Source of the DNA: an uncultured Thermoplasmatales archaeon
Lineage (GTDB): Archaea > Thermoplasmatota > E2 > DHVEG-1
Length of the DNA stretch: 46,243 nt
NCBI GenBank assembly: GCA_964517155.1
Contig: CAZFAZ010000031.1
Location: 1-46,243, forward strand
Reading direction: 5' to 3'
The notes under the pieces were generated by a model. That model saw nothing but the letters and a program-made list of their open reading frames with translations. It was not told the origin of the DNA and ran no database searches. Shown in pieces: positions 1 through 46,243 of this stretch. A program made the position numbers and the translations under genes. Position 1 is the first letter of the stretch. Each line of letters starts with the position of its first letter.

Positions 1-51
1 TGGGATGACATTGCATATATGATGCCTGAGAAACCTGAAAAGGTGAAATAA
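1..51 (+). CDS. 3' end of a probable ATP-citrate lyase alpha / citryl-CoA lyase gene (partial, runs off window)
   Basis: Frame 1 reads [16 protein letters not shown], matching the conserved (RHP)WDDIxY C-terminus of ACL/citryl-CoA lyase. The stop lies 2 nt before the IDH start. Confidence 0.6.
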
Positions 52-53
52 AT

Positions 54-2297
54 ATGAGTGAGGAAAAAATAATCTATACAATAGTTGACGAGGCGCCACG
101 CCTTGCAACTTATTCTTTTCTCCCCATAATAAAAGCCTTTACTGAATCTGCAGGTGTAAAAGTTGAAACAAAAGATATCTCTCTTGCCGGTAGAATTATT
201 GCAAATTTTCCTGAAGAACTAACCAAAGATCAGAGGCAAACAAATGATTTAGCAGAATTAGGTGAGCTTGTAAAAAAACCTGAAGCAAACATAATCAAAC
301 TACCATGTATCAGTGCTTCAATTCCACAGCTAAAAGCAGCAATTAAAGAACTGCAAGATCACAGCTATAAAATACCAGATTATCCTGAAGAGCCAAAAAA
401 CGATAAAGAAAAAGAAATCAAAGCAAGATTTGACAAAATCAAAGGTAGTGCTGTAAACCCTGTTCTGCGTATGGGAAACTCAGACAGAAGAGTGCCGACA
501 CCTGTAAAAAACTATGCAAAACAAAATCCACATACAATGGGAAAATGGTCTAAAGAATCAAAATCACATGTTGCTCATATGAAAAGTGATGATCTGAGGT
601 CAAATGAAAAATCTACAACTATTACTAAAGATACTTCAGGAAACACAAAAATTGAGTTTACTGGAAAAGATGGAATCATTAAGATACTAAAAGAAAAACT
701 AACACTTATTGACGATGAAATAATCGATGCAACTGTTATGAGTAAAAAGGCTTTAAGAAAATTTTTAGAAGAACAAATAGATGATGCAAAAGAAAAAAAT
801 GTTCTTTTTTCAGTTCACTTAAAAGCTACAATGATGAAGGTATCTGATCCTATTATTTTTGGTCATGTTGTATCAGTATTTTTTAAAGATGTTTTCAAAA
901 AACATGCAGCAATCTTTAAAGAAATTGGCATAAATCCTAACAATGGTCTTGGTGACTTGTATGCAAAAATAAGCATTTTACCTGAAGATAAAAGAAAAGA
1001 AATCGAATCAGATATAAAAGCTTGCTATAAAAAAAGACCAAAACTTGCAATGGTAAACTCAGACAAGGGAATTACAAACCTTCATGTTCCAAGCGATGTA
1101 ATAATTGATGCATCAATGCCTGCGGCGATTAGAAATTCAGGTCAAATGTGGGGTGCTGATGGAAAAGCGTATGATACAAAGTTTGTAATTCCTGACAGCA
1201 GTTATGCAGGGGTTTACAAAACAATAGTTGATTTTTGTAAAAAAAATGGAGCATTTAACCCAAGAACAATGGGAACTGTTCAAAATGTTGGTCTTATGGC
1301 TCAAAAAGCAGAAGAATACGGTTCTCATGATAAAACATTTGAAATTCAAGGTGACGGTAAAGTACGTGTGGTTTCTGCATCAGGTAAAACACTTCTTGAG
1401 CATAACGTTGAAGAAGATGACATTTGGCGTATGTGCCAAGTAAAAGATGCACCGATTCAAGATTGGGTGAAACTTGCTGTAAACAGAGCAAAGGCAACAG
1501 GTTTTCCAATAGTATTTTGGCTTGATGAAAACAGAGCTCATGATAAACAGCTTATAGAAAAAGTAAATCTTTATCTAAAAGATCATGATACAAAAGGACT
1601 TGAAATTCATATCATGCCCCCTGTGGACGCTACACTTTTTTCATGTAAACGTATGAAAGAAGGAAAAGATACAATTGCAGTAACAGGAAATGTCCTTCGT
1701 GATTATTTAACTGATTTATTCCCGATACTTGAGGTTGGAACTAGTGCAAAAATGCTATCGATTGTACCACTTATGAACGGTGGCGGTTTATTTGAAACAG
1801 GAGCTGGAGGATCGGCTCCAAAACATGTTCAGCAGTTTTTACAAGAAGGTCACCTACGCTGGGATTCACTTGGAGAGTTTCTTGCACTTGCACCTGCACT
1901 TGATCATTTAAGTGCTAGAACAAAAAACAAAAAAGCAAAAATTCTTGCTGAAACACTTGATCAATCAATCGAAAAGTTTTTGCAAAACAATAAATCACCT
2001 TCTAGAAAAGTAAATGAACCAGACAACAGAAATAGCCATTTTTATCTTACAATGTATTGGGCAGAAGAACTTGCCAATCAAACAAAAGATGAAGAATTTA
2101 AAATACGTTTTACAAAATTAGCAGAAGAACTTGCTGAAAAAGAAGATAAAATTAACGAAGAGTTACTTTTAGCGCAAGGAAAGCCAGTAGATATTGGTGG
2201 TTATTATAAACCAAACGATGAAATGGCTATAAAAGCGATGAGACCAAGTGAAACTTTTAACAATGCATTAGAAGAATTTACTCTTGTTAAAGCATAA
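54..2297 (+). CDS. icd: Monomeric NADP-dependent isocitrate dehydrogenase
   Basis: 747 aa with DEAPxLAT, [16 protein letters not shown], [16 protein letters not shown] and [12 protein letters not shown] motifs. Confidence 0.97.
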
Positions 2298-2371
2298 AAA
2301 TCTTTAAAAAAACATTTTTTTTCTTTTTATCCAAACTTTATAAAAATTTATTTAAATAAACAACGGATAAT

Positions 2372-2710
2372 ATGTTTCTAGTTAGGATGGGCGAAATAGA
2401 TAAAATAATAAAAAAACATCAAGATGGTGCCGTTCTAAACCTTTTTGTTACCGCAGGTTCGCGCAAAATTGTTTTTCCAGCAGGGGTTAATACTTGGCGT
2501 AAATGTATAGATATAAGTGTTACTGCTCCTGCAAAAGACAATAAAGCAAACAAAGAAGTGATAAAAACTATTGCTAATTTTTTTGAAAAACCAGTAACTG
2601 AAGTATTTGTTTTAACTGGTGCTAAAAATCCAAAAAAAACAGTTTTTGTCAAAGGAGTTACAGTTGATTTTGTATCAGATAGGTTAAGAGGCTCACTTAA
2701 TGGATTATAA
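2372..2710 (+). CDS. DUF167 (YggU/UPF0235) family protein
   Basis: 112 aa with the VTAPAKDNKANKE...GAKNPKKTV pattern. The start may be the ATG at 2387. Confidence 0.85.
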   Translation: MFLVRMGEIDKIIKKHQDGAVLNLFVTAGSRKIVFPAGVNTWRKCIDISVTAPAKDNKANKEVIKTIANFFEKPVTEVFVLTGAKNPKKTVFVKGVTVDFVSDRLRGSLNGL

Positions 2711-3113
2711 AAAAAGCTTTGAAGAGCTTGAGAAGGCACTGTTTGAGCTTGTAGAGGAAAATAAAAAGATACCTATTATTGTTGAGGGCGATAAAGACGT
2801 TTGCTCTCTTAGAAAATTAGGTGTTAAAGGTAAAATTATTACTGTTAACTCAGGTCTTTCAATTATTGATTTTTGTGATAAAATAGCAGAAGATTACAAA
2901 GAGATAATACTTTTTACGGATTGGGATAGAAAAGGCGGTTTTATTTGTCATACAATTGAAAGAAATCTTGAAGGTCGTGTTAAATGTAATTTGTATTATA
3001 GAGAACTTTTTGCAAAAAAAGCTATGACTAAAACTGTTGAAGGCTTGTATTCTTGGTTTAAATCAATTAAAGAAAAAATAGATTTTAACAGTAAAAGTTT
3101 TTTAAAAGTTTGA
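2700..3113 (+). CDS. Small stand-alone Toprim-domain protein (primase/RNase M5-like)
   Basis: IIVEGDKD and ILFTDWDRKG Toprim motifs. Overlaps the upstream gene by 11 nt. Confidence 0.88.
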   Translation: MDYKKSFEELEKALFELVEENKKIPIIVEGDKDVCSLRKLGVKGKIITVNSGLSIIDFCDKIAEDYKEIILFTDWDRKGGFICHTIERNLEGRVKCNLYYRELFAKKAMTKTVEGLYSWFKSIKEKIDFNSKSFLKV

Positions 3114-3191
3114 GGAGATGGGTAAGCAATTATTTTTCGAGAGAGAAGCCCGGTGAGGAAACTTCAAGAAAACGAATTGCTTATCCGCTCC
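3114..3191. ncRNA. Candidate structured small RNA (long closing stem with two internal hairpins)
   Basis: GGAG(3114-17)/CTCC(3188-91) and GGGTAAGCAATT(3120-31)/AATTGCTTATCC(3175-86) pair. Inner hairpins are TTTTC-GAGA-GAGAA and TGAGG-AAA-CTTCA. A minus-strand TTTATATA lies at 3219-3212. Confidence 0.45.
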
Positions 3192-3365
3192 ATATTTCTG
3201 CATGCGATATGTATATAAAAATTTTGCCTTAAGCTTTATAGTCTATTGACGATTTTTATGGGTATCAATTATTAACAAAATGCTCATTTTATAGAATAAA
3301 TTATAAAAAATTTAGAAAATAGAATAATGTATTATCGTCGAATATCTAGATTTTTGTCTAATTTT

Positions 3366-3773
3366 TTATTTTAGACGATATCGGGTTTGAACTTTTCTAG
3401 GTTTAATTTTTGTTGCTGCAATCTTTCCTTCTTTTGCAAGCCAGCCGATAGCATAAAACGCATCTTTTTCTGCCACGCCTGCAAGTTTTGGTATGTATGT
3501 TGCATCTATCTCATTGCATGTGTTTAATACATGCCATACCTTTCCTGCAGTTTCACCGATGTAATTTTCATAGTTAGCTGATTTTAATTCATATGTATCT
3601 TCATTAAAGAATACTTTATTTTCTCTTGCAAGCCAACCAACTGCAACATAAAAATCTTCTTTTGTAAGACCAGTATTCTTTATTATTGTCGTAGCATTGC
3701 ATGGTCCACAATTTTCTAGCGTCTTCCAAACCTTTCCTGCATTTTTTCCATATATGTCTACCATATTAGGCAT
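3366..3773 (-). CDS. Tandem winged-helix DUF2582 protein
   Basis: Two repeats of G..AGKVW..L...A[VI]GWLA[RK]E[NG]K. Confidence 0.88.
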   Translation of the reverse strand: MPNMVDIYGKNAGKVWKTLENCGPCNATTIIKNTGLTKEDFYVAVGWLARENKVFFNEDTYELKSANYENYIGETAGKVWHVLNTCNEIDATYIPKLAGVAEKDAFYAIGWLAKEGKIAATKIKPRKVQTRYRLK

Positions 3774-4110
3774 ATTTTTTCCCCATCCTTGTATTTGTTA
3801 TATTTTTGTAGGTAATATATTTTATCATTATTTGCAGTATATTTTTTTATAAGTCTAAAAAGAATTATTTAAATATATATTTTTAGAATTTCTTTGAGAT
3901 ATATCCTAAGATATTACTTCAAACAAAATAAAATAACAATATCTATTAAATTATTTACCTTCCTCATAGCAAGTATAATGTATGATGCAAATGAAATCAG
4001 ATATATCAACATAATATCTAAAAAAAGCAGCATTATGACAATCACTAAAACATGAATTTATAAACAAAAAAAATACTATCTTTGTTTGTTTGTGAGGAGG
4101 AAAAATAAAT

Positions 4111-4737
4111 ATGGCATTGGAAAATGTTGCATATGTTTCTAAATGGAGTAAAATTTTTTCACTTGAACAACTTTTGAAAGGTAATCTAGAAGCATTTCAA
4201 GCATTATTTTACCTGATAATCATGATTGCATTATACTCGATTGCAATCTATCACTTTTACAGATACATTGCAAGAAGAGATTGTTTTAAACCTAGCAAAA
4301 GAAAACATACAAAATTTGTCGGTTTTTGTAAATATTTCTTTTTATTTCCCCTTGTAGCAATTATTTTCTTCCTAGGTTTTTCATTAATTCTTATCTCACT
4401 TACAAAACAAGGATGTTTTTTTGGAGGAGAGATTGAAAGCATTCTTTCATTATCTTTTGCAATAATAGTAACTATCAGAATAACAGCATATTATACAGAA
4501 GATCTTTCAAAAGATGTTGCAAAGATGCTCCCTTTTGCAGTACTTGGTGTGTTTTTAGTAGATTCAAGTTATTTTTCAATGGATACAGTAATAACAAGGC
4601 TTAGTGCACTACCTCAATATGTAAACACAATTATGCAGTTTTTAATACTGATAATACTTGTTGAATGGATACTAAAAGTCACACTTAAAATAAGTTGCAG
4701 AATTTTCCCAAAAAAGGAAAAAAGCAGTTGCTACTGA
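4111..4737 (+). CDS. Hypothetical multi-pass membrane protein
   Basis: About 5 hydrophobic segments, a RITAYYTEDLSKDVAKMLPFA stretch and the SD GTGAGGAGG. Confidence 0.8.
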   Translation: MALENVAYVSKWSKIFSLEQLLKGNLEAFQALFYLIIMIALYSIAIYHFYRYIARRDCFKPSKRKHTKFVGFCKYFFLFPLVAIIFFLGFSLILISLTKQGCFFGGEIESILSLSFAIIVTIRITAYYTEDLSKDVAKMLPFAVLGVFLVDSSYFSMDTVITRLSALPQYVNTIMQFLILIILVEWILKVTLKISCRIFPKKEKSSCY

Positions 4738-4832
4738 AGAAAACTAAAAAAAACTTTTTTCATTTTTTAAATAGTTTTTTAAATAAAAACATGTTATAAG
4801 TTTTTTATAAAATAAAAGTGAGGAGGAAAAAA

Positions 4833-5753
4833 ATGTTTGATATAGGCTCTTTTTGTTTTTCAGGATTAATAATGCTAGTAATATTCGTAGTGATTTTTGT
4901 TTTAATAGGCATTAGAACTGTAAATCAACGTCAAAAAGGTTTGATAGAACGTTTTGGAAAATATAGAAAAACAGCAAATCCTGGACTTCATTTGATAATA
5001 CCTATAATTGAAACAATGAGAAAAGTAGATATCACTGAAAATATGGTAGATGTTGAACCTCAAAAAATAATTACAAAAGATGATTTGAATGCAACTGTTG
5101 ACGCTGTTGTTTATTTCAGAGTAGTAGACCCTTATAAAGCAAAGTATGCTGCACAGAATTATCATATGCAGATAACTAGTCTTGCACGAACAACATTAAG
5201 GGATATTATTGGTAAGATGACACTTACTGAAGCAAACAGCAAACGTGATACACTTAATTCAATTCTTGAGCAAGAACTCGACAAACAAACCGATGCATGG
5301 GGAATTGACGTTATCCGTGTTGAACTTCAGAGAATTGAGCCACCACCAGATGTACAAGAAGCAATGAATAAAGTAGTTATAGCAGAAAGAGACAAGAAAG
5401 CAGCAGTTGATTTTGCAACTGCAACTGAGACACAAGCAGATGGTGAAAGAAGATCGGAAATTAAAAAAGCAGAAGGTAAAAAACAAGGAGCTATTCTTGA
5501 AGCAGAAGGGCACGCTCTAGCAATAGTCCAAGTTGCAAAAGCAGAAGCAGAAAAAATCCAGAGAATAAATACTGCACTTCGTGAATATTTCAAAGATGAA
5601 GCTCAAGTTTATAAAAAACTTGAAACAATTGAAAACTCTTTAAAAGAAAATACTAAGTATGTAATCGATCCAAACACAGAGATTACCAATGTCATTGCAG
5701 AAAAAATGGCAGGTATTGTACCTATAGAAACACGCTCAAAGAAAGAAAAGTAA
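4833..5753 (+). CDS. SPFH/Band 7 (stomatin/QmcA-like) membrane protein
   Basis: N-terminal TM, ERFGKY, ITKDD, VDAVVYF and WGIDVIRVELQRIEPP motifs, then an AE-rich coiled coil. ATG 4833 follows SD GAGGAGG; the ORF-track GTG at 4818 is part of that SD. Confidence 0.93.
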   Translation: MFDIGSFCFSGLIMLVIFVVIFVLIGIRTVNQRQKGLIERFGKYRKTANPGLHLIIPIIETMRKVDITENMVDVEPQKIITKDDLNATVDAVVYFRVVDPYKAKYAAQNYHMQITSLARTTLRDIIGKMTLTEANSKRDTLNSILEQELDKQTDAWGIDVIRVELQRIEPPPDVQEAMNKVVIAERDKKAAVDFATATETQADGERRSEIKKAEGKKQGAILEAEGHALAIVQVAKAEAEKIQRINTALREYFKDEAQVYKKLETIENSLKENTKYVIDPNTEITNVIAEKMAGIVPIETRSKKEK

Positions 5754-5915
5754 AATAATTTTACTTTCTTCTTTTCTATTTTTTTTGAATTTTTGAAACA
5801 TTTTTATCAAAAAATAATAAAATATAATACTTTCAATAGCCTTCTCATTAGTTTTTAAATAAAAGAGTTTGATACTGTTTTTCTAATTATTAAATAAAAT
5901 TCAAACAACAGAAAC

Positions 5916-5933
5916 AATTAACAATAGTTAATT
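5916..5933. promoter_or_regulatory. Palindromic operator AATTAAC-AATA-GTTAATT upstream of uvrA
   Basis: Perfect 7-bp arms. The same TTAAC-N4-GTTAA core occurs at the hdrC and mvhG promoters. Confidence 0.55.
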
Positions 5934-5966
5934 TATGTCGGTTTTAACTTTATCGGAGGCAAAAAA

Positions 5967-8795
5967 TTGAAAAACATAAAAATAAAAGGAGCAAGAGAAC
6001 ACAATCTAAAAAATATAAGTTTAGAGCTCCCTAGAGATAAACTAATAGTAATCACGGGCCTATCGGGCAGTGGCAAATCCACTCTTGCATTTGATACAAT
6101 TTATGCAGAAGGTCAAAGAAGATACGTTGAGTCACTCTCAGCATATGCAAGACAATTTTTAGGCCTTATGAACAAGCCTGATGTCGACAGTATTGAAGGG
6201 CTTTCACCAGCAATATCAATAGAGCAGAAAACAACTAGTAAAAACCCTCGCAGTACCGTTGGAACAATTACTGAAATTTATGATTATCTGCGCTTGCTTT
6301 TTGCAAGAATTGGACAGCCTTATTGTCCGGAGCACGATGTAAAAATAGAGTCACAAAGTCCACAAAAAATATCCGAGAGAATTCAAAGTGATTTTTCAGA
6401 TATAGTTACAATACTTTCTCCGATAATTCGACAAAAAAAGGGAACATATGAGCAATTATTCAAAGATTTAAACAAAGAAGGTTACATCCGCGTGCGTGTA
6501 GACAAAGCAACATACAGAACAGATGAAACAATTACACTTGATCGCTATAAAAAACATGACATAGAAATAGTAATTGACAGAATTAAAACAAGTGATAAAA
6601 CACGTCTTGCGGAAGCCTGTGAAAACGCACTTAAAAAATCTGATGGCCTCATCATAATTTTAGATGAAAAAGAAAATGAAAAAGTGTATTCCTCAAAAAT
6701 GGCATGTCCTGTTTGTGGAATGGCTTTTGAAGAGCTTCAACCACGTATGTTTTCATTTAACAGTCCTTTTGGCGCATGCGAAGCATGTCATGGACTTGGA
6801 ATTCGCATGGATTTTGATCCTGATCTAATCATTGCAGACAAAGAGCTTTGCATAGTAGATGGTGCAATAAATCTTTACAGAAACGTTATGGATGGTTGGA
6901 GGATAAAATATTTAGGCTCTGTTGCCAAGCATTTTGGTTTTGATATTTTTACACCAATAAAAGATATTTCAGAAGATCAATACAATGTTTTAATGTACGG
7001 CTCAAATGAAAAAATAAAATTTGACATGACTTCAAGAAACGGTGATGCACATTGGTCAGGTAAAGGCGTATGGGAAGGGCTCATTCCTCAGTCAGAGAGA
7101 CTTTACAAGCAAACCGAGTCTGAACACAGACGACGTGATTTAGAGAGATTTATGAGAATTACACCATGTCCTGTTTGTGATGGAAAAAGACTCAAGCAAA
7201 AAGTTTTATCAGTAAAAATTGCAGATAAATCAATTGTAGATATAACTGATATGTCAATTAAACAGTGCATTGTTTTTTTCAAGACACTTATTCTTTCAAA
7301 AAAGCAAGAGGAAATTGCCTGGCAGATTTTAAAGGAGATAAAAGAACGGCTTGACTTCTTGGACAAAGTTGGTCTGAATTATATTACTCTTTCGCGTAGT
7401 TCTGGAACTCTTTCAGGAGGAGAAGCACAGAGAATCAGGCTTGCCACACAGATAGGCTCAAATCTCATGGGTGTTTTATATATTCTTGATGAGCCAAGTA
7501 TTGGTCTTCATCAACATGATAACAAAAAGTTAATTGATACATTGCACCGGCTAAGAGATATCGGAAATACATTAATTGTAGTTGAGCATGATGAGGAAAC
7601 CATTAGAAATGCTGATTACGTAGTTGATATGGGACCTGGCGCAGGTCTTCACGGCGGCAAGATTATCGCACAAGGCACTCCTAAAGAAATCCAAAAACAT
7701 CCTACTTCACTTACTGGCAAATATTTATCTAAAGAGCTGCAAATTGAAACACCAGAAAAAAGAAGATATTCAAAAAGATATATAAATATATATGGCTGTC
7801 GTCAGCATAACCTAAAAAACATAGACGTAAAAATACCAATAGGACTTCTAACAATAATAACGGGTCTTTCAGGAAGCGGAAAATCAACACTTGTATATGA
7901 AATATTATACAAAGCAATGATGAAAAAACTACACAACTCAAAAGAAAATCCTGGAGAACACGACGCAATAGAACTTGATGAAAAAATAGACAAAGTAATA
8001 GTAATCGATCAAAGCCCAATAGGAAAAACCCCTCGAAGCAATCCTGCAACATACACAAAAGTCTTTGATGAAATAAGAAATATATTTTCAAAAACATTAG
8101 AAGCAAAAAAAAGAGGATACAAACCAGGTAGATTTTCATTTAATGTAAAAGGCGGACGATGCGAAGCATGCCAAGGTGACGGACTTATAAAAATTGAAAT
8201 GAACTTTCTACCAGATATATACATACAATGCGAAGAATGCAAAGGAAAAAGATACAACAAAGAAACACTAGAAGTAACCTATAAAGGAAAAAACATAGCA
8301 GATGTCCTAGACATGAGTGTTGAAGAAGCACTCGAGCTTTTCAAAAATATACCAAGTATCAAAAGAAAACTACAAACACTTTCACAAGTAGGTCTTGACT
8401 ACATAAAACTAGGTCAAAGCTCAACCACGCTTTCAGGAGGAGAAGCACAAAGAATAAAACTTACACGAGAACTTGCAAAAAGAAGCACAGGAAAAACATT
8501 ATATCTACTTGATGAGCCAACAACAGGCTTGCATTTTCATGATGTAAAAAAACTAATAGATGTACTAAATAGTTTAGTTTCAAAAGGAAACACAATAATA
8601 GTAATAGAACACAACCTAGAAGTAATAAAATCAGCTGATCATATAATAGATCTTGGCCCTGAAGGTGGAGACCAAGGAGGAGAAATCGTAGCAGAGGGAA
8701 GTCCTGAGAAAGTATCAGAAATAAAACGCTCATATACAGGAAATATTTTAAAACCTGTTTTATCAAAAGGGAAAAAAGAAAAATGTTTAACATAG
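5967..8795 (+). CDS. uvrA: Excinuclease ABC subunit A
   Basis: Two ABC ATPase modules (GLSGSGKS twice, LSGGEAQRI twice), zinc fingers and [16 protein letters not shown] start after GGAGG. Confidence 0.98.
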
Positions 8796-10333
8796 AAAAC
8801 ATACCAAAAAACCCAGGTTGCTATTTATTCAAAGATAAAAAAGATAAAATAATATATGTTGGAAAAGCAAAAAATTTAAAAAACAGACTAAAAACTTATC
8901 AAAATAAAAAAGAACTGGATGCAAAAACACAAGTGATGCTGACACATGCAAAAACAGTTGATTTTGTTGTAACAGACACAGAAGTCGAATCACTTATTTT
9001 GGAAAATACTCTTATAAAAAAACATCAACCACGCTACAATATCAGATTAAAAGATGCAAAAAGTCATGCATATTTACTTCTCACCGATGAAAAATACCCT
9101 CGCATTATAATTGATAGGCAAAAAAAGGGAAAAGGAAAATTTTATGGACCTTTTGTAAGTGCACATGAAAGAGATTATGTCCTTCATTTTTTAAAAAAAA
9201 CATTTAAACTTAGAACATGTAAAAAAATGCCGAAAAAACCTTGTCTTAGAAATCATATAAATCTATGCGATGCACCCTGTGCCGGCCTTATTTCTAAAAA
9301 AGATTATGAAAATAAAATACAAAAAGTAAAAATGGTTTTATCAGGAAAAACAGAAAAACTTGAAAAACAGCTTGAAGAAGAAATGAAACAAATGTCTGAT
9401 AAAAAATTGTTTGAACAAGCACTTATGATTCGTGATGAACTAACTGCTATTAATCATTTAAGCGAGCATCAGAAAATGCAGCGTGAAAAAAAATACAATG
9501 AAGACATTATAAATTATCAGATAAAAGATGGTATTGTGTATCTAATGATTTTTAACATATACAAAGGAACACTTTCTAATAAAAATGAGTTTGTATTTGA
9601 TTATACTCCTGATTTTTTTGAAGAATTTATTATTCAATACTATTCAGATAACCCAGTTCCAAAAGAACTTATTTTACCTGAGAAGATATCTGATTCAATT
9701 ACACAATTCTTATCTGATAAAAAAAATAGCAAAGTAAAAGTTACTATACCTTTAAAAGGTGAGAAAAACCAGCTTTTAAAACTTGTTTTAAAAAACATTG
9801 AAATCATGTTTTTTGCAAATCTTGATAAAGTAAAAATGTTAAAGACAAAACTTCATCTTCAGGAAGAACCTGTATTAATTGAGTGTTTTGATATAAGTCA
9901 CCTGTCAGGAACAAGTATGGTCGGTTCAATGGTACAATTTAGAAAAGGTATTCCTGATAAAAACAATTATCGTCGTTTTAAAATAAGAACCATAAATGAT
10001 GTAGATGACACTGCAGCAATCGCAGAGGTTGTCAGAAGAAGATACACCCGTCTTAAAAAAGAAGATGCAGAAATGCCAAACCTAATAATTATTGATGGAG
10101 GACGCGGACAGCTTAATTATGCACTTATGGAACTAGAAAAACTAAATGTTAAAATTCCGATAATTTCAATTGCAAAAAAGTTCGAAGAAATATATATACC
10201 GGGATATATGCAACCTTTAAGGCTTGCAAAAAAAGACAAAGCATTACAATTTGTACAGGAAATAAGAAATGAGGCACACAGGTTTGCAATAAAATACAAC
10301 AGACTTCTCAGGAGAAAGGAGATGGTAAAATAG
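8783..10333 (+). CDS. uvrC: Excinuclease ABC subunit C (no C-terminal HhH)
   Basis: GIY-YIG domain ([17 protein letters not shown]), [17 protein letters not shown] and IRNEAHRFA. Confidence 0.97.
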
Positions 10334-12273
10334 CAGATAAATTCAAACTTGTAACTGACATGAAACCAAAGGGAAGTCAACCTGATGCAATAAAAAAACT
10401 TGTTGAAGGGTTAAATAAAGGTATGCAGTATCAGACCCTCCTAGGAGTTACAGGTAGCGGAAAAACGTTAAGCATGGCGTTTGTAATCGAACAAATGCAA
10501 AAACCAACACTCGTTCTTGCACACAATAAAACACTTGCAGCACAGCTTTTCTCAGAATTCAAAGATTTTTTTCCTGAGAACCGCGTAGAATACTTTGTTT
10601 CATATTATGATTACTATCAACCAGAATCATATATTCCTGAAAAAGATCAATATATAGAAAAAGATGCAGATGTAAATCCAAAAATCGAGCAGATGAGACT
10701 ATCAGCAACAGCATCTGTTCTTGACAGAACAGACACAATAGTTGTTGCATCGGTCTCCTGTATATACAATGTAGGTGATCCCTCAGAATACAGGAACCTT
10801 GGCTATGAGATACGTAAGGATAAAAACACTACTCGCAATGAAATACTAGAACACTTTGTTGACATGCAGTATGAAAGAAATGATATGGATCTTAAATCAG
10901 GTCGTTTCAGAGTAAAAGGTGAAATAATCGATTTAATTCCCGGTTATTATGATAATATAATTAGAATTGAAATGTTTGATGATAAAATAGAAAAAATAAG
11001 AGAAATCGATAAAATTACAGGAGATGTAAAAGACGAATTTGAGTATCTTTATATTTATCCTGCAAAACATTTTGTAATCGGAGAAGAGAAAAGAAAAAAA
11101 GCAGTAGAATCTATAAAACAAGAATTAGAAGAAGTACTGCCAACTCTTGATATGTTTGAATCACACAGATTAAAGCAAAGAACGCTTTATGATATTGAAA
11201 TGATAGAAGAAACAGGTTTTTGCAAAGGAATAGAAAACTACTCCAGACATATGGACGAAAGAGCCCCTGGTGAAAAACCATTTTGTTTTCTTGATTATTT
11301 CCCAAAAGATTTTTTAATGTTTATAGATGAAAGCCACAGAACTATACCTCAGATTCATGGTATGCATCAAGGCGATTACTCCAGAAAAAAAACATTAATT
11401 GACTATGGTTTCAGATTACCAAGTGCTTTTGATAACAGGCCTCTTACTTTTGACGAGTTCAAAGAATATATGAGAAATGTTGTTTTTGTTTCTGCAACAC
11501 CGGGAAATTATGAACTTGGTATCTCCAATCAAATTGTAGAACAGATTATAAGGCCTACAGGACTCGTCGATCCTAACTGTGAGATAAGACCGATTAAAGG
11601 CCAAATATATGATTTAATCACAGAAATAAACAATACGATAAAACAAAAAAATAGAGTTCTTGTAACAACACTTACAAAACGCTTGGCAGAAGAACTCTCA
11701 GAATTTCTTGCTGAAAAAAACATAAAAACTCGTTATCTTCACTCAGAAATAGACACGCTCGAGCGCTCAGAAATAATAAGGCAACTCAGACTTGGAAAAT
11801 TTGACGTTCTCGTCGGGATAAATCTACTTCGTGAAGGAATAGATATTCCTGAAGTAGGTTTAATTGGTATTCTTGATGCAGATAAAGAAGGTTTTTTAAG
11901 AGACCAGCGAAGTCTTATACAAATCATTGGTCGCGCGGCAAGAAATGTAGATTCAAAAGTAATACTTTATGCCGATAAAATTACTGATTCAATAAAAAAT
12001 GCACTAGATGAGACAAACAGAAGAAGACACATACAGTTAGAATTTAACAAAAAACACAACATTACTCCTGAGACGATAATAAAACCTATCAAAGAAAAAA
12101 TAGTTGATGTAAAAGATATAAAACATATCCCTAAAAAAGATATACCAAACATGATAATAGAAATGGAATTACAGATGAGACAAGCAGCAGATGATCTTGA
12201 TTTCGAATCTGCAATAAAGCTGCGCGACAGAATAAACAAACTTAAACAAACAATTCAAAACCAGGTTTTTTAA
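10330..12273 (+). CDS. uvrB: Excinuclease ABC subunit B (probable non-canonical ATA start at 10330; first ATG at 10360)
   Basis: LGVTGSGKT, FVSYYDYYQPE, DESH and GRAARN motifs plus a C-terminal UVR domain. The in-frame upstream ADKFKLVTD matches the usual UvrB N-terminus. Confidence 0.96.
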   Translation: MADKFKLVTDMKPKGSQPDAIKKLVEGLNKGMQYQTLLGVTGSGKTLSMAFVIEQMQKPTLVLAHNKTLAAQLFSEFKDFFPENRVEYFVSYYDYYQPESYIPEKDQYIEKDADVNPKIEQMRLSATASVLDRTDTIVVASVSCIYNVGDPSEYRNLGYEIRKDKNTTRNEILEHFVDMQYERNDMDLKSGRFRVKGEIIDLIPGYYDNIIRIEMFDDKIEKIREIDKITGDVKDEFEYLYIYPAKHFVIGEEKRKKAVESIKQELEEVLPTLDMFESHRLKQRTLYDIEMIEETGFCKGIENYSRHMDERAPGEKPFCFLDYFPKDFLMFIDESHRTIPQIHGMHQGDYSRKKTLIDYGFRLPSAFDNRPLTFDEFKEYMRNVVFVSATPGNYELGISNQIVEQIIRPTGLVDPNCEIRPIKGQIYDLITEINNTIKQKNRVLVTTLTKRLAEELSEFLAEKNIKTRYLHSEIDTLERSEIIRQLRLGKFDVLVGINLLREGIDIPEVGLIGILDADKEGFLRDQRSLIQIIGRAARNVDSKVILYADKITDSIKNALDETNRRRHIQLEFNKKHNITPETIIKPIKEKIVDVKDIKHIPKKDIPNMIIEMELQMRQAADDLDFESAIKLRDRINKLKQTIQNQVF

Positions 12274-12320
12274 ACAGATAAAACATTTACTTTATCTAAT
12301 TGATTATTAGGGCGAGGTAA

Positions 12321-12917
12321 ATGAGCCATCTCAAAAAATATGGTTTAATGGGGACAATTAAAAGAGTCCGTATTAAAAAAAGACAAAAAACAAACAAAGA
12401 AGATGTTTATCAGATAAACAAAAAATCCAAAAGTAGTTCTAAGTATAGTAATGTCTCAAATAAAGATTTTTCTTACTCAGATTTTGGCTCTAACGATCAT
12501 TTATTCGAAGGAACAAGAATTAAAGACGAAGCTGAAAAACAAATAAAAACAAATGTTGAAAAAACAGAAAAAATAAAAGAAAAAACAGAAAAAAAAGTAA
12601 ATCCAAATCTAGTTTCTTTTGATCATGAAATAACTGATTTTGAAGTAAAACTGCATTATCTAAATCTAAGAGATTTAACTGGTAAAGAATATGGTCGATA
12701 TTTTCCACCAATCAGAAGTAATCTTGTTGTGATAGATGATGAAAAAAGAAAGTTTTCAGCAATTCGTGCAGGAAATAATCAAATCTCAGGAGACATAATA
12801 CAAATTATAAATGCAAACAATCTAAAACCAGGAAATATAATAAAAATAGAATATGATAATGAAGAAAGATCAGACCAGGGTAAAGCAATAATTCATTTAA
12901 AAATTAAAAAACAGTAA
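12321..12917 (+). CDS. Hypothetical protein with a low-complexity basic N-terminus and a possible B3/EcoRII-N-like DNA-binding C-terminal domain
   Basis: 198 aa with SD GCGAGGT. The C-terminal RYFPP...VVIDDEKRKF...NANNLKPGNIIKI resembles the B3 pseudobarrel pattern, judged by eye. Confidence 0.65.
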   Translation: MSHLKKYGLMGTIKRVRIKKRQKTNKEDVYQINKKSKSSSKYSNVSNKDFSYSDFGSNDHLFEGTRIKDEAEKQIKTNVEKTEKIKEKTEKKVNPNLVSFDHEITDFEVKLHYLNLRDLTGKEYGRYFPPIRSNLVVIDDEKRKFSAIRAGNNQISGDIIQIINANNLKPGNIIKIEYDNEERSDQGKAIIHLKIKKQ

Positions 12918-12970
12918 ACAATTTTTTTAAAACGAATTTTCTGTAATTCTTTTGTATGTAAATATTCGTT

Positions 12971-13060
12971 TTATAAATAGCATAAGTAATAACAATGCGG
13001 GCAACTCGCAAGAGGAACAGATAAATCAGCTGAACCTGCATTTCCGACCATTATAATCAT
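12971..13060 (-). CDS. Candidate 29-aa Cys-rich micro-protein or RiPP precursor, MIIMVGNAGSADLSVPLASCPHCYYLCYL
   Basis: Open from ATG 13060 to TAA 12971. A minus-strand AAGAAAAA-TATATATA (13100-13085) puts the TSS at about the ATG, i.e. leaderless. Divergent from the YcaO gene. Confidence 0.4.
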   Translation of the reverse strand: MIIMVGNAGSADLSVPLASCPHCYYLCYL

Positions 13061-13225
13061 AAGATACAATATATTGTGTTCTATTATATATATTTTTCTT
13101 TAATTATAATTAAGAGCTTTACCTAAAGAGCAATTTGTTGTAAAAAAGTAAACGAAGCCTATAAAATAGAAAATAAAATACATGATACTAACAATTCATA
13201 CAGAAGATAAGTGGTGTAAATTATT

Positions 13226-15145
13226 ATGACATGTCTAAAAGAAAAATTACTAAAAGATTATATTTTGAAAGACAGCATTAAAGATTACAAAGGATACAAA
13301 GTAAAACCACCAAAAGAAACTATAAGTAAAATCGAATCATCTTTTGAAAAAATAAATTTAAAAGTCAAATATACTCCCAACACAAATGTTGCTCTAAGAA
13401 AATATTATCCTTTCCAAATAGGTCAATCTGTGCTCTATCCCGAAGGCAAAGAAAATATAATTTTATTGAAAACAAACGGAAAAGGTGTAACTTCTATATT
13501 ATCAAGAGCTAGTGCTACTGCCGAATTAGTCGAGCGGTTTACAGGATATGGTCTTGCAAAGGGAAATATTAGGCATTATTTAGCATCAATGAAACAAAAA
13601 CAGATATGGATGAAAAAAAGAGAAAAAAACAAATTTTTAGAAGAAGAATTTGAATTTGCACCAATGGACATTAATGATTTTATAAAAGAGGAATTACTAG
13701 AAAAATACAAACATATGAAAAAATCAGTTTGTTATTCTCTTACTAACAAAAAGTTATTTTGTTTTCCCGAAGAATTCATAATAAATACCGTGGGCTCTAA
13801 TGGTCTGGCAAGTGGAAATACTTTTGAAGAAGCAACATTACATGCACTTTTTGAGGTAATCGAAAGACTTGGAGGAATGTATGTTTTAGATAACTTACCA
13901 GATGCAAAAAAAATTTCTAAAGATAGTATAACTCATCCAACAATTAAAAAGCTAATTGAGGTAATTAATTCAATAGGAGTAGAATTCGAAATGCTTGATT
14001 TTTCTTATATATTTAATATTCCTATGATTGTTACAATTTTTGATAACCCTGAATGGAATTTACCAGCTAATCCTTTTGGAATTACTACAAACATGAGATA
14101 TCCTAAAATGTTAATAGGCGTCGATACAGAGCCACAAGACGCAGCCATGCGATGTTTCACAGAATTTATTCAGGGGTCTTTCCCAATAAACTTTGCAATT
14201 CATAATGATACCGAGATAGCGAACAGATTTAAAACAGCAGATTTGCCTTTAAGCGAAAAAGCATATGATATGTTTAAAACCAGTATGATGTGGAGAGTGA
14301 CGGGTAACCAACCATTGAACATAGATTTAAGGAGTTTTTTGAATATTAAACGAAAAGAGATATCAATCAATGATATTCCAAGTTTATATGATTTAAACCA
14401 AAAAGTAGAAATTGATAGGTTAGTAAAAACTCTAAAAGAAAAAAATATAGAAGTTTTTGTACAAGACATTACAAACCCTTTTTTAAAATTCCCTGTATCT
14501 CTAGTAATTATCTCAGGAGGAAAAGATTATTTTTCACAGATGCCACTTACAGGATACAACAAGTTAATACTTAAAGAAAAAGATCAAACCATTAGATTTT
14601 CGATTCTAAGTGAGATATTTAAAAGAATTATCACTGGAAAATCCTTAAACGATTTACTTAGAGATGGAAACTGGTGCAAAGATCCAAATCAACAGGAATT
14701 AATAAGTTATGTCACAAGTGATCTCATATATTTTGGAGAATATGAAAGTTTAAGCGGTGTTTCAATTAACAAATTTTATTTTATTGGTATGTTGTATCTT
14801 AGACTTAAAAACTATGATCAAGCAAAAAAGTGTTTTGAAGCAGCATTATATGGTTCAATTAATAATATACCTGCCTTAATTGCATTGTCATATACTTATT
14901 CTAAAATGGGTAAAACTCAAGAAAGCACAGATATTAAAGATCATATAGAAACGATAAGCTCTGAACCAATTGATGTGAGCTTTTTCTTACAGAAAATGAA
15001 TGATCCAACAGTTGATCCAAATCCTTTTGAAATATGTGATTTTGAATGTTGTAAAAAAACTAAGCCAAAGCTTTGCGAAAATTGTTTTTTTAACTATGTC
15101 TCTGAAGATATTTTTATGAAAAATAAAATTGATGATTTATTTTAA
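13226..15145 (+). CDS. YcaO-like ATP-dependent backbone-modifying enzyme with C-terminal TPR-like helices and a Cys-rich tail
   Basis: NGKG..RASATAELVERF and SNGLASGNTFEEATLHALFEVIER ATP/Mg motifs. GMLYLRLKNYDQAKKCFEAAL is TPR-like. The tail reads CDFECCKKTKPKLCENC. Confidence 0.9.
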   Translation: MTCLKEKLLKDYILKDSIKDYKGYKVKPPKETISKIESSFEKINLKVKYTPNTNVALRKYYPFQIGQSVLYPEGKENIILLKTNGKGVTSILSRASATAELVERFTGYGLAKGNIRHYLASMKQKQIWMKKREKNKFLEEEFEFAPMDINDFIKEELLEKYKHMKKSVCYSLTNKKLFCFPEEFIINTVGSNGLASGNTFEEATLHALFEVIERLGGMYVLDNLPDAKKISKDSITHPTIKKLIEVINSIGVEFEMLDFSYIFNIPMIVTIFDNPEWNLPANPFGITTNMRYPKMLIGVDTEPQDAAMRCFTEFIQGSFPINFAIHNDTEIANRFKTADLPLSEKAYDMFKTSMMWRVTGNQPLNIDLRSFLNIKRKEISINDIPSLYDLNQKVEIDRLVKTLKEKNIEVFVQDITNPFLKFPVSLVIISGGKDYFSQMPLTGYNKLILKEKDQTIRFSILSEIFKRIITGKSLNDLLRDGNWCKDPNQQELISYVTSDLIYFGEYESLSGVSINKFYFIGMLYLRLKNYDQAKKCFEAALYGSINNIPALIALSYTYSKMGKTQESTDIKDHIETISSEPIDVSFFLQKMNDPTVDPNPFEICDFECCKKTKPKLCENCFFNYVSEDIFMKNKIDDLF

Positions 15146-17112
15146 ACTGTTTCATCAATCATAGGCATAAGTTGTTTATCTTTAAAACCACGTTGCTGCA
15201 TAGCACCCGACGGGCATGCTGCAACACAAGCACCGCAGCCCATGCAAAGTGCTTCATTTACTTTTGCATGTGATTTACCATCTTTTTCTTTTATAAGTTC
15301 TATCGCACTATACGGACAAACAGTAATACATGTTCCACAACCTGAGCAAAGATCTTCATCTACCCATGAAACTTGCGGCTCTGCTTCAAGCTCTTTTTTT
15401 GAAAGGATGTTTGCAGCACGAGCAGCCGCGGCACTTGCTTGTGCAACTGTATCCTGGATATCTTTTGGTGCTTGGCAGCATCCTGCAATAAATATACCAT
15501 TTGTAGCTGTATCAACTGGTTTGAGTTTTGGATGAGCCTCTAGTAAAAATCCATCTGCACCTTTAGATATACGCAGTATTTTTGCTATTTCATCTGAGTC
15601 TTTTCTGGCTACTAACGCAGGAACTAATACTACCATATCTGTTTTTGTTTCAAAAAGCTTATTTGTTGTTGTATCAAAGATATCAATGCTAAGGTAATCC
15701 TTCACAGGCCTAACTTCACTTGGCCTTCCCCTGAAAAAGTTTGTGTTTATGCCTCTTATTTTTCGATAAAATTCTTCGTATCCTTTACCAAAACTGCGGA
15801 TATCCATATAACAGATATTTAATTCTACATCATCACCAAGTTTTTCTTTTAAAAGATACATCTGTTTTAAAGCACTCATGCAACCTATGCGACAACACCA
15901 CGGGTTTTCTGTTTCATCACGACTTCCGACACATAAAATGTATGTAAGACTTTTTGGTTTTTCACCATTTGAAGGCTTTATTATTTCACCTGCAGTAGGC
16001 CCTGACGAATTAATCAAACGCTCCATTTGAAGACTTGTTATTACATCCGGTGATTTCAAATACCCTAGTTCATAAACAGATTCAGGGTTCATCATATCAT
16101 AACCTGTTGTTACAATAATTGCTCCAACTTTAACTTGTATTTCCTCATCTTTTTGTTTGAAATCAATAGCACCTGCTTGACATGCCTCTACACAAAGTGG
16201 CCCTGTTCCACATTTACCTTTTGTAAGCATAAGACAGTATCTTGGGTCAACTGTACATTTCAGAGGGACTGCCTGTGGAAACGGCATATAAATTGCACTT
16301 CTTTTACCCATGTTTTCATCAAAATCACTAGGGACATGCCCTTTCATTCGACAGGCATCTACACAATCCCCACATCCTGTACATTTATCTAAATCAACGT
16401 AACGTGCTTTCTTCTTGATTATAACAGTATAATTTCCAATGCTTCCATCTACTGACACAACCTCTGAATAAGTAAAAAGCTCTATATTTGGATGATTTGC
16501 AGCTTCCATCATTTTAGGTGTTAATATACATCCACTGCAATCAAGGGTTGGAAAAGTTTTATCAAGTTGAGCCATGCGTCCGCCAAGAGTTGGGCTCTTT
16601 TCTACAAGATAGACTTTATGGCCTTCTTCTGCAAGGTCAAGTGCGGACTGAATACCTGCTATTCCACCACCTATAACAAGTGCTTCAGGTGTAACATTTA
16701 TTTTTGATTTTACAAGTGGCTCTAAAAGCTTTGCTTTTGCAACAGCACCACGAACAAGTGCTTTTGCCTTCTCACTCGCTCTTTGTTTATCAGTATGCAC
16801 CCAGCTGCATTGCTCGCGAATGTTTGCAATTTCAAGGTTAAAAGCATTAATTCCCCCATCTTCTACTACACCTCGAAAAGTGTGTTCATGCATACGAGGA
16901 CTGCAGCAAGCAATTACAACTCCATCAAGTTTATTTTTTTTAATTGAATCCTTAATTAAGTTTGCTCCAACATCAGAGCACATATATTTGTAGTCTTTAC
17001 TTATAATAACTCCATCAAGGCTTTTTGCATAATCAACTAGTTTTTTGACATTAACAGTCTGTGAAATATTTATTCCACAGTGACAGACGAAAACACCTAT
17101 TTTGTTGCTCAT
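15142..17112 (-). CDS. hdrA: Heterodisulfide reductase subunit A (FAD/FeS, bifurcating)
   Basis: GVFVCHCGINI, CCSPRMHE, NIREQCSWVH, GGGIAG, DKTFPTLDC and ferredoxin motifs. Confidence 0.97.
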   Translation of the reverse strand: MSNKIGVFVCHCGINISQTVNVKKLVDYAKSLDGVIISKDYKYMCSDVGANLIKDSIKKNKLDGVVIACCSPRMHEHTFRGVVEDGGINAFNLEIANIREQCSWVHTDKQRASEKAKALVRGAVAKAKLLEPLVKSKINVTPEALVIGGGIAGIQSALDLAEEGHKVYLVEKSPTLGGRMAQLDKTFPTLDCSGCILTPKMMEAANHPNIELFTYSEVVSVDGSIGNYTVIIKKKARYVDLDKCTGCGDCVDACRMKGHVPSDFDENMGKRSAIYMPFPQAVPLKCTVDPRYCLMLTKGKCGTGPLCVEACQAGAIDFKQKDEEIQVKVGAIIVTTGYDMMNPESVYELGYLKSPDVITSLQMERLINSSGPTAGEIIKPSNGEKPKSLTYILCVGSRDETENPWCCRIGCMSALKQMYLLKEKLGDDVELNICYMDIRSFGKGYEEFYRKIRGINTNFFRGRPSEVRPVKDYLSIDIFDTTTNKLFETKTDMVVLVPALVARKDSDEIAKILRISKGADGFLLEAHPKLKPVDTATNGIFIAGCCQAPKDIQDTVAQASAAAARAANILSKKELEAEPQVSWVDEDLCSGCGTCITVCPYSAIELIKEKDGKSHAKVNEALCMGCGACVAACPSGAMQQRGFKDKQLMPMIDETV

Positions 17113-17114
17113 GC

Positions 17115-17987
17115 TTATTTGCCCCCTAAAGATAGTTTATCTACTGGACTTAAGTTTAAATCAAGACCAAGTTTATCAGAAGAAATTCCCATAGAAAGGC
17201 CAATTAATTGTGTAAGATAATAAACAGGCATCTGTAGTTTTGCAGCAACTGTTTCACCTGCTTTTATCTGTTTTGAATCATATTGTTTGTGACACCAGGG
17301 GCAGGTATCAACAAAGCAATCAAAACCTTGTTCTTGTACACTTTGAAGTTTCTGACCTGTTTTTGTAAGAGCAGATTCTGGCAGGTTTGCAGTTAAAAGT
17401 CCTCCACAGCAGTCAAGTTTTTCTGAGTAGTATTCTGGTTTCATACCAATTGTTTTTAAGATTTGTTCTATTTTTTGCGGATTTTCAGAATCATCAGAAC
17501 GCCCTATTTCACTAGGCCTTATTAAGTGACATCCATAGTGTGTTGCTGTTTTAACGTTTTTAAGTGGTTTTTTTACAGATTTTTTTATCTTTTCAATACC
17601 GACAACATCGTAAAGCATGTCAAGAATACTTAATACTTCAGAGCTACCATTATATGTTAATCCTTCATCTGCAAGTTTTTCGTTTATGCGTTTTTTCATA
17701 TCCGCATCTGTATCAAGAATTCTTTTTGCTTCAGTTAATGCTAAATGACACATTGGACATGGTGCAAAAATATCAAGATTTTCTTTTTCTGCAATTGCAA
17801 TGTTTCTTGCTGAAAGAGTAAGTGTAAGCATTTGATTAACACTTTTAAGGGGTTCTCCACAGCATGAAAAATCTTTAACATCTATCAGTTCGACATCAAG
17901 CTTTGGTAAAATTTCACGTATGCTTAGTTCATAAGCATATTGTTCTGTTGGCATTATACATCCAGGATATAGTGCAAATTTTTTCAT
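17115..17987 (-). CDS. hdrB: Heterodisulfide reductase subunit B
   Basis: Two complete CCG domains (PGC..CCG..CPMC and YGC..CCG..CPWC). Confidence 0.95.
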   Translation of the reverse strand: MKKFALYPGCIMPTEQYAYELSIREILPKLDVELIDVKDFSCCGEPLKSVNQMLTLTLSARNIAIAEKENLDIFAPCPMCHLALTEAKRILDTDADMKKRINEKLADEGLTYNGSSEVLSILDMLYDVVGIEKIKKSVKKPLKNVKTATHYGCHLIRPSEIGRSDDSENPQKIEQILKTIGMKPEYYSEKLDCCGGLLTANLPESALTKTGQKLQSVQEQGFDCFVDTCPWCHKQYDSKQIKAGETVAAKLQMPVYYLTQLIGLSMGISSDKLGLDLNLSPVDKLSLGGK

Positions 17988-18002
17988 ATTTTTAAACCTC
18001 CG

Positions 18003-18530
18003 TTAAACTTTTTCCACTGCTGATTTTGAAAGCATCATCTGAAATTTTGCAGGATCTGTTGGTTTTGATAGTTCTGGAAGTCCTAGTTCACTGCGATTTT
18101 TTGTTTTGTTATCTCTTGTTGTCACACTTTTTACGTCTTGAAGAAGGCCTATTGATAAAACCGACTGCAGCATTGCTGTGTAGTTTCCAGGTATTTGTTT
18201 TCCACTTGCAACTGCCATGTTTTTAAGTGCAAATAAAACATCTACTGGTGCTACTTTTTGTGGGCAGCGTTCTCTGCATTTAAAGCAGCTCATGCATGTC
18301 CAGATTACCTCTGAATTGACCATTTCATCAATTAGTCCTCTTTTTAAGAGAGCAATTATTTTATGAGGCTCCAACTCTAAAAGTTTATGTGCTTCGCAAC
18401 CAGATGTGCATTTTGCACACTGATAGCAATAGTCTGAAAATTCGTCTTTTAATTTAGAAAGTCTCTGATTAATTTCGTTTTTTATTGATATTTGTGATTC
18501 GCTCATTGATGTTAAATCTATTATACTCAT
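18003..18530 (-). CDS. hdrC: Heterodisulfide reductase subunit C
   Basis: CYQCAKCTSGC and WTCMSCFKCRERCP 4Fe-4S motifs. First gene of hdrCBA. Confidence 0.94.
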   Translation of the reverse strand: MSIIDLTSMSESQISIKNEINQRLSKLKDEFSDYCYQCAKCTSGCEAHKLLELEPHKIIALLKRGLIDEMVNSEVIWTCMSCFKCRERCPQKVAPVDVLFALKNMAVASGKQIPGNYTAMLQSVLSIGLLQDVKSVTTRDNKTKNRSELGLPELSKPTDPAKFQMMLSKSAVEKV

Positions 18531-18547
18531 TTAACAACCCCCAATAA

Positions 18548-18571
18548 TTAACATACGTTAACTATTTATAT
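18548..18571 (-). promoter_or_regulatory. hdrCBA promoter: TATA box followed by the operator TTAAC-ATAC-GTTAA
   Basis: Minus-strand TATAAATA at 18571-18564, palindrome at 18548-18561, then a G-rich SD-like stretch and ATG 18530. Confidence 0.6.
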
Positions 18572-18643
18572 TTTTACAAGTCTTTTATCTTAAATTCATA
18601 TTTAAAATCTACTAAAATTTAAAATTACGACTTCATCCTAAAA

Positions 18644-18829
18644 TTACTTTTTATTAACTTTATGGATATGAGTATCACCATTTTTAAAAACAATCCAGCG
18701 CAATTTGTCGCCATCTTTAAGTTTTAAAAGTTCAACAACCTCTGAAGGAACTGTAATTCTTCTTCTTGAACCCCTTATAGTCAAAGAGGTTTCGGTTATA
18801 CATAAAATTTCATCTAGTTCTACTTTCAT
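18644..18829 (-). CDS. AbrB/MazE/SpoVT-type swapped-hairpin DNA-binding protein
   Basis: RITVPSEVVELLKLKDGDKLRW motif, 61 aa. Confidence 0.85.
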   Translation of the reverse strand: MKVELDEILCITETSLTIRGSRRRITVPSEVVELLKLKDGDKLRWIVFKNGDTHIHKVNKK

Positions 18830-18876
18830 ATTTATTTCTTCCTATTACTTGAATATTAAACTACTTCTATATTAAA

Positions 18877-19634
18877 TTATATAAAAATATATGTACCTGA
18901 TATAAACGCCAATAATCCAACTAGAGTTGTAACTAGTTTCTTTGATTTAACTTTAGATAATAAATACGATCCAGTTAATCCGCCAAATCCTGCTCCTATA
19001 CATAATGGAATTAGTAGGTTTACATCTGGTATACTGTATCCACTTAAGAAATACCATGCAACAAATGAAGCAAAACATATGGGTGATTCAGCAAAGTCTG
19101 TAATTCCTATCGCCTTCTTTGCTTCTACTCCACTAGCTATATTTTGCCTGTTGATACTATTGGACCAAAGCCTCCACCACTAAGAGCTTTATTAAAAGAA
19201 CTTATAAGCCCGATCCCCGAAATCTTTTTCCATGAAAATTTAAATTTCCTCTTTGTTATTACAAGAAACCCCATTATGACACACAAAATTGCTATATAAA
19301 GTTTCAATGCAAATGCACTTATTATACTGCCAACAAATGCTCCAATAACTACTGCAAAAAGACCAAGTCCAAATATAACCCCTGCAATTTTTAAATCCTG
19401 TGACCCTAAAGAAAACGTAGCATTTTTGTATTTATGATGATGCACAGTTGCAAATAACCCGCCTATCACCTGTGATAACACCATAGAGGGAACTACAACA
19501 AATGCACTATAACCTGCTATAATTAGCACGGGACTCGATACAGTACCATACATCATTCCAAGTCCCGCATCAATAGCCCCCATTATGAAAGCAATTACTA
19601 TTGTTGCAACCAATAATAAAGTTATCTCAATCAT
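18877..19634 (-). pseudogene. TauE/SafE sulfite-exporter family gene split by a frameshift near 19140
   Basis: The N-half (GAIDAGLGMMYG..LSGGGFGPIV) stops at TAG 19139-19137. Another frame from 19140 continues IASGVEAKKAIGITDFAESPIC...GTYIFI* to 18877, about 250 aa in total. Confidence 0.85.
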
Positions 19635-19706
19635 TATTTTCCCTCCAAAAAACTACTAGAATTTTTATTTCTCATAATATATTATATGAATATGACCATA
19701 TTTAAA

Positions 19707-19729
19707 AATATTGGTATTTTACCAATATT
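19707..19729. promoter_or_regulatory. Perfect inverted repeat AATATTGGTA-TTT-TACCAATATT in the divergent tauE/HDAC promoter region
   Basis: 10-bp arms and a 3-nt spacer. It abuts a minus-strand TTTAAATA (19706-19699). A degenerate copy lies at 19732-19746. Confidence 0.6.
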
Positions 19730-19826
19730 AAATGGAATATTAACAATTTAAAACCAATATATGAAAGAGGATGATTTTTAATTTACACAATAAATTTAAG
19801 AACAAGCCCCTTATTCCAACCAATAA

Positions 19827-20864
19827 ATGTTAGCAATAACATACCACGAAGATTACAATAAATACGATCTTGGTTCAACTCATCCACTAGTTGGCGATAA
19901 ACCACGAAAAACAATGGAATACCTCAAACTTAAAGGAATTTTAGAAAAAATACAAGTATTTACACCAAAAAAAGCCTCTCAAAAAGATTTAGAAAGAGTA
20001 CACACGAGAGAATATATAGAAAAAGTAAAAGAGTTAAGCAAAACTGGAGGCATGCTCGCAAATGATACGCCTGCCCCAAAAGGAATTTACGAAATAGCCT
20101 GCCTTGCTACAGGTGGCAGTATGCTTTGTGCAGAAAAACTTATGCAAGGTTTTAATTGCATGTGCAATCCTTTAGGTGGTTTTCATCATGCAAGTATAGA
20201 AAAGTCATCTGGTTTTTGTTTTTTTAATGATACTGCAGTAACAATTGAGCATTTGCGTGAAAAGTATCATCTTAAGAAATTCATGATTGTAGATTTGGAT
20301 GTACACCATGGAAACGGAACGCAAGATATCTATATCAATGATCCTTCTGTTTTAAATCTTTCTTTTCATCAGGATGGACGAACTCTTTATCCCGGAACTG
20401 GTAGACTTGAAAATATAGGAAAAGGCGATGCAAAAGGCTTTACTGTTAATCTTCCTTTTCCTCCAGGAACCGGGACTAGCAGTTATTTAATTGCTTTCAA
20501 TCAGATTGTTCCAACCCTGGTTGAGCAATTTAAACCAGATATAATACTTTTTGAATCTGGTGTTGATACCCATCATTCTGACCCATTGGCCGATTTAGAA
20601 CTGACTTATCAAACTTATTTTTATCTATCTCATAAAATGCAGGAGGTCTCTGAAAAAAGTTGTGATAAATTATTGGTTCTTTTTGGTGGCGGTTATAATA
20701 GCAACGCAAGTATAATTTGTTATTATAATGTAATGTGTGGTCTTCTTGATAAGCATGACTACATTAAAGAAAAAGATTCTATATCTCATTATAAAGTAGA
20801 GACCGTAATGGAAAATATCTCGCGTCTTAAAAAATTGTTAAGTGACTATTGGAATTTTGAATAA
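19827..20864 (+). CDS. Zn-dependent HDAC / AcuC-like deacetylase
   Basis: GGFHHA, GFCFFND, DLDVHHGNGTQ, GVDTHHSDPL and GGGY motifs. Confidence 0.95.
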   Translation: MLAITYHEDYNKYDLGSTHPLVGDKPRKTMEYLKLKGILEKIQVFTPKKASQKDLERVHTREYIEKVKELSKTGGMLANDTPAPKGIYEIACLATGGSMLCAEKLMQGFNCMCNPLGGFHHASIEKSSGFCFFNDTAVTIEHLREKYHLKKFMIVDLDVHHGNGTQDIYINDPSVLNLSFHQDGRTLYPGTGRLENIGKGDAKGFTVNLPFPPGTGTSSYLIAFNQIVPTLVEQFKPDIILFESGVDTHHSDPLADLELTYQTYFYLSHKMQEVSEKSCDKLLVLFGGGYNSNASIICYYNVMCGLLDKHDYIKEKDSISHYKVETVMENISRLKKLLSDYWNFE

Positions 20865-20980
20865 AATTCAATACTTTTTAAGAAATAATAGCTAAATATC
20901 TGAATATATTTCAATTATTATTTGAATAATGTTCAATTTTTTTGAATAAAATTCAATTAAATATGCGATAAACTTATTAA
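20857..20980 (+). promoter_or_regulatory. Array of four TTGAA-N5-TTCAA palindromes upstream of the BRE/TATA of the ACD-GNAT gene
   Basis: Sites at 20857 (TTGAATAAAATTCAA), 20900 (CTGAATATATTTCAA), 20922 (TTGAATAATGTTCAA) and 20942 (TTGAATAAAATTCAA), followed by CGATAAA-CTTATTAA. Confidence 0.65.
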
Positions 20981-21036
20981 GTGATTTTAAATATGGGAAA
21001 ACCAAGGAACCTTACAAAATAATAGGATGGAAAATC

Positions 21037-23703
21037 ATGGGCATTACAAAACTAGATAAAATGTTCAAACCAAAAAGCATAGCTGTAATAGGCGCAACAG
21101 ATAAAGTAGGAAAAACAGGATACAGAATTTTTAGAAACCTAATAGGATCAGGATACGATGGCGTAGTATACCCAGTTAACCCAACAAAAGAAAGCGTACA
21201 AGGAGTAGCATCATACAAATCAATAGAAGAAGTACCAAAAACAGTTGACCTTGCAATAATAGTAACACCTGCAAAAGTAGTATGCGATGTAGTAGAACAA
21301 TGCGGAAAAAAAGGAATACAAGGAATACTAATTATATCTGCAGGTTTCAAAGAAATAGGCGATGAAGGGAAAAAACTAGAACAAAAACTCTTAGACTTAA
21401 AAGAAAAATATGGTTTAAGAATAGTAGGACCTAACTGCGTAGGATACAGTTTACCCTATCTAAATTTAAATGCAACATTTGCAGGTTCAATGCCTGAAAA
21501 AGGAAACATTGCATTATTTTCTCAAAGTGGTGCAGTATGTGGGGCAATCCTTGACTGGGCAACTGCTGCAAAAGTAGGATTCAGCGCATTTATATCAGTT
21601 GGTTCAATGCTTGATGTAGATTTTGGAGATTTAATAGATTATTTCGGCAGAGATGCCCATACAAAAAGTATTGTTTTGTATTCTGAATCAATTACAAATG
21701 CTCGTAAATTCATGAGTGCTGCTCGTGGCTTTGCAAGAGTAAAACCAATTATTGTTATAAAATCAGGAAGATTTGCAGAAGGTGCAAAAGCAGCATCATC
21801 TCACACTGGTGCAATGGCTGGTGAAGATAGCATTTACGATGCAGCATTTAAAAGAGCAGGAATAGTTCGTGTGAAAAATATTCAGGATTTATTCAATGTC
21901 TCATCAATTCTTGCAAAACAACCACGACCAACTGGACCAAATCTTGCAATAATTACAAACGCAGGCGGACCAGGCGTTCTTGCAACAGATGCAATAATCG
22001 AAAATGGGGGAAAACTTGCAGAGCTTACACCTGAAACCATGGAAAAACTTAATTCATTTTTACCAACACACTGGAGTAAAGCAAACCCTATTGACATAAT
22101 AGGAGACAGCGATGAAGATGTATACCAAAAAGCAATAGATGTATGCCTAGATGATCCAAATATCGACAGCATCTTGGTAATTTGTGTACCTCAAGTAGTA
22201 GCAGACCCAAAACGCCTTGCAGATAGAATAATTGATCTTTCAAAAAAATCAACAAAGCCGATACTTACTTCATTTCCCGGTGAAGCAAGTGTTCAATTTA
22301 CAAGGGATTTGTTAAATAAAAATAATGTTCCAACATACGACACACCAGAACAAGCAGTTGAATCATACATGTATCTTTATAGATATGCAAGAAATCTTGA
22401 GCTTTTATTTCAAACACCTGAAGAAAGACAAGCTGTATCAACCAAAGAAAAACAAGATAGAATCAAACAAATAATTAAAAAAGCGATAAATGAAAAAAGA
22501 ACGATTCTAAACGAAGCAGAAGCAAAAGAAATCATTGAAACATATGATATTAAAACTACTAAACCAGTTTTTGCAAAAAAAGAAGATGATGCAGTAAATA
22601 TTGCAGAAAAAATTGGTTATCCCATTGTTATGAAAATACAGTCTCCTCAGATAACACATAAAAGTGATTCAGGTGGTGTAGCACTTGATTTACAATGTGA
22701 AGAATCTGTAAAAAATGCATATAAAAATATGATGAAAAAAGTCAAAGAAAAAGTACCAAATGCAACAATTGAAGGAGTAACTATCCAAAAAATGGCTAAA
22801 AGTCAAGGCGGTGAATTTATACTTGGTTCAAAAAAAGATCCTGTTTTTGGTTCAATAATACTCTTTGGAATGGGAGGCATATTTACAGAATTATTCAAAG
22901 ATAGATCAATTGGTTTTCCACCATTAAATCAGGTTATAGCCCAAAGAATCATAGAAAAGACAAAAGCGTACACTCTTCTAAAAGGATTTAGAAATATTCC
23001 ACCTGCAGATATGAAAAAAGTTGAACAAGTAATGATTAATTTCTCTCATTTAATTGAAGAACATCCTGAAATTGCTGAAATTGACATAAACCCGTTAATT
23101 ATCTGCGATAATGAACTAGTGGCAGTTGATGCAAGAATCGTAATCGATGAGAATCCTGCTGGAAAACCTCACATGATAATTAGCAGATACCCCAGTAAAT
23201 ACATGAAAAACATTAAACTCAAAGATGGTACACCAGTACTACTTAGACCTATAAAACCAGAAGATGAAAACATGTGGCAAGAGATGTTTGATACTTTTTC
23301 TGATGAAGCAGTTAGATTCAGATTCTTCAGAAGAATTAAAAACACCCCTCATGAAATGAGGACACGTTACTGCAATATTGATTATGATCGTGAAATAGGA
23401 ATAATCGCAGAAATAAACGATGAAGGAAAAAGACGCATGCTTGGTGTTTCAAGAATTATTATGACACCCGGTCAAAGTGATGAAGCAGAGTTTGCATTAA
23501 TCGTTTCTGATGAATGGCAAAGAAAAGGATTAGGCTCTGAATTCCTTGACTATACAATTGAAGTAGCACGCGATAAAGGCTTACAAAAAATTACAGGGAT
23601 AGTCCTAAAAGACAACATACCAATGATTACGCTTTGTAAAGAGAAAAAATTCAAAATAGAATCAGGAGATCCTGGTGAATACAAAGTAGAATACAAATTG
23701 TAA
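21037..23703 (+). CDS. ADP-forming acyl-CoA synthetase (alpha-beta) fused to a GNAT domain (Pat/PatZ-type)
   Basis: CoA-binding SIAVIGA, GPNC, SQSGA, ASSHTGA and NAGGPG motifs, ATP-grasp HKSDSGGV and DINPL, and GNAT LIVSDEWQRKGLG. Confidence 0.94.
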   Translation: MGITKLDKMFKPKSIAVIGATDKVGKTGYRIFRNLIGSGYDGVVYPVNPTKESVQGVASYKSIEEVPKTVDLAIIVTPAKVVCDVVEQCGKKGIQGILIISAGFKEIGDEGKKLEQKLLDLKEKYGLRIVGPNCVGYSLPYLNLNATFAGSMPEKGNIALFSQSGAVCGAILDWATAAKVGFSAFISVGSMLDVDFGDLIDYFGRDAHTKSIVLYSESITNARKFMSAARGFARVKPIIVIKSGRFAEGAKAASSHTGAMAGEDSIYDAAFKRAGIVRVKNIQDLFNVSSILAKQPRPTGPNLAIITNAGGPGVLATDAIIENGGKLAELTPETMEKLNSFLPTHWSKANPIDIIGDSDEDVYQKAIDVCLDDPNIDSILVICVPQVVADPKRLADRIIDLSKKSTKPILTSFPGEASVQFTRDLLNKNNVPTYDTPEQAVESYMYLYRYARNLELLFQTPEERQAVSTKEKQDRIKQIIKKAINEKRTILNEAEAKEIIETYDIKTTKPVFAKKEDDAVNIAEKIGYPIVMKIQSPQITHKSDSGGVALDLQCEESVKNAYKNMMKKVKEKVPNATIEGVTIQKMAKSQGGEFILGSKKDPVFGSIILFGMGGIFTELFKDRSIGFPPLNQVIAQRIIEKTKAYTLLKGFRNIPPADMKKVEQVMINFSHLIEEHPEIAEIDINPLIICDNELVAVDARIVIDENPAGKPHMIISRYPSKYMKNIKLKDGTPVLLRPIKPEDENMWQEMFDTFSDEAVRFRFFRRIKNTPHEMRTRYCNIDYDREIGIIAEINDEGKRRMLGVSRIIMTPGQSDEAEFALIVSDEWQRKGLGSEFLDYTIEVARDKGLQKITGIVLKDNIPMITLCKEKKFKIESGDPGEYKVEYKL

Positions 23704-23737
23704 ATATTAATATAATTAATACTAATCTAGATTAAAC

Positions 23738-24994
23738 ATGCAAATTTCAGTTGTATATGGTAAAGAAAAAAAAACGCTTAATATAGATTACGAATGTGAA
23801 ATTCTAAAACCGGTAGAAATAAAACTAGATCCTGAAGAAGAAATACTAAAAAAAGCATTCTTAAATCCTTTAAACAAAGAATCATTTAAAGAGTTTGCAT
23901 CAAAATCAGATCGCTTATTAATAATTGTAAATGATGGCACCAGACCTACAACAACAGCAAAAATACTTACTTATTTAAAACCTATTCTTTCAAATCATCC
24001 AGATGTCGGTTTTATAGTTGCATGCGGTTCTCACCCAGGACCCACGGAGGAAGAGTTCAAATTTATTTTTGGAGAAGAATTTGAAAAAATTAAAGATAAA
24101 GTTTTTGTTCATGATGCAAAAGATAAAAAAAATATGAAATATGCTGGAAAAACAAGGAGAGGCACACCAGTTTATTTTAATAAAAAGATTTTTGAATACA
24201 AAAATGTGATTGCAATAAACAGCGTTGAGCCACATTACTTTGCAGGTTATACTGGTGGACGTAAATCATTTCTACCAGGCATTGCAGGCTATGAAACAAT
24301 TGAGCAGAATCATTCTTTTGCATTATCTAAAGATTCATGTACACTTAAGCTTAAAGGAAACCCTGTAAATGAAGATATGATGGAATCAGTTGAACTTATA
24401 AAAAAAGAGGTAAATATTTTTTCAATTCAAATTGTTTTAACTCCAAAAGGAGAGATATATAATATTATAACTGGAGATCTGCATGATTCTTTTTTAAAAG
24501 CAACAGAATATGCAAACAATATTTTTTGTACACCTATCACAAAAAAAGGCAATATTGTGATAACTGTCGCACCAAATCCTATGGATATAAATCTTTATCA
24601 ATCTCAAAAAGCCCTTGAAAATGGTAAACTTGCACTTGAAAAAAACGGTGTAATAATACTTGTATCAAAATGTCACAATGGTGTAGGACCTGATGAATTT
24701 TTAAAACTTTTATCAAAATCAGATACACCAGAAAAAGTATTAGATGCACTTAAGAAAGAATATAAATTAGGTTTTCATAAATCAGGTAAAATAGCAGAGC
24801 TGGCAACATGGGCAGATATCTATGCTGTAACAGAAATCGAGGATAAACTTGTTAAAAAAGCATTTATGGAACCGTTTAAAAATATACAAGATGCAATAGA
24901 TGCAGCCATTAAAAAAATTGCAAAAAATGGTGAAAAAATAAGGATAATTGTTATGCCATATGGCGGTCTTACAGTACCATTTTATCAAAAATAG
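23738..24994 (+). CDS. larA: Nickel-pincer-dependent lactate racemase family protein
   Basis: NDGTR, GSH, EPHYFAGYTGGRKS and YQSQKA motifs. The substrate within the LarA family is unproven. Confidence 0.88.
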   Translation: MQISVVYGKEKKTLNIDYECEILKPVEIKLDPEEEILKKAFLNPLNKESFKEFASKSDRLLIIVNDGTRPTTTAKILTYLKPILSNHPDVGFIVACGSHPGPTEEEFKFIFGEEFEKIKDKVFVHDAKDKKNMKYAGKTRRGTPVYFNKKIFEYKNVIAINSVEPHYFAGYTGGRKSFLPGIAGYETIEQNHSFALSKDSCTLKLKGNPVNEDMMESVELIKKEVNIFSIQIVLTPKGEIYNIITGDLHDSFLKATEYANNIFCTPITKKGNIVITVAPNPMDINLYQSQKALENGKLALEKNGVIILVSKCHNGVGPDEFLKLLSKSDTPEKVLDALKKEYKLGFHKSGKIAELATWADIYAVTEIEDKLVKKAFMEPFKNIQDAIDAAIKKIAKNGEKIRIIVMPYGGLTVPFYQK

Positions 24995-25046
24995 CAATTT
25001 TTATAATACCCATACCGTTACTTTGACATGTGGTTGGTGATTAAAA

Positions 25047-25457
25047 ATGGTTGACGCCATTGAAAAATTTGGTAAAAGCGCTGGAAAAATATGGAATACA
25101 TTAAGTAAACATGGTGTTCTAACAGAATCAACTTTAAAGAAAAACACCAGATTAACTGATAAAGAATTTTATGCAGCGGTCGGCTGGCTTGCAAGAGAAA
25201 ACAAGATTTCAAAAACAGGTGCAAAATACCAGCTAAGTGAAACAAATCTAACAAATAAAATAGGAAACGATGCTGGTAAAATATACAACATTCTTGTGAC
25301 TAAGGGTGGCGAAATAGACGTAACTTCTATTACTCGTGTTACCCGGTTAAAAACCAGTGATGCATATTCTGCTCTTGGTTGGCTTGCAAGAGAAAACAAA
25401 ATCTATACCGTAGATGATATAACAAATAACAACCAGTTTAAAGTTAAATTAAAATAA
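25047..25457 (+). CDS. Tandem winged-helix DUF2582 protein (paralog of 3366..3773)
   Basis: Two repeats of G..AGKI[WY]..L...A[VL]GWLARENKI. Confidence 0.88.
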   Translation: MVDAIEKFGKSAGKIWNTLSKHGVLTESTLKKNTRLTDKEFYAAVGWLARENKISKTGAKYQLSETNLTNKIGNDAGKIYNILVTKGGEIDVTSITRVTRLKTSDAYSALGWLARENKIYTVDDITNNNQFKVKLK

Positions 25458-25472
25458 ACTTTTTTTATTTTT

Positions 25473-25937
25473 TTATAAAAAAGTTTTTATTTTTTCTTCC
25501 AGCTTACTTAAAAGTAAATCTGTTTTATTCTCTATTTCTTTTGTTAATTTATTTTTAAAATCTGTTTTTTTAGGTTGAATTGCAAATATATAAACTTCAG
25601 GTTTTTCACCTATTTTCCAAGCTAGTTCTAAAACATTTAAGATATTGTCTTCATGCGTTGTAAAATTAACTTTTTTATCTGAAGTAACTTTTTCATCTAT
25701 TTTAAAAAATTTAAAATCCCCTGGTTCTGCATTAAAATCAACTGCATCGATTAAAAAAACAATGTCAAACTTTGCAAATAAATAAATAAGGGAGATACCG
25801 CCGGTTCCACCATCGATAAACTCTATATTTTTTGTAAAATTGTTTTTTTTCTGAATTAATTTTTCAAGTAAAAGTATACCTATGCCATCGTCCCGTCTCA
25901 GCGGATTTCCAAGACCAATAACTCCTATCTTTTTCAT
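25473..25937 (-). CDS. Hydrogenase maturation endopeptidase
   Basis: GLGNPLRRDDGIG, IDGGT, IDAV and TTHE motifs. Follows the large subunit gene. Confidence 0.93.
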   Translation of the reverse strand: MKKIGVIGLGNPLRRDDGIGILLLEKLIQKKNNFTKNIEFIDGGTGGISLIYLFAKFDIVFLIDAVDFNAEPGDFKFFKIDEKVTSDKKVNFTTHEDNILNVLELAWKIGEKPEVYIFAIQPKKTDFKNKLTKEIENKTDLLLSKLEEKIKTFL

Positions 25938-25938
25938 T

Positions 25939-27240
25939 TTAGACGAATTTTACTTTTAGATAATGTGTACTGCATGATATGCATGGATCATATGCACGAA
26001 CAAGCATTTCAAGTGTAAGTTCAATTTCTTTTTCAGGTTTATTAAGTATCTTCGGCACAAGTTTTTCCATATCATGTTGTATATTTGCATGGTTTTGATT
26101 TGTAGGTATTATACAGTTTGCCTTTGTACAGTTATTGTTTTTAATTGTATAGTCATGTAAAAGTATTCCACGTGGAACTTCAACTATTCCAACACCTTGT
26201 CCTGAGTCTTTTTTTGCCTTTATCGGTTTTTCATCTTTAATTTCATTTTTTAGTAGTTTATCAATTTGAAGTATTGAGTCTTCTATGTTATGTACAAATT
26301 CTACGAGTTGAGTAATATTGTTCATAAATGGGTTATAACAGATTGCTTTTAGATTAAACATTTTAGCAACTTCTTGTGCTAGTGGATGAAGTTGTTTGCT
26401 GTTTAGATTAAATCTTGCAAGAGCACCAACCATGTAGGATTTGCGGTTATGCTTTGCATATTTTGCAGTTGATTGAGAAACAACATATTCCTGCATTAGT
26501 TTTGCATATTTTTTGTTTTCTTTAAAAGGACCTGTATCTGTAGAATTCATATATCCATCGTAAAGTGCATATTCATTATCTGATGATAGGCCAATATATT
26601 CTGTCTCACGAGTAAAATTTGGTAGTTTGTCGGCAACACTAAGTATTACTTCTGCAACTTCTTTAGTAGTTTTTATTGAGTCTTCTAATTTTGCTCTAAA
26701 AGCGATTAGTTGTTTTTTATTTGGAACCAATGAAAAACCGCCGACTACTAGTCGTATTGGATGAGTAGTTCGCCCGCATATTAAATCAGACATTTCATTT
26801 GAAAGCCTGTGTAGTTTTACAATTTTTAAAAGTGCATCTTGATGTTTGCTTCCAACTAGTGGAAAAACACTTCCTACGCCAAGTAAGTCTGGTGCTGCAA
26901 GGTACCCAATATGAAGTATGTGGCTTTGCATATTTTCGCCGTTTATTGCAAGTCTGCGTAGTATTTGGGATTGAGCAGATATTTTTATATCAAGTGCATC
27001 CTCTGTTGCTTTTAAGCTTGCAAGTGAGTGTCCGATACTACAGATACCACAGATACGCGAGGTAATCGAACGCAGTTCATCATAATGTCTGCCGCGCAGC
27101 ATTGCCTCAAAGAAACGTGGTGCTTCTGGAACTTGCCATTGTATTTGTTTTATTTCTCCTTTTTTAACATCAAGTACTATATTTCCATGACCTTCAACTC
27201 TTGTTACATGATGAACATTTATTGATAAATCTTTACTCAT
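25939..27240 (-). CDS. hydA: Group 3b [NiFe] hydrogenase (sulfhydrogenase-type) large subunit
   Basis: TRVEGHG, L1 RICGICSIGH and L2 RAYDPCISCSTH followed by a short cleavable tail. Confidence 0.93.
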   Translation of the reverse strand: MSKDLSINVHHVTRVEGHGNIVLDVKKGEIKQIQWQVPEAPRFFEAMLRGRHYDELRSITSRICGICSIGHSLASLKATEDALDIKISAQSQILRRLAINGENMQSHILHIGYLAAPDLLGVGSVFPLVGSKHQDALLKIVKLHRLSNEMSDLICGRTTHPIRLVVGGFSLVPNKKQLIAFRAKLEDSIKTTKEVAEVILSVADKLPNFTRETEYIGLSSDNEYALYDGYMNSTDTGPFKENKKYAKLMQEYVVSQSTAKYAKHNRKSYMVGALARFNLNSKQLHPLAQEVAKMFNLKAICYNPFMNNITQLVEFVHNIEDSILQIDKLLKNEIKDEKPIKAKKDSGQGVGIVEVPRGILLHDYTIKNNNCTKANCIIPTNQNHANIQHDMEKLVPKILNKPEKEIELTLEMLVRAYDPCISCSTHYLKVKFV

Positions 27241-27991
27241 CTTTGCCTTCCTCCTTTGAATAGTTATATATTATACAACGACGCTTCATCTCTTCATAAG
27301 TAAGATTATATCTATCAAGTACATCTTGTATGCATTCAATTTCAGTTTTACGTAAAATTCCACGGCAACCATCACAAGGGCTACCGTTTGTTGGGCATAT
27401 TGCATTGCATCCTGCACGCGTAATTGGCCCAAGGCAGAATTTACCTAGTTCAAAAAGACACACGTTTTCATTTTTTTTGCATTCTACGCATACTGGATAA
27501 GTTGGAATTTCTGGTTTTTTACCCATTACAAGACTTGTTATTACTTTTTTAAATTCATCACGATTAATAGGACAACCATGAATATAATAATCAACTTTTA
27601 CAACTTCATCTACTGCTTTTGTCGGATAAACATCAAAATATTTGTTGCCTTTTAATTTTGCATCACCGTATACCTCTTTTTTAACATTTTCTGCATCCCA
27701 TTGATTGCGGATTTTGTTTACTCCACCAATCGTTGCACAAGCTCCAAGGGCAACTAAAATTTTTGCTTTTTCTCGTATTTGTTTAACACGCTCTTCATCC
27801 ATAGGTCTGTTAATTGAGCCTTCTATTATTGCTATATCATAATCATCAGAATGTTCTTTCATAACTTCTCTAAAAGATACAACATCAACGATGCTTATTA
27901 AATCAAGAACTTCTTCCTCAAGATTTGCAATTTGAAGTTGACAGCCTTCACAGCTTGCAAAATCAAAAAATGCTACACGTGGTTTGCTCAT
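27233..27991 (-). CDS. hydD: Group 3b [NiFe] hydrogenase small (delta) subunit
   Basis: SCEGCQ, GACA, GCP, CVEC, CLGPITRAGC and CDGCRG motifs. Confidence 0.92.
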   Translation of the reverse strand: MSKPRVAFFDFASCEGCQLQIANLEEEVLDLISIVDVVSFREVMKEHSDDYDIAIIEGSINRPMDEERVKQIREKAKILVALGACATIGGVNKIRNQWDAENVKKEVYGDAKLKGNKYFDVYPTKAVDEVVKVDYYIHGCPINRDEFKKVITSLVMGKKPEIPTYPVCVECKKNENVCLFELGKFCLGPITRAGCNAICPTNGSPCDGCRGILRKTEIECIQDVLDRYNLTYEEMKRRCIIYNYSKEEGKDE

Positions 27992-29922
27992 TCAAACGCC
28001 TCCGGTAAATTTTTAATTTCAGAATAATTAAACACTGGTCCTTCTTTACAGCAATAAACACCATTAATCTGACAATGCCCACATTTACCAACACCACACT
28101 TCATGCGTCGCTCCAGAGAAACAAGTATGTTTTTATCAGGAACGCCTAGTGTTTGAAGACACTTAATTACAAATTTAAACATAATTGGTGGACCAATGAC
28201 AACAGCTATTGTATTTTTTGGCTGGATACGATCTACTTCAAGTTTAGGAAATAATGTTGTGATAAGACCAACGCTACCTGCCCAGCATTCTCCATCTTGG
28301 CAGGTATCAACTGTTAATTTACATGTTACATCATTGCATTTTTCCCAGCTAGAAATTTTATCCTGAAATAAAATGTCACAAGGTCTTTTTGAACCGTAAA
28401 GAATCTTTATATATTTGTATTTGTCACGATTCTTTTTGTCTAGACAATATTCAATTAATGATCTCATTGGAATCATACCTGTTCCACCTGAGACAAAAAT
28501 CAAATATTTACCTTCAAATTGTTTTACATCAAAACCATTGCCCAGAGGACCACGTATTCCTACAAGATCTCCAACTTTTAAAGTAAAAAGTTTTGATGTA
28601 AGATTTCCAACTTTTCTTACTACAATATCAAATGTTGGATCAGTAACAGGTGGCGAAGATACTCCAAACGGTGCTTCGCCAACTCCAAAAATAGATAGTT
28701 CTACAAATTGACCGGGTTTGTGACCTAGTGGTTTTTTATCGTTTAGTTCAAGTTGAAATAATGTTTCTGAATCAGTAAGTTTTTGTATTTTTTTAATTGT
28801 TGCACTGCGGGGAACATGAATTGTTCCTTTTTCATCTATTTTTGTTTCTTGTTTTATAAAATATTTATTTGTATCACCGTCTCCTCCAAAACGAGAAAGT
28901 TCATTTATCACATCACAGGGACTTGCGATATTTGGCAAGCATGCAATACTACATCTTCCACATCCAACGCATGCAATAAAATCATATCTTTCAGATAGAT
29001 AATTTCCTTTTCTAAAAAATCTGTGCCTGTATCTATCTTTTAAATCTTCACGGAAAACTTCACCACTTCCGACTTTTGTAAAATCTTTTAAAAGACATCC
29101 ATCCCATGTTCTAACACGTCTACCATCGGATAAGTCAAGTGATACATCATCACGTATATCATAGCAAAAACATGTTGGGCAAACCATCGTGCATGAACTA
29201 CATTCCAAGCATTTGGATGAGCGTTCTTCCCAGATGCTGTTATCATAATTTGCAACAAGAAGTGAAGACCAACTTCTTACATCATCTGTTTTTACAACTT
29301 TTTTATATTTGGAAATAAGTTTTTCACGGATTTTGTTTATTTTTTCTTTATCTGATATCTCTGCATCTTTTGTTTTTGCATATTTGTTAAGTAGTTCTTC
29401 GCCTTTTTTAGAACCTATAGTTACAGCATATTTATCACCAATATGTGTAAGCATTAAATCAAAACCTGATTCAACATAATGTGTATTCATGCTGCCAGCA
29501 AAAGAGTGTTCTGAAACATTTTGTATATCAACGCCTATAATTATTGTATTTTTTCGTCTTTTTTCATAAAAATTATCTTTTTGTTCATCTAAATAGTAAA
29601 TATCAGTCTGTTGTAAAGCAACGATATCATAAGGATGTATTCCTATGATAATTCGTGGTTTATGTTCTACTTCAGGTTTTACATCAAATTTTTCTTTTAA
29701 ACTGTAATTCATAAGATTTTCATGTTGCGGTAAAAAATATTTTTTTGGCGGAAGAATTGTTACATCGTAGTCAAGTCTTAGCTCTTCTGATGAATCAAGT
29801 AAGTCAAATACAAAGCGTTTTCCTTTTGATTTAACACCTACTATTTCATATTTTTTATCTGAAATTAGTTTATCTATAAATTCATCTAAATCCTTTTTTG
29901 AAAAAGTTTTTACATTGGCCAT
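27988..29922 (-). CDS. Fused beta (FeS, AsrA-like) and gamma (FAD/NAD(P), AsrB-like) subunit of the group 3b hydrogenase
   Basis: The N-half has CLECSSCTMVCPTCFC and CVGCGRCSIAC. The C-half has PGQF, RGPLGNGF, GGTG, GPPIM and ERRMKCGVGKCGHC. Probable ATG at 29922. Confidence 0.9.
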   Translation of the reverse strand: MANVKTFSKKDLDEFIDKLISDKKYEIVGVKSKGKRFVFDLLDSSEELRLDYDVTILPPKKYFLPQHENLMNYSLKEKFDVKPEVEHKPRIIIGIHPYDIVALQQTDIYYLDEQKDNFYEKRRKNTIIIGVDIQNVSEHSFAGSMNTHYVESGFDLMLTHIGDKYAVTIGSKKGEELLNKYAKTKDAEISDKEKINKIREKLISKYKKVVKTDDVRSWSSLLVANYDNSIWEERSSKCLECSSCTMVCPTCFCYDIRDDVSLDLSDGRRVRTWDGCLLKDFTKVGSGEVFREDLKDRYRHRFFRKGNYLSERYDFIACVGCGRCSIACLPNIASPCDVINELSRFGGDGDTNKYFIKQETKIDEKGTIHVPRSATIKKIQKLTDSETLFQLELNDKKPLGHKPGQFVELSIFGVGEAPFGVSSPPVTDPTFDIVVRKVGNLTSKLFTLKVGDLVGIRGPLGNGFDVKQFEGKYLIFVSGGTGMIPMRSLIEYCLDKKNRDKYKYIKILYGSKRPCDILFQDKISSWEKCNDVTCKLTVDTCQDGECWAGSVGLITTLFPKLEVDRIQPKNTIAVVIGPPIMFKFVIKCLQTLGVPDKNILVSLERRMKCGVGKCGHCQINGVYCCKEGPVFNYSEIKNLPEAFE

Positions 29923-29965
29923 TTTTTGCACCTTTTTATTTTTGAATTTATAAAAGCTTCTTAAA

Positions 29966-29988
29966 GCCTGTTAACCCCGGGAACAGGC
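29966..29988. promoter_or_regulatory. GC-rich inverted repeat GCCTGTT-N9-AACAGGC upstream of the group 3b hydrogenase operon
   Basis: Perfect 7-bp arms in an AT-rich intergenic region, just downstream of a minus-strand TTATATTA (about 30007-30000). Confidence 0.45.
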
Positions 29989-30183
29989 AACGTTTTTTCT
30001 AATATAAGCGTTTTCCTTTAACCAGATATCATAAAGATGGATAAGAATTAACTCTTTTATTCAAATTCAAAACAGCTGTATAAAGACAAAATATATAACT
30101 ATTTTGGAAAAATATTCATATTTATCTTCAAAATATTGAATAAAAAGCAAAAGATATTTAAAACAAAAGAAAATTATCCTATT

Positions 30184-30636
30184 ATGGACGAAATAGACAA
30201 AAAAATACTACACCTTCTACAAGAAGATGATAAAATACAGTATCAAAAAATATCAGAACAACTAGACATAGGCGCAAGTACTGTACACTACAGGATTAAA
30301 AAACTAATAAACAAGGGCATAATCAAAAATTTTTCAGCAGTAGTAGACCCTGAAAAAGCAGGGTACACAACAACAGCTGTACTTGGCTTAAATGTTGATC
30401 CATTAAAAATGGATGAAGTAGCAAAAAAACTAACAGGTTACGATGAAGTACAAGTTGTTACAACCGCATCAGGAGACCACGATATAATAATACAGCTAAT
30501 CGCAAAAGATGGAAAACACTTATGGCGGTTCATAAACGAAAACATAAAAACAATAGATGGCGTAGAAAAAAAGATACATGTATCATCGTTTTTAGATGTA
30601 TACAAAAGAACAAATATAATAAAATTTACAGATTGA
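30184..30636 (+). CDS. Lrp/AsnC family transcriptional regulator
   Basis: MDEIDKKILHLLQ..STVHYRIKKL HTH plus a RAM domain (SGDHDI). ATG 30184 is preferred over TTG 30136. Confidence 0.93.
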   Translation: MDEIDKKILHLLQEDDKIQYQKISEQLDIGASTVHYRIKKLINKGIIKNFSAVVDPEKAGYTTTAVLGLNVDPLKMDEVAKKLTGYDEVQVVTTASGDHDIIIQLIAKDGKHLWRFINENIKTIDGVEKKIHVSSFLDVYKRTNIIKFTD

Positions 30637-30647
30637 AAAAAAAAGTT

Positions 30648-31991
30648 TTATGGGTTTTTAATAAAACCCTCTTTCATAAGCATAGTCGTTTCATCACGAG
30701 CTTTTTTTATGATACTCATAGCATTATTATATAATTCTTGACGAGACGGCTTAATTCTTGCAATACCTTGAGAAATTGCTTTCATGCCAACTGCTACCGC
30801 CTCCCGAGGAAATACTTCCCATGAATCCATTGTTGGAACAATATACTTTTCAGAAATACCTTTATCCTCTGCAGTTTTTGCAAGTTCAAATGCTGCAGCG
30901 ATACACATTTCATCAGTAATTGTTTCTGCACGAACATCAAGAGTACCCCTAAAAATACCTGGAAAACCTAGTGAATTATTTATCTGATTTGGAAAATCTG
31001 AGCGCCCTGTAGCAAAAATCTTAACACCTGCTTTCTCTGCCTCCCATGGCCATATCTCAGGAACAGGATTTGCTGTTGCAAAAACAATACTTTCATCATT
31101 CATCTTTTCAATCCATTCTTTTTTAATAGTCCCCGGACCTGGTTTACTTGCAGCAATACAGATATCCGTTCCATTTATCGCATCTGCAACAGAACCTGTT
31201 CGTCCTTCACCATTTGAGTTAACACACATATCCCATTTAACAGGATTAAAATCTTTTATTTCTTTTATATCCTCTCTATTAGAATGTAGAATACCTTTGC
31301 TGTCTGCCATAATAATATTTTCTTTTTTCACACCTGCCGCAACAAGAACACGCGCTATTGCAATATTTGCAGCACCTGCACCAATCATTGAAAAAAGTGT
31401 CTCAGATCTTTTTTTACCAACTAATTTAAGTGCATTTACTGCACCTGCAACAACAATGGTTGCAGTACCTTGTTGATCATCATGCCAAACAGGAATATCC
31501 ATCTCCTTTCTAAGTCTATCAAGAATATAGAAACACTTTGGTTTTGCAATGTCTTCAAGATTTATCCCGCCAAAACTAGGTTTAAGCCATTTAACTGCTT
31601 GAATGATTTCATCAGGGTCTTTTGTATCCAGACAAATTGGATATGCATCAACGCCGCCCAGATATTTAAACAATAATGATTTACCTTCCATTACGGGAAG
31701 ACCTGCTTCAGGTCCAATATCCCCAAGACCTAAAACTCTAGTACCATCAGATACAACTGCAATTGTATTCCATTTATTAGTATGATCATAAACTGACAAT
31801 GGCTTTTTTTGTATCTCTTTACATGACTCTGCAACACCTGGAGTATACCATATTCCAAAATCATCAAAATTTCTAATACAACATTTTGGAATAACTTCTA
31901 TTTTACCGCGATAAAAAGGATGAAGTTTCATTGCATCTTTACCAGGTTTATTGGCTTTCTCTAGCAGTTGTTTTTCATTGTTTTTATTCAT
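30648..31991 (-). CDS. NAD(P)-dependent malic enzyme
   Basis: YTPGVA, VMEGK, INLEDI, HDDQQGT, GAGAA, ANPVPE and [12 protein letters not shown] motifs. Confidence 0.96.
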
Positions 31992-32058
31992 ACAAAAAAA
32001 CCCCTTTTTCTGTAAACTGGGGCAGGGTATCCTATTTAACTTATATTAATTATTTCAC

Positions 32059-32273
32059 TTATTTTTCGTTTACAAGCTTTAGTAGAAAAACTATCTTTTT
32101 TTCATCTATTTCTTCTTTCGAAAGTCCTTTTAACGAAAAGCCTAGATTAACATGATCTTTAAGTGAAACTTGATTTGTGGAAATGTTTGAAGGATTATTG
32201 TTCGTAGTTTCTGACAAATTTCTTTTTGCGGAGATTTCTGTTTGTTTATATATTCAGTTACTTTTTCATGCAT
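32059..32273 (-). pseudogene. Degraded DUF1801 (YdhG-like) gene with internal deletions and a frameshift
   Basis: One frame reads MHEKVTEYINKQKSPQKEICQKLRTIILQTFPQIK and a second reads VSLKDHVNLGFSLKGLSKEEIDEKKIVFLLKLVNEK*. The KWG.P and GK.M.H segments are missing. Confidence 0.7.
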
Positions 32274-32394
32274 ATTATCAATTAAACAACTTCATCTTTT
32301 AAGATTTACTAAAGAAATATATCAACTATTTTTTATACAAGAAAAGACTATTAAAAGTATTATTTTTACTAAATGAAAAAATAAGGTTTAAAAA

Positions 32395-33651
32395 ATGAAT
32401 AAAACAAAAAAAGTTGTTGTAATTGGTGGCGGACCTGCGGGGATGATGGCAGCAATTAGAGCCAGTCAAATTACCAAAAATGTAATACTTGTTGAAAAAA
32501 ATAGTATTTTAGGTAAAAAACTTCTTTTAAGTGGTAATGGGCGATGCAACCTAACAAATTCAGATAATTTAGAGTTATTTTTAAAAGGATACAATAAGAA
32601 TGGTGATTTCTTAAGAGATGCTTTTAAATTATTTTTCAATAATGATCTAATCAAGTTCTTTGAATCCAGACAGTTAAAACTAATCACTGAAAATAACGGC
32701 AGGATTTTTCCAGAAACAAATAATGCATCCAGTGTCTGTGATATATTAGAAAAAGAGCTGGTTAAAAATAATGTAAAAATAATTTATAATACCCGGTTAA
32801 CGAATATTGAAGTTGAAAACAAAAAAGTCAAAGCAGCATATTTTAACAATGGTTCAAAGTTTTTTGTAGATTGTTTGATAATTGCTACTGGAGGAATAAC
32901 ATATAGTTCAACCGGCTCAAATGGAGAAGGAATTAAAATAGTAGAAAAACTTGGCCATAAAATTGTATCATTGCAGCCGGGCTTAGTCCCATTGATCACT
33001 GATAAAAAATACCCAGTTGCATTGGAGGGTTTATCACTTAAGCAGGTTGGTGTTACTTTTGAATTTGATAAAAAGAAAATAAAATCAAATATAGGAGATT
33101 TGGTGTTTACTAAAACTGGTATTTCTGGACCTATTATATTATCAATTTCAGGTCAGATAGTAGATTTATTAAACAAAAGCATTAAAATTTCAGCGTTTAT
33201 AGATTTAATACCTTCTGAAAGTGAAAAAGAAGTTGAAGAAAAACTCATGAAAGAATTAATAAATAATCCTAAAAAAAGCATTTCAAATGTCTTAAAGAAA
33301 AATTTTCCAGACCGGTTAATTACTCTGGCGATGAAAGTTTTAGAAATTGATCCTATGACAAAATCAAGTCAAATAAAAGCAAGTGACAGGAAAAAAATAG
33401 TATCATTTTTAAAAGGCATCAATTTAAGAATAATTGGTTTTGAATCTTTAGAAAAAGCTATGATAACAATTGGCGGGATATCATTAAAAGAAATTAACCC
33501 AAGAACAATGTCGTCTAGATTAATACAAGGATTATTTTTTGCTGGTGAAATAATAGATATTAATGGTGATACAGGCGGCTATAACTTGCAGGAAGCCTTT
33601 TCTACAGGTTATTTAGCTGGAAAAAACGCTGCAGAATATGCAGACGGTTAA
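32395..33651 (+). CDS. HI0933/BaiN/YhiN family flavoprotein
   Basis: GGGPAGMMAA, GKKLLLSGNGRCNLTN, GSNGEG, ISGP and DTGGYNLQ motifs. Confidence 0.94.
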   Translation: MNKTKKVVVIGGGPAGMMAAIRASQITKNVILVEKNSILGKKLLLSGNGRCNLTNSDNLELFLKGYNKNGDFLRDAFKLFFNNDLIKFFESRQLKLITENNGRIFPETNNASSVCDILEKELVKNNVKIIYNTRLTNIEVENKKVKAAYFNNGSKFFVDCLIIATGGITYSSTGSNGEGIKIVEKLGHKIVSLQPGLVPLITDKKYPVALEGLSLKQVGVTFEFDKKKIKSNIGDLVFTKTGISGPIILSISGQIVDLLNKSIKISAFIDLIPSESEKEVEEKLMKELINNPKKSISNVLKKNFPDRLITLAMKVLEIDPMTKSSQIKASDRKKIVSFLKGINLRIIGFESLEKAMITIGGISLKEINPRTMSSRLIQGLFFAGEIIDINGDTGGYNLQEAFSTGYLAGKNAAEYADG

Positions 33652-33743
33652 AGAATTATAACGCACGATGCATTTAATCATTCAAAAACAAATCATTATA
33701 TACTACAGATACATAGCAGGTCAAAAAATAAAGGAAATATTGT

Positions 33744-33911
33744 ATGTATAGAGATGATAGAGGCGGCCGATTTGGCGGACCTCCAAGAGAAATGCACAAA
33801 GTAACTTGTGCAGAATGTGGAAAGGAAACTGAAGTTCCCTTTAAACCAGATGGAAACAGACCAGTTTATTGTAGAGACTGTTTTCAAAAACATAAGCCAA
33901 AAAGATTCTAG
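33744..33911 (+). CDS. CxxC-x17-CxxC zinc-ribbon small protein (55 aa, not in the ORF track)
   Basis: MYRDDRGGRFGGPPREMHKVTCAECGKETEVPFKPDGNRPVYCRDCFQKHKPKRF. Confidence 0.92.
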   Translation: MYRDDRGGRFGGPPREMHKVTCAECGKETEVPFKPDGNRPVYCRDCFQKHKPKRF

Positions 33912-34029
33912 TAAAAAGAATTAATAATATGTAATAAAATTGTTTTTTACAAAAAATCTTTTTTTATTTTTTTATAAAAAATATAAACATAGACTTGTAG
34001 TTGCTAGCAAAATTATTTTATCTTAAAAA

Positions 34030-35844
34030 CTAATTTGCTGGTTTTAAAAATTTACATTTAATCGCAGATTCATATATTTTTTCATTATGATCTCCGATAA
34101 AAATCTCCTCACCAACATTATGTTTCGTCCGTGTTGCCCAAATTGTAAAAGACCTGCGTACAACATATTTCTTTAATCCTTTTGTAGAAAGATATGCAAG
34201 ATTCTTATCTGAAAGATCAGATAATTCTTTTTGACGCTGAAGTCTAAAGTTTGTATAATTACCATGATACATTTTGATAAAACCTTTGTCCATGAAAAAA
34301 ATCGTGTCAGCAACCGTATCAAGAAATCTTCTATCATGTGAAACTGAAAGTACGGTACCACCATATGAATTTAAAGCACATTCAATAGCAGCTTTTGATT
34401 CCATATCCATATGATTTGTTGGCTCATCAAGAATAAGAAAATTATACGGTTGTAAAATCAAACGAAGAATAGCCAGCCGCGCGCGTTCCCCGCCGGAAAG
34501 TTGCTTCACTTGATTAAAAACCACATTTCCTTTAAAATTGAACTGTCCTAGCAATGCTTTTGCATCGTTCTCAGAAATATCTTTCTGATCCCGGCAAAGT
34601 TCATCTATAAGGCTGTTTTCAAGATTTAGAGAAAGATGCCCCTGATCAAAATAACCCCAACTAACGCCAGAGCTAATATGAAAAGCACCTTCATCGATTT
34701 TTTCTTCACCCGTCAAAATCTTTAAAAAAGTAGTCTTACCGCATCCATTTGGTCCAATAAAACCTATTTTTTGTCCAGCAAGAATCTCAAAGTTGACATG
34801 CTCAAGTATAATCTTATCATCAAAACGTTTCACAAGATCATGACCCTCAGCAACATTTTTACCAGATTTAAAAAGAGTTTTAAACCTGAAATTAAGTAAA
34901 AAGGATTTCAAAACAGGGTTTTCAACACGTTGTTCTTTTTCCAGGCGATTCATCTTACTTTTTATCTGTCGATCATATTTATTACGACGAGACATTGTTT
35001 CAATAACTTTTTTTTGTCGCTGTATTTCAGACTTTGATTTCTGAAAAGCCTGAATTTTAATATGCTGTCGAAGCTGTTTTTGTTTTTCATACTCTTCAAA
35101 AGTTGCATTAAATAGTTCTATGTGATTGCCCTGCATCTCAAATACTCTGTCAACAAGATCGTCTAAAAGATATCTATCATGCGAGATAATCATAACTGCC
35201 TGTGGAAAATCAACGATTTGCCGTTCTAACCATTCAATTGTTTCAATATCAAGATGATTTGTAGGCTCATCAAGAAGCAATAAGTCACATTCTCTGGGTT
35301 GTGCAAGTACGCTTGCCAAAGCAATTTTCTGACGCTCACCACCAGAAAGAGAATCAACTCTTGCCTGTGGTGAAAGATTTTTTATACCTATTTTTTCAAG
35401 AATATTAATTGCAGCATCCCATCGCGCGTTACTTGCATTTCGATTTGCAGATATCTTGAGTTTGCGAATTTTTTCAAGAATATCCTCATAGTTCGGTGAA
35501 CTGTAAATATCAGGGTCTTCTAACTGCATTTCATATTCCTTTATCTGACGTTGAATAGCGTCTGGCTGTGTAGTACGTATAAAAAAATCATAGACTGTCG
35601 TATCTAACTGACTCATAGCCACTTGATCTAAAAATCTAATATTCAAATTGTCTTTTCGCCAGATTTCACCTGTATTTGCCTGTTCTGTTCCTAAAAGAAT
35701 CTTAAACAATGTTGTTTTCCCGCAACCATTTGGACCAAGAAGCCCAATACAGTTATCCGTAAAAACATCAAAAGAGGCGTTATCAAATAATATTTTACCC
35801 CCAAATGTTTTTGACAATCCATTAGCTTTAACTATAACTTCCAT
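34030..35844 (-). CDS. ABC-F family ribosome-associated ATPase
   Basis: Two GPNGCGKT / LSGGER / DEPTNH modules, a helical linker, no TM segments and a short C-terminal extension. ATG at 35844. Confidence 0.93.
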   Translation of the reverse strand: MEVIVKANGLSKTFGGKILFDNASFDVFTDNCIGLLGPNGCGKTTLFKILLGTEQANTGEIWRKDNLNIRFLDQVAMSQLDTTVYDFFIRTTQPDAIQRQIKEYEMQLEDPDIYSSPNYEDILEKIRKLKISANRNASNARWDAAINILEKIGIKNLSPQARVDSLSGGERQKIALASVLAQPRECDLLLLDEPTNHLDIETIEWLERQIVDFPQAVMIISHDRYLLDDLVDRVFEMQGNHIELFNATFEEYEKQKQLRQHIKIQAFQKSKSEIQRQKKVIETMSRRNKYDRQIKSKMNRLEKEQRVENPVLKSFLLNFRFKTLFKSGKNVAEGHDLVKRFDDKIILEHVNFEILAGQKIGFIGPNGCGKTTFLKILTGEEKIDEGAFHISSGVSWGYFDQGHLSLNLENSLIDELCRDQKDISENDAKALLGQFNFKGNVVFNQVKQLSGGERARLAILRLILQPYNFLILDEPTNHMDMESKAAIECALNSYGGTVLSVSHDRRFLDTVADTIFFMDKGFIKMYHGNYTNFRLQRQKELSDLSDKNLAYLSTKGLKKYVVRRSFTIWATRTKHNVGEEIFIGDHNEKIYESAIKCKFLKPAN

Positions 35845-35945
35845 CAGCCAGGGTAACAAATTTCAGTTGTATATTATTTTAGGTTAAAAAAAATCAGATT
35901 ATTTCTAATCACAATTAAATCATGAAAAAATAGTAATAAAAAAAA

Positions 35946-36362
35946 CTAATCTTGGTTCTGCAAGGGGCTAGGGCCAATTTTTTTGAGTTCACAAACAAAA
36001 TCGGTAACAACTGATGCAAACTTCTGTCCTTCTGAAGCAGATATATATTCAAATCTTACACGCTCTGGTTCAATACCCATCTCAGCAATATGCTTTTTCA
36101 AAAGTTTGATACGCCTGTTTGTTTTATAATTACCAGATTGATAATGACAATCGCCCGGGTGACATCCAGCAATAAGCACACCGTCTGCTCCTTTTTTAAG
36201 TGCTTCAAGAACCATTACTGGGTCAACTCGACCACTGCACATTACACGAATCGATTTAATATTTGCAGGATATTTTATACGGCTAGTTCCAGCAAGATCT
36301 GCTCCTGCATATGAGCACCAATTGCATAAAAAACCAATTATGTTTGGTTCGAAATCACTCAT
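35946..36362 (-). CDS. mvhD: F420-non-reducing hydrogenase delta subunit ([2Fe-2S] adaptor to HdrA)
   Basis: FLCNWCSYAGADLAG, RVMCSGR and GCHPGDCHY motifs. Confidence 0.96.
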   Translation of the reverse strand: MSDFEPNIIGFLCNWCSYAGADLAGTSRIKYPANIKSIRVMCSGRVDPVMVLEALKKGADGVLIAGCHPGDCHYQSGNYKTNRRIKLLKKHIAEMGIEPERVRFEYISASEGQKFASVVTDFVCELKKIGPSPLQNQD

Positions 36363-36822
36363 CGCATTTTACCTCTTTTTTTACAATTTCGACTGCTTTT
36401 GGGACGGCTTTTGCAACTTCACCACTTAGTTCTTCTCCAAATTCACAGTTAAGCTCTCCAATATTTATACCAACAATTTTTATGTCTTTAGGTATTAGAT
36501 TCTGACCAAGTTTTTTTGCAAGAGTTACTGCTTGAGGAAGTGATACATCATGAGGATTACATGTATGAAACGCAGAAAGTTCACCCAAGCCAAATATATT
36601 TACATCACCTAGTTTACCTTCTTTTCTTTTTACAGCATCTATTAGTATCGCACGATCGTGGTCGACCATTAAATCCAAAAGATTCATGCCACCTGTAAAA
36701 GCACTATCAATTGTGACATTTGGTTTTTTAATTTGTTTTTTAAGTTCTTCTGCCACATGAATTCCTATGCCATCGTCTCTCAGAATCGGGTTTCCGACAC
36801 CAATTATTATTGTTTTTTTCAT
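36355..36822 (-). CDS. Hydrogenase maturation endopeptidase
   Basis: GVGNPILRDDGIG, IDAV and NPHD motifs. Probable ATG 36822 after AGGTGA. Confidence 0.92.
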   Translation of the reverse strand: MKKTIIIGVGNPILRDDGIGIHVAEELKKQIKKPNVTIDSAFTGGMNLLDLMVDHDRAILIDAVKRKEGKLGDVNIFGLGELSAFHTCNPHDVSLPQAVTLAKKLGQNLIPKDIKIVGINIGELNCEFGEELSGEVAKAVPKAVEIVKKEVKCDE

Positions 36823-36826
36823 AAAT

Positions 36827-38290
36827 TTATTCACCTAACCTTTTAATTGTTTTAAAAAGATTTTCTTTATCATCATAAACATCAACCTGCAACGGCATAC
36901 CTCCCGGGAGCGCATGAGTTGCACAAGCAAAACATGGGTCATATGCACGAAACGCCATTTCTATCTTGTTTAATATTCCTTCATCAATTTTACCTTTAAT
37001 AATAACACCTTTTGCAGCATCACGAATACTCATAGTAATTGCACCTGCATTATTTGTGGTTGCAACAATTAAGTTTGCTTTTTGCATTAGTCCTTTTTTA
37101 TCAAGTTTATAATGATGAATAAGTGTCCCGCGAGCAGCCTCTATAACACCAAAGCCTTCACCCGGTTCACCTACAGGACTGCGTATTTTATCACTAGTTA
37201 TTTCTTTATCTTTAATTAACTCATGAGCTCTTTCGCTTGCATATAAAAGCTCAATAAGTCTAGCCCAATGAAAGGCAAGAGTCGAATTTATGGGTCTGCC
37301 GCCAAGTGTTTCAAACATACGTTTGTATTCTTTATCAGCAAGTGGTGTTGCCATACCTTCTGCAGCATTAAGTCTGCCAAGAGGACCAACACGATAGATG
37401 CCACTATCTTTTCCATCAGAAAGACCCTTCCATCCAATGTCTTTTAGATATGGAAACTTCATATAACTCCATTCTTCAACATGCTCATTTATTTTATTGT
37501 AGTATTCTTTAACATCAAATTTTATATGTTCTTTTCCTTCTTGATTTGTTACTCTTATTTTTCCATCATAAAAATTAACTTTGTTTTTATCATCAACAAG
37601 CCCCATATTATAGGTTTTTAGTTGATATGGATCACTTGTAATTAAACTAACATAATCTTTGTTTTTAAGAACAATATCATCAAAAAGTTTAAGTGAAAAC
37701 TTAGCAAAATCGATACATGATTTAACCATTTTTTCAATGTCGTTTACCTCATCTTTATTTAGACCCTTTGACACGCCACCTGGAAGACCACACACAGGAT
37801 GAGTTGCTTTTCCACCAAGAATACCTGTAATTTTCTGACCATACGCTCTGTGTTTTATTACTTCTTTGCCGATTTCTACACCTGCTTTTTCTATTACACC
37901 TAAAACATTGCGTTTTGCAGCAGGGGCATCAGGACCTACTACAAAATCAGGTCCTCCTAAATAATAAAAATGCAGAATATGATCATAAATAATATATCCG
38001 CAATACATCAACTCTCTAAGTTTTTTAGCAGCACTTGTAGGTTCAACATTAAAAGCATCATCAAGTGCTTTTGTTGCTGCAAAATGATGGGCAACAGGGC
38101 AAACACCACAGATACGTGATGTTATCTGAGGCATATCCTCAGCACGTCGACCTTGAGCAAAACGTTCAAAACCCCTAAGTTCCGGTATCTGAAGATATGC
38201 GTTTTCCACATCACCTGCATTGTTTAAGAAAATACTAATTTTACCATGTCCTTCAAGACGAGTTATTGGGTCAATTGTAATTGTCTTCAT
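36827..38290 (-). CDS. mvhA: Group 3c [NiFe] hydrogenase large subunit
   Basis: DPITRLEGHG, RICGVCPVAH and RAYDPCFACATH plus a C-terminal extension. Confidence 0.95.
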   Translation of the reverse strand: MKTITIDPITRLEGHGKISIFLNNAGDVENAYLQIPELRGFERFAQGRRAEDMPQITSRICGVCPVAHHFAATKALDDAFNVEPTSAAKKLRELMYCGYIIYDHILHFYYLGGPDFVVGPDAPAAKRNVLGVIEKAGVEIGKEVIKHRAYGQKITGILGGKATHPVCGLPGGVSKGLNKDEVNDIEKMVKSCIDFAKFSLKLFDDIVLKNKDYVSLITSDPYQLKTYNMGLVDDKNKVNFYDGKIRVTNQEGKEHIKFDVKEYYNKINEHVEEWSYMKFPYLKDIGWKGLSDGKDSGIYRVGPLGRLNAAEGMATPLADKEYKRMFETLGGRPINSTLAFHWARLIELLYASERAHELIKDKEITSDKIRSPVGEPGEGFGVIEAARGTLIHHYKLDKKGLMQKANLIVATTNNAGAITMSIRDAAKGVIIKGKIDEGILNKIEMAFRAYDPCFACATHALPGGMPLQVDVYDDKENLFKTIKRLGE

Positions 38291-39287
38291 TTTTATTCAC
38301 CTTCCTTTCGATAATAGAAGTTGGCAAAGTATATTTATAAAATGTTCCAATAGGATCTACAATGTCTGCAAGAAGTTTTTCTATTTCTTCATCACTCATG
38401 TTTTCTTCTCCTTCGATACCAAGAATACTTGCAATTGAACTCATCATCTTTGCTCCTTGGTCTAAACAATTTGGTGTCGGTCCACCACAACCCGTACAAG
38501 GCATATTTGCATCGATACATCTTGCATCACAACCTCCGCGTGTTACAGGCCCAAGACATATTATTCCTTGTTCGAGCAGGCATTTTTCCTCTATTTTATC
38601 AATTTCATAGATTCGTTTTATCTTTTTTATTTTCTTTTCAGATTTTTCAAATCTACATTCATCACAAACAGATTTCATTGGTGCAAGAAACGTTCCTTTT
38701 TCGGGTAGTTTTCCTTCGACTATTGCACCAACTGCATTCATAATCATATCTGGAGTTGGTGGACATCCTGGAAGATAATAATCTACATCAACTGTTTGAT
38801 CTAGGCTTTTTACAGTATCATAAAACTCGGGAAGAGTTAAGTTGCCTTCTTTTACTTTTGCAGATGTTTTTGGTGTTGTTTTGTTTGGATTTTCAGTTGA
38901 AGGATTATCAAGATATGCAACATCAAAAACTTCTTTTTTGTTTGCAATGTTTGCAAGACCTGGTATTCCGCCGTGTATGGCACATGCTCCAAAAGCAACT
39001 AATATTTTTGATTTTTTTCTTAGAAGTTTTGCAATGTGTTCTTGTTCTTCGGTTCTGATTGAGCCATTAAAGAAACAGACATCTATGTGATTGTCTTTCA
39101 TCGCTTCTACATCTTTATATTTGAAGTCCATTGCAACAGGCCAAAATAGGATATCTGCAACATCTGCAACATCAAGAATTTTTTCATCTATATCAAGAAC
39201 CGCAATTTCACAGCCACCGCAACTTGCAGCCCAGTAAAATGCTATTTTGAGTTTTTTATCTGAAGAACCTGGCATTTTTTTACTCAT
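38271..39287 (-). CDS. mvhG: Group 3c [NiFe] hydrogenase small subunit
   Basis: WAASCGGCE, GACA, PGCPP, VCDEC, CLGPVTRGGC and CTGCGGP motifs. ATG 39287 after GGAGG. Confidence 0.94.
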   Translation of the reverse strand: MSKKMPGSSDKKLKIAFYWAASCGGCEIAVLDIDEKILDVADVADILFWPVAMDFKYKDVEAMKDNHIDVCFFNGSIRTEEQEHIAKLLRKKSKILVAFGACAIHGGIPGLANIANKKEVFDVAYLDNPSTENPNKTTPKTSAKVKEGNLTLPEFYDTVKSLDQTVDVDYYLPGCPPTPDMIMNAVGAIVEGKLPEKGTFLAPMKSVCDECRFEKSEKKIKKIKRIYEIDKIEEKCLLEQGIICLGPVTRGGCDARCIDANMPCTGCGGPTPNCLDQGAKMMSSIASILGIEGEENMSDEEIEKLLADIVDPIGTFYKYTLPTSIIERKVNKNEDNYN

Positions 39288-39360
39288 AAAAAGCCTCCGT
39301 TTTTGTATATGGAATAAAATCATTGTTTTAATATCTTCTTTTTTATGTGAAATAAGATGT

Positions 39361-39392
39361 ATTAACATATGTTAATCAAAATTAGTTTATAA
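39361..39392 (-). promoter_or_regulatory. mvh operon promoter: TATA box plus the perfect palindrome ATTAACATATGTTAAT
   Basis: Minus-strand TTATAAA at 39392-39386. The 16-bp palindrome at 39361-39376 covers the predicted TSS region. Confidence 0.6.
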
Positions 39393-39515
39393 TAATTTTT
39401 ATCATATTTTTTATCAAAATTTTTTTATAATTTAAAATTACAAAATATTTAAATAGTATTATTAACAAAGTATTACTTTAGATATTTATATCGGTGACGA
39501 GGGGAAAAAAACATA

Positions 39516-39932
39516 ATGGCAAATAAAAAAAGAATAATGATAGTAGATGATGACACAGATATACTTTCATCATTAAAATGCCTACTTGAAAAAAATGGTT
39601 ACAAGGTATATACATACGACAATGGTAAAGATTTTTTAAGAAGTCTGTATGCCGGGAAAAAACCATCATTAATAATCTTAGATATAATGATGCCTACTAT
39701 GAACGGATGGGACATTCAAAGCAAGATACGAAGTCATCTCAGATGGAGAACGGTCCCAATTATGTTTCTAACTGCAAGAGCAAGCAGAACCGCACAAGAA
39801 ATGTACATAAAATACGGTGTAGACTATGTATTAAAACCGTTTGATATAAATGACCTATTAGGCAGAATAGATGTTATTTTAGACAACAGGCCAGAATTTT
39901 CAAAAACAATGGTTACAGTTCCTTGTGTTTAA
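39516..39932 (+). CDS. Single-domain response regulator (CheY-like receiver)
   Basis: VDDD, LDIMMP, LTA and KPF motifs. No kinase in the window. Confidence 0.93.
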   Translation: MANKKRIMIVDDDTDILSSLKCLLEKNGYKVYTYDNGKDFLRSLYAGKKPSLIILDIMMPTMNGWDIQSKIRSHLRWRTVPIMFLTARASRTAQEMYIKYGVDYVLKPFDINDLLGRIDVILDNRPEFSKTMVTVPCV

Positions 39933-40005
39933 TAGATTTTACACTAATTTTTTATTAAAAATTTATTCCAATAAGAATTAATATATCTAAAAAGATAACA
40001 AAGTA

Positions 40006-40560
40006 ATGTCTGATGATCTTAAAAAAATCAAAAAAATGCGGCAAAAACTAGGGATAACACAAGCAGAACTTGCAAAACTTGCAAATGTAAGTCAATCAAT
40101 AATTACAAAAATAGAAAATGGAAAAATAGAACCATCATATTCAATAGCAAGGAAGATACTATTAACTCTAGAACAAGAACTTGCAGGAAAACAAGAAAAA
40201 ATAACTGCAAAAGACGTTTGTTCAAAAAAAATTATATCAATTCAATCAGACCAAACAATAGCCAAAGCATTAGAGTTAATGGTTAAAACTGCTATATCAC
40301 AAATGCCAGTCTTTAAAGAACAAGTCTTAGTAGGAAGCGTTTCAGAAGAATTATTTGTAAAAAAATACGATAAAATAAAAAATAAAAACATAAAAATAGA
40401 AGATATAATGGATGAAGCACTACCAACGATACCTGAAAACACAGATATAACACTAGTAAATGAAATGCTGAAAATCTATCCTGCGATACTTGTTTTTAAA
40501 AATGGAAAAACGGTTGGCATAATATCAAAAACAGACATTTTACAAAAATATCCTTTATAA
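40006..40560 (+). CDS. XRE-HTH plus tandem CBS domain transcriptional regulator
   Basis: ITQAELAKLANVSQSIITKIENGKIEPS, ISQMPV and VGIISKTD motifs. Confidence 0.93.
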   Translation: MSDDLKKIKKMRQKLGITQAELAKLANVSQSIITKIENGKIEPSYSIARKILLTLEQELAGKQEKITAKDVCSKKIISIQSDQTIAKALELMVKTAISQMPVFKEQVLVGSVSEELFVKKYDKIKNKNIKIEDIMDEALPTIPENTDITLVNEMLKIYPAILVFKNGKTVGIISKTDILQKYPL

Positions 40561-40651
40561 TACTTCAAACTTTTTTAAAAATAAGCTACAAAATAGATTC
40601 AAAACAGTTATATGTAACATTTATATTCCCAGTTTCGGGAGCGTAATTATT

Positions 40652-41227
40652 GTGTCATCAAAATATTTAGTAGAAATAGTTTTTCACGGACGTGGCGGAC
40701 AAGGCTCTGTCACAGCTGCAAACCTACTAGTTGCAGCAGCATTAAAAGATGGGAATATTGGGTTACAAGCATTTCCCCTATTTGGAGCAGAAAGAAGAGG
40801 CGCCCCAGTTCGCGCATTTGCAAGGATATCTGACAGTGAAATACATCTCAGAAGTGAGATATACAATCCCGATATAGTTATAATACAAGATGAAAGTATA
40901 ATGGGGATTGTAGATGTGCTCAAAGGTCTAAAAAAAGATGGAAAAATACTTATAAATACTCGTAAAAAACCAAATGATTACCCTTTTTCAAAAAAATACA
41001 AAGTTGCAACAGTTGATGCAACAGGAGTTGCAATTAAACATGATATTCTTGTTGGAGGAATACCTGTTGTAAATACACCAATTCTTGGAGCGGTACCAAA
41101 AGTACTTGATAAAGTAACATTAAAATCAATCCAAAGCACGATAAAAGAAAAATGGAAAGGTGAACAAGGAGAACAAAACGTCAAAGCAACAAAAGATGCA
41201 TATGATGCAACGGAGGTGAATTTTTGA
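40652..41227 (+). CDS. porG: 2-oxoacid (pyruvate-type):ferredoxin oxidoreductase gamma subunit
   Basis: HGRGGQG and FGAERRGAPV motifs. GTG start. Confidence 0.93.
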   Translation: MSSKYLVEIVFHGRGGQGSVTAANLLVAAALKDGNIGLQAFPLFGAERRGAPVRAFARISDSEIHLRSEIYNPDIVIIQDESIMGIVDVLKGLKKDGKILINTRKKPNDYPFSKKYKVATVDATGVAIKHDILVGGIPVVNTPILGAVPKVLDKVTLKSIQSTIKEKWKGEQGEQNVKATKDAYDATEVNF

Positions 41228-41496
41228 GTAAAAAATACAATGTTGTTACAAGTATTTCTTATCCAAAAACTGGTGCTATGGGAAAAACTGGCAGCTGGAG
41301 AGTCTTCAAACCTATTTTCAACAAGGATAAATGTGTCAAATGCCTTCGCTGCTGGATATTTTGTCCAGAAGGTGCTATTAAGAAGAATAAAGATGACATA
41401 ATAAGTATAAATATGGATTATTGCAAAGGCTGCGGGATATGTGCAAACGTATGCAAAGTAAAAGCAATAACCATGGGACGGGAGGAACAACAATGA
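41224..41496 (+). CDS. porD: 2-oxoacid:ferredoxin oxidoreductase delta subunit (2x 4Fe-4S)
   Basis: TGSWR, CVKCLRCWIFCP and YCKGCGICANVC motifs. TTG start overlapping the porG stop. Confidence 0.93.
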   Translation: MSKKYNVVTSISYPKTGAMGKTGSWRVFKPIFNKDKCVKCLRCWIFCPEGAIKKNKDDIISINMDYCKGCGICANVCKVKAITMGREEQQ

Positions 41497-42659
41497 AAAA
41501 TATTATGATTAACACAGGTAATTATATTGCTGCAAAAGCAGCAGTCATGGCAAAACCTGATGTGGTTGCCGCTTATCCAATTACTCCTCAGACAACACTA
41601 GTTGAGGGTATTGCAAACTATGTAGCATCTGGAGAGTACAAAGGCGAATACATCTGCGTTGAAAGTGAACATTCTGCAATGAGTGCTTGTATAGGTTCTT
41701 CAGCCACAGGTGTGCGTACGTTTACAGCAACATCATCACATGGTCTTTTGCTTATGCATGAGATGCTTCATTGGGCTGCACTTGCAAGACTCCCAATCGT
41801 AATGTGCAACATTAATCGTGTCATAGGCCCTGGTTGGAATATATGGACTGATGAAAATGATAGCATTAGCCAGCGAGACACAGGCTGGATACAGTTTTAC
41901 TGCAGTAGCAATCAGGAAATTTTTGATACTGTTCTGCAATCATTTAAACTTGCTGAGCATAAAGATGTTGCACTTCCCGTAATGATTAATTATAATGCAT
42001 TTATCTTGTCACATACTTCTATGCCTGCAGAAATCCCAAGTCAAAAAGAAGTGGATAATTATTTGGGAAAATACAAGCCTTTATGGAAAATAGATCCAAA
42101 AAATCCTGTGACTTTTGGAAATATTATAATGCCTGCAGATTATGAAAAAGTACGCCGTGCAATGCAAGATGCTCATGAAAATGCAAAAAAATTAATTCCA
42201 GAAATTGCCCAAGATTGGAAAAAGAAATTTGGTCATTTTCATGGTGATTTAATCGAGAAATATCGCTGTGACGGTGCCGAAATAATTCTTCTTGCAATGG
42301 GTGCAATTGGCGCTGAAAGCAAAGTTGCAATTGACAATCTTAGAGAGCAAGGTTACAAAATAGGTCTTGCACGTGTTAGAACATTCAGACCATTTCCCGA
42401 AGAAGAAATACTTAAACTTGCTAAAAAAGCAGAATTAATTGTAATTGATAGAAATATTTCATGTGGATACGAAGGAGCATTATTTACTGAGGTAAAAAGT
42501 GCATTATACTCAAAAACTGATGCAAAAGTTTCTGGTTTTATCGCAGGTCTTGGCGGCAAAGATGTTCCTTATAATCATGTGGAAGATATATGTAAAAAAG
42601 CAATGAAAGGTAAAATCAAAGGTACTATTTGGTATGGTTTTGAGGAGGTGAAAAAGTAA
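41493..42659 (+). CDS. porA: 2-oxoacid:ferredoxin oxidoreductase alpha subunit
   Basis: AYPITPQT, ESEHSA and TATSSHG motifs. ATGA overlap at 41493. Confidence 0.94.
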   Translation: MKNIMINTGNYIAAKAAVMAKPDVVAAYPITPQTTLVEGIANYVASGEYKGEYICVESEHSAMSACIGSSATGVRTFTATSSHGLLLMHEMLHWAALARLPIVMCNINRVIGPGWNIWTDENDSISQRDTGWIQFYCSSNQEIFDTVLQSFKLAEHKDVALPVMINYNAFILSHTSMPAEIPSQKEVDNYLGKYKPLWKIDPKNPVTFGNIIMPADYEKVRRAMQDAHENAKKLIPEIAQDWKKKFGHFHGDLIEKYRCDGAEIILLAMGAIGAESKVAIDNLREQGYKIGLARVRTFRPFPEEEILKLAKKAELIVIDRNISCGYEGALFTEVKSALYSKTDAKVSGFIAGLGGKDVPYNHVEDICKKAMKGKIKGTIWYGFEEVKK

Positions 42660-42660
42660 A

Positions 42661-43566
42661 ATGGCAATTAAAGATCTTCCTGACACTGAATGTGTTCTTC
42701 CTGGTAGTGCTGCATGTCCTGGCTGTCCTGCTACAATTGGTTTGAGAACAGTTTTTAAAGCACTTGGAAAAAATAGTGTAATGGTTGTTCCTGCCTGCTG
42801 TACTGCAGTAATTGAAAGTTTGTATCCAAATACAAGTTTTGATGTACCTGTTATGAACATTGCATTTGAAGCAGCAGCCGCTGGTGCATCAGGTGTAGAA
42901 GCAGGCCTCAGAGCTCAAGGTAAAGGCGATACAACTGTTATCGCATGGGCAGGTGACGGTGGAACATATGATATAGGTATTCAGGCACTTTCAGGCGCAC
43001 TTGAACGTCAAACCAACTTTATTTACATCTGTTATAATAATCAAATATACTCAAATACTGGAATTCAACGCAGTGGTGCAACACCACTTGGCGCATGGAC
43101 TACTACAACAGTTGGAGGCAAAAAAGAATTCAGAAAAGAGATGGGCGATATTATTCGTGCTCATCATATCCCTTATGCTGCTCAAGCTTGTGTTAGTTAT
43201 CCTGAGGATTTATATAATAAAGTCAAAAAAGCAAAAAGTATCAAAGGACCAAAATACATCGAAATTCTTGCACCTTGTCCACCGGGTTGGCGTTTTCCCA
43301 TGGAAAAAACTGTTGATATGGGAACTCTTGCAGTAGACACTGGCACTTGGCTTTTATATGAGTTTGAAAATGAGAAAATGACTTTTAATGGAAAAAGTAA
43401 ACTTATTCTTGAGAAAAAAATCGAGCCTAAGCCAGTTGAAGAATGGATTAAATACCAGGGTCGTTTTAGACATCTTTTTAAACCCAAAAAAGATGTAAAA
43501 ACACTTAAAATGATTCAGGAATATACTGATATGGTTCTTGATAGATATCGTTCCTGTTATTTATAA
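42661..43566 (+). CDS. porB: 2-oxoacid:ferredoxin oxidoreductase beta subunit (TPP-binding)
   Basis: ACPGC, GDGG..DIG, NTGIQRS and PCPPGW motifs. Confidence 0.94.
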   Translation: MAIKDLPDTECVLPGSAACPGCPATIGLRTVFKALGKNSVMVVPACCTAVIESLYPNTSFDVPVMNIAFEAAAAGASGVEAGLRAQGKGDTTVIAWAGDGGTYDIGIQALSGALERQTNFIYICYNNQIYSNTGIQRSGATPLGAWTTTTVGGKKEFRKEMGDIIRAHHIPYAAQACVSYPEDLYNKVKKAKSIKGPKYIEILAPCPPGWRFPMEKTVDMGTLAVDTGTWLLYEFENEKMTFNGKSKLILEKKIEPKPVEEWIKYQGRFRHLFKPKKDVKTLKMIQEYTDMVLDRYRSCYL

Positions 43567-43607
43567 AAAAAATATAGAGTGTGAAAAAACTATGGAGGCA
43601 ATAGCGT

Positions 43608-44165
43608 ATGTATCAAAAGGAAATGATTCATCAGAGCCTCCCCCTATTGATAATGTGTGGTTTAGGTGCAATCGTTGCAGGTAGCACTCTTGGTTTAATG
43701 ACTGATTTGTTTGAAGAGATTCCTGGTCTTCTTATTGTAATTCCCGCAATTATTGCAATGCGTGGTAATATAAGCACTGCTCTTGGTTCTAGACTTGGTT
43801 CTGCTTATCATCTTGGCATTATTGATTCAAATAATTTATACAATGATGAGCTTAAGCAGAATATTCTTGGAAGTTTAGTTCTAAATTTCTTGGTTTCGTT
43901 ATTAATTGGCATTCTTGCTTTTGTAGCATCTGTTTTTATAGGAATTACTCCTGATCCTGTAAAACTTATTTTAATTGTTTTTATAGCAGGTATTATTTCT
44001 GCTTTAATTCTTACATTGCTCACTATTGTTATTATTTATTTTGTATTCAAACATGGTTGGAATCCAGATAATATCACCGGGCCCGCACTTGCCACATTTG
44101 GCGATATGATTACAATGGCCTGCATTTTTGCAAGTGCCTTGTTTATATTGGGGGTGTTTTCGTGA
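43608..44165 (+). CDS. MgtE-type divalent cation transporter, membrane domain only
   Basis: MRGNI...GSRL and NPDNITGP...GD motifs. Confidence 0.9.
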   Translation: MYQKEMIHQSLPLLIMCGLGAIVAGSTLGLMTDLFEEIPGLLIVIPAIIAMRGNISTALGSRLGSAYHLGIIDSNNLYNDELKQNILGSLVLNFLVSLLIGILAFVASVFIGITPDPVKLILIVFIAGIISALILTLLTIVIIYFVFKHGWNPDNITGPALATFGDMITMACIFASALFILGVFS

Positions 44166-44722
44166 TTTATAGCTGGAAAAAAATTGTGAGACATGGAATA
44201 CCTCTTTTGATGTTCGCAGCTTTAATTGAAGTTTTTGCAGGGCAAATTCTTCAAAACAATGAAGCAATACTTGTTAGTCTGCCAATTTTTCTCATATCTA
44301 TTCCTGTAATTAATAGCGTAGCTGGTAACATCGGCAGCGTCCTTGGCGCAAGACTTGCTTCTGGTTTACATGTTGGTTATGTAAAGATTAGTCTAAATGA
44401 CTCTGAGATGCATCAAAATTTATTTGTTTCACTTTTGACGGGTTTTTTTACGTATTTTATACTTGCGATAGTTATTTATTATGTAGCAGTATTTAGTAGT
44501 ATTGCAACAGAGGACATCATCTTGACAACATTTGTTGGTATCGTTTTATTTACAGGGTTTTTACTCATCTGCGTTGTTGCAGTGGCTAGTATTCTCACTG
44601 CATTTATCTCATTTAAACGTGGTCTAGACCCTGATGATCTAGTCGCACCCGTGGTTACAACTGTTGGAGATTTCATGGGAATTATATTTTTATTTGTTGT
44701 ATTAAATTTCTTTGGAGTATGA
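44162..44722 (+). CDS. MgtE-type divalent cation transporter, second membrane-domain subunit
   Basis: AGNIGSVLGARL and GLDPDDLVAPVVTTVGD motifs. Confidence 0.9.
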   Translation: MIYSWKKIVRHGIPLLMFAALIEVFAGQILQNNEAILVSLPIFLISIPVINSVAGNIGSVLGARLASGLHVGYVKISLNDSEMHQNLFVSLLTGFFTYFILAIVIYYVAVFSSIATEDIILTTFVGIVLFTGFLLICVVAVASILTAFISFKRGLDPDDLVAPVVTTVGDFMGIIFLFVVLNFFGV

Positions 44723-44725
44723 TAT

Positions 44726-45403
44726 ATGTCTGAAATAGAAAAAAAACATAGAATTATATTTGGAAGGCTTCAGAGAACGCCTAAAGAAAAATGGAAAAAA
44801 GAAGAATTTACAGAAATAGAGTATACTCCTAAACCTGTAAAAGAGTTACTTACAGAGATGAAGGACATATCTGAGCTTATAATAGATCTTGCCTATTCTG
44901 CAGTTTTATTTGATAATGATGAAATTGCAGAAGAAGTAAAATGTTTGGATGTTCGAATGGATAAACTAAATTATGATATCCGTATAATGGCAATGATGGC
45001 TGCAAGAACTAAAGAGGATGCTGAAGAGCTTGCAGGAATATTACAGATTGCAGAAGCCGCTGAAAGTATTTCTAATGCCGCAGGAGACATTGTAAATCTT
45101 TTATCAAAAGAAGAAAAAACAGGTCCAATTCTTCCTAAAATTTTAAAAGAAGCAGATGAACAACTTTTTAGAATAAAGGTTTCAAGTTCTTCAAAAGCAT
45201 GTGACAAAAAAATCGCAGAATTAAATATTGAATCAGAAACAGGTATGCGAATTATTGCAATCAGGCGCGATGATTGTTGGATATATAATCCTCAATCTGA
45301 CACAGATATAAAATCAAATGATTGGCTTATTACCCGTGGAACAGATAACGGTTTTCAAGAGTTAAATAAGTTTTTACAGGGTAAAATGGGGGTGCTGGAA
45401 TGA
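44726..45403 (+). CDS. PhoU-like plus TrkA_C (RCK_C) domain protein
   Basis: EMKDISELIIDLAYSA and ETGMRIIAIRR motifs. Confidence 0.88.
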   Translation: MSEIEKKHRIIFGRLQRTPKEKWKKEEFTEIEYTPKPVKELLTEMKDISELIIDLAYSAVLFDNDEIAEEVKCLDVRMDKLNYDIRIMAMMAARTKEDAEELAGILQIAEAAESISNAAGDIVNLLSKEEKTGPILPKILKEADEQLFRIKVSSSSKACDKKIAELNIESETGMRIIAIRRDDCWIYNPQSDTDIKSNDWLITRGTDNGFQELNKFLQGKMGVLE

Positions 45404-45984
45404 GCAAAGAAGATTCTGTTGAGGAAATAGTTTTAGAAATCAAAGATAAATCAGAGTTAATGGTCGATCTTGCATATTCATCTATACTTTATGACAACAG
45501 GACAATCGCTCAAGAAGTATATGACTTGGAAGATTTTGTTGACCGCTTGTATAAATCTCTTCAAAGAAAAACCGTTGAAAATGTTAAAGATAAAAAACTC
45601 AGTGTTGATGATGCATTAACAGTTTTGCGTCTTGCTGAAGCAGGTGAACAAATAGCAGATGCGGCTCAAGATATTGCAGATGTAGAGCTTCGTGATGTAG
45701 AACTTCATCCAATTATAAAAATGAGTATAAGAGAATCTGATGTTGTTTTTACAAAAGTTAAAATAGAATCAAACTCGGTTCTTTGTGGTAAAACACTAGG
45801 CGAGCTTAAACTGGGTAGTGAAACAGGAATGTATGTAAGAGCAATAAGACATGGTAACAGATGGTTGTATGGCCCTGATAAAAATACAAGAATTGATGCA
45901 GAAGATATTATTTTTGCACGTGGTCCTGAAGATGGTGAAAAACATTTAATTGAACTTGCAAGTGGTAAAACAAGTGAAATATAA
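45400..45984 (+). CDS. PhoU-like plus TrkA_C (RCK_C) domain protein, paralog
   Basis: KDKSELMVDLAYSS and ETGMYVRAIR motifs. Confidence 0.88.
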   Translation: MSKEDSVEEIVLEIKDKSELMVDLAYSSILYDNRTIAQEVYDLEDFVDRLYKSLQRKTVENVKDKKLSVDDALTVLRLAEAGEQIADAAQDIADVELRDVELHPIIKMSIRESDVVFTKVKIESNSVLCGKTLGELKLGSETGMYVRAIRHGNRWLYGPDKNTRIDAEDIIFARGPEDGEKHLIELASGKTSEI

Positions 45985-45992
45985 AAAAGCAT

Positions 45993-46243
45993 TTATTCTG
46001 ATATTACTCTAGCACCATATTTATCGATACAGCAGATATAGATCTTACCAAAAACAGATAAAACACGACAGAGTTCTTCTGTTCTGCCTACTGCAAAAAT
46101 ACTGTTTCCAAGCATACACATGCTGGCAAGACCACTGTTTGAAGCAGAATCCATTGCTTGAAGTATTTTTTTATCTGCAAGACCTGTTTTTTTTGTAAAA
46201 AATTGTGATTGATAAAAAAAGTTTTCAATAGATGGGCTTTCAA
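45993..46243 (-). CDS. C-terminal part of a GHMP-family kinase, probably archaeal pantoate kinase (partial)
   Basis: The reverse frame reads ...SQFFTKKTGL...ASMCMLGNSIFAVG...IDKYGARVISE*. Confidence 0.75.
   Translation of the reverse strand, partial: ESPSIENFFYQSQFFTKKTGLADKKILQAMDSASNSGLASMCMLGNSIFAVGRTEELCRVLSVFGKIYICCIDKYGARVISE

Follow-up and report, generated by a model that had tools for sequence, protein, structure and literature searches.

A candidate 29-residue peptide gene beside a TPR-bearing YcaO gene in a Thermoplasmatales archaeon: a possible portable RiPP-like module

Two divergent ORFs lie within the stretch of DNA analysed here, a 46,243-nucleotide contig of an uncultured Thermoplasmatales archaeon that is referred to below as the window. 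The larger, on the plus strand at 13226..15145, encodes a 639-residue enzyme that combines a YcaO domain with a TPR-like domain, as judged from Pfam and NCBIfam matches, orthologs, an AF2 model and a fold match. The smaller, on the minus strand at 12971..13060, is a candidate precursor peptide ORF of 29 aa, recognised from its translation, from a homolog beside the closest YcaO ortholog, from shuffle and rank tests and from the GC island on which it lies. A gap of 165 bp (13061-13225) separates the two, and the gene order is uvrB, a 198-aa gene, the peptide ORF (minus), the YcaO gene (plus) and hdrA2. The initial annotation of this DNA had described the small ORF, the 165-bp divergent region and a YcaO neighbour with a TPR region; its translation of the frame agrees exactly with ours, the gap ends at the YcaO start at 13226, and both enzyme domains are recovered by the profile matches given below.

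The enzyme belongs to the YcaO superfamily, with a match to PF02624 of 121.5 bits (cut-off 25.7) that delimits the ATP-dependent amide-activating domain at residues 84-431 (13475..14518, plus strand). A protein search returned 23 orthologs with 44-55% identity, and in all 24 sequences the block S-N-G-L-A-S-G-N..E-E-A..E..I-E-R, which lies in this domain and aligns to the ATP-site region of MJ1094, is invariant, as are E182, E183, E201, E202, E210 and E213, which we take to be the YcaO ATP/Mg-binding residues. The C-terminal helical TPR-like domain (about residues 454-590; 14585..14995, plus strand) is defined by helices H454-H590 of the AF2 model, which has a pLDDT of 88.9, and by a Pfam match to TPR_8, TPR_2 and TPR_1 at residues 517-541 or 518-541. 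It is followed by a Cys-x3-Cys ... Cys-x2-Cys cluster at residues 604-620 (15035..15085, plus strand), which is present in the family consensus and in a truncated paralog on another contig (C54), and which, from its sequence, is a possible metal-binding site.

The best NCBIfam match of the enzyme is TIGR03266, at 75 bits against a cut-off of 365, and the SagD family TIGR03604 (64.2 bits against 219.25) and the E. coli-type YcaO family NF040716 (38.2 bits against 700) likewise score below their cut-offs. When the enzyme model was used as a Foldseek query, the E. coli YcaO structures 4Q86, 4Q85 and 4Q84 ranked first, with TM values of 0.55/0.60 and 14-15% identity; since about 650 columns are aligned, the C-terminal region is covered too. 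By sequence the closest solved relative is MJ1094 (E 3e-20). Co-folding of the enzyme with the 32-aa TTG-start reading of the small ORF, run without controls, gave a score of 0.01 and a mark of 0.32, which is evidence neither way.

Counted from its first ATG, the minus-strand frame 13060-12971 encodes 29 residues; the automatic ORF listing has it as 12971..13069, a 32-aa reading from a TTG start further upstream. The N-terminal part carries the motif M-x-I-M-x-G-N-x-G, and the C-terminal half contains three Cys, two Pro and several Ser. Upstream of the ATG, on the same strand, a BRE-like purine run at 13102-13094 is followed by TATATATAAT at 13093-13084, a TATA box at -33..-24, so that the promoter-like element as a whole occupies 13084..13102, or -42..-24; the initial annotation, which had put it at 13100-13085, was roughly right. 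At the usual archaeal TATA-to-TSS distance from this box, transcription would begin so close to the ATG that the mRNA has no leader or almost none. Downstream, a T-run lies about 45 nt beyond the stop codon. The promoter and terminator scan models sigma-70-type signals only and is uninformative for an archaeon.

By its own properties the ORF is not clearly distinguishable from chance. Among 583 intergenic ATG ORFs of 25-40 aa it falls in the top 13% for per-codon usage and the top 26% for GC; it lies on a GC island of 40-47% GC, against 13-27% in the flanks, and its minus frame has the best codon score of the six. An Rfam E-value scan of 12000-14000 returned one sub-threshold snoRNA match, located elsewhere, a tRNA search found none, and inspection by eye did not reveal a canonical arrangement of C/D-box sRNA motifs. 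For the window element the folding z-scores were +1.0 and -0.1; the corresponding element at L010, the locus of the closest YcaO ortholog, gave -1.2 and -1.9. Significant RNA structure was not found. The small peptides of the window and of orthologous loci matched no Pfam or NCBIfam family at E-values up to 10, apart from a lone and meaningless Nop10 match for the one at L094. The public sequencing runs listed as carrying this stretch comprise two DNA runs, which may be its source, and no RNA runs.

The case for a gene comes from L010, where the enzyme is 55% identical to that of the window and is adjoined by a 28-aa ORF. This ORF aligns to the 29-aa ORF from the first Met onwards with one single-residue gap and ten invariant columns, including M1, I3, M4, G6, N7, G9, P16, S19 and P21. 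The first nine residues, which share the M-x-I-M-x-G-N-x-G motif, are identical at 6/9 positions, and the tails diverge while both remaining rich in Cys, Ser, Thr and Pro, as far as two sequences can tell. The bipartite layout proposed by the initial annotation, with a leader-like N-terminal half and a Cys-containing C-terminal half, thus recurs in the pair. The L010 peptide has two Cys, six residues apart, and the C-P-H-C spacing of the window peptide is not kept. Upstream of the L010 ORF a purine run is again followed by a TATA-like element, TTTATATA at -30..-23, in an arrangement that matches the window promoter, and the best-conserved DNA between the two loci includes this promoter-like block. 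Over the first nine codons there are seven nucleotide differences, all at first or third codon positions and none at second; these changes either leave the residue as it is (Gly codons) or exchange it for a similar one (I/F, V/I, A/S).

Several comparisons bear on whether this resemblance could arise by chance. The local score between the two peptides is 50, against 31.3 +/- 3.8 for shuffled peptides, and 0/300 shuffles reached 50. When the 58,838 ATGs of the genome were compared with the nine N-terminal residues of the L010 ORF, that of the 29-aa ORF alone gave at least 6/9 identities; with 33 of these ATGs no more than 400 bp from the YcaO gene, p is ~6e-4, a value to be read with the nine-residue stretch and the 400-bp neighbourhood having been chosen after the pair had been seen. 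A degenerate DNA motif of the peptide start occurs five times in 197 class genomes, once in the window ORF, once in the L010 ORF, twice within large proteins and once in an unrelated 21-aa ORF; the reversed control occurs once. When the flank ORFs were compared all against all without restriction, the pair scored 51, below the reversed-sequence null maximum of 53 (44,703 pairs).

The neighbours at L010 are otherwise unrelated to those in the window. In genome G051 the peptide and YcaO genes lie among purine/folate-type genes with the peptide gene convergent to and downstream of the enzyme gene, the opposite relative position, and uvrB and the 198-aa gene are on a different contig from the pair; a same-genus genome carries a different gene at the window's site. 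Sequence conservation thus argues that the small ORF is linked to the YcaO gene beyond chance, and the linkage appears to survive rearrangement, in a peptide family that is defined by two sequences.

Like accessory genes, the enzyme family has a sparse, patchy distribution. Orthologs occur in 3/197 genomes of the class and in 0/400 other genomes sampled from the phylum; they are missing from same-genus genomes, and none was found in the viral contigs scanned for enzyme relatives. The initial annotation had proposed looking for a conserved small ORF next to orthologous YcaOs, with substitutions biased towards synonymous ones. Among the seven other orthologs with usable flanks L010 is the only one with a significant peptide homolog, and the remaining loci have unrelated small ORFs. 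At those six loci, whose YcaOs are 42-54% identical, the shuffle test gave no significant homolog, nor did a two-sequence HMM run over 127,579 six-frame segments, and N-terminal ranking placed the best candidates only 3rd/483 and 2nd/83. On contig C19 a tblastn match to the C-terminal half of the peptide was rejected: it had been pieced together from two reading frames, antisense to a gene for a regulator. Among 1.84 billion representative proteins, a profile search returned the peptide itself and two large unrelated proteins only. By automatic criteria (23-40 aa, ATG or GTG start, GC of at least 0.37) small ORFs are present in 4/13 intergenic regions adjacent to YcaOs, against a genome base rate of 47/483; the window ORF (GC 0.367) and the L010 ORF (50 aa from its first start) narrowly fail these criteria, so the enrichment is only suggestive. 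At two of the orthologous loci the YcaO gene has RiPP-type neighbours, with a small ORF and an rSAM/SPASM gene beside it at L090, and a small ORF, rSAM/SPASM, ABC ATPase and ABC-2 permease genes in an arrangement divergent from it at L091; the small ORFs adjoining these rSAM genes have no Cys.

A Pfam scan of 40 window ORFs of at least 100 aa (11 + 29) found no E1/ThiF-like protein, no nitroreductase-type dehydrogenase, no peptidases besides two maturation proteases of hydrogenases and, close to the YcaO gene, no transporter, and we found no recognisable leader-binding partner or exporter in the window. In the whole genome, at 90.8% completeness, neither TfuA (PF07812) nor McrA (MCR_alpha) gave a match. 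The absence of TfuA, E1-like, dehydrogenase, protease and mcr genes from the window, listed in the initial annotation, is therefore borne out apart from the two maturation proteases. Its term orphan for the YcaO calls for a reservation, since the genome encodes one more complete YcaO as well as a C-terminal YcaO fragment and, on a separate contig, a 108-aa SPASM fragment; the window itself has no rSAM/SPASM gene.

Since a homologous small ORF accompanies the enzyme's nearest relative at another locus, the pair probably constitutes a minimal system for a modified peptide. That the small ORF is a real gene, forming with the adjacent YcaO-TPR gene a portable two-gene RiPP-like module, we hold to be about an even bet. 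A leaderless mRNA would probably encode the 29-aa peptide, which would be recognised by its conserved N-terminal M-x-I-M-x-G-N-x-G, with the variable C-terminal part, rich in Cys, Ser, Thr and Pro, forming the core. Backbone amide oxygens of this core would be activated by the YcaO domain at the expense of ATP. A neighbouring Cys, Ser or Thr side chain may then attack the activated amide to form a thiazoline or oxazoline, or sulfide may do so to form a thioamide, presumably with no E1-like or TfuA partner involved. Graded roughly, an azoline product seems nearly an even prospect, a thioamide conceivable on a more tentative footing, and any other outcome unlikely. It is from the genes that we infer translation of the ORF, the enzyme-substrate relation, the N-terminal recognition role and the chemistry; because the fold is nearest to E. 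coli YcaO and the sequence nearest to a McrA-thioamidating YcaO, both the substrate link and the choice of azoline or thioamide stay conditional. More tentative as a whole is the full picture of a minimal mobile Thermoplasmata RiPP module in which a partner-free YcaO with TPR domain and Cys4 cluster recognises a nine-residue N-terminal tag on a 28-29-residue peptide from a leaderless mRNA and installs thioamides or azolines in a hypervariable core.

Known YcaO systems resemble the pair in different respects. The McrA-glycine thioamidation YcaOs (MJ1094, 6PE3/6PEU, TIGR03266) are the closest by sequence and likewise archaeal, and some of them function without TfuA; the window enzyme nonetheless stays at 75 of the 365 bits set as the family cut-off, no McrA was found in its genome, and MJ1094, with 385 residues, lacks its C-terminal extension of about 200 residues. 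Azoline-forming TOMM/LAP cyclodehydratases (SagD family, TruD/LynD, McbD) have a YcaO domain too, and Cys, Ser and Thr abound in the candidate core as they do in LAP cores. The window enzyme differs from them in having no E1-like or RRE partner or fused domain and no dehydrogenase, and its C-terminus is without the proline-rich motif that is a feature of azoline-forming cyclodehydratases. The small ORF and rSAM/SPASM genes at L090 and L091, at L091 together with ABC exporter genes, recall sactipeptide- or ranthipeptide-type clusters, unlike the window, where the rSAM/SPASM gene is absent; such clusters differ also from L090 and L091 themselves, whose small ORFs lack Cys.

Standalone YcaOs that act on short peptides without partners are described for bottromycin and streptamidine (PMC8442711). 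There, as in the window, a YcaO without an E1-like, Ocin-ThiF-like or TfuA partner adjoins a short precursor, or here a candidate precursor, and according to that source precursor families of this kind were discovered as small ORFs conserved beside the enzyme, the logic used here too. The bottromycin and streptamidine systems are bacterial, however, and belong to larger clusters with proteases, oxidoreductases and transporters, with precursors unrelated in sequence, whereas the window pair consists of two archaeal genes, with a C-terminal TPR domain and Cys4 cluster on the enzyme, and is known from genes alone. E. coli YcaO, which according to PMC13063428 thioamidates ribosomal protein uL16, is prevalent in Pseudomonadota and uses the equivalent of the TPR region for dimerisation, shares with the window enzyme a YcaO domain followed by a C-terminal TPR-like domain, independence of TfuA and the lack of a partner gene nearby. 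The proposal of the initial annotation that the TPR region recruits the peptide found no support here. At 14-15% identity, however, the window enzyme represents a rare family, mobile between loci, with a small ORF alongside. Both nearest solved relatives, E. coli YcaO by fold and MJ1094 by sequence, modify proteins and not peptides, which counts against a peptide-modifying module, as do the scores for the curated azoline- and thioamide-forming families, far under their cut-offs.

The enzyme may accordingly modify a protein, as E. coli YcaO does uL16 and methanogen YcaO does McrA, with the small ORF unrelated. We consider this unlikely, even though the best full-length fold match, C-terminal domain included, is E. 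coli YcaO, which according to PMC13063428 acts on uL16 independently of TfuA and has no substrate gene next to its own, the best solved-structure sequence match and best NCBIfam match are McrA-thioamidating YcaOs, and RiPP accessory genes are absent from the window. A housekeeping modification would not be expected in only 3/197 class genomes and missing from same-genus ones, McrA was not found in the genome, and the E. coli-type family score is 38 bits against 700; a protein substrate would also leave unexplained the homologous small ORF that moves with the enzyme between unrelated loci and the rSAM/SPASM-ABC neighbours in relatives. Conservation and linkage would be accounted for equally well if the small ORF encoded a conserved micro-protein that accompanies the YcaO without being its substrate, be it a regulator, an immunity or partner subunit or a metal-binding protein. 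Its Cys could bind metal, and the enzyme has its own conserved Cys4 cluster, but a folded partner is improbable at 28-29 residues with a hypervariable half, and precursor peptides usually have just such a layout, in which the N-terminus is conserved and a tail rich in Cys, Ser and Thr varies (PMC8442711). The CPxC zinc micro-protein raised by the initial annotation loses weight in particular through the homolog, whose two Cys stand six residues apart and do not keep the C-P-H-C spacing, and we regard a role as such an accompanying micro-protein as decidedly unlikely.

Very unlikely, in our estimate, is that the ORF is untranslated, either as a conserved non-coding element (a small RNA, or a promoter together with a transcribed 5' stretch) or through a coincidental resemblance at L010. 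The best-conserved DNA does take in the promoter-like block, the codon statistics are unexceptional, and most weight falls on one comparison of two short sequences, with similar scores in the all-against-all null. Yet both ORFs begin at the conserved ATG and remain open over 29 and 28 codons despite a diverged second half, within the conserved block no difference falls on a second codon position, neither significant RNA structure nor an Rfam match was found at the element, and the genome-wide rank test speaks for the pair. The chance ORF that the initial annotation had allowed for is thus compatible with the unremarkable codon usage and GC and hard to reconcile with the homolog beside the L010 ortholog and with the shuffle and rank results.

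Many YcaO-related peptide clusters are predicted in archaeal genomes. A 2025 survey (PMC12144867) describes widespread archaeal YcaO- and rSAM-modified RiPP clusters that are still to be explored. Should the peptide prove not to be the substrate, the enzyme, being rare and mobile, would remain a candidate for some accessory modification of proteins that is not yet known. If the two-gene module is real, its 29-residue substrate would make it close to the simplest test system for a partner-free, TPR-bearing YcaO, and it would help to separate protein thioamidation, as reported for E. coli uL16 (PMC13063428), from peptide natural-product synthesis within one architecture. It would also offer a characterisable archaeal YcaO peptide product and a bridge between protein- and peptide-modifying YcaOs.

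The YcaO-TPR gene lies on a 46 kb contig (G000:C31, GC content about 32%) of an uncultured Thermoplasmata archaeon, whose 1.59 Mb genome is in 91 contigs. From left to right, uvrA, uvrC and uvrB (plus strand) are followed by a gene of 198 aa that matches no family (12321-12917, plus), a small ORF (12971-13060, minus), the 639-aa YcaO gene (13226-15145, plus) and hdrA2/B/C-like genes (minus) convergent to it; the remaining genes serve central and energy metabolism. The YcaO and hdrA2 stop codons overlap by 4 bp (15142-15145), so their transcripts must overlap at the 3' ends. Elsewhere on the contig, a pair of paralogs of 135-136 aa (3366-3773 and 25047-25457) both contain a double DUF2582 winged-helix domain.

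Taken alone, the small ORF cannot be told from a chance reading frame. Its 29-aa translation is exactly that given in the initial annotation, and its GC content, 40-47%, stands out as an island against 13-27% on either side. Among 583 ATG-started ORFs of 25-40 aa from intergenic DNA, a null set contaminated by real small genes, it ranks in the top 13% by codon-usage score and the top 26% by GC; the minus frame has the best codon score of the six, by a small margin. Searches for an RNA alternative turned up nothing at this site: an Rfam scan gave no match, a tRNA search found none, and folding z-scores were +1.0 and -0.1. On the same strand, a purine run and then TATATATAAT lie upstream, the latter at -33 to -24 from the ATG, an arrangement from which, at the TATA-to-start spacing typical of archaea, an mRNA with no leader or almost none would be expected.

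The case for a gene comes from L010, the locus of the closest enzyme ortholog (G051:C11), where YcaO is adjoined by a 28-aa ORF that aligns with the window peptide from the first Met with one single-residue gap. M1, I3, M4, G6, N7, G9, P16, S19, P21 and C23 are invariant, the tail is likewise rich in Cys, Ser, Thr and Pro, and a purine run and TTTATATA (-30 to -23) lie upstream. The first nine codons differ at seven nucleotides, in first and third codon positions only, and these changes are synonymous or conservative. When the peptide was shuffled 300 times with its composition kept and searched against the same flanks, no shuffle (31.3 +/- 3.8) reached the local alignment score of 50, and tblastn against roughly 3 Mb of DNA returned only one unrelated match of similar E-value. 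Two further tests used a nine-residue stretch, a neighbourhood size and a DNA pattern that were all chosen after the pair had been seen. When the 58,838 ATGs of the window's genome are compared with the first nine residues of the L010 ORF, a single one, that of the ORF beside YcaO, matches at six or more of the nine; since just 33 of these ATGs fall within 400 bp of the YcaO gene, p is about 6e-4. A degenerate DNA pattern of the shared residues has five matches in 197 genomes of the class and one in the reversed control. These five are the window and L010 ORFs, two sites inside large proteins and one ORF of 21 aa from a genome that lacks the enzyme. When all flank ORFs were compared with one another without restriction, the pair scored 51, just below the maximum of 53 among 44,703 pairs in a reversed-sequence null dominated by longer low-complexity ORFs. 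Two large proteins (G009:C1, L196, and G019:C43, L198; open frames of 374 and 694 aa) have a common internal segment, M-S-I-M-G-G-N-V-G-I-G-T-T-A-P, which looks like a fibre/adhesin-type repeat junction and resembles the N-terminal pattern of the peptide by chance.

Apart from the small ORF and its neighbouring enzyme gene, the window and L010 loci have nothing in common. In the window the ORF is upstream of YcaO and divergent; at L010 it lies downstream in convergent orientation, and 68 bp separate the stop codons of the two genes. uvrB and the 198-aa gene are syntenic in G051, but on another contig (C33), which assigns the 198-aa gene to the uvr neighbourhood and not to the module. Compared with window 12274-15141, a genome of the same genus (G002:C3, L187) also has uvrB and hdrA2 as neighbours; between them is a 330-aa radical-SAM (activase-like) gene instead, and the 198-aa gene, small ORF and YcaO are missing from this interval, whose gene content is variable.

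The enzyme family is rare. A large protein collection holds 23 orthologs at 44-55% identity; within the class they occur in 3 of 197 genomes, which belong to a single taxonomic family, and they occur in none of 400 further genomes from a sample of the phylum and in none of the viral contigs scanned. The YcaO domain is intact, with an acidic ATP-site block invariant in 24 sequences and a family-wide C-x3-C...C-x2-C cluster near the C-terminus. The enzyme falls below the cut-off of every curated YcaO subfamily (75 bits for the McrA-thioamidation type, cut-off 365; 64 for the SagD type, cut-off 219; 38 for the E. coli type, cut-off 700), and neither TfuA nor McrA was found in the window's genome, which is 90.8% complete. 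Its confident AF2 model (pLDDT 88.9) best matches E. coli YcaO over the full length, C-terminal TPR-like domain included, then methanogen YcaOs and then azoline-forming heterocyclases. Passages of PMC13063428 describe E. coli YcaO as thioamidating ribosomal protein uL16 without TfuA and assign dimerisation to its TPR domain, an analogy by which the initial proposal that the TPR region recruits the peptide would be neither favoured nor disfavoured.

DNA was compared for eight loci: the window, L010, G079 (enzyme gene split over two short contigs, L176 and L177) and five metagenome contigs (L090-L094). All enzyme pairs are 42-55% identical, window and L010 being the closest at 55%. The peptide has no significant homolog at the six other loci, where different small GC-enriched ORFs of 23-33 aa adjoin the enzyme, several with Shine-Dalgarno-like motifs. 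By fixed automatic criteria such an ORF occurs in 4 of 13 YcaO-adjacent intergenic regions versus 47 of 483 genome-wide, an enrichment that is only suggestive because the window and L010 ORFs themselves narrowly fail these criteria. At L176 (59-148), L093 (2064-2156) and L094 (5952-6053), a GC-enriched ORF of 29-33 aa is convergent to YcaO, 27-57 bp past its stop, in the geometry of L010 with unrelated sequence; the L176 ORF has only Pro16 and Thr-Pro near position 21 in common with the pair. At L091 (247-3622) and L090 (6183-7775), a 27-29-aa ORF lacking Cys heads a 460-aa rSAM/SPASM gene, followed at L091, where the set is divergent from YcaO, by an ABC ATPase and an ABC-2 permease; judged by eye only, the N-terminal 100 residues of the rSAM/SPASM proteins look like a peptide-binding (RRE-like) extension.

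The window's genome appears to retain relics of a related system. G000:C19 (L170, 1633-1959) encodes a 108-aa SPASM fragment that shares 50% identity with the C-terminal end of the L091 rSAM/SPASM enzyme; lacking the radical-SAM core, it is probably a gene remnant. Between housekeeping genes, G000:C54 (L008, 1495-2319, minus) encodes 274 aa spanning the end of the YcaO domain, TPR and Cys4, 43% identical to the C-terminal part only of the window enzyme. This is either what is left of a second, truncated copy or a TPR protein in its own right. On G000:C67 (L009, 1291-4408), a second full-length YcaO (606 aa, 28% identical to the window enzyme) lies directly downstream of a methylthiotransferase gene of the MiaB/RimO family (UPF0004 plus radical-SAM) and is flanked on its other side by a transglutaminase-like gene; L101 and other related loci have similar neighbours, and the arrangement brings to mind the long-standing association of E. 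coli YcaO with RimO. G051, the genome with the homologous peptide, has tandem rSAM/SPASM arrays on C17 and C4 (L189, L193), with three genes in a row on C17, one bearing two in-frame TAA stops; these arrays suggest several peptide-modification clusters.

From one homologous pair, we consider it probable that the small ORF is a real, enzyme-linked gene; that its peptide is the precursor on which the enzyme acts, as initially proposed, is on the same pair an evenly balanced proposition. The leading alternative is that the enzyme modifies a protein, as E. coli YcaO does, and it is weakened both by the rarity of the enzyme and by a small ORF that travels with it. If the peptide is the substrate, its core Cys, Ser and Thr would favour azolines as products, and the enzyme's nearest relatives would favour TfuA-independent thioamidation. 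Partner-free YcaOs act on short peptides in the bacterial bottromycin and streptamidine pathways, as outlined in parts of PMC8442711, and archaeal YcaO peptide clusters have been predicted and, in sections of a 2025 survey, are described as still to be explored (PMC12144867). The simplest reading is that the two genes form a portable module, with the small ORF as the enzyme's precursor peptide, which would be recognised through its nine conserved N-terminal residues and modified by the enzyme in its variable core.
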